Both the position numbers and the translations under genes were made by a program. The notes beneath the pieces are model-generated. The model worked only from the letters and a program-made list of their open reading frames with translations. It did no database searches and was not told the DNA's origin. Shown in pieces: positions 1-36,905 of a stretch of 36,905 nt of DNA. The DNA is from a virus (taxonomy: Duplodnaviria; Caudoviricetes), in the IMG/VR virus record IMGVR_UViG_3300046833_000025, positions 1 through 36,905 of that record; one strand, 5' to 3'. How positions within the stretch are numbered: the first letter of the stretch is position 1; the number at the start of each line of letters is the position of its first letter.

Positions 1-43
1 CTGTCCGTCACTAGTCATACCGGTAAGTGTGTCGGAAACCATG

Positions 44-204
44 TGAAACATCAACGTGGACACGGACGCAAGAACCGCCTGTTCCGCTGAAACCCAGGCG
101 TGTAACTACGCGCATGGCAGTTTCACGTGACCTGCGGATATACGCTCCTGCCTACTATGTTTCATGTCGATCCGTTGACATGTTTCAAGTCGTTCGGGTA
201 CGGT
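44..204 (+). promoter_or_regulatory. Early rightward SigA-type promoter with operator-like repeats
   Basis: TTGACA 175-180, 18-nt spacer, TACGGT 199-204. ATGTTTCA at 157-164 and 180-187, inverted copy TGAAACAT at 44-51, partial copies at 88-93 and 120-125. Confidence 0.65.
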
Positions 205-234
205 CTTGCTAGAACGAAACGACAGGAGCTGACC

Positions 235-588
235 ATGGCTAGCAAGACGGGAACCCCCCGCAAGCAGTCGCCGACACCGAGGCCGGACGACGAACTCGTC
301 CGTATGGGGGCGACCATCCGGGCGATCCGGGAGAAGAGCGGGGCCTCCGTAGACGAGCTGGCGAATGCAGTCGGGGTGTCTCGGCCGCAGATGTCCAACG
401 TCGAGGCAGGCCGTAGACGGATCTCGAACGTCCTCCTCGCTCGGATTGCTGAGGCACTGTCTGTGCCGCAGATCGCCATCATGTGGCCGCAAGAAGGCGA
501 AGACATCATTGCGGACATTGACTATCGAGACCCCAAACACCGCCGGACAATCCGGTGGGCACGAGTCGCAGCAGGAGCAGCGTCATGA
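235..588 (+). CDS. XRE-family HTH protein, Cro-like
   Basis: AGGAG RBS before ATG 235. IRAIREKSGASVDELANAVGVSRPQMSNVEAGRR is a typical HTH_3 pattern. First gene after the early promoter. Confidence 0.85.
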   Translation: MASKTGTPRKQSPTPRPDDELVRMGATIRAIREKSGASVDELANAVGVSRPQMSNVEAGRRRISNVLLARIAEALSVPQIAIMWPQEGEDIIADIDYRDPKHRRTIRWARVAAGAAS

Positions 589-770
589 TCAACACCGAGT
601 TCAACGCCGGCCAGGTCTCCGCCCTCCGCCGCGCCGCCGACAGCGCCGAAGACCGCGCCAAGCGCCGCGACATGCTCGGCCTCACCGAAGCAGCCGAAGC
701 CCTCCGCGACTTCGCCGACTCCCTCCGGGCGTCCGCTGACGCCCTCGACGGTATGGCGGTGGCGAAGTGA
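585..770 (+). CDS. Small hypothetical phage protein
   Basis: AGGAG RBS, ATGA overlap with the upstream stop, GTGA overlap downstream. Confidence 0.7.
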   Translation: MINTEFNAGQVSALRRAADSAEDRAKRRDMLGLTEAAEALRDFADSLRASADALDGMAVAK

Positions 771-1426
771 ACGAGATGGAGTTCACCACGGCGAACCTGG
801 AACTCCAGGAGACCATCATCGAGCGGGGCCTTGAGTCCTTCATCGAGATTGGTAGGGCGCTGGCGAAGATCCGTGAAGACCGTCTTTACCGGCAGGAGTA
901 CGCATCGTTCGAGGTGTACTGCCAGACCCGGTGGAACTTGTCTCGCCCCCGCGCCTATCAACTCATTGGCGCAGCAACAATTAGCGATGGCATGTCCGCG
1001 ACTATCGAGATGTCCACAAATGTAGACAACGCGGTCCTCCCATCCAGCGAGGGACAAGCCCGGGAACTCACCGGCCTGGACCCTGCCGAAGCAGTGGAAG
1101 TGATGTCCACGGTGATCGAGTCCACCGATGGACATCCGACGGCGAAGGCGATCCGAGAGGAAGTTCAACGTCGGCGCGAGCCGGAGACCACCCCGGCCCC
1201 CGAGCCGGTGGCGAATCTCCCGCCGACCGCGCCGCGCCGCCGTGCCCTCACCGAAGACGTGTGGGACGCCGTCCGGGACCTGCAGAAAGCCGTCCGTCGC
1301 CTGGCCTCTACCGCAGACGACGACCGGTTCGCACAGAAAAAGCCCCAGATCGCACAGCTGGCAAGCAACGACCTGGGACTTATCGAAAAGACCATCTCGG
1401 AATACCGAGACAACCTCGCTGACTAG
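767..1426 (+). CDS. Hypothetical DNA-binding protein, DUF3102-like N-terminus
   Basis: FIEIGRALAKIREDRLYRQEYASFEVYCQTRWNLSRPRAYQLI resembles DUF3102-type HTH regions (recognised by eye). Confidence 0.6.
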   Translation: MNEMEFTTANLELQETIIERGLESFIEIGRALAKIREDRLYRQEYASFEVYCQTRWNLSRPRAYQLIGAATISDGMSATIEMSTNVDNAVLPSSEGQARELTGLDPAEAVEVMSTVIESTDGHPTAKAIREEVQRRREPETTPAPEPVANLPPTAPRRRALTEDVWDAVRDLQKAVRRLASTADDDRFAQKKPQIAQLASNDLGLIEKTISEYRDNLAD

Positions 1427-1438
1427 GAAGTTTACACC

Positions 1439-2281
1439 ATGAACGACAAGCCGAAGATGTTCACCGCCAACAAGGTGGCGAAAGTCGTCACCATCACCCC
1501 GGAGCTCGCCGAGAACTGGCTGCGCTTCAACACCCGCAACCGCACCATCGACAAGAACAGGGTCGCCAGCTACAAGCAGCTGATCGAGGACGGGATGTGG
1601 AAGTTCAACGGCGAGGCCATCGTCTTCAACACCGACGGCGGACTGAACAACGGACAGCACCGGCTCGGCGGCTGCGCCGCCTCGGGCAAGTCCATCGAAT
1701 CGGTGGTCGTCTGGGGAGCCACCCCGGACTCCATCATCACCATCGACCGCGGACGTGCCCGGACCCTCCGCGACAACCTCACGATCATGCGGGACAAGAA
1801 GAACCGAGACCTGGCCTCGGTGCTCAAGTCCTGCGTCATCTGGTTCGAACGAGGCCAGCACAACGGGCGCGCGATGAAGGGATCCGGCGTCTTCCAGCAC
1901 GAGGAAGCCATCGCCTACTTCGATGCCCACCCCGAGATCATGGACTTCGACCTGTACAAGGGCGAGACCCCGCGGCGGATCGCCACCCCCTCAGTCCTGT
2001 GGTTCGCTCACTACCTCTGCGCCCAGGTCGACGGTACTGATGCCGACTACTTCTTCGACCACATCCTCACCGGCCATCAGGGAAGCAACCCGATGGACGA
2101 GACGATCTTCCGCACCAGAGAAACCCTCATGAGCCGACGCGAGGACCTCACCAAGGAGAAGGACGTGCAGCTCGCCCTGATCCTCATCGGCTGGAACAAG
2201 TTCCGCGCCGGCGAGACCCCGAAGCTCATCCGCTGGACGGGGAAGGGCGCGAACGCGCAGAAGTTCCCGGAACCGCACTGA
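1439..2281 (+). CDS. ParB/Srx-like (DGQHR-type) domain protein
   Basis: TITPELAENWL..NTRNR..W.FNGEAIVF...NGQHRL...IDRGRART pattern, strong GC3 bias, AGGA RBS. Confidence 0.7.
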   Translation: MNDKPKMFTANKVAKVVTITPELAENWLRFNTRNRTIDKNRVASYKQLIEDGMWKFNGEAIVFNTDGGLNNGQHRLGGCAASGKSIESVVVWGATPDSIITIDRGRARTLRDNLTIMRDKKNRDLASVLKSCVIWFERGQHNGRAMKGSGVFQHEEAIAYFDAHPEIMDFDLYKGETPRRIATPSVLWFAHYLCAQVDGTDADYFFDHILTGHQGSNPMDETIFRTRETLMSRREDLTKEKDVQLALILIGWNKFRAGETPKLIRWTGKGANAQKFPEPH

Positions 2282-2324
2282 CCAAGGGGATTACCCCCAA
2301 TGAACACTTGAAGGAGCTGGGAGC

Positions 2325-2714
2325 ATGACCGCTCGAACTGACTACACCGCCGCCGACTACCTGACCTACCTGCACCAGTCCGACTTCCTCGGATTCCTCA
2401 ATGAGCAGCTCGGATTCCTGGCCGAGTGCCCGGAGGAAGCGTGCATGGACATGGAAGGCGTCATGGCGAACATCGATGTCCTCCGGGACACGATCCGGCA
2501 GGAGGCCATCCGCTGCGGCGCTCGCGGGGTCTACAGCAACGGTGTGCAGATCAGCCGAATGGAGCTGTATGCCACCTCAGAGCCGGGCGAAGAGGGTGAG
2601 GAGGCCCCCGTGGTCGCGGAGCTGCATCACACGATCCACCCGAACGGGACGCCGGTCGAGCCTTCAATGCCGGGAGGCGAGTGGTTCGACACGATCCAGA
2701 AACGGATCGGATAG
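2325..2714 (+). CDS. Hypothetical protein
   Basis: AAGGAG RBS and phage-like codon usage. Confidence 0.75.
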   Translation: MTARTDYTAADYLTYLHQSDFLGFLNEQLGFLAECPEEACMDMEGVMANIDVLRDTIRQEAIRCGARGVYSNGVQISRMELYATSEPGEEGEEAPVVAELHHTIHPNGTPVEPSMPGGEWFDTIQKRIG

Positions 2715-2721
2715 TCGACAT

Positions 2722-2958
2722 CCCCTGGTCGCGCAGTGGGGAAGCTGCACGACCCGGACCATACCGGCGCAGGCCGGCACCGCCGTCACGGGCGGAGTGG
2801 TCCACAGGGTGCGGAGTGAAACGACGGTACGTGAGGATCTCGCCGTCAAAGCAGCATCCGACTCCCCGGGTCGGACCGGGACTTCTCGTCAGGTGGACCC
2901 GGCCCACGACAAGGGGGGCTCCTTAACCCCGAGGTGCCAGCTGCTCCGCACCCCACCA
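2722..2958 (+). ncRNA. Candidate structured non-coding RNA or leader
   Basis: Intergenic stretch almost fully covered by nested stems, e.g. GGTCGCGCAG/CTGCACGACC, GGACCA/TGGTCC enclosing two hairpins, GGGTGCGGAG(2807-2816)/CTCCGCACCC(2944-2953). Confidence 0.45.
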
Positions 2959-2991
2959 ACTCGACGAACCAACCATAGGAAGGAGAGACCG

Positions 2992-3210
2992 ATGACCGAA
3001 CAGACCAACGAGACGCTGATCCCGGCCGGACTGCCGCTAGTCGAGTACGCCTCCATCAACTGGGTCCTCGGCAACATCAGGGCGAAGATCCTCACCGGCG
3101 TCCCCTCCGGCGTCGTCATCGACCAGGCAATCGACGAGGTCCTCGCCGCCGCTACGAACCGGAGTTACTCGGCGCTCTCTGCCGATGTGCCCTCTGAGGG
3201 GGAATCCTGA
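2992..3210 (+). CDS. Small hypothetical protein (72 aa)
   Basis: Strong AGGAAGGAG RBS before ATG 2992; this is the C-terminal part of track ORF 2401..3210. Confidence 0.7.
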   Translation: MTEQTNETLIPAGLPLVEYASINWVLGNIRAKILTGVPSGVVIDQAIDEVLAAATNRSYSALSADVPSEGES

Positions 3211-3941
3211 TGCCCCTCGCCCGAATTGAGTTCCTGCTGAATGTAGGCCTCGACAATCTCGTGACCGTAACTGGCCCCAGCTGTCAGCGCGCCGACGGCA
3301 ATACCCGTGATGGCAGTCAGAATGACGTCTTTCTTGAACCAGGACCAGGCCGCTCGGCTCGCCTTCTGCCAGAAGGGGTCGTCAGGCCTGGTGTCTGCGA
3401 GCTCGTCGAGAATTCGCTGAAGGTCATTCAGTGCGTCGACGATGCGGAACTCTCCGTAGGCCTCGACGTCAGCGAGCAGCTTTTTGAGATGGGCGCACAC
3501 ACGCTTTGCGTGCATGGACACGTAGGAGTTGTCCTCTTCGAGGTGCTTCTCGACAGCGCGCAGGAATGCGTCGAGGTGTTCAGGTCCCTTTTCCTCGAAC
3601 GTCGGAACATACATACGCAGTGTGGCCGCTGTCTGGCCAAGGACGTTCAGCGCCGGCACATCAAGATTGTCCTTCCCAGAGTTGCTCCACCCGTACGGAT
3701 AGGCGAAGACCATTGCCGACCAGACGCCGATGTGGCTTTCCGCGATGGGCTGTGGGTAACCATCCTCCTTAGCACGTCGGAGGAGCTCAATGACCTGGTC
3801 CAGGAGATTGGCTGCCCTCCGCGAGCTTCCCCATCCCTCTCTCTGGATCTTCCGAGCTGCGGTGGCGTTGTCGTTGCCGGAGACCTTCCACGAGAGAAGG
3901 AGTTCGTGAAGGAGTTCCGCGGGATTGGCCATAGCCATCAT
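3165..3941 (-). CDS. Hypothetical protein with C-terminal hydrophobic segment (moron-like)
   Basis: 258-aa protein-like ORF (MANPAELLHELLLSW...), lower GC than neighbours, VILTAITGIAVGALTAGA hydrophobic stretch. The start may be 3932, 3938 or 3941. Confidence 0.7.
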   Translation of the reverse strand: MMAMANPAELLHELLLSWKVSGNDNATAARKIQREGWGSSRRAANLLDQVIELLRRAKEDGYPQPIAESHIGVWSAMVFAYPYGWSNSGKDNLDVPALNVLGQTAATLRMYVPTFEEKGPEHLDAFLRAVEKHLEEDNSYVSMHAKRVCAHLKKLLADVEAYGEFRIVDALNDLQRILDELADTRPDDPFWQKASRAAWSWFKKDVILTAITGIAVGALTAGASYGHEIVEAYIQQELNSGEGHQDSPSEGTSAESAE

Positions 3942-4015
3942 TCAACCACAAAGAAAATGCCCGCCACCTGCTGAACCCAGGTGACGAGCGAGTCATTGCG
4001 AAGGAGCAAGACGCC

Positions 4016-4264
4016 ATGAACGATACCACCCGCGACGCCGAATGCCGCGCCTACAAGACCGAGGAGGTCGCTGTGATCACGTCCTTGTCGCCCTCCAACC
4101 TGGCCGAGGGCGCCCGCGCTGGCCGCTTCGATGCCACCCTCCGTCCCTTCCGCTCCGGCCGGACGTGGGTCTGGCCCCGCGCCTACGTCGATGCCATGTT
4201 CCCGCCGGCATCCACTGCTACCGAGAATGTCAGTAGCGCTACTGGGATTCGGGAGGTGGCGTGA
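4016..4264 (+). CDS. Excisionase-like / HTH_17 DNA-binding protein
   Basis: AYKTEEVAVITSLSPSNLAEGARAG...PFRSGRTWVWPRAYVD winged-helix pattern, AAGGAG RBS. Confidence 0.65.
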   Translation: MNDTTRDAECRAYKTEEVAVITSLSPSNLAEGARAGRFDATLRPFRSGRTWVWPRAYVDAMFPPASTATENVSSATGIREVA

Positions 4265-4599
4265 TGCGCTCCTGGGCCGAGGACCGGGCCCACGAGGTCC
4301 GCACCACTGTTCACGACATGATCCGTCACTACCTCAACGCTCCGAACGGGCGGCACTTCCTGCGCTGGGCGGACCTCCTCGTCGACAACGCGCTCGGCGT
4401 CCTCACCACTGACCAGGAGCGCGGACTGCGCGCCGATATATTGCAGGCCAGGCAGGATACCGACGCCCGTGCCCGGGGGGTCATCCTCTCCGACACGCTG
4501 GCCGCAGCCCTGTCCCGCACCGAGGCACACGAGGAGGGGGATGACAGTGTTCCGACGACTCCCGTGGAGAGGTCGGCTGATCGGGGTGAGCACCGATGA
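4261..4599 (+). CDS. Hypothetical protein
   Basis: GGAGG RBS and GTGA overlap with the previous gene. Confidence 0.6.
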   Translation: MMRSWAEDRAHEVRTTVHDMIRHYLNAPNGRHFLRWADLLVDNALGVLTTDQERGLRADILQARQDTDARARGVILSDTLAAALSRTEAHEEGDDSVPTTPVERSADRGEHR

Positions 4600-4927
4600 A
4601 GACGCAGCAGGCTCTCTCTGGGTCGACTACGCCGACGTCTGCTGGCTCATGCCCTCGTCCTTCCGCGACCCGGTCGACCACAGGACCCTCCGCCGCCGGC
4701 AGAACGGGCTCCTCGTCCACGCCGGGGCACTCCGACGCCACGCGACGTCCGACACCCAGTCACCCGAGACCCAGAAGAAGCTCACCGCCCTCCTCGACTT
4801 CCTCGAGGACGCCATCGGCACCCGCCGCACCATCACCAGCACGACGCGACCCGCAGAAGGACCACACGATGACCACCCAGCAGCCCCGGTGCCAGCGAAG
4901 CGTAAGCGACGCCGCAAGCGCCGCTGA
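4541..4927 (+). CDS. Hypothetical protein, weak BRO-N (antirepressor)-like N-terminus
   Basis: GAGGAGG RBS before ATG 4541. WRGRLIGVSTDEDAAGSLWVDYADVC echoes the BRO-N 'WFVAxDVC' motif. Confidence 0.45.
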   Translation: MTVFRRLPWRGRLIGVSTDEDAAGSLWVDYADVCWLMPSSFRDPVDHRTLRRRQNGLLVHAGALRRHATSDTQSPETQKKLTALLDFLEDAIGTRRTITSTTRPAEGPHDDHPAAPVPAKRKRRRKRR

Positions 4928-5222
4928 GTACCACCGGCCCCGCAACGCCACCCACCCCGAGACCCGACCGCAGCCGGCGGTCCGCCCCGACACCCCGTCC
5001 GGCGACTTCTACGGTGATGAGGACCAGATCGCCCGTGGCGGCATGGGCCACGTCGAGGGGATCCTCTTCACCGCGGTCTGCGTTCTACTGGCCACGATCT
5101 TCGTCACCCTCGTCGGCGTCAACGTCCACCGCGCCCTCGGCGTGACCGGGGACCTGGTCCTCGCCGCCGTCATCGTCGCCGTGGTCGGCATGTTCCTTCA
5201 GTCCTCGGAGGTCCACCGATGA
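4869..5222 (+). CDS. Membrane protein, two predicted TM helices
   Basis: GAAGGA RBS before ATG 4869; hydrophobic segments ILFTAVCVLLATIFVTLVGV and LVLAAVIVAVVGMFL. Confidence 0.6.
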   Translation: MTTQQPRCQRSVSDAASAAEYHRPRNATHPETRPQPAVRPDTPSGDFYGDEDQIARGGMGHVEGILFTAVCVLLATIFVTLVGVNVHRALGVTGDLVLAAVIVAVVGMFLQSSEVHR

Positions 5223-5686
5223 GCGCCGTGAATCCGTACGTCACCGCCGCCGAGCTCAAGCGCCTCGGCTGGGATGCCGACGAGCTCCAACGCCTGGCCC
5301 GTCAGCGAGCCCGCATGATCTCGGACACCGCCATGGTCCTGGCCGAGGGGCATCCGGCTTGGGCGCCGCTGCGCGGCGAGTCCTACGACTCCGCGATGCA
5401 GCGACTCGACACGGCGCTCGCCTCCGGCCTGGGGGAGTACCTCGCACTGCCGGCAGAAGACGGCGACGATGACGCGGCCCTGGTCGCCTCGGTCGCCGCC
5501 GAGCAGGAGCCCACCCCGGAGCTCGACCCGGAGCAGGTCGCACTCGAAGAGCGGGCGGCATGGGAAGAGCTCGAAGCGCAGCGGGAACGGGATCGGGAAC
5601 GGGATGAGGCCCGTGCAGCGAAGCGCAAGGAGAAGCTGGCCGAGCGTCTGACCGCCAGGGTCGCAGCACGAGAGGACGGCTTCTGA
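5219..5686 (+). CDS. Hypothetical protein with charged coiled-coil C-terminus
   Basis: GGAGG RBS, ATGA overlap, GC3 bias. Confidence 0.7.
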   Translation: MSAVNPYVTAAELKRLGWDADELQRLARQRARMISDTAMVLAEGHPAWAPLRGESYDSAMQRLDTALASGLGEYLALPAEDGDDDAALVASVAAEQEPTPELDPEQVALEERAAWEELEAQRERDRERDEARAAKRKEKLAERLTARVAAREDGF

Positions 5687-5913
5687 TGCGCACCGTCACC
5701 GCCATCGTCACCGGCGAGAAGGTCAACGTCACCTTCGAGGGCTGCGCCGACGAGGATATGGAGTCCGCCGCCCTTGCAGTGCTGGTCGCCGCGGTCACCT
5801 GCCTCTCCGAAAGATACGACGCCGGGCGCCGCCGTCGGGTCGCCGTTGAGGAGATCGGCGCCCGCCTCGCCAGGATCGCCGGCGAAGGTCTGGAGAAGGT
5901 AGTTGCGTCATGA
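5686..5913 (+). CDS. Hypothetical protein
   Basis: TGATG coupling and GAGGA RBS. Confidence 0.65.
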   Translation: MRTVTAIVTGEKVNVTFEGCADEDMESAALAVLVAAVTCLSERYDAGRRRRVAVEEIGARLARIAGEGLEKVVAS

Positions 5914-6173
5914 TGAGCTCACGAACCCCAGTGGACTACAGCACGCTGACGATCGAGCAGGTCGTCCACCGCATGACCCCCGGCCACAAGGACGCCCTCG
6001 TCGTCATCGACGCCGGCTCACTGCCCTGGGACCAGGTCCACGCCCGCATCCGCGACTCTCTGACCCACAAGGGGCTGGTCAGCCCGTTCGGTGAGGTCAC
6101 CAAGCGCGGCCATGCTGCCGCGCTCAAGATCAACGTCGACCGCGCCGCCGTATGGGAGGGGAAGTACCAGTGA
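5910..6173 (+). CDS. Hypothetical protein
   Basis: ATGA overlap and phage-like codon usage. Confidence 0.65.
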   Translation: MMSSRTPVDYSTLTIEQVVHRMTPGHKDALVVIDAGSLPWDQVHARIRDSLTHKGLVSPFGEVTKRGHAAALKINVDRAAVWEGKYQ

Positions 6174-6361
6174 CCCCGTCATCCCGCCGGCCGATGTTCC
6201 GGCCCCAGCCCGTCCGCCGGCCATCCCCGCCTCGCCGGGCTCGCGCTGTCCTGGCCCACCTCCGGGCCGTCTTGGCGTCCGCCCGCCCCGAGTATCCGCA
6301 CCCGTACGACAACCGCCCGAGCCCCACCGGCCCGGGATCTACCCCGAGGAGGCCCCGATGA
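6170..6361 (+). CDS. Small Pro/Arg-rich hypothetical protein
   Basis: GGAGG RBS; GTGA and ATGA overlaps fill the gap exactly, but the composition is low complexity. Confidence 0.35.
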   Translation: MTPSSRRPMFRPQPVRRPSPPRRARAVLAHLRAVLASARPEYPHPYDNRPSPTGPGSTPRRPR

Positions 6362-6777
6362 CCACCGCATACTTCCTGATCGTCTCGTCCCTGTCCCTCG
6401 GCGCTGCCGTGTGGGGCTGGTGCCTGTCCGTCGCCGCGTCCTCGGACGCCAGGATCGCCCGCGAGGAAGCGGAAGCCGCCCTCGATGACGTCCGGACCCT
6501 GGCCGAGGAGGTCGACGTGCTCCACCGCACTGTCGAGCCGCAACTCGCCCCGGATCCGGACGAGCCGGTGGGCCTGGTCCCCGTCGACGGCACCGTCGAC
6601 ACCACCGGTGACATTGAGGAGGTGCTGCGCGACTGCGTCGAGCAGCCCGTCGTCCTCGTCGACCGCGGGTGGGCGCCGATCCACGACTGGTCCGTCCCCC
6701 TCGGCGTCCTCGGATCCATACCGCCTGAGGACCCCGCCGCCGACCAGACCGCAGCCCGACACAGAAAGGAGGCCTGA
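6358..6777 (+). CDS. Membrane-anchored hypothetical protein
   Basis: GAGGAGG RBS before ATG 6358; N-terminal TM (YFLIVSSLSLGAAVWGWCLSV) followed by a short coiled coil. Confidence 0.65.
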   Translation: MTTAYFLIVSSLSLGAAVWGWCLSVAASSDARIAREEAEAALDDVRTLAEEVDVLHRTVEPQLAPDPDEPVGLVPVDGTVDTTGDIEEVLRDCVEQPVVLVDRGWAPIHDWSVPLGVLGSIPPEDPAADQTAARHRKEA

Positions 6778-6779
6778 TC

Positions 6780-7034
6780 ATGGCCACGTACATTCCCCTG
6801 ATCGTCAACAACCAGCACCCGAACCCTGACGTCGAGTACCTCCAGAAGCAGATCAACAGCATCGGAGCGACGCACGTCCGCGACCTTAAGGGTCGGGTCG
6901 AGAAGATCTTCCATCAGCTCAACCAGAAGTCCGTCTCGCTGAACACCGTGTCAGTGAGTCCCCAGCGATGGCCCTACCGCCTGGTAAAGGACTTCGGCGT
7001 CCTTTCCGAAGCGGAGGAGGACCGGGAGCAGTGA
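6780..7034 (+). CDS. Hypothetical protein
   Basis: AAGGAGG RBS. Confidence 0.7.
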   Translation: MATYIPLIVNNQHPNPDVEYLQKQINSIGATHVRDLKGRVEKIFHQLNQKSVSLNTVSVSPQRWPYRLVKDFGVLSEAEEDREQ

Positions 7035-7231
7035 CCAACGAGGATCCGGACGCCTGGTGGGCGCACCTCACCCCGGAGAGACGCGAGCAGATCCACCGGT
7101 GGGTCGCCGCGCCGCACACAGCACCACCTGACCTGCCAGGACAACTCAGCATTGCTGACCTACCACCCGAAATACCCCGACCAGACGTAAAGCGCGTGCA
7201 GGCGGACAAGCCGAAACGAGGAGGATTCTGA
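7031..7231 (+). CDS. Small hypothetical protein
   Basis: GTGA overlap, GGAGG upstream, coupled to the next gene by TGATG. Confidence 0.55.
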   Translation: MTNEDPDAWWAHLTPERREQIHRWVAAPHTAPPDLPGQLSIADLPPEIPRPDVKRVQADKPKRGGF

Positions 7232-7767
7232 TGCCAGGAGGAAGCGCAGACAGGATCGTCTCCCCGGACGTCGTGAAGTCCATCATCGGCACAGCGGATC
7301 TCCGCGCCGGCATGTGCGCTCACCGTGACCCGATGATCTGGTCAGGGGAGTGGTGCGACATGTCCGGCGGGTCCAAGGAAGCCCGGGCGCTCCGCTGGGG
7401 CCAGATGCGCAAGGCCGTGGGCCTCTGCCGCGCTTGCCCGGTCCTCGACGCGTGCGAGAAGCAGCTGCAGGCGTTCGAGGATGCCGGCTGCCGCGTCACC
7501 GGTGTCATGGCCGCTCGACAGTGGGGACAGCCACGCGAGGAGGACCAGGTGCTGGAGTGCCGCAGCTGTCACCGCCCGATGCACATCCACCCCCGCGGCA
7601 TCCCCGCCCCGCTCGTCCCCGAAGGACACGCCCTGTCGCAGTGCAGGGGCCTGTGCTCCACCTGCTACAGCCGGGCGAAGAAGGACGGCACCCTCGACCA
7701 GATCGCAGAACCACCCCGACCCGGAAACCACCGGGCCACCACACAGAGGAAGGAAGTCGCAGCATGA
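7231..7767 (+). CDS. whiB: WhiB-family Fe-S regulator with extra C-terminal Cys cluster
   Basis: C...AVGLCRACPVLDAC...GVMAA WhiB-type pattern, plus CRSC...CRGLCSTCY. Confidence 0.7.
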   Translation: MPGGSADRIVSPDVVKSIIGTADLRAGMCAHRDPMIWSGEWCDMSGGSKEARALRWGQMRKAVGLCRACPVLDACEKQLQAFEDAGCRVTGVMAARQWGQPREEDQVLECRSCHRPMHIHPRGIPAPLVPEGHALSQCRGLCSTCYSRAKKDGTLDQIAEPPRPGNHRATTQRKEVAA

Positions 7768-8171
7768 CCGCCACCATCGCCACCACACCGGTGGAGCTCG
7801 TCGAGAAGATCTTCACCGACATGGGCATCGGTCCGACCGAGACCCAGTCCATGGCCGGAGACTTCACCACTCGGGCCACCGCCGAAGGACTCCGCCTCGG
7901 CACCCACCGCTCCGTCCCGCCGACCAGCTATGTCGAGGAGGGCGCGCCCAGGTGGGAGACTGGAACGTCAGCCGTCATTGCTGACTCCGGGACGGTCTTG
8001 TCCGGGATGGACCTGGAGGACGTCTGGGAAGGAACGGGGACGGCCACGGGGTCTGCCAGGATCACCTCGGAAGAAGCCCGGACCCGGGCCGCGCACCTCC
8101 GGGCCGCAGCGGACGCAGCCGATCGGCAGGCAGCGCAGGGCTCCACCAAGAGCGCCGCGGAGGAAGCATGA
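7764..8171 (+). CDS. Hypothetical protein
   Basis: AGGAAGGA RBS and ATGA overlap at 7764. Confidence 0.65.
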   Translation: MTATIATTPVELVEKIFTDMGIGPTETQSMAGDFTTRATAEGLRLGTHRSVPPTSYVEEGAPRWETGTSAVIADSGTVLSGMDLEDVWEGTGTATGSARITSEEARTRAAHLRAAADAADRQAAQGSTKSAAEEA

Positions 8172-8350
8172 CCGTCGACGAACTGATCAAGAAGCTCGAG
8201 AGCGCCCGGGACATGGGGCTCGGAGAAAACATCGTAATGACCGAGGACTTGGGAGATCGGAACATTCTGCGGAACGCCATCGTGGTGGAAGAGGCGATCC
8301 TCGCAGAAGCCGGAGTGAGCGCCAGAGCCAAGGTCGTGATCCTGAAATGA
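8168..8350 (+). CDS. Small hypothetical protein
   Basis: GGAGG RBS and ATGA overlap; MTVDELIKKLE start is common in phage proteins. Confidence 0.65.
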   Translation: MTVDELIKKLESARDMGLGENIVMTEDLGDRNILRNAIVVEEAILAEAGVSARAKVVILK

Positions 8351-8509
8351 CCCCCCTGCACCCCAGACGCAGAGCACCGCCGGCCACCGCGCCGGGAGAC
8401 CGCCCCGCCCCACTTCACCGAACTTGACGACCAGGAGAACGACAGTGCCTTCGATTACTCGCCCGGCCCCCCAGCCTGGCACGCTCGCCCGATCCGGGAG
8501 TGGTAGCGC

Positions 8510-9772
8510 ATGCCGTGGCTGAGGGTCGGCGATGACGCCGCGAATCGACCGGAGCTGCTCGAGGTCGCCTACGACGCCGGTAACGACCCTCGCATCATCA
8601 ACGAGGCTGCCGGGTTCCTGTTCCGGTGTGCGGCGTCCGCGGCCGGGTACATTACCGACTACGTCGTGACCTTCGGAACCGCCCTGCAGATCGCGGGGTC
8701 GGCCGAACGGCTGGTCGCACTCACGGATGCGTGCGTGCGCACCGGCCTGATGGAGGTCGTAGATGTCAACGGCAAGCGTGCCTGGAAGATCGTCGACAAC
8801 CCCGAGTTCATCCACATGAAAACCGAGGATGAACTCAAGTGGGAGAAGCAGCGTCGGGCTGATAACGGCTCTCCGGAGCTGACCCTGCCGATCCGTCACC
8901 GCGACGGTGACTCGTGCCGATACTGCGGACGGGTCGTGAAGTGGAACGACAAGAAGGGCGGCATCGGCGGAACCTACGATCACCGCCGACCTGGAGAGCC
9001 GGGAACGTTCGAGACCATGGTCGTGTCCTGCCGGTCGTGCAACGCGAAGCGTGGCGACGACCCGGACGCCGACCAGCGGGTGAAGCTGCTGCCGCCGCCG
9101 GATCCCGTGTACTACGACAAGACCACCATCGAGTGGATCAACAAGAGCAGCTGGGCGAAGGACAACGGCGTCCAGCTGCCACCGAAGCGGGACAAGTTCG
9201 TCCCGTTCGGGTCTGTCCCGCAAGGGCACGAGTCTCACGTGCCGGTGCCGGGGGAGCTTTTGATCGAGTCGCCTGCCGAGACGAACGCCGATGCCATCGG
9301 CGCGAACGGCCGCGGGCTTGATTCTCAGACGCCTCCTCCGATGCCAGCATGGCTCGGTGCCGCTGACCCTAAGATGACGACCTCCGCCAGCCAGGCGGAG
9401 CGGAGCGGCATCGACGGCGTCGCCACCGACGAGACCACTGTGCCGACGACGGGTGATGACGCGGCCACCGCCGCTCCCGAGTCAGGATCTCCTGCCCACC
9501 AGGGCGGTCGAGAATCGACCGGTCGAGCAGCGAGCCAGCAGTCCACCCGGCGGCGAAACAGTGCCAGACCTGCGGTGACACCCGATCTGCCGGAAAAGGC
9601 AGATCAGTCAGATCAGTGGACTGCAGGATCTGGATATGTCGGGACGGGACGGGACGGGACGGTGCGTGTCGGTAACGGTGAGGTAGGGGACGGTGACATT
9701 TCTGCTGACGGTGAGAAGTGCGGTCCGAAGAAGAAGAGACACAGGCGTCGAGGTAGGAAGAAGGGTAGGTGA
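8510..9772 (+). CDS. Putative replication initiator with HNH-like Zn-finger domain
   Basis: MPWLRVGDD N-terminus; RDGDSCRYCG...TYDH...SCRSCNAKRG HNH motif; GSGYVGTGRDGTVRVG and basic tail. Typical position at the end of the early region. Confidence 0.6.
   Translation: MPWLRVGDDAANRPELLEVAYDAGNDPRIINEAAGFLFRCAASAAGYITDYVVTFGTALQIAGSAERLVALTDACVRTGLMEVVDVNGKRAWKIVDNPEFIHMKTEDELKWEKQRRADNGSPELTLPIRHRDGDSCRYCGRVVKWNDKKGGIGGTYDHRRPGEPGTFETMVVSCRSCNAKRGDDPDADQRVKLLPPPDPVYYDKTTIEWINKSSWAKDNGVQLPPKRDKFVPFGSVPQGHESHVPVPGELLIESPAETNADAIGANGRGLDSQTPPPMPAWLGAADPKMTTSASQAERSGIDGVATDETTVPTTGDDAATAAPESGSPAHQGGRESTGRAASQQSTRRRNSARPAVTPDLPEKADQSDQWTAGSGYVGTGRDGTVRVGNGEVGDGDISADGEKCGPKKKRHRRRGRKKGR
9641..9660. 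repeat. (GGGAC)x4 tandem repeat, with CAGATCAGT x2 at 9600-9617
   Basis: Read directly from the sequence, inside the replication gene. Confidence 0.8.
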
Positions 9773-10512
9773 TCTCTGTGCTGGGTGAGGCAGAGCGTGA
9801 GGTCCTGGTCCGGGATCTGCAGGCGTTGGTGCGTCTGGGGCCGAGATTGTCGGAGATGGTGGTGCCGTCGGTGGCGGCGTCGGGGTCGAATGCTGGCGTG
9901 TGCGCGTCGGTGCCGGGGCCGAGGTCTCCAGTGCGTGAGCATCCGTTCGCGGTGGAGCACGAGTGCTGGCTGCTGTTGAAGCAGATCGTGGGTGCGGTGT
10001 GCAGCGCTGGCGGACTGTCGGCGCCGCGACGTCGGCGTCCTGGCCCCGTGCCGGTGTCGGAGCTGGCCGGGTGGCTGCTGGACCATGTCGAGGATGTGGC
10101 CGGCCACGAGCAGGCGGCGGACGCGGTGGTGGTCATCGGGCAGCAGGCGAGGCGGGTAGCTGATTTGGTGGACCCGCCCCTGTCGGCGAAAGACCCCGCC
10201 CCCTCCGAGGTAGGCCCCCGGGGTGCTGAGGACCAGGCTCCCGGGCAGCAGAGCACCCCGGCCCCGGTGGACCCGCCGCCCCCGGGCCGGGGCCAGTGGG
10301 GCGGGCCGAGCGAGGTGTCGCAGGGTGCCGCGATCCTCGGGTGGCCGGTGTCCCGGAAGACCGTCAGGCTGTGGGCGCAGGCCGGGCACGTCCGGTCCAT
10401 CGAGATCGGGGAGCGGACGAGCTACAGCCTGGAGGACGTGGTGGCTCATGCCCGTGGGATGGAGCAGCGGGTGGCTGAGTCGCGGCATGTGGTTCGGGGT
10501 GAGGTCGTCTGA
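9769..10512 (+). CDS. DNA-binding protein with C-terminal HTH, possible late regulator
   Basis: GPSEVSQGAAILGWPVSRKTVRLWAQAGHV...YSLEDV MerR-like HTH; last gene before the packaging module. Confidence 0.6.
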   Translation: MISVLGEAEREVLVRDLQALVRLGPRLSEMVVPSVAASGSNAGVCASVPGPRSPVREHPFAVEHECWLLLKQIVGAVCSAGGLSAPRRRRPGPVPVSELAGWLLDHVEDVAGHEQAADAVVVIGQQARRVADLVDPPLSAKDPAPSEVGPRGAEDQAPGQQSTPAPVDPPPPGRGQWGGPSEVSQGAAILGWPVSRKTVRLWAQAGHVRSIEIGERTSYSLEDVVAHARGMEQRVAESRHVVRGEVV

Positions 10513-10530
10513 CCTGCGTGTCCCACCTCG

Positions 10531-10591
10531 TGTGGTAGGCTTCGCCTCAGGCGAGCATTGAACCTCGGACCCGATACCGGGTTCGGGGTTC
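10531..10591 (+). promoter_or_regulatory. Extended -10 promoter followed by a hairpin
   Basis: TGTGG-TAGGCT at 10531-10541; hairpin GAACCTCGGACCCG-ATAC-CGGGTTCGGGGTTC at 10560-10591. Confidence 0.5.
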
Positions 10592-10715
10592 TCGTCATTG
10601 TGAGGATGGCGAAGCGTCGCCGTTCGTGTGGAGCAGTCAGGTGGTCGGGGTCGTCACCCTCGATGTCGTCGACCACCGTTCTTCGTTGCACGAGCATGAC
10701 CTCATGGAGGTGTCG

Positions 10716-10979
10716 ATGGCCAGGACCTCGGATCGCAGGTATCGGGCACTTCGTGCGAGGGTGCTGGAGGGCAAGGGCATCGTCTGTGCCGGGTGCGGTG
10801 AACCGATCGACAAGTCGCTGCCGTTCCCGCATCCGATGTCGGCGACCGCCGACCACATCAACCCGGTCGGTCGCGGCGGTTCGAACCACGGGAAGCTCCA
10901 GCCGATGCACCTGCTCTGCAACCAGCGCAAGGGCAAGCGGGTCGGCCTCCCAGAGACCAAGCACTCCCGGCGGTGGTGA
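10716..10979 (+). CDS. HNH endonuclease, terminase-associated type
   Basis: GGAGG RBS before ATG 10716; CAGCG...ATADHINP..RGG...LQPMHLLCNQRKG. Confidence 0.85.
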   Translation: MARTSDRRYRALRARVLEGKGIVCAGCGEPIDKSLPFPHPMSATADHINPVGRGGSNHGKLQPMHLLCNQRKGKRVGLPETKHSRRW

Positions 10980-11120
10980 CCGGCCGGCGCGGCGGGGATA
11001 AGCGATCACCAATGCTCGAGTTCCGGAACGATGAAAAACTCAGGGGGTGGGGGTTGCCCCCCTCGGCCCCAGGCGCGGTAGGACACGGCATTGAGCCCAA
11101 TATCCCCCCGCCGATCTGAA
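10980..11120. other. Candidate cos / packaging-site region
   Basis: Non-coding G-run/C-run segment (GGGGGTGGGGG...CCCCC...TATCCCCCCG) between HNH and terminase, where cos phages usually have their ends. Exact site not identifiable. Confidence 0.35.
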
Positions 11121-11250
11121 ACCCAGCTGGTCAGAATACCAGGTCGCCGGATTCCGGCCCCAGGCCCCGTCTCCCGCCCGTTCTCGCCCCAGACCCTGCT
11201 CGAAGTCCCCCGCAGAACCTGCCGATTCATACTCTGACCTGCATAAACAT

Positions 11251-11280
11251 GTGACAAGCCGCAGGTCGGCGGGGTAGAAT
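11251..11280 (+). promoter_or_regulatory. SigA-type promoter giving a leaderless transcript
   Basis: GTGACA 11251-11256, 18 nt, TAGAAT 11275-11280; ATG 7 nt later with no RBS. Inverted repeat CTGACCTGC/GCAGGTCGG flanks the -35. Confidence 0.6.
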
Positions 11281-11287
11281 CGACCCC

Positions 11288-11821
11288 ATGAAGACATGCG
11301 AGAGCTGCGGTTGCGACCTGGTCAAGCCCAGGCGCGGACCAACGCCGCGCACCTGCGGCCAGCGCTGCCGCAAGCGCCTGTCCCGATCCCGTGCTCTCAC
11401 CGGCCCCTACCCCGAGGCCATGCGCCGCAAGACCCAGTGGACCTGCGCCGCCGGCAAGCGCCCAGTTCGAACCGACGGTGCCCCGGCGTCCTCGACGAAC
11501 CCGAGCACCTGGTCCAGCTTCACCGCAGTCCGAGACCGTCCACACGGCTTCATGTGCGGCGCCGGCATCGGCTGCATCGACCTCGACCACTGCCTCGACG
11601 ACCACGGGCGCCCCAACGCGCACACGGCCCGCATCCTCGCACTGAACCCCGACGCCTTCGTCGAGATCAGCGTCTCCGGAACCGGCCTGCACATCTTCGG
11701 CCTCCGCGACCGCGCACCGGGCATCCGCCGACCCGGCCTGGAGGTCTACTCCGCCGGACGGTTCATCCGCACCACCGGCAACGTCTTCCGCAACGGAGGG
11801 CTTCACCCACTGAACTTCTGA
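11288..11821 (+). CDS. Small AEP primase-polymerase-like protein with N-terminal Zn finger
   Basis: CESCG...TCGQRCR; ASSTNPSTWSSF; CIDLDHC; EISVSGTGLHIF; LEVYSAGRF..TGN. These are motifs of phage prim-pol domains. Confidence 0.75.
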   Translation: MKTCESCGCDLVKPRRGPTPRTCGQRCRKRLSRSRALTGPYPEAMRRKTQWTCAAGKRPVRTDGAPASSTNPSTWSSFTAVRDRPHGFMCGAGIGCIDLDHCLDDHGRPNAHTARILALNPDAFVEISVSGTGLHIFGLRDRAPGIRRPGLEVYSAGRFIRTTGNVFRNGGLHPLNF

Positions 11822-11850
11822 CCGGGCATCGAGCCGGGGGAGGGGACACC

Positions 11851-12129
11851 ATGGCCGCCGGATCGAACCGGCCGGTCCGCTCGGCGCTGCGCGCTGCCCG
11901 GTCTGGCGACACCCGAGAGATGCTCACCGCCCTGCGGGACCGACTCGCCGCCGACATCGACGCCGCAGCGATCGACGGCGACCTCCGACTGCCCGCGTTC
12001 ATCTCCACGAAGCTGATCGACGTCAACGACCGCCTCGCGGCCCTGGACGCCGCTACCACCACCACGAAGAAGGAGGGATCGGCCCTTGACGAGCTCGCTG
12101 CACGCCGCAACCGGACGGCAGGAACCTAG
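11851..12129 (+). CDS. terS: Terminase small subunit
   Basis: GGAGG RBS before ATG 11851; LTALRDRLAADID...SALDELAARR pattern; overlaps the start of terL. Confidence 0.7.
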   Translation: MAAGSNRPVRSALRAARSGDTREMLTALRDRLAADIDAAAIDGDLRLPAFISTKLIDVNDRLAALDAATTTTKKEGSALDELAARRNRTAGT

Positions 12130-13546
12130 CTTCCGCGCCGACCCGCCCACCGTCGCCTCCACCCAGGACGCAGAGGACGCCACATTCCTCTCCGCCGCCT
12201 ACGGACTGACCCTCGACCCCTTCCAGGAGCGCATCCTCGACGCCTGGCTCGCCCGCCGCACAGATGACCGCCTCGCCGCCCCGCGCGCCGGGCTGGCCAT
12301 CCCCCGCCAGAACGGCAAGAACGGTGCCCTGGAGGCCTACGAGCTGTTCGCGACGGTGGTCCTGGGGCGCAAGGTCCTCCACACCGCCCATGAGGTCAAG
12401 ACCGGCCGCAAGGCCTTCGTCCGCCTGTGCCGGTTCTTCGAGCGCAATGATGAGCTCCGCGACCGGGTCGAGTCGATCCGCAAGACCAACGGCCAGGAGT
12501 CCATCGTGCTGACCAATGGCGGGTCCGTGGAGTTCATCGCCCGCTCGAAGTCTTCCGGGCGTGGCTTCACCGTCGACACGATCGTCCTCGACGAGGCCCA
12601 GGAACTGTCTGTCGAGGCCATGGAAGCCCTGCTGCCGACGATGTCCTCGGCGCCGTCCGGCGACTCGCAGGTGATCATGCTCGGCACCCCGCCGGCGCCG
12701 GGCAACGACGGCGAGATGTTCACCCGGTGGCACGACGCCGCCCACGACGCCGCGGACCCCGGCCTGTCATGGCTGGAGTGGTCCGCTGACCGCCCAGAGG
12801 GCGGCTCAGTGGACCTCGACGACCAGGAGAACTGGGAGCGCGCCAACCCCGCCCTCGGCGGCCGTATGAGCCTGGACGTGGTCTCCGGCGAGCGAGCCAC
12901 GTTCCCGGACCAGTCCTTCGCCCGCGAGCGACTGGGCATGTGGGCCACCGAGGAGTCCGAGCGTGTCCTCCCGCTGGCACAGTGGGAGGCATGCTCTAAC
13001 CCGAACCTCGTCGACGACGGCGGGGAAGTGGCCCTGGCCATCGACGTCAACCCGGCCCGCGACTGCGCGTCCATCGCCGCCGCCGGGGCCACCGTCGACG
13101 GGACCCCCTTCGTCGACGTCATCGAGACCCGCCGCGGCACCCCGGACTGGCTCCTGGAGCGCGTCGCCTCGATCTGTTCCCGCCAGCCCGTCCGCGCCGT
13201 CCTCATCGACGGCAAGGGCCCCGCCGCATCACTGATCGACCCGCTCAAGCGCCGCAAGGTCAAAGTCTCGGTCACAGGCGCCGGCAACATGGCCGCCGCC
13301 GTCGCCGAGTTCTACGACGCCGTCATGGCCGAGCGCGTCTGGCACCTCGACCAGCCGGGCCTGAACCTCGCCGCCTCCGTGGCTCGCAAGCGCCGCCTCG
13401 GCGACGCCTGGGCCTGGAACCGCAAGGACACCGACTCCGACATCACCCCGCTCGTCGCCGTGACCCTGGCCCTGTTCGGTCACGCCTACACCGGCGTCGA
13501 GCGCCCCCGTCCCCGCAAGTCCTCCGGAAAGGTGGTGGTCTGGTGA
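12086..13546 (+). CDS. terL: Terminase large subunit
   Basis: IPRQNGKN Walker A, GRGFTVDTIVLDEAQ Walker B, GTPP, ANPALG, AIDV nuclease Asp, DITPLVAVTLA. Confidence 0.95.
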   Translation: MTSSLHAATGRQEPSFRADPPTVASTQDAEDATFLSAAYGLTLDPFQERILDAWLARRTDDRLAAPRAGLAIPRQNGKNGALEAYELFATVVLGRKVLHTAHEVKTGRKAFVRLCRFFERNDELRDRVESIRKTNGQESIVLTNGGSVEFIARSKSSGRGFTVDTIVLDEAQELSVEAMEALLPTMSSAPSGDSQVIMLGTPPAPGNDGEMFTRWHDAAHDAADPGLSWLEWSADRPEGGSVDLDDQENWERANPALGGRMSLDVVSGERATFPDQSFARERLGMWATEESERVLPLAQWEACSNPNLVDDGGEVALAIDVNPARDCASIAAAGATVDGTPFVDVIETRRGTPDWLLERVASICSRQPVRAVLIDGKGPAASLIDPLKRRKVKVSVTGAGNMAAAVAEFYDAVMAERVWHLDQPGLNLAASVARKRRLGDAWAWNRKDTDSDITPLVAVTLALFGHAYTGVERPRPRKSSGKVVVW

Positions 13547-14943
13547 ACCTCGACAAACTCACCGACGATGAGAAGCCCCTCGTCAAGCACATGATCGCCA
13601 AGATCAGCGACCACGCCAAGGCGAACAAGACCCACGAGGACTACTACGACGGAAGCTTCCGGCCAGGGTTTCTCGGCATCGGCCTTCCGAAGAACGCTGA
13701 GAAGCTCGAGATGGTCACCGGCTGGCCGGCCACCGCCGTCGACGTCCTCGAGGAACGGCTCGACATCACCGGCTTCGGCGACGACGAGACCCTCACCGAC
13801 ATCTTCACCGCCAACTCCCTCGACACCGAGGCCTCACAAGTCCACCTCGACGCCCTGATCTACGGCATGTCCTTCGCCTCCGTCACCGCCGGCGGACCCG
13901 GCGAACCCGAGGTGCTCATCCGCGGACACGACGCGAAGTCCACCACCGGGGTCTTCAACCCCCGCACCAAGCGCCTGGACGCCGCCCTGTCCCGCGAAAC
14001 CAACGACGACGGCGACGTCACCGACATCACCCTGTGGACCCCCGCAGAGATCGTCACCGCCCACCGAGAGAAAGCCAACGACCCCTGGAACGTCATCGAC
14101 CGCACCCCCCACGGACTCGGCCGAGTCCCCATGGTCGCCTTCATCAACCGCCCTCGCGCCGGTGACCGCGCCGGGCGCTCGGAGATATCAAAGGCTGTGA
14201 GGCGGTACACGGACTCCGCGGTGAGGTCCCTGACGTCGATGGACGTCAACCGCGAGTTCTTCTCCGCGCCTCAGCGCTACCTCATCGGCGCTGACGACGA
14301 GCAGTTCGTCGGTGCGGACGGAAAGCGGACGTCCTCCTGGCAGATCGTCACGGGCCGTCTCTGGTCCGTGCCGACCCCGGAGGAGGGCGAGCAGCCGAAG
14401 CTCGGCCAGTTCGATCCCATGAGCCCCGGGCCGTACCTCGACCAGGTCCGGGGGCTCGCTCAGCTCCTCGCCGCAGAGGCCGCGATCCCTGCGTCCTACC
14501 TTGGCTTTACCACGGAGAATCCATCCTCGGCGGACGCCATCCGCCAGATGGAGGCTCGCCTCGTCAAGCGTGCCGAGAGGCGACAGGTACAGTTCGGCCA
14601 CTCCTGGTCCGAGATCGGGCGCCTGGCGCTCGCCTCGGCGACGGGGGAGTCCGCAGACGCCGTCGACCGCCCGGCCGTGCAGTGGGCGGAAGCCTCCACC
14701 CCGACCTTCGCCGCGACGGTCGACGGGCTGAGCAAGCTCGTTCAGAACGAGATGGTCCCGAAGAACTCCGCGTGGGTCTGGGACCAGCTCGGCCTGCCCC
14801 CGGAGACACAGCGTCAGCTCAAGGCAGAGCTCGCACAGCAGCGCATGAGTGAGCTGTCCGCGACCGGCCAGGGCGTCACTTCACAGGCAGTGGAGCTCGC
14901 CCGGATGAACCGACAGTCCGGATCCAGCGACAGTGCCGAGTAA
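13543..14943 (+). CDS. Portal protein (SPP1 gp6-like)
   Basis: DYYDG, GWPATAVDVLEERL, HGLGRVPMV, GRSEI, EFFSAPQRY, NPSSADAIR; follows terL. Confidence 0.92.
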   Translation: MNLDKLTDDEKPLVKHMIAKISDHAKANKTHEDYYDGSFRPGFLGIGLPKNAEKLEMVTGWPATAVDVLEERLDITGFGDDETLTDIFTANSLDTEASQVHLDALIYGMSFASVTAGGPGEPEVLIRGHDAKSTTGVFNPRTKRLDAALSRETNDDGDVTDITLWTPAEIVTAHREKANDPWNVIDRTPHGLGRVPMVAFINRPRAGDRAGRSEISKAVRRYTDSAVRSLTSMDVNREFFSAPQRYLIGADDEQFVGADGKRTSSWQIVTGRLWSVPTPEEGEQPKLGQFDPMSPGPYLDQVRGLAQLLAAEAAIPASYLGFTTENPSSADAIRQMEARLVKRAERRQVQFGHSWSEIGRLALASATGESADAVDRPAVQWAEASTPTFAATVDGLSKLVQNEMVPKNSAWVWDQLGLPPETQRQLKAELAQQRMSELSATGQGVTSQAVELARMNRQSGSSDSAE

Positions 14944-14958
14944 GGGAGGTGATGCTCA

Positions 14959-16203
14959 GTGCGAGATCTCGTGGCGGAAAAGCAGTATACGGAAGCTCTC
15001 GACGGCCTGCGACTGCTCGCACAGCGTGATCTGCTGTCCTGGTGGAAGCAGACCGAGCACCTCGCCTGGGCAGACCAGTTGAAGCTCATGGAGGAGCCCT
15101 TCGCCGAAATCGTCCGCACCTACGGTGAGCAGGCGGCGTACTCAGCGGCCGACTACCTGTTCCTTCAGCGCAGCCTCTCGGACTCGCTGAGGGGCCTGGA
15201 GTACCCGGAGACGGCGGACCCGGTCGCCTTCGAGCAGGCACGGTCCTCCTACCGCTGGGCGATGAACACCACGAAGACCGCGGCTGCCGAGGACGGGACG
15301 ATCATCGCGGACCGGGTTGCGGCGCTGAACAAGCTGGCGGGAATCACCAACCGGCTCGTCGTAAGCCCCGCACGCAACACCGTCGAAAACGCCGTGGCGA
15401 AGGCCGGCACCCGCTACGCGAGAGTGCCCGAACCGGCTGCCTGCTCGTTCTGCCTCATGCTCGGTTCCAGAGGAGCTGTCTACAGCAAGAAGACAGTGCT
15501 CAAGGACTCCGGCATGGGGAAGTACCACGACAACTGCAGATGCCTCGGAATCGAGTGCGAAGGAGATCACGACCTCCCGAAGATCAACCAGGAGCTGCAG
15601 CAACTCTGGAAGGACACCGCTGACGACTACGGGGACACCCCGACGATCGAAATCTTCGGGGAGGCACTGCACCGGCAGCGTGACGGAACGACCCCACCGT
15701 GGATCCCCATCGACGCCAGGCGCATCAACCAGGCACCGGGCAAGGACCGCGGCCCACTCGGCAGCGTGCTCTCCGTGGACGAGATCGAGCAGAAAAGGCT
15801 CTACGGAACACCGTCAACCCTGCCGGACACTCCCCGCAACGCCAAGGACCAGAAAGTCTGGGACCAGGAGCAGAAAGCCATCGACTGGCTCTACGCAGCC
15901 GGCGCCCGCGACATCCGACGGGTCGGCCTCGGCAGTGAAATCGGAGAGCCGATCAAGACCCCCGACATCGTGATCGACGGACAACACCCCACCGACATCA
16001 AGACGGTCGGGGTCCAGCGGATGAACGACCAGTCACGAAAGGGCGCGAAGCAGTCCCGACAGCTCGTCTTCGACGTCCGCGGAGACCCGGCGTCAGCAGC
16101 AGAGATCGACAGCGCCATCCGCCGGACAGTCAGAAACGAAGGCGACCGGCTGGACCGTATACTGGTGATCACTGACCAGCAGCCATACATCTGGGAGAGG
16201 TGA
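14959..16203 (+). CDS. Minor head / MuF-like protein with C-terminal PD-(D/E)XK (CdiA-type) nuclease domain
   Basis: Position between portal and scaffold; RYARVPEPAACSFCLMLGSRGAVY...YHDNCRC. C-terminal E...KTPDIVIDG..TDIKT...KGAKQ..LVFD. Confidence 0.8.
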   Translation: MRDLVAEKQYTEALDGLRLLAQRDLLSWWKQTEHLAWADQLKLMEEPFAEIVRTYGEQAAYSAADYLFLQRSLSDSLRGLEYPETADPVAFEQARSSYRWAMNTTKTAAAEDGTIIADRVAALNKLAGITNRLVVSPARNTVENAVAKAGTRYARVPEPAACSFCLMLGSRGAVYSKKTVLKDSGMGKYHDNCRCLGIECEGDHDLPKINQELQQLWKDTADDYGDTPTIEIFGEALHRQRDGTTPPWIPIDARRINQAPGKDRGPLGSVLSVDEIEQKRLYGTPSTLPDTPRNAKDQKVWDQEQKAIDWLYAAGARDIRRVGLGSEIGEPIKTPDIVIDGQHPTDIKTVGVQRMNDQSRKGAKQSRQLVFDVRGDPASAAEIDSAIRRTVRNEGDRLDRILVITDQQPYIWER

Positions 16204-16206
16204 ACA

Positions 16207-16557
16207 ATGTCAGTCACACCGAGTATCGAGATCATCGAAGGACCGCGGACCGCAGCAGAAGCACGAGCCATGCTGGACCGCCTCGTCCCGACCGCCGACC
16301 AGGGCTGGTACCTCATCGCCGGCAGTCCGGCGGCCGTCTACGACGAGGACGAGGATGCCGTACTGAGTATCGAGATCAACACCCTCGAAGACACTGTCAC
16401 CGCCCAGTTCCAGGACCTGTTCGACAACCTCTGTGAGGCGACCGACTGGCACATCCGTCTCGACTGGGACGGGCCCGACGAGTGGCCCGACTTCCCCTAC
16501 ACGTCGAAGGACAGATCCCCAGGACAGCAGGCCCAGGACCTCTGGCCCGCAGCCTGA
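16207..16557 (+). CDS. Acidic small protein, putative immunity protein
   Basis: GGAGAGG RBS, starts 3 nt after the toxin-bearing gene, 116 aa, very D/E-rich; not a core head gene. Confidence 0.6.
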   Translation: MSVTPSIEIIEGPRTAAEARAMLDRLVPTADQGWYLIAGSPAAVYDEDEDAVLSIEINTLEDTVTAQFQDLFDNLCEATDWHIRLDWDGPDEWPDFPYTSKDRSPGQQAQDLWPAA

Positions 16558-16573
16558 TCAACACCAACATCTC

Positions 16574-16607
16574 ACACCCGGCCCGCCGCCCACGGCGCGC
16601 CGGGTGT
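16574..16607 (+). terminator. GC-rich hairpin (terminator or processing site)
   Basis: ACACCCGGC/GCCGGGTGT outer stem with CGCCG/CGGCG inner stem; no clear U-tract. Confidence 0.5.
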
Positions 16608-16617
16608 CGTCATTCAC

Positions 16618-16718
16618 GGAGGGGCATCCGGCGCAGGTCGCCGGGCCGGGATAGCGTCCCGGCGCACAGGCTCGGGGAGAACGCCTGTGTGAGGTTCGAG
16701 TCCTCGCCCGCTCCACCA
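16618..16718 (+). tRNA. Non-canonical tRNA-Sec-like (8/4-type) RNA, anticodon AGC, encoded CCA
   Basis: Hand fold: GGAGGGGC-AT-CCGGCG/CAGGT/CGCCGG-GCCGGG/ATAGCGT/CCCGGC-GCACAGGC/11 nt/GCCTGTGT-GAGG/TTCGAGT/CCTC-GCCCGCTCC-A-CCA. Confidence 0.8.
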
Positions 16719-16750
16719 ACCCCGCGCCCTGGAGGTGTCGGGGTCTTGTT
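16719..16750 (+). terminator. Hairpin immediately after the tRNA-like gene
   Basis: ACCCCG...CGGGGT stem followed by CTTGTTGT. Confidence 0.5.
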
Positions 16751-16784
16751 GTATCCACCCCGTTGTTCCCCTGGAGGAGAACTC

Positions 16785-17354
16785 ATGTCCACCATCACTG
16801 GTGCCACCGGCCAGGAGCCGGCACCGACCACAGGGCCCGACACCGGGTCCGACTCCACCGACAAGGCCACCACCCCGGCCCCCAGCGCCGGCGCCAAGCC
16901 CGGCACTGAGGACCAGGGCGAGGCGGACGACGGTGACCTGTCGCCTGATGACCTTCGCGCAGCACTGACCAAAGCGCGCAAGGAGGCCGCCCGCTACCGC
17001 ACGGAGCGCAATGAGCTGCGTCCGCTGGCGGAGAAGGCACGGCAGGTCGAGGAGGCCAACAAGACCGAGCTGGAGAAGGCACAGGAGAAGCTCGCCGCCC
17101 TGGAGGCGGAAGCGACCGAGGCCAAGCAGTCAGCTCTGCGCTCCCGTGTGGCGTCCGCCAAGGGCGTCCCCGAGTCCCTGCTGTCCGGCACGACCGAGGA
17201 GGAGCTCACGGCTGCGGCCGACGCTCTGCTCGAGTTCGCCGGCACCGCCAAGGAGCAGAGCAAGTCCAAGGGCGCCCCGTACGTCCCGTCTGTCGGACGC
17301 AGTTCCGGCGGGGACGACCGAGACTCCATGGCCCGCCAGATCCTCGGACTCTGA
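16785..17354 (+). CDS. Capsid scaffolding protein
   Basis: GGAGGAG RBS before ATG 16785; LTKARKEAARYR, EEANKTELEKAQE, GVPESLLSGTTEEELTAAADAL; precedes the capsid gene. Confidence 0.88.
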   Translation: MSTITGATGQEPAPTTGPDTGSDSTDKATTPAPSAGAKPGTEDQGEADDGDLSPDDLRAALTKARKEAARYRTERNELRPLAEKARQVEEANKTELEKAQEKLAALEAEATEAKQSALRSRVASAKGVPESLLSGTTEEELTAAADALLEFAGTAKEQSKSKGAPYVPSVGRSSGGDDRDSMARQILGL

Positions 17355-17406
17355 CACTGGATCCAGCCCGACCCTCAACAACCATCAACCCTGAAAGGAG
17401 CCAGAC

Positions 17407-18372
17407 ATGGCCACCTATACCCAGGAGACTCTCACCGGAGGCAGCGGCGGTTCCGCCCTCCTGCCCCGGTCCGTCTCCGACGAAATCTGGAAGTCCGCCC
17501 TCGCCACCTCGGTCGTCCCGTCGCTGGCGAAGGCCCACCCGATGATCATCGGCGAGAACATCATCCCGGTGCTCACCAAGCGCCCGTCCGCCTCCATCGT
17601 CGGCGAGCTTGGCAACAAGCCGGACTCCGAGCTGGAGGTCGGCGCGAAGTCCATCAAGCCGATCAAGGCCGTCGTCGGCCTCGAGTTCTCCATGGAGACC
17701 ATCGAGACCAACCCGGCGAACATCCTCGACCTCATGAGCGATGAGATGTCCCAGGCGCTGTCCCGCCAGATCGACCTGGCGGTACTCCACGGACGCCAGG
17801 CGGTCAATGGCGCAGCCCTCACCGGCGTGACCGAGTGGATCACCCAGACCGCTAACTCCGTCGAGCTCGTCGCCGGTTCCAACGGCCGCCCGGACCCCGC
17901 ACTGGCGGACTCCGCGCTGTGGGAAGGCTACAACTCCGTCGTCGGTGGTGCGACCCCGCACAACTTCACCGGCTTCGGCATGGACCCCCGCTTCGTCGCG
18001 TTGCTGGCCAACGCCCGCGACAAGGAGGGGCGCCGCCTTAACCCGGAGATCCCGATGGGCGGCGGCATCACCTCTTACGCCGGCCAGCCGGTCGCCGCGT
18101 CCCGAGCGATCTCCGGACAGATGGACGGCTCCGCCGACACCGGCATCCGCGCGATCGGCGGTGACTGGGACGCGCTGCGCTTCGGCCACGCCCTGGACAT
18201 CAGCCTCAAGCGCATCGAGTACGGCGACCCGTTCGGCAACGGTGACCTCCAGCGCCGCAACGCCGTCGCCTTCCTCACCGAGGTCATCTTCGGCTGGGCG
18301 ATCCTCGACAAGGACGCCTTCGTCACCTACACCGAGGCGGACGATGACGCGGGGGAAACCCCGGCCCCGTGA
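17407..18372 (+). CDS. Major capsid protein (HK97 fold)
   Basis: AAAGGAG RBS; LLPRSVSDEIW, IKPIKAVV, IDLAVLHG, IGGDW, DLQRRNAVAFLTEVIFGWAILDKDAF. Confidence 0.95.
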   Translation: MATYTQETLTGGSGGSALLPRSVSDEIWKSALATSVVPSLAKAHPMIIGENIIPVLTKRPSASIVGELGNKPDSELEVGAKSIKPIKAVVGLEFSMETIETNPANILDLMSDEMSQALSRQIDLAVLHGRQAVNGAALTGVTEWITQTANSVELVAGSNGRPDPALADSALWEGYNSVVGGATPHNFTGFGMDPRFVALLANARDKEGRRLNPEIPMGGGITSYAGQPVAASRAISGQMDGSADTGIRAIGGDWDALRFGHALDISLKRIEYGDPFGNGDLQRRNAVAFLTEVIFGWAILDKDAFVTYTEADDDAGETPAP

Positions 18373-18404
18373 CCGGGCTGAGGCCCCGAGCGGGCCTCCA
18401 CCCG
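18350..18404 (+). repeat. 55-bp direct repeat copy 1 with GGGGGAAA slippery site
   Basis: Identical to 20573-20627. The -1 frame reads GNPGPVTGLRPRAGLHPAKGLHPRKAKK, stop 18438-18440. Confidence 0.9.
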
Positions 18405-18450
18405 GCGAAGGGGCTGCACCCGCGCAAGGCCAAGAAGTAGGAGGTCGAGC

Positions 18451-18927
18451 ATGACCGCTGTGACCATCACGGTCGATGACCTCCGCGTATTCGACCCGGA
18501 CATCGACGAGGCGAAGGCAGAGATCCTGATCCGCGACGGGCTGGCCCTGGCGGCCAGGGTTGCGCCCTGCATCACCGACGACGGCTTCCAGTTCGTCGGT
18601 GCCGCAGAGGCGATCATCAGGGCAGCAGTGCTGCGCTGGGCGGAGTCAGGGGGAGGGTCAGTCACCCAGGAGCAGGTCACCGCCGGGCCGTTCTCGTTGA
18701 ACAACACGTTCAGCCCGACAGCTCGGCGCTCCCTGTTCTATCCCTCGGAGATCACCGAATTGCAGAAGCTCTGCAAGGCCAACGCCGGCGGCGCCTTCTC
18801 GATCGACACCGCGTTCATCCCGCGGTCGGTCGAGCACCGTCCGGAATGCTCCGTGCGGATGTCCTCACTCGTCGACGGACAGTCCGTCCGCTGCACCTGT
18901 GGTGCTGACGTCGGGGGTTCCTGGTGA
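18451..18927 (+). CDS. Head-to-tail adaptor
   Basis: AARVAPCI, IIRAAVLRW, TAGPFS, LFYPSEITELQKLC, GAFSIDT; follows the capsid gene. Confidence 0.8.
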   Translation: MTAVTITVDDLRVFDPDIDEAKAEILIRDGLALAARVAPCITDDGFQFVGAAEAIIRAAVLRWAESGGGSVTQEQVTAGPFSLNNTFSPTARRSLFYPSEITELQKLCKANAGGAFSIDTAFIPRSVEHRPECSVRMSSLVDGQSVRCTCGADVGGSW

Positions 18928-19274
18928 GCGTCTTCCCCGCCCGGTACAAGGTTCAGTTGAGCCGGTATGTCGAGACCGTCAACGACATGGGGGACCCGAC
19001 TGTGGGCCACCTCGAGCCAGTGGAGGTTCTCGTCGTCGGCTGGGCGGTCACCGGCGGGGTGGAGCGGGGCGAGGACGGGCATATCAACCAGGTCTCCTGG
19101 GATGTGTCCCTCTACGCCCCGGCCTCACTGCAGGTTGACGCCCAGGACCAGTTCATCGTCCCCGGCCTCGGCATGTTCGAGGTCGCCGGGTCACCGGCGA
19201 ACTGGGACAACGGCCCCTGGTGGAGTCCTGGAGTCTCCGAGATCCACCTGAGGAGGGTCGATGGGCAGAACTAA
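18924..19274 (+). CDS. Head-to-tail stopper
   Basis: DMGDP, FEVAGSP.NWDNGPW, LRRVDG; synteny. Confidence 0.75.
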   Translation: MSVFPARYKVQLSRYVETVNDMGDPTVGHLEPVEVLVVGWAVTGGVERGEDGHINQVSWDVSLYAPASLQVDAQDQFIVPGLGMFEVAGSPANWDNGPWWSPGVSEIHLRRVDGQN

Positions 19275-19509
19275 GCTCGTCTGGAACCAGAAGGCGTTCA
19301 GGGAACTCCGTCTTGACCAGGGAGTCGCTGCCGATATTGAGCGGCGAACCAGGGCGATCAAGGAGGCTGCGGGGGAGGGGTTCGAGATGGGTTCCAGCCC
19401 GGGCACTAACCGCTACCGCGGCAATGTTGTCACCGCCACTCACCGGGCGATGAAGGACCAGGCGAAGAACAACACCTTGCAGCGCGCTCTCGACGCAGGC
19501 AGGGGTTGA
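19261..19509 (+). CDS. Neck / tail-completion protein
   Basis: LVWNQKAFRELR...DQAKNNTLQRALDAGR; synteny. Confidence 0.7.
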   Translation: MGRTKLVWNQKAFRELRLDQGVAADIERRTRAIKEAAGEGFEMGSSPGTNRYRGNVVTATHRAMKDQAKNNTLQRALDAGRG

Positions 19510-19928
19510 GCCCAGTGACCGCACCTGATCCGGTGCCGGGCCCGACCCCGGCCCTGCCGAACGCCGAGCTCGTCGCCAAGGCGCTCCTCTCCGACGCCCT
19601 CAGCATCCCCGTCTACCAGACACCGCCCCGCACCCCACCGGAGCGGTACATCCGGGTGGCCCGCGCCGGCGGTGTCATGCGAAACCGCGTCACCGACGCG
19701 GCGACCATGGTCATCTCCTGCTACGCCACCGATCCGGCGGACGCCGCCGATCTTGCCAACCAGGCCCGAGCGGCTCTCGTAGCCGGCCGCGGACACCGCG
19801 CAGCCGGTGTCCTCGTGCGCTGGTGGGTGGAGATGGGCGGCCCCGCCTACTACCCGGACCCGGATCGCAACGACCGGGTCCGCTACCAGTTCACCGGCGA
19901 GCTCCGCCTCGCCGCGCACGTGAACTGA
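19506..19928 (+). CDS. Tail terminator protein
   Basis: PERYIRVARAGG, GGPAYYPDPD..RVRYQFT; precedes the tail tube gene. Confidence 0.75.
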   Translation: MSPVTAPDPVPGPTPALPNAELVAKALLSDALSIPVYQTPPRTPPERYIRVARAGGVMRNRVTDAATMVISCYATDPADAADLANQARAALVAGRGHRAAGVLVRWWVEMGGPAYYPDPDRNDRVRYQFTGELRLAAHVN

Positions 19929-19962
19929 CCACACATTCCGATCCCACGAAAGGGGAATCATC

Positions 19963-20595
19963 ATGGCACGTGGCACTACCGCCAACGTCCTCGCCGGTAT
20001 CCCGGACTCCGTCGGAGGCCTCTGGGTCTACCCGACGGGCCTGCTCACCGCCGACGCCCTCCCGACCGCCGACACTGACCTGGCCACTGCTGGCCTGGTC
20101 TCCGTCGGCTTCATCGGTGAGGACGGCGTCACCGAGACCGCCGAGCGCGACACCGAGAAGAAGAAGGCCTGGGGCGGTGACACGATCCGCGTCCTCCAGA
20201 ACGAGTACAACCAGACCTTCAGCTTCGTCCTCGCCGAGGCAGCGAACGCCGAGGTCCTCAAGCTGGTCTACGGCCCGGACAACGTCACCGTCGCCGCGGA
20301 CGGCTCGATCACCGTCATCCAGAACTCCAAGACCCTGCCGCACCGCACCTGGGTCATGGAGATCCTCGACGATGACGGCAAGAAGGTCCGCAAGGTCATC
20401 CCGGACGGCCAGATCTCCGAGATCTCCGATATCACCTGGGTCCACTCCGACATCGTCCAGTACGAGGTCACCATGGAGACCTTCATCGACGCTGCCGGCA
20501 ACAACGTCTACACCCACATCACCCCGGTCGCCGCTGCTGGCGGCACCGGCGGTGGAGATGACGGTGATGACTCGGGGGAAACCCCGGCCCCGTGA
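19963..20595 (+). CDS. Major tail (tube) protein
   Basis: VGFIGEDGV, KAWGGDTIR, VYGPDNVT, VIPDGQISEISDITWVHSDIVQYEVT. Confidence 0.92.
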   Translation: MARGTTANVLAGIPDSVGGLWVYPTGLLTADALPTADTDLATAGLVSVGFIGEDGVTETAERDTEKKKAWGGDTIRVLQNEYNQTFSFVLAEAANAEVLKLVYGPDNVTVAADGSITVIQNSKTLPHRTWVMEILDDDGKKVRKVIPDGQISEISDITWVHSDIVQYEVTMETFIDAAGNNVYTHITPVAAAGGTGGGDDGDDSGETPAP

Positions 20596-20627
20596 CCGGG
20601 CTGAGGCCCCGAGCGGGCCTCCACCCG
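20573..20627 (+). repeat. 55-bp direct repeat copy 2 with GGGGGAAA slippery site
   Basis: Identical to 18350-18404. The -1 frame reads GNPGPVTGLRPRAGLHPTVGLHPTKK, tandem stops 20655-20660. Confidence 0.9.
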
Positions 20628-20672
20628 ACCGTGGGGCTCCACCCGACCAAGAAGTAGTAGGGAGGTTCACTG

Positions 20673-22178
20673 ATGACGGAATCTCGTAGCGACATCATCG
20701 TCGCCTACGGCGACTCCCAGACCGAGGGGTTCAGCTGGGGCCATCGACTCCCGCTGCTGTCCTCCACGATCAAGGAGACGGTGAACCGCGGCCTCTCCGG
20801 TCAGGAGGCCGGCACCGTCGCGGTGAGGCAGGGAGGCATCGTCCTCTCGACAACCACCGCGGTGGAAATCACCAGTGCTGAACCGGTGATCGTCGGCCTG
20901 CAGGCGGACAGGACGCCCTGCAACATCCGGTCCTCCTCATCGACAATGCCGATGGAGCTGTCCGGGGAGCGAGGGACACTCACCATCCTCACGCAGGCGG
21001 ACACGCCGGAGGGCATGCCGGTCTCGTCCCGGAGCAATGGCACGTTCTGCGGGCACTTCGTCCCGGATACTGCCCCTGCCGGACCGGTGACGGTTGCGGC
21101 CGGTACCGAGTTCGTTTCCCAGGACGTCGTCGATCACCCGGAGTACGCCGAATGCACCCAGATCATCTGGGTCGGCGGCAACGACTCGGCGTTCGCCGGG
21201 GCAACCCGGGTCACCGGCGTCGTGTCCGCGGTCCAGGCCATGGTCGATCGACTGAAGGCGACTGTTGACCAGCCGCGGTTCCTCGTCGCGGCCCGCACCT
21301 CGGGCCCGTCGGAGGTCACCGGCACAGCTGGCCACACGACGGCGGTCGATCAGCATGCCGCGCTCGCCGCCGCATTCCCGGACAACACAATCGACATCCG
21401 GGGTCACATGATCGCCCACGGCATGCAGACCCTCGGGCTGACACCGACCGCTGACGATCAGACGGCTATCGACGGGGACACCGTGCCCCGCAGCCTGACC
21501 TCGGACGGACTGCACTACTCGACCCAAACCCGCGAGCAGGTGCTCGCGCCGTTCATCATCTCCGAGCTCGCGGCTCGGGGATGGGCCACCGAAACAGAAG
21601 GAGAGGTGATTCCTGTGGCCGAATACAGCCCCAACACGTGGGTCAACGACTCCGCCCCCGACCTGGAGGCGGACAACCTCAACAACATCGAGGCAGGCAT
21701 CCAGCAGGCACTCGAGGAAGTCAAGGCCGCGACGCAGGGTGTCGCGGACCTCCGGGAGAACAAGGCGGACGCCACGGCGCTCACTTCCGGTCTCGCGGGG
21801 AAACTCACTGCACTGCCGACCACGCAGAAGAACAAGATCTACGGCACCGGTATTAACGGTGAGTTCGCTACCTACAACTACGTGTCGTCCGGTGCTGACG
21901 CGAACAGTGTCGCGGCCAGGTCCTCGTCCGGCAACGTTGCTGTGGCCCTGGTGCCTTCCGCTGACATGCACGCCACGTCGAAGAAGTACGTGGACGATGG
22001 TCTCGCGAAGAAGGCGGACACGACCGCGATCCCGGACGTCTCCGGCCTGGCAGCGAAGGCCGACATCCCCGACGTGTCCGGTCTCGCGAAGACCACCGAC
22101 GTGCCGACGAAGGCCGACTTCGACGCACTCGCCGCCCGAGTCGCCGCACTCGAAACCCCGGCCGCGCCCGAGGCGTAG
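20673..22178 (+). CDS. SGNH/GDSL hydrolase fused to a fibre-like C-terminal region
   Basis: YGDSQT, NRGLSG, WVGGND and DGLHY catalytic blocks; then YSPNTWVN..DLEADNLNNIEAGI, HATSKKYVD and IPDVSGLA repeats. Confidence 0.8.
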   Translation: MTESRSDIIVAYGDSQTEGFSWGHRLPLLSSTIKETVNRGLSGQEAGTVAVRQGGIVLSTTTAVEITSAEPVIVGLQADRTPCNIRSSSSTMPMELSGERGTLTILTQADTPEGMPVSSRSNGTFCGHFVPDTAPAGPVTVAAGTEFVSQDVVDHPEYAECTQIIWVGGNDSAFAGATRVTGVVSAVQAMVDRLKATVDQPRFLVAARTSGPSEVTGTAGHTTAVDQHAALAAAFPDNTIDIRGHMIAHGMQTLGLTPTADDQTAIDGDTVPRSLTSDGLHYSTQTREQVLAPFIISELAARGWATETEGEVIPVAEYSPNTWVNDSAPDLEADNLNNIEAGIQQALEEVKAATQGVADLRENKADATALTSGLAGKLTALPTTQKNKIYGTGINGEFATYNYVSSGADANSVAARSSSGNVAVALVPSADMHATSKKYVDDGLAKKADTTAIPDVSGLAAKADIPDVSGLAKTTDVPTKADFDALAARVAALETPAAPEA

Positions 22179-22186
22179 CCGCACCC

Positions 22187-22222
22187 GGGCCCGAGGACTC
22201 TCGACGGGGTCACCTCGGGCCC
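22187..22222 (+). terminator. Hairpin upstream of the tail assembly chaperone gene
   Basis: GGGCCCGAGG/CCTCGGGCCC 10-bp stem. Confidence 0.5.
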
Positions 22223-22294
22223 CCTCTGCTTCACCCCTGACCCCGTCCCTACTTCCACCATCACCGCGGCGACCGCCGCAGACAGGACCCCGTC

Positions 22295-22615
22295 ATGCTC
22301 GAGAAGTTCCACTTCCACTCCGACGCCACCGGCGCCGACATCACCGTCCCCTGGCAGGAGGACTGCATCACCTACGGCTTCCTGGAGGACAACTCCGGAA
22401 GGTCCGAGCAGGAGATGACCACGGCCATGATCAAGGCCGCAACCGTCGACCGCGGCGACACCACCTCCCACGACCAGATCCGAGCCCTCCCACTCCGCGA
22501 GTTCCAGGAGTTCACCGAAGCCTGGGTCAACGGCGACCAGACTGTGGGGGTCGCCTCCCTGGGGGAATCCTCGGCCTCCACCGATGGCTCCGAGCAGACA
22601 CCGCCCACCGCCTAG
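22295..22615 (+). CDS. Tail assembly chaperone (G, short form)
   Basis: AGGA RBS; ends ...ASLGES; lies upstream of the tape measure gene. Confidence 0.85.
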   Translation: MLEKFHFHSDATGADITVPWQEDCITYGFLEDNSGRSEQEMTTAMIKAATVDRGDTTSHDQIRALPLREFQEFTEAWVNGDQTVGVASLGESSASTDGSEQTPPTA

Positions 22616-22974
22616 CCCTGGAGGCTGACCTGATCCGGGTCGGTCTCCGCCTGCGGTGGCTGGCCGACGGCACGGACCGCCTGAACTGGCGGGACATCTG
22701 GGTGATGGTCGACCAGGCTGACGAAAACTCAGCGGTGTACGCATCCCAGGTCGGCGACGAGGACCGCCTCTGGAACCCCGACCGTCAACTCATGGCATCC
22801 ATGGTCGACATGCTCACCTGGCAGGTCTGGTCGAAGTCAAAGGACGGGCAGAAGAACCGCAACCGGCCCAAGCCCATCCCACGACCCGGGGTCACCGAGC
22901 ACGAGAAGAAGACCATCGGCGGGAAGAAGTCCGCCACCTCCGCCGCCAACGTCGCAGCCCTCCTCGGCATGTGA
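22561..22974 (+). CDS. Tail assembly chaperone -1 frameshift extension (GT form)
   Basis: GGGGGAA at 22561-22567. The -1 frame gives ALEADLIRVGLRL...LNWRDIW...NRPKPIPRPG, typical of actinophage T segments. Confidence 0.85.
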   Translation, partial: GGILGLHRWLRADTAHRLALEADLIRVGLRLRWLADGTDRLNWRDIWVMVDQADENSAVYASQVGDEDRLWNPDRQLMASMVDMLTWQVWSKSKDGQKNRNRPKPIPRPGVTEHEKKTIGGKKSATSAANVAALLGM

Positions 22975-23017
22975 CGACCGGGGTGGCTTCCGCACCACCA
23001 CCCGAGAGGAGCCCGCC

Positions 23018-26000
23018 GTGGCCAACGAACTCGCAGTCGCCTACGTCTCCATCGTCCCTGAGACCAGCAAGATCGCGCCGGGCATCAAGCAGGCGTTCGG
23101 CGCGGCGGAGAAGACCGCCAGCACGTCCGGCCAGTCGATGGGATCGAAGCTGTCCGCCGGCATCGGCAAGACGCTCAAGGCAGGTGTCGTCGGCGCCGGT
23201 GTCGCCGCCGGCGCTGTCCTGGCCAAGACTCTCACCGCCGGGTTCAACCGCCTGGACGCCATCGACCAGGCCCGCGCGAAGCTGCAGACCATCACCGGGT
23301 CCGCCCAGCAGGTCGACGCCGCGATGGCGGACGTCACGGCCTCGGTGAAGGGCACCGCGTTCGCCACCTCGGATGCGGCGAACACCGCGGCTCTCGCCCT
23401 GGCGGCGGGAATCAAGCCGGGGGATGACCTGCAGCGCGTCCTCAAGGAGGTCGGAGACGCCGCAGCATTCACCGGAAAGGACTTCGGTGAGCTCAGCCCG
23501 ATCTTCACGGAGGCTGCTGAGCAGGGCAAGGTCACCGGCGAGACGCTGGCGCAGATGCGCGACAACGGCATTCCCGCGACCTCTGCGCTGGCCAAGCACC
23601 TCGGCAAGACTGCCGAAGAGGTCGCCGACATGGCGTCGAAGGGCGAGATCGACTTCAAGACCTTTCAGGACGCCATGGACGAGGCGATCGGCGGGCAGGC
23701 ACTGAAGTCCGGCCAGACGTTCTCCGGTGCGATGAAGAACGTCGACGCCGCTCTCGGTCGCGTCGGCGAGACCCTGCTCAAGGGAGCGTTCGCCAAGGCC
23801 CCCGAGATCATGGGGAAGATGACCGGCGTCATCGACGACGTCAACGCGAAGCTGCAGGCCAGCATCGACTACTTCTCCACCGGGACGCAGGACAATGACC
23901 TGTGGGCGAAGGCGTTCGGGGATCCGGCGCAGGCCCAGCAGGTCATGGACACCATCGACCAGGTGAAGGGCAAGATCCAGGAGTTCAAGGACGGCTTCGC
24001 CGGCACCGGTGACTCCTCGACCATGTTCGGCAACCTGGGGGAGTCCTTCGGCAAGCTGTGGGAGGCCGCGCAGCGACTCGCCCCGGCCTTCGGCGATATC
24101 GCCGGGGCACTGGGCCAGGCGGGAATGCAGGCGGGCTTCGCGGCCCTCACCGGCGTCCTCGCGGCCCTGGCCCCGATCATTGCCGACGTCATCACCCCGG
24201 CCCTGGAAACCCTCGGCGACGTGATGAAGGACAACCCTGCCCTCGTCACCGCCGTCGTCGGCGCATTCACCGGCTTCAAGACCCTCGGATTCGTCTCCGG
24301 GATGTTCACGAAGATCGGTGGTGGGGCGAAGACCGCGTCTGGGGCGTTCAAGTTCCTGTCCGGCGTCATCGGAGCGGGTAAGGGCGGCGGCATCGGCGGC
24401 GCTCTGGTGAAGATGATGGAGGGCGCGAAGTCTGCGAACCCTGTCATCGCGAAGCTCGGCACGACCGCAGCCGGGGTCGGTAAGAAGCTCGTTGCCCTCG
24501 GCAACGTGAAGCAGTCCTTCGGGAAGATCAGTGGCGCAGTGTCGAAGGTCGCCGGAGTGTTCAAGTCCGGCCTGGTGAAGGCTGTCGGCATGGCGTCGAA
24601 GGCGTTCAAGGCGTTCGGTGCCGTGATCATGGCCAACCCCATCGTCGCGATCATCGCGGCCATCGTCGCTGTCGTCGCGGCACTGGTCTGGTTCTTCACG
24701 AAGACGGAGCTGGGTAAGAAGATCTGGAAGTCGTTCATGGACTTCCTCGGCACGGCGTGGCAGTGGATTAAGGACACTGCTGTGTCCGTCTGGACCAGCG
24801 TCGCCGACTTCTTCACTGGCCTGTGGGACGGGATCAAGACCACCGCCGAGAACGTGTGGAACGGCATCAAGGACTTTTTCTCGGGCCTGTGGGACGGCAT
24901 CAAGAATGTCTTCACCGTCGCGTGGACTGCCATCAAGGACTACTTCACCACCGCGTGGGAGAACTTCAAGACGAACGTCGAGACCGTCTGGAACGGGATC
25001 AAGACGTTCTACTCCCTGCTGTGGGAGGGAATCAAGCTCGTCTTCACGACGGCCTGGACGATGATCTCCACCTTCTTCACCACCGCGTGGGCGATCTTCA
25101 CCTTGCTGGTGCAGACCGTGTGGAACACGATCGTCCTGATCTTCCAGACCGTGTGGAACACGATCGTCCTGGTCGTCACGACCGTCTGGAACTCCATCGC
25201 CGCGTTCTTCTCCGCAGCCTGGGCTGTGTTCACCGGTGTGGTCTCTGCAGTGTGGAACGGGATCGTCTCGATCTTCACCGCGGTGTGGAACTGGATCAGA
25301 AACATCATCACGAGCGTCTGGTCCGCGATATCCGGGTGGGTGTCCGGCCAGTGGGCCGCGTTCACCGGACTGGTGTCCTCGGTCTGGAACGGCATCAAGA
25401 ACACGATCAGCAACGTCTGGAACTCGATCAAGTCCGGAATCTCCAGCGCAGTATCCGCGATCGGGCAGAAGCTCGGCGAGTGGGTCTCCACCGCCAAGCA
25501 GAAGGCCACGGAGTTCATCAACAAGGTCCAGGAAATCCCCGGCAAGGTAAAGGACGCCTTCGCCAACGCGGGCCAGTGGCTCTACAACGCCGGCCGCGAT
25601 GTCGTCCAGGGCCTCCTCGACGGAATCGGCTCCCTCATCGGATCCGTCGGCAGCTTCATCAGCGACCATCTCCCCTTCAACATCGGCGGCATCGTCGAGG
25701 GATGGATCTCCGCCGACGGCTCAGTCGCCTACGCACGAGGAGGCGTCGAGCACAATGCCGGTGGTTCAGTCCGCGGACGCCGCGAGAAGCACGTCGCACA
25801 GATCGCCGCTGGCGCTGGCCCTGTCCGAATCTGGGCGGAGCCGGAGACCGGCGGCGAAGCCTACATTCCGCTCGCCCGCTCCAAGCGCCGGCGGTCCTCG
25901 GCGATCCTCGCGAAAACCGCGGAGATCATGGGATACACCGTCCTCGGCACCGACGGACAGCCCATCACCTCGACCATCCCCGGCGGCGACGGGCCGCAGA

Positions 26001-27607
26001 AGGTCACGCAGCGCTTCGCCAAGGGAGGTATCCGCACCGGCAAGGAGATGCTCGACTTCGCCCGAGGCAAGACCGTCGCAGGACAGCGCATGGACCGCCC
26101 ACTCGAGGGCGCGCCGTACAACAACTACCCACCGTCCGGCCAGTGGGGCGACTGCTCCTACACCGCCGGGTCCCTGGCCGCATTCCTCACCGGACACAAC
26201 CCTCGCCAGCGCAACTTCGCCACCGGGTCACAGGAGTCCATCCTGCGATCCTGGGGATTCACCATGGGCAAGGGGCCGGCGGGCACGTTCCGCACCGCTT
26301 GGTACAACGGCGGACCGTGGGGCGGGCACACCGCCTCAACCCTTCCGAACGGCATCAACGCCGAAATGGGCGGCGGCCGCGGCAACGGCCAACTCGGCGG
26401 TGGCGCAGCAGGATACAACCTCTCCGGTGCCACGAACTGGGCCTGGATGCGCCCCAAGGCGGACGCCTCGACCACAACCTCTACAGCGACGTCCACCGGC
26501 GGAGGCTCCGGCTCCCGCTCCGGATCCGACCCCAACGTCGTCGAGGTCAACGCCGCGAACACCGCAGCACTCACCGCCACCACCGACGACTCCCCGAAAT
26601 CCTGGTCCGACATCACCAGCAAGTTCGCCTCCGACTGGACCAAGGGCATGACCAAGGACCTGCTGTCCGTCTTCGGCTTCGAGGACTCCCTCCCGCCGAT
26701 CATGCAGGCCAAGGACCAGGCCGACAAGCTCTACGCCGTCGACGAGAAGGGAGAAGGCGAGACCGCGGTCAACAAGGACATCGCCGCCGCCACGAAGCCC
26801 GCCTCCACCGCGACCGTGAAGCGGGTCGCGCCGGGCACGGTGTCCCGTGGCGAGTACAAGCTCGGCGAGTCCTTCTACATCGGTGAGATCGCAAAGGCCG
26901 CTGCTGAACGTGGTCTGGGGTTCCAAGGCGCGAAGATCGGTGTCGCCACCGCGCTGGTGGAGGCCGGCAACCCGGTGAAGATGTGGGCCTCCTCGGTCGA
27001 CACCGCGTCGCTGAAGTACAAGCACGACGCCGTCGGCTCGGACTATGACTCCTCCGGTGTCTTCCAGCAGCGCAACAACGGCGCATGGGGGGCTATCGCC
27101 GATCGGATGAACGCACGAGGCTCTGCCTCGATGTTCTTCAACCAGATGGTGAAGAAGTTCCCGAACTGGAAGTCCATGGACCCCGGGGCAGTCGCCCAGG
27201 GCGTCCAGGTCTCCGCTTACCCGGGACGCTACAACACGCAGATGGCCACGGCCGAGCGCAAGCTCGCGAAGTGGAAGGGCAAGCTACCCGGCTTCCGCGA
27301 CGGTGGGATCGTCACTGGCGGTCGTGGCCTTCGCCGCGACGACGTCCTGGCGAACCTGTCCCGTGGCGAGGCGGTCATCAACTCCCGCAGCGTCGGGCAG
27401 TCCCCGCAGATGGCGGAGCTTCTGAACTCGTCCGGGCCGGGCGCTGTCGTCGACTGGATCCTCGATGAGCATGCCGACCGCACCAGCGCCGGCAGTGTCC
27501 AGGCCTCGCAGACGACGATCAACATTTCCGTCGACAACCCGTCCAGGGCGTTCGCCGAGTACCGGCGACTGCAGGCCAAGCAGTCCCGCGCCACCGCCGG
27601 CGTCTGA
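23018..27607 (+). CDS. Tape measure protein with C-terminal peptidoglycan-hydrolase-like domains
   Basis: ELAVAYVSIVPE start, VKGTAF tape-measure domain, 11-residue W-periodic repeats, WAEPETGGEAYIP, DCS...GHTA, ATALVE...DSSGVFQQR...AQGVQVSAYP. Confidence 0.95.
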   Translation: MANELAVAYVSIVPETSKIAPGIKQAFGAAEKTASTSGQSMGSKLSAGIGKTLKAGVVGAGVAAGAVLAKTLTAGFNRLDAIDQARAKLQTITGSAQQVDAAMADVTASVKGTAFATSDAANTAALALAAGIKPGDDLQRVLKEVGDAAAFTGKDFGELSPIFTEAAEQGKVTGETLAQMRDNGIPATSALAKHLGKTAEEVADMASKGEIDFKTFQDAMDEAIGGQALKSGQTFSGAMKNVDAALGRVGETLLKGAFAKAPEIMGKMTGVIDDVNAKLQASIDYFSTGTQDNDLWAKAFGDPAQAQQVMDTIDQVKGKIQEFKDGFAGTGDSSTMFGNLGESFGKLWEAAQRLAPAFGDIAGALGQAGMQAGFAALTGVLAALAPIIADVITPALETLGDVMKDNPALVTAVVGAFTGFKTLGFVSGMFTKIGGGAKTASGAFKFLSGVIGAGKGGGIGGALVKMMEGAKSANPVIAKLGTTAAGVGKKLVALGNVKQSFGKISGAVSKVAGVFKSGLVKAVGMASKAFKAFGAVIMANPIVAIIAAIVAVVAALVWFFTKTELGKKIWKSFMDFLGTAWQWIKDTAVSVWTSVADFFTGLWDGIKTTAENVWNGIKDFFSGLWDGIKNVFTVAWTAIKDYFTTAWENFKTNVETVWNGIKTFYSLLWEGIKLVFTTAWTMISTFFTTAWAIFTLLVQTVWNTIVLIFQTVWNTIVLVVTTVWNSIAAFFSAAWAVFTGVVSAVWNGIVSIFTAVWNWIRNIITSVWSAISGWVSGQWAAFTGLVSSVWNGIKNTISNVWNSIKSGISSAVSAIGQKLGEWVSTAKQKATEFINKVQEIPGKVKDAFANAGQWLYNAGRDVVQGLLDGIGSLIGSVGSFISDHLPFNIGGIVEGWISADGSVAYARGGVEHNAGGSVRGRREKHVAQIAAGAGPVRIWAEPETGGEAYIPLARSKRRRSSAILAKTAEIMGYTVLGTDGQPITSTIPGGDGPQKVTQRFAKGGIRTGKEMLDFARGKTVAGQRMDRPLEGAPYNNYPPSGQWGDCSYTAGSLAAFLTGHNPRQRNFATGSQESILRSWGFTMGKGPAGTFRTAWYNGGPWGGHTASTLPNGINAEMGGGRGNGQLGGGAAGYNLSGATNWAWMRPKADASTTTSTATSTGGGSGSRSGSDPNVVEVNAANTAALTATTDDSPKSWSDITSKFASDWTKGMTKDLLSVFGFEDSLPPIMQAKDQADKLYAVDEKGEGETAVNKDIAAATKPASTATVKRVAPGTVSRGEYKLGESFYIGEIAKAAAERGLGFQGAKIGVATALVEAGNPVKMWASSVDTASLKYKHDAVGSDYDSSGVFQQRNNGAWGAIADRMNARGSASMFFNQMVKKFPNWKSMDPGAVAQGVQVSAYPGRYNTQMATAERKLAKWKGKLPGFRDGGIVTGGRGLRRDDVLANLSRGEAVINSRSVGQSPQMAELLNSSGPGAVVDWILDEHADRTSAGSVQASQTTINISVDNPSRAFAEYRRLQAKQSRATAGV

Positions 27608-27636
27608 CCGGCACCACCTTCTGAAAGGAGGCCAGT

Positions 27637-28764
27637 GTGACTCTGGCGAAGATCATGCTCGAGGGCGTAGACGACTCCATGTGGGTTCTACACGGCCCCG
27701 GTGCCGCGGACTCACCGGCCCGCATGCTCACCGGCTCGGTCGGCGACCTCTTCGAGGCACCGGTCACTGTCTCGACGAAGCCCCGCGCCGGTGTCGCCGG
27801 CACCACGTACCTCGGCCACCGGGTCGAGGAACGCAACATCGTCCTGAATCTCCTGACCTTCGATGATGACCCGCAGCAGTGGGCGGTCACCGACGGGCAG
27901 TTGCGCCGCGCCCTGGCCTACGACCGGGACGCGGTCCTGCGGGTGGAGACCCCGGAGTCCGGGCAGCGGTGGATCAAGGTCCGCCTCGCCGAGGCCCCGA
28001 AGCTCAACTCTGATGTGGACCCGCACTCGCAGGCCGCCGCGGAGTGGGAGATCACCCTGCTGGCTTTGGATCCGTGGTGGCGTGGCCACACGATCACCGA
28101 CGAGGTCGTGTTCGACGGTGTCCACTTCCGCCCGACGGTCACCATCACCAACCCCGGCGATGTGGAGGCGTGGCCGCGCTGGACACTCACCTCCCCGGCG
28201 AAGTGGGCGCTGCCGAACCCGGACATTGCCGCCGGTGAGCTCGATGACCTCACCTGGCTGCCGCACCAGCCGCTCGGCCGCGACGTCGTCGTGGACACGG
28301 ACCCGCTGAACCAGACGATCTGGTCGTCCGACAACGGCGGGGACTGGGGTGACGGCCTGTGGGCTCAGCTCAACGGCGCGTTCTTCCGCAAGCCGGTCCC
28401 TCCGAGGACCAGGCCGACGACTCTGCCGGTCCGCATCGACCCACTGCCTGAACTGGAGTGGGCACTGCCGAACTCACTGCGCGAGTGGGTCACCACCCGC
28501 ATCGAAGCCCGTGCTGCCGCCGAGGGCGCGAACTGGTTCATGACCCGGACCCCGGAGCAGCTCGCCGCCGAGATCCGAACCGCACTACAGGCGGCGACCG
28601 GCCCGATCATCGACTGGCTGTCCTTCAACGTCCTCGACAACCTCGTCGCCCCCTACATCGCCCAGGCCATCACCGACGCCTGGGGAACTGTCGGGGCACT
28701 GGCGGGTGCGACCGCACAGATCAGTGTGGAGACGAAGTGGCTCCGACCGTGGGGAGGTGAGTGA
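27637..28764 (+). CDS. Distal tail (Dit)-like minor tail protein
   Basis: AAAGGAGG RBS; first gene after the tape measure; LLALDPWW, TNPGDVEAWPRWTL. Confidence 0.8.
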   Translation: MTLAKIMLEGVDDSMWVLHGPGAADSPARMLTGSVGDLFEAPVTVSTKPRAGVAGTTYLGHRVEERNIVLNLLTFDDDPQQWAVTDGQLRRALAYDRDAVLRVETPESGQRWIKVRLAEAPKLNSDVDPHSQAAAEWEITLLALDPWWRGHTITDEVVFDGVHFRPTVTITNPGDVEAWPRWTLTSPAKWALPNPDIAAGELDDLTWLPHQPLGRDVVVDTDPLNQTIWSSDNGGDWGDGLWAQLNGAFFRKPVPPRTRPTTLPVRIDPLPELEWALPNSLREWVTTRIEARAAAEGANWFMTRTPEQLAAEIRTALQAATGPIIDWLSFNVLDNLVAPYIAQAITDAWGTVGALAGATAQISVETKWLRPWGGE

Positions 28765-30434
28765 CCGTGCCGGCAATTGACCTTGCGAGACTGCGGAACA
28801 TCCGCGCAGAAGTGGACGCGCGTGCTGAGACCCGCGAGCGGATCCGCCGTGAACCACCACTGGTGCGGATGTGGGACGGCGACTGGAACCTCCGCGGTGT
28901 GGTCCGTGGCGAGTTCGAGGCGTCCTTTGACTGGGTGCTCAACGACACCGGCCAGGGCAACCTGGTGCTGCCGGCGGACCACCACCTGGCGATCTGGGCG
29001 ATGGACTTCCGCGGCCGGTCGACGAAGAATCTGCACATCACCGTCGACAAGGACGGGGCCCGCTGGTCCGGCCGGGCATCCTCGGTCGCCACGACTCGCA
29101 ACGCCGACGGTGAGCAGACGACCACCATCGAGTTCCTCTCTGACTACGAGGAGCTCAAGCACATTCTCGTCTGGCCGAATCCGTTCACCCCGGCGGCACT
29201 TCAGTTCCCCCGGGTGTGGGGACTGGCGGGCCCGGCGGTGTGGACGCTGAAGCTCACGCTGATGGTCAACCTCCTGCGTATGCAGGGCAACCTGTGGGCA
29301 CTGCCTGATGACCCGCTGGACTTCAACTCCTGGACGCAGTCGCTGGACTACAAGCGCTGGCCGATCGTCGTGAAGCCCGGTGCCCTGCTCCTCGACGATT
29401 CCGAGTGGACGATCCTCCAGTCCCGCTTCGACACCTTCCACGAGATGGCTGCCGACACGCTCGCTGATGGCGGTCTGATGGTCGAGTGCCGCCGCTGGCT
29501 CCCCGGGGACCCCCAGCCCTGGGCTGGGGCGAACCTGTGGAAGGCCGGGCAGTTGGTCATCGACATCGTCGACAAGTCCGGATGGTTCGGGCAGACCGCG
29601 GTCGGCGGCACAGTCCTCGGTGGCCTGTCCCGCACTCTGCTGGAGGTCGCCGACGACCTCGTCGATGACGTCCGAGCGGACACAGGCACGGTGCTCAACG
29701 CCCCGTCGTACGCGGTGTCCGGGTTCCTCGGCGTCTCACCTGAGCAGCCCTGGGTCGTGTACCGCGATGACGGGACCACCGGCGGCAGCTCGACCTCCAC
29801 CACGGAGGAGACGACGGTGACCTGGACGCCGGCGACCATCGGACAGGTCGTCGTCGGAGGTACGTCCATGCCTGGCATCAACGAGGGAATGGAGGCGGCG
29901 GTCCAGCTCATCGGACAGACCGTCGCAAACTACTTCCTCGTCCCGAACCTGGCGGAACCTGCGTGGACGATGCTCAAGCCGATGTTCGAGGACACGATCC
30001 TCGCCTTCGCCTCCTACAAAGGGGTCGAGCGCACCTCGCAGATGGGGTGGTCGCACTACCTCGAGGACTTCGGCGGCAATGTGCAGGCCTACACCCTCTC
30101 CGGTGTCCTGGCGATGCGCTCAGCGTGGCACAAGACCAGGGAGAAGGTCACCGCCACCGCGAAGATCGGCGACGGCAGACCCTACCTCGTCGGAGACCAC
30201 GGCCAGGGCCATTTCTTCCTCGGTGACCGGATCGGTGTCCAGGTCCCGACCGACATGGGCGGGGGAGTGGTCGTCGAGCAGGTCTCGAAGCTCACCCTCG
30301 ACTGGTCGGCCACCGATCCCCACACCTGGGAGATCACCGTCGGCGACCTCGAAGGCGACCACGACCCCGTCACTGCCGTGACCTCGAAGACCAAGGCGCT
30401 TGCAAGCCTTCTCAAGGAGATGGGACTGACATGA
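28761..30434 (+). CDS. Minor tail / baseplate hub protein
   Basis: PPLVRMWDGDWNLRG, HITVDKDGARWSGR, DYEELKHILVWPNPF, GHFFLGDRIG, as in actinophage hub proteins. Confidence 0.85.
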   Translation: MTVPAIDLARLRNIRAEVDARAETRERIRREPPLVRMWDGDWNLRGVVRGEFEASFDWVLNDTGQGNLVLPADHHLAIWAMDFRGRSTKNLHITVDKDGARWSGRASSVATTRNADGEQTTTIEFLSDYEELKHILVWPNPFTPAALQFPRVWGLAGPAVWTLKLTLMVNLLRMQGNLWALPDDPLDFNSWTQSLDYKRWPIVVKPGALLLDDSEWTILQSRFDTFHEMAADTLADGGLMVECRRWLPGDPQPWAGANLWKAGQLVIDIVDKSGWFGQTAVGGTVLGGLSRTLLEVADDLVDDVRADTGTVLNAPSYAVSGFLGVSPEQPWVVYRDDGTTGGSSTSTTEETTVTWTPATIGQVVVGGTSMPGINEGMEAAVQLIGQTVANYFLVPNLAEPAWTMLKPMFEDTILAFASYKGVERTSQMGWSHYLEDFGGNVQAYTLSGVLAMRSAWHKTREKVTATAKIGDGRPYLVGDHGQGHFFLGDRIGVQVPTDMGGGVVVEQVSKLTLDWSATDPHTWEITVGDLEGDHDPVTAVTSKTKALASLLKEMGLT

Positions 30435-30814
30435 AAACCGGAATCCCCATGCAACCGGACTGCAACCCCGATGACCCGGAGGAGTTCGCGGCCTGGGCGC
30501 TCGTCGCCATGCCCGCCGGCCCCCGCGACGTGCCCCTCCTCGTCCATCCCACGACACTGCAGGTCTGGTCCAAGCACCTCCACGACTGCGGCTTCCGCCA
30601 CCTCCCCGACCTCCAGCGCAGGTGGTACACCCCACCGTCGGGCCCGGCGGGGGAGACCGCGTGGGCCGCAACCGCGGGGAAATGGGGCGACACCCCACCG
30701 CCGGTGGATGCGGACGGCACCGTCGAGGACCTCGTCGCCTCGATGACCCCAGCGCAGCGTGACCGGTTACGCCACGCGCTCGACGACACAACTGACACGA
30801 AGGAGCAGGACTGA
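30431..30814 (+). CDS. Minor tail-region protein, DUF2744-like
   Basis: IPMQPDCNPDDPEEFAAWALVAMP...WSKHLHDCGFRH. Confidence 0.75.
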   Translation: MKTGIPMQPDCNPDDPEEFAAWALVAMPAGPRDVPLLVHPTTLQVWSKHLHDCGFRHLPDLQRRWYTPPSGPAGETAWAATAGKWGDTPPPVDADGTVEDLVASMTPAQRDRLRHALDDTTDTKEQD

Positions 30815-31629
30815 TGGCCGTCGTACCGGGTGGGTCGCACCCCACCGCCGATTCGTCCATGACCATGGCCCAGATCCAGGGACTCAAGGACGTCACCGAG
30901 TCCACGATGCTCGCCACCGTCGGCAGCAGGGTCATCGCCCCGTGGGCTGACGGCAAGAACACTTTCTTCGGATCGATCATCGGAGGGATCGGGTCCGCGC
31001 TCGCCGCCGGAATCGCGGGCATAGGGAACACCATCGGTTCGTGGGCGGCGTCCTTCTTCGAGTCCGGCACCGTGGTGAAGGACGTGAAGGACGGGCAGGA
31101 GTCACTGATGTCGCGCACGGACCTGCTTGAGTTCGTGCGCGGCTACTGCGCCGCATTCCAGTCAGTGAACGTGAACTCAGAGTGGAACATCTTCGGGGAC
31201 AATTCACGTTGGCTCCCGTATGAGTCGCAACTCGGACCGTCGAAGGGCGCACACGTCGAGAAGGGGAAGAACATCGTCCTCGACGAGGCGGGCCTGTGGC
31301 TGGTGGTCTGCTACGCACATGTCCGGTCCACCGGATTCGACGGAAGCAACCTGTCCGCAATCTACGTCGATGTGGTCCGTCCTGACGGGTCGTTGGTGCG
31401 GTCGGTGGTGGTGGACCAGACCACAGGCGGTGACTACGGGTCCATCCCCGGAGTGTTCATGGTGGTGATCCCTGAGCCCGGCTGCTGGATCAGGGTCAGG
31501 GCATGGTCAGGCAAATGGCGCTGGTGGGACGGAGGAGCCCGTAATGCCTGGATGAGCGCGGTGAAGTTCGACAACCGGCTGCTCAATCCGGGACAGGACA
31601 CCGTGCCTGACGAAAAGAACCCAACCTAG
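30814..31629 (+). CDS. Minor tail protein
   Basis: TGATG coupling; glycine-rich helix followed by a beta-rich C-terminal domain. Confidence 0.7.
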   Translation: MAVVPGGSHPTADSSMTMAQIQGLKDVTESTMLATVGSRVIAPWADGKNTFFGSIIGGIGSALAAGIAGIGNTIGSWAASFFESGTVVKDVKDGQESLMSRTDLLEFVRGYCAAFQSVNVNSEWNIFGDNSRWLPYESQLGPSKGAHVEKGKNIVLDEAGLWLVVCYAHVRSTGFDGSNLSAIYVDVVRPDGSLVRSVVVDQTTGGDYGSIPGVFMVVIPEPGCWIRVRAWSGKWRWWDGGARNAWMSAVKFDNRLLNPGQDTVPDEKNPT

Positions 31630-31636
31630 GAGAACC

Positions 31637-33085
31637 ATGACCACCATCAACTTCCTGTTCGCAGCAGTCGACAATTTCCCGACCGATGGCACCATTACGG
31701 CCAGGGCCCCGCGCCTTCGCCCGGGCGGGACCGCGGCAATCACCGGCGAACCACGCAGCACCGCACTCATCGACGGCGCCGCGACCATGGATTTGGACCC
31801 CGGCGAAGTAGTCCTCGTTATCGCTGGCGACGGCGCATCCCACACCGTCGAAGCCGTGGTGCCGGACGAAGAGTCCATCGAGTTTCTCGACCTCCTCGAA
31901 GACAACTTCGACTGGGCGCCCGAGGTCGTCCTCGCCGCCCAGGCCGCTGCCCGAGACGCCAGGGCGTCAGCCCAGATTGCCGCCGAATCAGCCGCCATCG
32001 TCGGATCCGCCCAGCGAGTGCTGCAGGCGGAAGCGGCGGCGGCGCAGTCAGTCCTCGATGCGGACGCCGCCGCACAGCGCTCCGCCACCTCCGCCACCGA
32101 GTCCGCTGGGTCGGCGACCCTCGCCGGTGAGCACAGGGACGCCACGCAGGAGATTCTCGACGACACCCTGTCAGCCGGGGCCGCCGCTGCGGACCGGGCG
32201 AGCGCCGCGGCCACTTCGGCGTCGGACGCTGCGTCCTCCGCCAGGGACGCCGCTGAGTCGGAGACAACCGCTGACAGCCGGGCGACCGCGGCGAAGACCT
32301 ACATGGATACTGCGTGGAAGAACCGTTCGGAGGCCATCGCGGCGAAGAATGAGGCGGTCGACGCACAGACAGGGGCCGAGGAAGCCCGGGGCATCGCCCA
32401 GGGGCACGCAGCGTCCGCCGCGGACTCCTGTTCTCAGGCGCAGGACGCGGCTACGAACGCTGCCTCGGATGTCCGCACCGAACTCAACTCGATCAAAGCC
32501 GACGCCCAGTCAGCGGCCACCGCCTCGGCAACCTCCGCCACAGCATCGGCGGACTCTGCCGAGCAGGCCCGACTGTCCGCTGAGTCCGCGGCGGAGGTTG
32601 TAGCCTCCGGTGTGCCGGACGCCACCCCCACGATCAAAGGCAAGATGAAGCTGGCGGGAGACCTCGCAGGCACCGCGGACGCCCCGAGAGTCCCAGGCCT
32701 CGCGGACAAGGCAGACACTGTCCACACCCACCAGATCGGCGACGTCAGTGGCCTGCAGGACACCGTCGATGACGTCACATCAGCCACGTACCAGGCCACT
32801 GCCGGCCGGATCATGCGCCGTGGGGCGGACGGCACAACCTCGGTGGCCACGCCGACGGGGAGTACTCACGCAGCCACCAAGGGCTATGTCGACAACCAGG
32901 TCAGCGGTGCGGTTGCGGACAAAGCCTCACGCTCAGACATCGATGCTCTCCGGGACGTGGTCCTGCACCGACCATCGACGTTCTCCGGAGACGGACCTCC
33001 ACCGGAAACCATCCCCGGCGCTGTCGTCGGCGACTTCTGGCTGGACGAGTCGACGATGGAACTGCACAAGATCACGGAGGTCTGA
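31637..33085 (+). CDS. Tail fibre protein
   Basis: Long Ala/Ser-rich coil, KGKMKLAGDLAGTADAP, KADTVHTHQIGDVSGLQ tail repeat, HAATKGYVD. Confidence 0.8.
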   Translation: MTTINFLFAAVDNFPTDGTITARAPRLRPGGTAAITGEPRSTALIDGAATMDLDPGEVVLVIAGDGASHTVEAVVPDEESIEFLDLLEDNFDWAPEVVLAAQAAARDARASAQIAAESAAIVGSAQRVLQAEAAAAQSVLDADAAAQRSATSATESAGSATLAGEHRDATQEILDDTLSAGAAAADRASAAATSASDAASSARDAAESETTADSRATAAKTYMDTAWKNRSEAIAAKNEAVDAQTGAEEARGIAQGHAASAADSCSQAQDAATNAASDVRTELNSIKADAQSAATASATSATASADSAEQARLSAESAAEVVASGVPDATPTIKGKMKLAGDLAGTADAPRVPGLADKADTVHTHQIGDVSGLQDTVDDVTSATYQATAGRIMRRGADGTTSVATPTGSTHAATKGYVDNQVSGAVADKASRSDIDALRDVVLHRPSTFSGDGPPPETIPGAVVGDFWLDESTMELHKITEV

Positions 33086-33088
33086 AAC

Positions 33089-33499
33089 ATGGCAATCGCA
33101 ACTGAATTTATCGGAAAGCTCGGTGGGGGACTGACATGGACGAAGATCACCCTCCCGCCAAGGAACATTGTCGGGGCACCGCCGGTAACACTGTTCGACA
33201 ACCCGGTGTCCCAAGGAAAAATCGGACTCATCAGTGTCGTTCTCAACATTGCCGGACTGGCCGGACCTGGAGGGAACATTCAGGTGGGGGACACGACCAA
33301 GTACCAGGGATACCTGAGTTACAGCGTCATGGCCAACGGCGACATTCGCTCCGGGGTGTCAGGCACCAGTGCAGCAGACGTGGGAGACGGGGGATCGGGC
33401 GCAGCCAAAGTGACCTGGCTCGGCGGCTCATCGGCGACAAGGCTCACAGTCTCCGGAACTGTGTACTGGGCAGAAATCGACCCCTACCAGGAGTCATGA
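33089..33499 (+). CDS. Small beta-rich tail-tip / fibre-associated protein
   Basis: GGAGG RBS; directly after the fibre gene; lower GC3. Confidence 0.6.
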   Translation: MAIATEFIGKLGGGLTWTKITLPPRNIVGAPPVTLFDNPVSQGKIGLISVVLNIAGLAGPGGNIQVGDTTKYQGYLSYSVMANGDIRSGVSGTSAADVGDGGSGAAKVTWLGGSSATRLTVSGTVYWAEIDPYQES

Positions 33500-33558
33500 A
33501 ACGACAGCGGTATCCCAGCCGATACTATGAGGTGACCACTGACTGACGAGGAGACCCT

Positions 33559-33780
33559 GTGGACATCATCAGCACCATCTTCAACACCATCGGAGACCTG
33601 ATCGGATGGCTTGTGCACGCCATATTCGGAGGAACCCCCGGCCAGGACATCGACTGCTCCGACTGGACCAACCCCGCCGACTTCTACCCCGGCGGCGTGT
33701 GGCCCGACGGCACCGAGATCGCCGAGGACATCACCTGCGGGGCTCAGAGCCTGGCCCCTACGTCTCCAACCGGAGAGTAA
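33559..33780 (+). CDS. Small protein with amphipathic N-terminal helix (moron-like)
   Basis: GAGGAG RBS and GTG start; TACTAT -10 candidate at 33523-33528; followed by a hairpin terminator. Confidence 0.6.
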   Translation: MDIISTIFNTIGDLIGWLVHAIFGGTPGQDIDCSDWTNPADFYPGGVWPDGTEIAEDITCGAQSLAPTSPTGE

Positions 33781-33800
33781 CCACACACAACGCAGAACAC

Positions 33801-33840
33801 CGAAAGCCCCCGGCGCCCTCGTGACGCACGGGGGCTTTCG
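33801..33840 (+). terminator. Intrinsic terminator-like hairpin (possibly bidirectional)
   Basis: CGAAAGCCCCCG...CGGGGGCTTTCG perfect 12-bp inverted repeat. Confidence 0.7.
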
Positions 33841-33863
33841 CATGCCCAGAGAAAGGAGGACCG

Positions 33864-35264
33864 ATGGACGCCAAGACACTGTCCGAAGCCATGGGCGGGA
33901 CTCTCTCGCTCGACCGGTACGCGGCACTACTACCCGCGTTCGAGACGGCAATGCGTACCGCCGGCATCAACACGCCCCTACGGGCCGCGCACTTCTGCGC
34001 GCAGCTCGCACACGAGTCCGTGGGGCTCAAGTATCAGTCAGAGATCTGGGGGCCGACCGCCGCCCAGCTAACCTACAACGGGCGCATGGGCAACCGGCCG
34101 GGCACCGACGACTGGTCACGCTTCCGTGGCCACGGCTGGATTCAGATCACCGGACGCGACAACCACACGGCGGTGTCGAAGTGGGCGCACGGTAAGGGCC
34201 TGGTCCCAACCGCAACCTACTTCGTAGACCATCCCGAGGCCCTCGGCGATGATCAGCACGTGGGCATCGGCCCCGCCTGGTACTGGACCGTCGCCCGACC
34301 ACAGCTCAACAGCCTGTGCGACCGGGACGACGTCGTCGCCGTTACGAAGAGCATCAACGGCGGGACGAATGGCCTGGCAGACCGGCAGTCCCGTCTCGCA
34401 CGGTGCAAGGCCCTCGGATCCCGACTGCTGCCGGGGAAGCAGACCAGCGTGCAGGCCGTCGAGAAGGTGCTCGACTACTCCCGGGCCGAGATCGGCCAGG
34501 ACACCTACTACTGGTGCGGACCAGCCACGACGCAGACCATCATCCAGGCTCGCACCGGGCAGATGGCCCCCGAGGCCACTCTCGCTAAGGAGCTGGGGAC
34601 CACGGTCAACGGCACCAACGGGGTCGTACAGCTCGCCCGTGTCCTCAACGCCCGCATCGGTGGGAACTGGCAGACCGGGGCGATGCCGAACGACCCGCCG
34701 CACGCCGAGGAGAAGGAGACGCTGTGGAAGCGCATCGTCGCCTCCATCAACGGAGGGGTCGGTGTCGCCGCGAACATCTGGGTGCCGCCGTCCAACTACC
34801 CGAAGGCGTCGTACACCTCCACCGAGAGCCTCCGCTACGGCGGGGGCTTCGTCATGCACTACCTCGCGGTCATGGGCTACGCCCGCGACGCCGGCGGCGT
34901 CCGCCACGTCTGGCTCGCAGACAGCGGTTTCGCCCCGCACGGCTCGTGGGTCACCTTTGACCAGTTCGCCACCATGATCCCGCCCCGCGAGTACGCCTGG
35001 GCGTCCGCCTGGGCCACCGACACCTCCGAAGGAGAGGACGACATGACCCCCGAAGACCGTGAACTGCTCAAGCAGATCCGTGACAACACCGCCGACTGCA
35101 GGTCGATGCTCATGACCCTGTCCGCCCAGGACATGGGCGACGCGAAGATCACCGGACCGTATGGCGGCTGGCCGCAGACTGGTGGGCGGACGCGCACCGA
35201 TCTGCTCGGAGCGATCGCCGAGAAGCTCGGCGTACCCGGAACTTCTGACTCGAAGGAGAAGTGA
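33864..35264 (+). CDS. Endolysin (lysin A): GH19 glycosidase plus C39-like peptidase
   Basis: AAHFCAQLAHESVGL, FRGHGWIQITGRDN, TKSINGGTNGLADR (GH19); QDTYYWCGPAT, HYLAVMGY, WLADSGF (C39-like). Confidence 0.9.
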   Translation: MDAKTLSEAMGGTLSLDRYAALLPAFETAMRTAGINTPLRAAHFCAQLAHESVGLKYQSEIWGPTAAQLTYNGRMGNRPGTDDWSRFRGHGWIQITGRDNHTAVSKWAHGKGLVPTATYFVDHPEALGDDQHVGIGPAWYWTVARPQLNSLCDRDDVVAVTKSINGGTNGLADRQSRLARCKALGSRLLPGKQTSVQAVEKVLDYSRAEIGQDTYYWCGPATTQTIIQARTGQMAPEATLAKELGTTVNGTNGVVQLARVLNARIGGNWQTGAMPNDPPHAEEKETLWKRIVASINGGVGVAANIWVPPSNYPKASYTSTESLRYGGGFVMHYLAVMGYARDAGGVRHVWLADSGFAPHGSWVTFDQFATMIPPREYAWASAWATDTSEGEDDMTPEDRELLKQIRDNTADCRSMLMTLSAQDMGDAKITGPYGGWPQTGGRTRTDLLGAIAEKLGVPGTSDSKEK

Positions 35265-35266
35265 CC

Positions 35267-35725
35267 ATGTCCAAGATCAAGAAGGCTCCGTCCTGGGCCA
35301 TCCGGAAGGTCGCATACGCCCTCGTCGCCCTCGTCGTCGGTGTCCTCGGCGCATTCGGCATCGCAAGTGAGGTTCAGGCCGACCAGTGGACGCAGAATCT
35401 CGATGCACTGATTCCGTGGGTGCTCGGCATCATCGCCCCGGCGGTCGCCGCGTCCAAGACACACGCAGGGTCAGACTCCACGGCAACCGACGCGGACGCC
35501 GAGGCTGCGATGATCGCCGGCACCGCCACCACTGTGCAGGACCAGGTGGAGATCGCGGTGCATGACGCTCTCGCCCGCATCCCGGGTGCTGACCAGACCG
35601 CGCAGGCGGTCCTCGCGGCGATTCGGGCCGAGGAGAAGGGCGAGCACGACCCGACCAGCACCACCGCACCGGCCACCCAGACCGTCGCGCCGGGCGACGA
35701 CGCTGACTACGTCTACGGGCGGTGA
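35267..35725 (+). CDS. Holin
   Basis: Follows the endolysin; two TM segments; RKVAYALVALVVGVLGAFGI...ASKTHAGSDS. An alternative GTG start is at 35261. Confidence 0.75.
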   Translation: MSKIKKAPSWAIRKVAYALVALVVGVLGAFGIASEVQADQWTQNLDALIPWVLGIIAPAVAASKTHAGSDSTATDADAEAAMIAGTATTVQDQVEIAVHDALARIPGADQTAQAVLAAIRAEEKGEHDPTSTTAPATQTVAPGDDADYVYGR

Positions 35726-36183
35726 TTCACATGCCTGTCGATCACCTGCCCTCCTGGGCGCGCCCGACGGCGATGCGGATCAGGGGGTTCCTCCTCACTG
35801 ACGGGGCACTCCTCGTCATGCTTGCGGTCGAGGCTCTCATCCGGGGAGTCAGCTACTTGATCCGGACGCCGCCCGGCCATCCGGTGGAGCGGTTCCTCCC
35901 GCTGACCGTGTGGGCCGTCATCTGGATCGTCATCGGCGTCCTGTGTCTCGCGACAGCCCGGTGGCATGACGGTCCGGCTGCGGCGACCGCCGTAGGACTC
36001 GCTGTCGGGATCAATCTGCTGTGGGCACTCAGCCTCTTCACCGAGAGCACGACCTCCCACGGCGGGCCAGGCAACACCTGGGGCGGCGGTGCAGCCTACC
36101 TGCTGGTCGCGCTGGGGACGCTCTGGACCGTGTGGCGCACGAGCCGCGCCAACCTCATCGTGAAGGAGGCCGCCAGTGACTGA
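35722..36183 (+). CDS. Four-TM membrane protein of the lysis cassette
   Basis: Four hydrophobic segments; typical position after the holin in actinophages. Confidence 0.75.
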   Translation: MIHMPVDHLPSWARPTAMRIRGFLLTDGALLVMLAVEALIRGVSYLIRTPPGHPVERFLPLTVWAVIWIVIGVLCLATARWHDGPAAATAVGLAVGINLLWALSLFTESTTSHGGPGNTWGGGAAYLLVALGTLWTVWRTSRANLIVKEAASD

Positions 36184-36505
36184 GCTACTGTCTGGCATCG
36201 TCGTAGCCCTCCTCACCGCCTCTGGTGTGTGGGCCACTGCCCGGGCGAAGCGGCAGGGCGACAAGGAGGACGCGGACCTCGGGTGGGTGGACCGCCTCAC
36301 TGCCCGCGTGACCGCCCTGGAGAAGAAGACCGAGGACTTGTCCGCAGAGCTCGAGGAAGTGAAGCTCGACAGGTTCCGCCTCCGAGTCCTCGTGCAAGCC
36401 TTCACCGAGCACGTGCTGGCGTGGCGCCGCCGCTACCCGGACGCCGCGGACCAGCCCGAGGCGCCGGACGAGGTTGAGAAGCACCTCCGCGAACTCGCCC
36501 TGTAG
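36176..36505 (+). CDS. Single-TM coiled-coil lysis accessory protein
   Basis: AAGGAGG RBS; N-terminal TM then LTARVTALEKKTEDLSAELEEVK heptads. Confidence 0.75.
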   Translation: MTELLSGIVVALLTASGVWATARAKRQGDKEDADLGWVDRLTARVTALEKKTEDLSAELEEVKLDRFRLRVLVQAFTEHVLAWRRRYPDAADQPEAPDEVEKHLRELAL

Positions 36506-36601
36506 GCCCCTGGTGCCCTGTATGATCACCGTCGGGTCGAGCGCCCACCGGGGGCCTATATCCCAAGCCCGTGGCGTCGCGTCGCTGCTCCCCACCTACT
36601 C

Positions 36602-36637
36602 AGCCCCCGCTGGCACCTCGCCGGCGGGGGCTTTCTT
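36602..36637 (+). terminator. Intrinsic terminator at the end of the late operon
   Basis: AGCCCCCGCTGGC/GCCGGCGGGGGCT stem followed by TTCTT. Confidence 0.8.
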
Positions 36638-36646
36638 CATGCCCCG

Positions 36647-36785
36647 CCATCCCGCATCCATCCCGCAGAAGGTCCCACAGAGCACGTCGGACACGCTGGA
36701 CACGTCGAACACGCACCGTCGTGACCTGCGACGCGGCATTTCCCCTGTTCGATTACTCAGGCCCCCGAGTAGTAGGAAAACATGA
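36647..36785. other. Candidate att junction with arm-type repeats
   Basis: CCATCCCGCA at 36647 and 36658, TCCCACA at 36673, 9-bp-period CACG repeats at 36683-36713, then an abrupt join to host-like coding sequence near 36766. Confidence 0.55.
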
Positions 36786-36905
36786 AATCCCACACCGGGT
36801 GCCGCTCACCACGCGACCGACGGGCGCGGTGGGCGGCGGTGAGCTCGTCCGCGGTATGGGTGTGGTCGTCCCGGCGGTGCTGCCATTCCCCGGGATCGAG
36901 CAACT
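36757..36905 (-). pseudogene. 5' fragment of a host gene (actinobacterial family often annotated 3-methyladenine DNA glycosylase), truncated at the prophage boundary
   Basis: The minus strand reads LDPGEWQHRRDDHTHTADELTAAHRARRSRGERHPVWDFMFSYYS-GA-stop. The HPVWDFxFxYYS motif is recognised from memory as N-terminal in a longer protein. Confidence 0.6.

Follow-up and report, generated by a model that had tools for sequence, protein, structure and literature searches.

A predicted nuclease on a phage head protein, its likely immunity partner and a tRNA-like element ahead of the scaffold gene in a probable Corynebacterium phage

Between its portal and scaffold genes, the phage DNA analysed here carries a minor head protein with an additional C-terminal domain, a small acidic ORF and a tRNA-shaped gene, which raises the question of whether the three form one functional unit. 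An earlier note on this DNA had read them as a virion-delivered tRNase, controlled both by a protein immunity factor and by an RNA decoy or cleavage-resistant substitute. This overall interpretation is partly supported by the analysis. The best explanation, given a probability of about 0.6, is a known type of MuF toxin-immunity pair and an independent tRNA-like RNA-processing signal situated before the scaffold-capsid genes.

The window (the whole stretch analysed, 36,905 nt) is siphovirus-like with a GC content of 66.5%. The closest named matches of its capsid protein, at 72-78% identity, lie in Corynebacterium genomes, so the host probably belongs to this genus. Relatives sit in Corynebacterium genome contigs, and a temperate lifestyle is inferred from these prophage relatives, since no integrase was found among the 30 window proteins scanned. 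The stretch is also contained in 24 RNA-labelled runs; the four examined hold it as single contigs of flat depth and may be DNA. On the plus strand, the portal gene (13543-14943) is followed by the fusion gene (14959-16203), the acidic ORF (16207-16557) and a 227-nt spacer, which contains hairpin A, a cloverleaf and hairpin B and leads to the scaffold ATG (16785). ORF calls, profiles and RNA folding confirm that all three parts of the proposed head-module layout, from portal to scaffold, are real. The features are as follows.

14959..16203, plus strand: VG15/MuF-like minor head protein (residues 8-207) with a C-terminal predicted nuclease domain, 414 aa (PF25310, PF18451, phrog_193)
15802..16203, plus strand: predicted CdiA_C-type PD-(D/E)XK domain, residues 282-414, with predicted catalytic residues E304, D336, D346 and K348 (AlphaFold, Foldseek, VIA, conservation)
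16207..16557, plus strand: acidic protein (116 aa; unnamed family), probably the cognate immunity protein (co-occurrence with CdiA_C clusters)
16574..16607, plus strand: hairpin A, a GC-rich stem-loop whose end lies 10 nt upstream of the tRNA-like RNA (z = -5.3)
16618..16718, plus strand: tRNA-like RNA, long-armed 8/4 (fold z = -3.9; tRNA-Sec model 37 bits; register energies)
16719..16744, plus strand: hairpin B, a terminator-like stem-loop directly after CCA (fold and terminator scan)
16785..17354, plus strand: head scaffolding protein, ribosome-binding site at 16773-16779 (phrog_1793, E 1e-27)

The 414-aa ORF matches VG15 (PF25310) at residues 8-207 with an E value of 1e-32, above the cut-off, and CdiA_C (PF18451) at residues 333-406 with an E value of 3e-8 (34 bits, cut-off 26.6). 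It is assigned to phrog_193 (head and packaging), and its tblastn matches are annotated as MuF-like minor capsid protein; in Pfam, the N-terminus of the fusion matched PF25310 and gave no match to PF04233 or PF06152. The VG15 head domain of relatives bears a CdiA_C, EndoU, ADP-ribosyltransferase, glutamine-deamidase or unnamed tail, or none. PHROG names the N-terminal family head maturation protease, on account of which packaging of the fusion is not taken as established.

An extra C-terminal domain with E...PD...DIK...KQ motifs, as described in the earlier note, is present: the motifs fall at E304, P335-D336, D346-x-K348 and K364-Q365. Residues E304, P335, D336, K348 and Q365 are invariant in all 13 aligned homologues; at position 346 all of them have D or E. 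The domain had been placed at residues ~300-414; it is real but longer than this, as the structural alignment spans residues 282-414. When its AlphaFold model (pLDDT 92) was compared with the PDB by Foldseek, 4g6v_A was the sole match at E<=1e-3 (E 2e-4, 22% identity). The VIA alignment to the same chain gave a Z of 10.0 with 121 aligned residues and an rmsd of 3.6, the next best chain reaching Z 6.1, which bears out the suggested nuclease fold of CdiA-CT. DNase members of the same fold score lower (4g6u, Z 5.3; 4zqu, Z 4.8). A PDB sequence search with the toxin domain and its profile yielded nothing significant, the word-index homologue search returned the self match only, and the ESM Atlas held nothing at >=0.9, its nearest named cluster being a CDI immunity component at 0.79, which is a lead only. 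An order-wide toxin search gave hits in 2 of 401 genomes, neither fused to a head protein, and these were left out of the counts. The tail as a predicted tRNA-cutting CdiA_C-type nuclease is supported by the profile and the model comparison.

The substrate is a separate matter, as it is not transferable from 4G6V at 15-22% identity. The 1026b reference toxin cleaves tRNA-Ala at the acceptor stem, and other PD-(D/E)XK CdiA toxins are DNases (PMC9086364). The domain might therefore be a nuclease of other specificity, for other tRNAs or for DNA, or its role might lie in exclusion between phages and not in virion delivery; in both cases the RNA would be unrelated. Such a low identity and the DNase members that share the fold would suit the former, and the PHROG name of the N-terminal family would suit the latter; however, the tRNase subfamily is indicated both by the Pfam family and by the one clear match in structure, and this alternative is held to be very improbable.

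The pairing of tail and partner was followed across related loci. VG15 loci were taken from viral contigs and from 321 Corynebacterium genomes, of which 29 matched. The resulting 144 VG15 proteins formed 76 clusters at 85% identity, and 42 of these were kept (>=95 bits); 32 of the 76 clusters fell below 95 bits (including L100) and were dropped before the count, as were L011, a partial window copy, and L081, with short downstream DNA. The 42 clusters are related to one another and their counts are not fully independent; L141 is scored as CdiA_C though under the Pfam cut-off.

The acidic ORF (16207-16557) encodes 116 aa, with 24 D/E against 6 K/R, and has no Pfam or PHROG family. Its own family has 39 cluster representatives at E<=1e-3 and is found in 11/11 CdiA_C clusters and 0/31 other VG15 clusters, of which the positives are circular, the profile having been built from them, and the 31 negatives are informative. 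The protein gives a confident alpha/beta model, for which Foldseek found nothing in the PDB at E<=1e-3, CdiI not being retrieved. This toxin-type pairing supports the proposal of an immunity-like gene, and the ORF is likely to encode the cognate immunity protein, judging from its distribution. The protein pair is of the known MuF toxin-immunity design, and the member is new.

The RNA at 16618-16718 folds into a cloverleaf with a z of -3.9, none of 200 shuffles folding as well. It has an 8-bp acceptor with a bulged G (16710), a 4-bp T stem with an intact T loop, a 6-bp D stem with a 5-nt loop, a 6-bp anticodon stem, an 8-bp variable arm, A73 and an encoded CCA; sequence reading places the anticodon AGC at 16653-16655; its loop has 7 nt, among them U33 and G37. 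The gene was missed by ARAGORN and by Rfam at gathering threshold. The tRNA-Sec model (RF01852) scores it at 37 bits against a cut-off of 47, with AGC in place of the UCA anticodon. True Corynebacterium selC genes reach 73-82 bits with this model and the next tier, mostly ordinary-length tRNAs, 42-44 bits; the match of the window RNA is not specific, as it lies under these best sub-threshold Corynebacterium matches. A recent origin from host selC was considered and rejected (50-54 of 87 aligned columns; register of the alignment poor). When the window RNA served as a one-sequence model, scores were weak throughout: 26.1 bits for true selC, 23.8-25.4 for slot relatives and 17-20 for the three host tRNA-Ala, level with Leu/Ser tRNAs at 18-22.

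Close relatives of the full RNA were not found in the phage collection. Pattern scans of viral contigs, one of which covered 30 of 64 parts, returned only identical copies and one Ser-type copy, and the four metagenome pattern matches were all unrelated. The one-sequence covariance model, run without a positive control, hit none of 151 Corynebacterium genomes at E<=1e-5. As to the hairpins said to flank the RNA, hairpin A (16574-16607) is significant (z = -5.3), and a similar stem-loop with a TCAT linker also precedes the tRNA-like genes of L015, L126, L148, L140 and L100; hairpin B (16719-16744), on the other hand, is not significant alone (z = -1.2; terminator scan, 4 found and 3.8 expected). 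A hairpin still occupies the hairpin B slot in the element-less relatives inspected.

The same slot was searched in the related phages by a scripted scan for a T arm closed by an acceptor helix, in about 1 kb downstream of the VG15 gene. Such an acceptor-plus-T-arm element was detected in 28/42 downstream regions, as compared to 0/42 reverse complements, 3/42 upstream regions and 6/840 Markov shuffles; L017 was scored as having none by the script, though a mini element is visible by eye. The element occurs behind 6/11 CdiA_C tails, 14/18 other tails, 3/4 broken ones and in 5/9 toxin-less clusters, while five CdiA_C clusters (29 loci) have toxin and partner, no element and a hairpin only. Furthermore, elements behind different toxins are nearly the same: those of L146 (EndoU) and L147 (CdiA_C) agree at 49/56 bases, and those of L014 (CdiA_C) and L133 (EndoU) at 51/56. 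As a conserved unit, the toxin-immunity-RNA triad is not supported: the RNA class is equally frequent in relatives without this toxin (6/11 for CdiA_C, 22/31 for the rest; Fisher p=0.46), an outcome that the earlier note had named as refuting it. This lack of association, the toxin-less carriers and the near-identical elements behind swapped toxins show that the element belongs to the slot and not to the toxin; it is also dispensable, since 14/42 clusters lack it by the scan.

The co-occurrence of the RNA with the toxin domain, which the earlier note had proposed as a check, failed for the complete form as well: of the CdiA_C carriers in this set of 42, the window alone has a full cloverleaf (1/11, versus 4/31 others). 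The four others (L015, L036, L137 and L148) accompany toxins that are of another type or broken; their anticodons are of Ser type and position 73 is G, and L137 and L148 are read as 8/4. Most copies are 40-60-nt tRNA top halves, in which an acceptor helix, in many cases bulged by one base, is combined with a T arm and with a small hairpin that on our reading resembles a D arm. The copies appear to form a graded series, with bare minihelices at one end and full 8/4 tRNA-Ser-like genes at the other, in which the window copy is an allo-tRNA-shaped member of unusual completeness. In 17 aligned elements the T stem is paired in 85/85 cells with seven double-sided changes, and over 10 pairs 82% of cells pair, versus 32-49% in slid controls; these counts lean toward structure, because the elements were chosen by a T-loop and pairing rule. 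The next hairpin (CCC run) starts 21-31 nt past the T-loop G in 27/28 elements. The slot family is unmatched in Rfam (window and six relatives scanned).

The acceptor and T arm are the part of a tRNA that is read by RNase P and RNase Z. Loss of the anticodon arm with retention of exactly this part fits a t-element-like processing signal, and the tRNA top-half fold is conserved at a gene-block boundary, as such a signal requires. A GGG..TTT tract follows 23/30 elements, which would fit a plain tRNA-plus-terminator layout equally well.

The slot might otherwise be a terminator junction that collects tRNA genes, the full copies being passive cargo and the minis decaying relics with no action on the message. 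Element lengths that grade from full to bare would be expected of such decay, as would the L100 copy, which ends at the T loop, and the hairpin found in loci without the element; moreover, it is ordinary for a tRNA gene to have a U-tract hairpin behind it. Relics would not be expected, however, to lose the anticodon arm and yet keep acceptor and T stem paired by compensatory changes, nor to keep so tight a hairpin spacing, and in L015 and L036 a mini is retained behind the full copy. Passive cargo is therefore regarded as an unlikely account of the slot.

The window RNA nevertheless resembles tRNA-Ala in some respects. The earlier note had ascribed an Ala-type anticodon to it: the AGC anticodon and an Ala-like 3' end are indeed present, but the favoured fold has A3-U70 and is without G3·U70. 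A73, the 3' strand GCUCC and the NGC-type anticodon are as in tRNA-Ala, and the 8-bp variable arm is unlike it; the RNA is the sole one of 29 slot elements with the host tRNA-Ala 3' end (GCUCCA). The favoured register (8/4, bulged G) has an energy of -57.3 kcal/mol, with an A3-U70 probability of 0.998 in the precursor. When the register is slipped by three bases, the exact top five Ala acceptor pairs including G3·U70 are formed at -50.1 kcal/mol; this register accounts for 0.1% of the precursor ensemble, and for 64% if the 5' end is 16621. An A3-U70 pair would prevent charging with Ala. G3·U70 is a determinant for AlaRS (PMC5389517) and occurs in all three host tRNA-Ala seen (one Corynebacterium genome).

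These features could be taken to indicate a triad limited to this lineage, in which remodelling has turned the slot RNA into a mimic of tRNA-Ala; uncharged, it would bind the nuclease as a decoy, in addition to the protein immunity. The A3-U70 pair, by blocking Ala charging, would suit a decoy, and so would the GCUCCA end, unique to the window copy, and the Ala-box anticodon with A73, whereas full-length relatives have Ser anticodons and G73. The nearest solved toxin also cuts the tRNA-Ala acceptor stem (PMC9086364), although the anticodon is for that very reason the weaker argument for an Ala link. Against this, the protein partner is present in all 11 CdiA_C clusters, the other 10 of which have no full cloverleaf and only five minis without an Ala-like end; tRNA-Ala has neither such a long variable arm nor an 8/4 branch, and the RNA is known from one sequence only. 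Moreover, the GGAG/CUCC end is common to host tRNA-Ser and tRNA-Sec, the discriminator is already A in most minis and one-base 3' bulges recur in them, so that nothing apart from the bulged G and the anticodon stands out. The decoy is judged improbable, and a comparably small chance is given to the broader form of the idea, in which a generic processing element has in this lineage been rebuilt as a tRNA-Ala mimic, with the Ala anticodon, the Ala 3' end and a switchable G3·U70 register, that serves as RNA antidote or resistant substitute for the virion-delivered tRNase of the gene two positions upstream, in a protein-plus-RNA double immunity. G-run slippage, the Ser-like GGAG/CUCC end and the family-wide bulges explain part of the Ala likeness; what is left, the AGC anticodon and the bulged G, is a coincidence or a local adaptation.

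The RNA may also be an active allo-type tRNA, either charged with Ser/Leu by way of its long arm and misreading Ala codons or, after trimming by three bases, charged with Ala as a toxin-resistant substitute. It has the encoded CCA, U33, a purine at 37 and the intact T loop expected of a working tRNA, and a 5' end at 16621 would bring the G3·U70 register to 64% of the ensemble. There are precedents as well: in E. coli, 8/4 allo-tRNAs whose anticodons are non-cognate show activity, and toxin-antitoxin genes are frequent neighbours of such tRNAs (PMC5389517); a mistranslating tRNA with an AGC anticodon is described in Streptomyces (PMC10404621). Yet the Ala register is only ~0.1% of the precursor ensemble and 7 kcal/mol less stable; the bulged acceptor, 5-nt D loop and A73, as compared to G/U73 in most allo-tRNAs, are atypical, and an anticodon arm is missing from most slot elements. 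GCU is not avoided by the phage either and makes up 7-11% of the Ala codons, similar to other NNU codons. An active tRNA is thus a doubtful interpretation.

Under the explanation preferred here, a few copies of the fusion would be packaged in virions and delivered on infection, as in the MuF model (PMC5576092). The nuclease would cut host tRNA, and the acidic protein would block it in lysogens and in producer cells. Host RNase P might cleave 5' of the element (16618), with 3' maturation to follow; the toxin-immunity message could then be protected at its 3' end by hairpin A, and the next message ended or protected by hairpin B. In this way the two gene blocks could differ in expression level.

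With this toxin-immunity pair, the range of MuF toxins comes to include a corynebacterial clade of VG15 type, and an immunity family without a name is defined. Of wider bearing is the family of tRNA top-half elements that stands ahead of the scaffold gene in most of these phages. Cleavage at these elements by the tRNA-maturation enzymes of the host would give the phages a means to set the ratio of low-copy head/toxin to high-copy capsid proteins. Should the Ala-like copy confer protection from the nuclease as well, it would represent RNA immunity of a new type, directed at a polymorphic toxin. A literature search for tRNA-like phage processing signals and for tRNA decoys of polymorphic toxins found none; its coverage was partial, and this is weak evidence of absence.

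Among known systems, the protein pair is closest in design to the MuF polymorphic toxins of temperate phages, whose toxin domains include cd13442 (a 1026b-like tRNase domain) and EndoU (Jamet et al. 2017, PMC5576092); one of them, an Apk2 MuF toxin, is toxic and is neutralised by downstream genes (PMC12226406). As in these systems, the fusion gene comes right after the portal and joins a head domain to a swappable tail of at least 100 aa, with a small, toxin-type-specific ORF downstream. The toxins of PMC5576092 are mostly from Firmicutes, whereas here the N-terminus is of VG15 type in a likely corynebacterial phage and the immunity family is without a Pfam name. In the main text of PMC5576092 'tRNA' appears once, in a context other than an adjacent RNA gene. 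The tail shares with the Burkholderia pseudomallei 1026b CdiA-CT (PDB 4G6V, PF18451) the PD-(D/E)XK fold (Z 10.0) and the conserved acidic and lysine residues. It differs in sequence (15-22% identity) and in carrier, a head protein here and two-partner secretion there, and the partner did not retrieve CdiI.

Mukai et al. 2017 (PMC5389517) describe (8/4) allo-tRNAs along with phage tRNA-Ser of (8/4) type, and the RNA resembles these in its 8/4 branch, its long D and anticodon stems, its long variable arm, its non-Ser anticodon and the toxin genes nearby; full slot copies in general match these shapes (PMC5389517; review PMC7609411). Most allo-tRNAs in that account have a D tetraloop and G73 or U73, unlike the 5-nt D loop, A73 and bulged acceptor of the window RNA, and their genes are reported there from Clostridia, Proteobacteria and Acidobacteria, whereas this RNA is in an actinobacterial phage. 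It is regarded as a shape-alike of the (8/4) allo-tRNAs and is not filed as a member. With Streptomyces tRNA-ProA/ProX (PMC10404621) it has in common the rare AGC anticodon on a tRNA without Ala identity; tRNA-ProX has C1:G72, and the window RNA has G1:C72 and a long variable arm, with no synthetase among the 30 window proteins scanned. The plant-mitochondrial t-elements differ in setting from the element described here, which lies in a bacterial phage head operon; they are nevertheless like it in being tRNA-like folds at message boundaries, proposed to act as RNase P/Z signals (Forner et al. 2007, PMC1920247).

The cassette of the VG15-CdiA_C head-toxin gene, acidic ORF and tRNA-like RNA is 100% identical across the independent viral contigs that carry it (L001-L012), and these loci were therefore counted as one sequence. 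Tandem arrangements were recorded at two loci with VG15 relatives:

L015:5167-5350, tandem pair of elements
L036:4163-4345, tandem pair of elements

In both, the usual mini element, a tRNA top half (acceptor and T arm; 40-60 nt in most copies) in the slot preceding the scaffold gene, is preceded by an inserted full-length tRNA-Ser(CGA)-like gene that brings its own hairpin. The full gene thus behaves as an insertable cassette, since L014 has the same mini element without it. Elements of other shapes are as follows:

L146:611-680, mini element
L147:448-517, minus strand, mini element
L086:3745-3862, tRNA-like fold of roughly 118 nt, 3' of a toxin-less VG15 gene

The L146 and L147 minis display a canonical 7/5 top half and an ACCA end with a single small hairpin in between, and are the cleanest RNase P-type substrates in the set. 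In the L086 fold the acceptor helix is long and two of the arms are extended.

Two loci are broken or partial:

L148:574-662, minus strand, 8/4 tRNA-Ser-like locus
L100:4324-4385, partial tRNA-Ser-like gene

L148 is apparently a prophage remnant; its VG15-EndoU gene is broken, the small ORF, hairpin A and 8/4 tRNA-Ser-like gene are intact, and its hairpin B starts like that of the window. In L100, a CdiA_C toxin of a different subtype is followed by an unrelated partner ORF, hairpin A and the tRNA-Ser-like gene, which stops just past the T loop.

tRNA-Leu genes are found at two further loci:

L141:1140-1214, tRNA-Leu gene
L143:1112-1196, tRNA-Leu gene

Both lie directly upstream of VG15-toxin genes with a shortened N-terminus, possibly orphan toxin-immunity cassettes remaining at prophage attachment sites.

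The only sigma-70-like promoter match within 10500-20000 of the window (11251-11280; 10 of 12, chance expectation 0.7) lies just upstream of the terminase small subunit ORF.

The motif CCC(A/T)GGNGG occurs twice in the window, inside hairpin B (16727-16735) and overlapping the scaffold ribosome-binding site (16769-16777). It is also doubled in L014, L019, L021 and L133. A protein might bind there, or the motif might serve the scaffold gene in translational autoregulation.

What the first reader, a model, noticed from the sequence alone, without database searches (positions are those of the whole stretch)
16618..16718. tRNA-Sec-shaped RNA with an AGC anticodon and mismatched identity elements
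Seen: a 101-nt cloverleaf. It has an 8-bp acceptor stem with one bulged G, a 2-nt linker, a 6-bp D stem, and a 6-bp anticodon stem with loop A-U-AGC-G-U. It also has an 8-bp variable stem, a 4-bp T stem with a TTCGAGT loop, discriminator A and encoded CCA. Established: the 6-bp D stem, long variable arm and extended acceptor stem are tRNA-Sec features, and 8/4 'allo-tRNAs' have been described. AlaRS needs G3:U70, whereas this RNA has A3-U70. A34 anticodons other than tRNA-Arg are rare in bacteria. Inference: it is neither a Sec tRNA (no UCA) nor a normal Ala tRNA. It could be charged with Ser or Leu via the long arm and misread Ala codons, or act as an uncharged decoy against tRNA-targeting enzymes.
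Basis: partly seen in the sequence, partly recalled or inferred. Interest (0 to 1): 0.85.

Follow-up and report, generated by a model that had tools for sequence, protein, structure and literature searches.

The report
Phage alanine-tRNA mimic beside tRNase toxin
A temperate phage encodes an intact, selenocysteine-tRNA-shaped RNA with an alanine anticodon and an alanine-tRNA-like tail directly after a virion-type toxin and its predicted antitoxin, and it likely stands in for the host alanine tRNA that this toxin is predicted to cut.

Summary
The cloverleaf is real: 32 of 32 stem pairs form, z = -3.8, Rfam tRNA-Sec 37 bits (below cut-off). It is an 8/4 allo-tRNA-type RNA on a body most like actinobacterial tRNA-Sec, not a Sec tRNA (no UCA, no G73). 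It lies in a Corynebacterium-like prophage straight after a MuF/VG15 protein with a CdiA_C toxin domain and a predicted immunity protein. The domain's best solved match is CdiA-CT Bp1026b, which cuts tRNA-Ala in the acceptor stem. Beyond AGC, the RNA carries two more alanine signatures: A32-U38 and the 3' end GCUCCA-CCA; only G3·U70 is missing. Related prophages with another toxin hold an 8/4 tRNA-Ser(CGA) in the same slot behind a homologous leader. Best reading (0.4): a toxin-proof stand-in that decodes Ala codons, most likely carrying Ser. Against: 0 of 31 assessable kin with the same toxin family have such a tRNA, no second AGC homologue was found, and expression and charging are untested. 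Kin carry an unannotated ~50-nt anticodon-less tRNA mimic at this site, so a processing role is a live rival.

The parts
14959..16203 (+). MuF-like VG15 head protein with C-terminal CdiA_C (PD-(D/E)xK) toxin domain, predicted tRNase; E304, D336, D346, K348
   Evidence: Pfam VG15 E 1e-32 and CdiA_C 34 bits over cut-off 26.6; model pLDDT 95.5; best structure 4G6V, Foldseek E 1.2e-4, VIA Z 10.8, rmsd 3.5, 121 aligned; E, PD and K invariant in 12 homologues
16207..16557 (+). Predicted immunity protein (116 aa, no Pfam family)
   Evidence: Homologues follow the same toxin in kin; complex score 0.83, best of 3 controls 0.00, interface covers the catalytic residues
16558..16617 (+). Leader with GC-rich hairpin (about 16574-16607), homologous to the leader of the tRNA-Ser(CGA) in related prophages
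   Evidence: Local scores 40-41 against L073, L299, L131, 0 of 1000 shuffles each; 10-16 (not significant) against three kin without tRNA; fold
16618..16718 (+). 8/4 allo-tRNA-type RNA on a Sec-like body with Ala-type anticodon loop and 3' end
16651..16657 (+). Anticodon loop A32 U33 A34 G35 C36 G37 U38
   Evidence: sequence; 5 of 7 identical to the AUGGCAU loop of tRNA-Ala(GGC) in G011 and G020
16710..16718 (+). 3' end GCUCCA-CCA (bulged G, C69 U70 C71 C72, A73, CCA), as in tRNA-Ala
16719..16754 (+). Terminator-like hairpin and T-rich tail
   Evidence: 2 sites found, 0.5 expected; similar ACCCC...GGGGT hairpin before the scaffold gene in kin
16785..17354 (+). Head scaffolding protein (RBS GGAGGAG 16773-16779), downstream neighbour
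   Evidence: PHROG 1793 E 1e-27

Best explanation
The RNA is an intact non-canonical (8/4) tRNA gene lying in the phage's toxin-immunity cassette, and it likely serves as a toxin-resistant stand-in for host tRNA-Ala. Shown: the fold, the position, the Ala-type loop and 3' end, the missing G3·U70, and the toxin's family and fold. Inferred steps: (1) the MuF toxin is delivered with the virion or made late and cuts host tRNA-Ala in the acceptor stem, like its closest solved relative; (2) the RNA is co-transcribed with the immunity gene, cut out by RNase P and 3' trimming to the encoded CCA, and bounded by the terminator-like hairpin; (3) A3-U70 plus the adjacent bulge make it a poor substrate for the toxin; (4) its 12-bp branch, which lacks the Sec pairs G49·U65/C50-G64 that reject EF-Tu, goes through EF-Tu, and A34 lets one tRNA read GCU and probably other GCN codons; (5) lacking G3·U70 it is most likely charged by SerRS through the long arm (Ser at Ala codons, my odds about 45% if translated; Ala 25%, Leu 15%, little charge 15%). 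It would thus cover the window of time before, or the leak past, protein immunity.
For: Toxin: PF18451 above cut-off; PF18451 is the family of CdiA-CT Bp1026b (PMC9990079 table passage); 4G6V is the only Foldseek hit at E<=0.001 and the only VIA hit at Z>=8 among 48,161 chains; Bp1026b cleaves tRNA-Ala at the acceptor stem (PMC9086364 passages). RNA: among 985 distinct ARAGORN tRNAs in my 596 loci, the end GCTCCA occurs in 21 of 58 Ala (12 of 47 after dropping the 11 fetched with an Ala pattern) and 1 of 927 others; A32-U38 in 5 of 58 Ala (all GGC) and 6 of 927 others; neither occurs in the 17 Sec or 12 8/4-Ser comparators. A32-U38 tunes tRNA-Ala(GGC) decoding (PMC7293025 passage), a ribosome-side feature that an acceptor-stem decoy would not need. 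Slot: a normal-looking 8/4 tRNA-Ser(CGA), G73, sits after a different MuF toxin and immunity gene behind a homologous leader in 2 contigs, 3 copies, one copy travelling with an orphan toxin-tip/immunity cassette; a model built from the window RNA alone finds them. 8/4 tRNAs work with EF-Tu and insert Ser or Ala regardless of anticodon (PMC5389517). Precedent: T5 tRNA-Lys resists PARIS (PMC11464382 abstract).
Against: 0 of 31 assessable kin loci with the same toxin family carry a full tRNA (32 examined, L247 too short; most are near-identical phages), so the RNA is dispensable for this toxin. A protein antitoxin is already present. No second AGC/NGC homologue: none in 117 viral pattern hits, 120 of about 310 hits of another pattern, or 151 Mycobacteriales genomes; so no covariation within its own lineage. 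The toxin is only 14-21% identical to Bp1026b; the related E479 toxin cuts T-loops instead, so the target is a guess. G73 is the strongest SerRS element in tRNA-Sec and A73 favours LeuRS; G3·U70 is the major AlaRS element; the acceptor bulge and G37 could impair use. Ser or Leu at Ala codons would be toxic if strongly expressed (allo-tRNA induction killed E. coli). The Ala signatures were noticed after the toxin match (post hoc). No evidence of transcription.
Confidence: 0.4

Rival explanations
1. Cis-acting tRNA-like processing signal: the cloverleaf is cut out by RNase P/Z to split the late transcript between the low-copy toxin-immunity genes and the high-copy scaffold-capsid genes, doing the job of the ~50-nt anticodon-less element that kin have at this site.
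For: A T-arm-in-acceptor element precedes the same hairpin and scaffold gene in at least 12 kin loci, with and without toxin domains; T stem has compensatory changes; weak mascRNA likeness (E 1). The window has no separate copy: the best hit of the element's model in the window is the tRNA's own T arm (15 bits, E 0.81).
Against: Many kin (L223-L251, most distant phages) have neither element; L073, L131, L299 have both tRNA and element, so they are separate things; it does not explain the Ala-type loop and tail.
Confidence: 0.2
2. Uncharged decoy (RNA antitoxin): the Ala-like 3' strand binds or soaks up the toxin, while A3-U70 keeps AlaRS and the ribosome away.
For: The 3' strand that the toxin family attacks is tRNA-Ala-like; identity sets for Ala, Ser and Leu are each incomplete; some allo-tRNAs near toxin-antitoxin genes were translation-inactive (PMC5389517).
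Against: A tuned anticodon loop (U33, R37, A32-U38, NGC) is not needed for an acceptor-stem decoy; a protein antitoxin exists; the slot homologue is a cognate tRNA-Ser.
Confidence: 0.15
3. A translating or mistranslating phage allo-tRNA unrelated to the neighbouring toxin (for example against a host tRNA-cutting defence, or deliberate Ser-for-Ala mistranslation as with tRNA-ProA); the junction is simply a tolerated insertion site under the late promoter.
For: 8/4 tRNA-Ser are common in actinophage tRNA clusters; AGC-anticodon mistranslators exist in Streptomyces (PMC10404621 passages); same-toxin kin lack the tRNA.
Against: Leaves the match between an Ala-mimic and a tRNA-Ala-nuclease-like neighbour to chance; the orphan cassette in L131 keeps tRNA and toxin tip together.
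Confidence: 0.15
4. Non-functional relic of a captured selC or allo-tRNA, recently inactivated.
For: 5' 27 nt most like actinobacterial selC and 13 nt from T loop to discriminator as in tRNA-Sec; acceptor bulge; single lineage; ARAGORN-negative.
Against: No mismatch in 32 pairs despite only 57-68 identical positions to the 17 Sec genes; changes from Sec (loop, position 68, 73) run towards tRNA-Ala; mid-head-module site, not an attachment site; the orphan copy in L131 shows what decay looks like.
Confidence: 0.1

Closest known systems
(8/4) allo-tRNAs (Mukai et al. 2017, PMC5389517)
   Same: 8-bp acceptor + 4-bp T stem, 6-bp D and anticodon stems, long variable arm, non-serine anticodon, lying near toxin genes
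   Different: A73 without G3·U70, acceptor bulge, 5-nt D loop, 101 nt; actinobacterial prophage; the only AGC rows in that paper's table (11 rows of sheet 1, all 50 'AGC' places read) are short E-loop tRNA1 with U73; the neighbour here is a polymorphic virion toxin with a predicted matching target
Actinobacterial tRNA-Sec (selC; Rfam RF01852)
   Same: GGAGG start, AU linker, CCGGC..GGU..CCGG D arm, 13 nt from T loop to discriminator, AGGC/GCCU core of variable arm; best overall pairwise scores
   Different: No UCA, A73 not G73, 12-bp not 13-bp branch, lacks G49·U65/C50-G64, 37 bits vs gathering 47; no sel genes seen in the window
Phage (8/4) tRNA-Ser (L073/L299 slot homologue; Myrna, FlowerPower, prophi86-1, CcrPW)
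   Same: GRGG/CCUC T stem, CGG/CCG anticodon stem core, same leader and slot in L073/L131/L299
   Different: Those have Ser anticodons, G (or U) 73, shorter D stem with AA linker, no bulge
tRNA-ProA of Streptomyces (PMC10404621)
   Same: AGC anticodon on a non-Ala body, mistranslation of Ala codons
   Different: Short-arm Pro body, C1:G72, own synthetase ProRSx; none here
MuF polymorphic toxin-immunity pairs (PMC5576092) with a CdiA-CT Bp1026b-type tRNase (PF18451, PDB 4G6V)
   Same: Portal-MuF toxin-small immunity ORF-scaffold order in a temperate phage; PD-(D/E)xK fold
   Different: N-terminus is VG15 (PF25310), not PF04233; the passages read mention no tRNA gene as a cassette member
T5 tRNA-Lys against PARIS (PMC11464382)
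   Same: Phage tRNA that replaces a tRNA cut by a nuclease
   Different: There the nuclease is a host/prophage defence and the tRNA is canonical and cognate; here the toxin is the phage's own and the tRNA body is foreign

Membership tests
(8/4) allo-tRNA | 12-bp acceptor branch of 8+4 | tested here: met
   (with one bulged G in the acceptor 3' strand)
(8/4) allo-tRNA | Sec-like long D stem, 6-bp anticodon stem, long variable arm | tested here: met
   D loop 5 nt rather than 4
(8/4) allo-tRNA | G73 or U73 (Ser type) or G3·U70 (Ala type), as in most members | tested here: not met
   A73 and A3-U70; described as typical, not universal, in PMC5389517
(8/4) allo-tRNA | Processed, charged and delivered by EF-Tu | not testable with these tools
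   only contigs available
tRNA-Sec (selC) | UCA anticodon (or Sec-recoding variant) and G73 | tested here: not met
   AGC and A73; all 17 Sec genes fetched have CUUCAA loops and G73
tRNA-Sec (selC) | 13-bp branch with G49·U65 and C50-G64 | tested here: not met
   8/5 register needs two mismatches and costs 6.5 kcal/mol
tRNA-Sec (selC) | Rfam RF01852 gathering score 47 | tested here: not met
   37 bits
tRNA-Sec (selC) | 6-bp D stem for SelA | tested here: met
   loop 5 nt
bacterial tRNA-Ala | G3·U70 | tested here: not met
   A3-U70
bacterial tRNA-Ala | A73, G2-C71, G4-C69, NGC anticodon | tested here: met
   sequence; list from PMC9976931 table 1
bacterial tRNA-Ala | Short-arm 7/5 body | tested here: not met
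selC* tRNA-Cys | U73 and GCA/UCA anticodon, T-stem bulge 51a | tested here: not met
   A73, AGC, bulge in acceptor
CdiA_C / Bp1026b-type tRNase (neighbour gene) | PF18451 over cut-off and PD-(D/E)xK fold with E, D, D, K | tested here: met
CdiA_C / Bp1026b-type tRNase (neighbour gene) | Cleaves tRNA-Ala acceptor stem | not testable with these tools
   14-21% identity to 4G6V chain A
MuF toxin-immunity pair | Head-module protein with toxin tip followed by small cognate immunity ORF | tested here: met
   (binding predicted, not shown); tips are polymorphic in kin

The most novel reading that the evidence does not exclude
Temperate actinophages add a third, RNA component to MuF toxin-immunity cassettes: a non-canonical tRNA matched to the tRNA their own toxin destroys. 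Here a tRNA-Sec body has been rebuilt into a tRNA-Ala surrogate that reads Ala codons while lacking G3·U70, so a phage would deliberately mistranslate (Ser for Ala) or use a new route to Ala identity in order to survive its own tRNase.
Probability: 0.3. Interest if true: 0.9.

Novelty: new variant of a known kind. Interest (0 to 1): 0.7.

Why it matters
Allo-tRNAs with non-cognate anticodons have had no known natural job since 2017; their link to toxin genes was an anecdote. This case pairs one with a toxin whose likely target matches its anticodon, loop and tail, which makes the question testable with three short genes in a laboratory strain. If right, it shows self-immunity by tRNA replacement, regulated mistranslation by a phage, and conversion of a Sec tRNA scaffold to EF-Tu use. 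It also shows that ARAGORN and genome-wide Rfam scans miss such RNAs, and it uncovered an unannotated mascRNA-like element before scaffold genes.

Tried and rejected
Homologue searches that found no second copy of this RNA: blastn against 50,697 phages (only short chance or T-arm hits); 5'-half pattern in genome contigs, 44 hits, none tRNA-like; leader pattern, 120 of about 340 stretches, only own copies and L131; two architecture patterns in viral contigs; model R1 over 151 Mycobacteriales genomes (no positive control among them). These are samples, not proof of absence. Toxin-domain sequence searches found only the protein's own cluster, nothing in phages and no solved structure by sequence; structure search was needed. 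Capsid search of 301 genomes at E<=1e-100 was empty; a PorB marker did not identify Corynebacterium handles (0 of 5), so no genus-wide screen was run. Runs labelled metatranscriptomic hold the region only as long flat contigs, so they say nothing on transcription or ends. No sigma-70-type promoter in 15900-17000. The 290-aa ORF 16482-17354 through the RNA is the scaffold frame; the RBS and the called 189-aa protein put the start at 16785. MAFFT alignments of the tRNAs (A2, A3, A8) were poor and not used; covariation counts (21 of 32 pairs change on both sides) come from an alignment fitted to the model and across different tRNA types, so they support the fold class only. Sequence-only profiles favoured 8/4 Ser (8.1 bits, T arm) over Sec (0.6 bits) while pairwise scores favoured Sec: origin is mixed or unresolved. 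The toxin of L073/L263 has no Pfam call; the Atlas points to BECR-type RNases at 0.86, a lead only. Earlier scan findings: nothing in 3 look-ups. Mukai 2016 (Sec tRNAs with sense anticodons) was not held and might list an AGC case.

Full report
Observation. The 101 nt at 16618-16718 fold as described: -60.6 kcal/mol, z -3.77, 0 of 200 shuffles as stable. All 32 pairs are standard (27 G-C, 4 A-U, 1 G-U) and the 8/4 register with G16710 bulged has pair probabilities near 1; the 7/5 and Sec-like 8/5 registers cost 5.5 and 6.5 kcal/mol. ARAGORN and a whole-window Rfam scan see nothing; a local scan gives tRNA-Sec at 37 bits, E 3.7e-6, under the gathering score 47. Identical copies occur in 7 IMG/VR contigs and in all 8 runs laid; they may share the window's source.

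Setting. The window is a 66.5% GC siphovirus-type genome: terminase, portal, a VG15/MuF-like protein (14959-16203), a 116-aa ORF, the RNA, a terminator-like hairpin, scaffold, capsid. Named homologues of the small ORF are from Corynebacterium, and the closest capsid loci carry near-identical copies of them, so the host is likely a Corynebacterium or close kin (inference). The VG15 protein ends in a CdiA_C domain above cut-off. Its model (pLDDT 95.5) matches 4G6V best: Foldseek E 1.2e-4, the only hit at E<=0.001; VIA Z 10.8, rmsd 3.5 over 121 residues, next 5J4A at 7.5. 4G6V is CdiA-CT Bp1026b, which cleaves tRNA-Ala at the acceptor stem; 5J4A (E479) cuts T loops (PMC9086364, passages). PF18451 is listed as the Bp1026b family (PMC9990079, table passage). 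The small ORF is predicted to bind the domain over its catalytic residues: score 0.83, best of 3 controls 0.00, mark reached by 116 of 157 solved complexes and 2 of 215 mismatches, runs agree in at least 95% of contacts, partner pLDDT at least 86; this supports, and does not show, immunity. MuF toxin-immunity pairs in temperate phages are known (PMC5576092, passages).

What the RNA descends from. A model from the window RNA alone picks, in 637 kb of 96 sources, 8/4 tRNAs including those of L299 and L073. A wider model then returned mostly tRNA-Sec and tRNA-Ser from 94 of 151 Mycobacteriales genomes (the best 30 loci were read). Pairwise scores are 57-78 for 17 Sec, 45.5-67 for 12 8/4-Ser, 45-60 for 6 canonical Ser; the first 27 nt are clearly Sec-like, while sequence profiles prefer the 8/4-Ser T arm. 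The comparators were chosen by models containing the query, so this ranks, it does not prove. The body is Sec-like but has lost what makes a Sec tRNA: UCA, G73, the 13-bp branch and the G49·U65/C50-G64 pairs that reject EF-Tu (PMC9976931 passages; PMC7609411 section 4). It fits the 8/4 allo-tRNA class of PMC5389517 (parts 1-4 of 5 read; supplement part 1 and searches), whose members work with EF-Tu, insert Ser or Ala whatever the anticodon, and often lie near toxin-antitoxin genes; no long-arm AGC member is in its table.

Alanine signatures. Host-type tRNA-Ala from 5 of 5 genomes searched end in GCTCCA (10 of 12 matches) or TCTCCA, and two GGC isoacceptors have the loop AUGGCAU. The window RNA ends GCUCCA-CCA and has the loop AUAGCGU. 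Among 985 distinct ARAGORN tRNAs in 596 loci, the GCTCCA end is in 21 of 58 Ala (12 of 47 without the 11 fetched by an Ala pattern) and 1 of 927 others; A32-U38 is in 5 of 58 Ala, all GGC, and 6 of 927 others (some loci were fetched by patterns with CTCC ends). A32-U38 secures accurate decoding by E. coli tRNA-Ala(GGC) (PMC7293025, passage). Of the bacterial Ala set A73, G2-C71, G3·U70, G4-C69 only G3·U70 is missing. These features were noticed after the toxin match.

Kin. Searching by capsid and by the VG15 N-terminus gave the comparison set. L073/L263 and L299 carry an 8/4 tRNA-Ser(CGA), G73, at the same place after a different toxin tip (no Pfam; BECR-like lead) and immunity gene; a second, partly decayed copy sits in an orphan cassette, L131. 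Their 60-nt leaders are homologous to the window's (scores 40-41, 0 of 1000 shuffles) while those of three tRNA-less kin are not. So the slot is a leader-plus-tRNA cassette that follows immunity genes in two lineages. Against a strict link: of 32 kin loci with a CdiA_C-type tip, 31 assessable, none has a full tRNA; 29 of them are one group of close relatives. Many kin instead have a ~50-nt anticodon-less tRNA-like element before the scaffold gene, also where no toxin tip exists; the window lacks a separate copy.

Mechanism. I commit to the stand-in model at 0.4: toxin cuts host tRNA-Ala (inferred from fold); the RNA is processed from the immunity transcript (inferred); A3-U70 and the bulge shield it (inferred; how Bp1026b reads its target was not in the passages seen); EF-Tu delivers it and A34 reads GCU and probably more (wider reading by unmodified A34 is recalled, not from a call); SerRS is the likeliest charger through the long arm and G1-C72/G2-C71, though G73 is missing and A73 suits LeuRS. 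Ser at Ala codons is a mild error (own knowledge), but strong allo-tRNA expression killed E. coli. GCU is only 104 of 1169 Ala codons in 29 phage genes, so codon supplementation alone is a poor reason for an AGC tRNA. Rivals: processing signal 0.2, decoy 0.15, toxin-independent allo-tRNA 0.15, relic 0.1.

Novelty. Each ingredient has precedent: allo-tRNAs near toxin genes (PMC5389517), AGC mistranslators (PMC10404621, passages), nuclease-resistant phage tRNA (PMC11464382, abstract), MuF toxins (PMC5576092). I found no paper on a tRNA gene as part of a MuF cassette or on a Sec-bodied Ala mimic in searches (listings only; open-access library; bioRxiv supplements closed; Mukai 2016 not held). Verdict: new variant of a known kind, interest 0.7; 0.9 if the RNA proves to be matched self-immunity against the phage's own tRNase (probability 0.3). 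Expression, charging and toxin target are all untested.

Noticed in passing
L255:4374-4424, L257:4638-4694, L258, L260, L263:4602-4658, L264, L268, L269, L299, L301, L305, L131; degenerate in L254, L256, L265: Unannotated ~50-nt anticodon-less tRNA-like element (closing stem, small hairpin with GG, 5-bp T arm) just before a terminator-like hairpin and the scaffold gene in Corynebacterium-type prophages, with or without a toxin tip. T stem covaries (5 and 3 of 10 double changes at two pairs); no Rfam family, weak mascRNA hit E 1. Worth its own study.
   Followed up: partly
L073:4167-4255, L299:4466-4553, L131:1917-2005 (-): 8/4 tRNA-Ser(CGA) after a BECR/EndoU-like MuF toxin and immunity gene; a second, partly decayed copy lies in an orphan toxin-tip/immunity/scaffold-stub cassette at the end of the same prophage contig.
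   Followed up: partly
L214:3003-3092, L217:373-461 and 466-555: 8/4 tRNA-Ser genes left unannotated in GenBank phage records (prophi86-1, CcrPW); FlowerPower has an 8/4 tRNA-Ser with A34 (AGA).
   Followed up: no
L555, L556, L557, L558, L568: 8/4 tRNA-Ser in tRNA arrays of Mycobacteriales genomes, three with U73.
   Followed up: no
L570, L572, L574, L576, L583: Actinobacterial tRNA-Sec with C38 (loop CUUCAAC) and a U·C mismatch at the base of the acceptor stem.
   Followed up: no
window 14959-16203 and kin L253-L299: The VG15 protein is a polymorphic toxin carrier: CdiA_C, EndoU, BECR-like and other tips on the same N-terminus. The window's toxin has a one-residue gap at a motif conserved in 11 homologues.
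   Followed up: partly
window 20673-22178: A GDSL-like/tail-fibre-type gene inserted between the major tail protein and the tail assembly chaperones; chaperones 22295-22615 and 21739-22974 look like the usual frameshift pair.
   Followed up: no
window 1-36905: No integrase in the window; its proteins occur on contigs up to 272 kb, so it is probably part of an integrated prophage; runs holding it are labelled ant metagenome.
   Followed up: no
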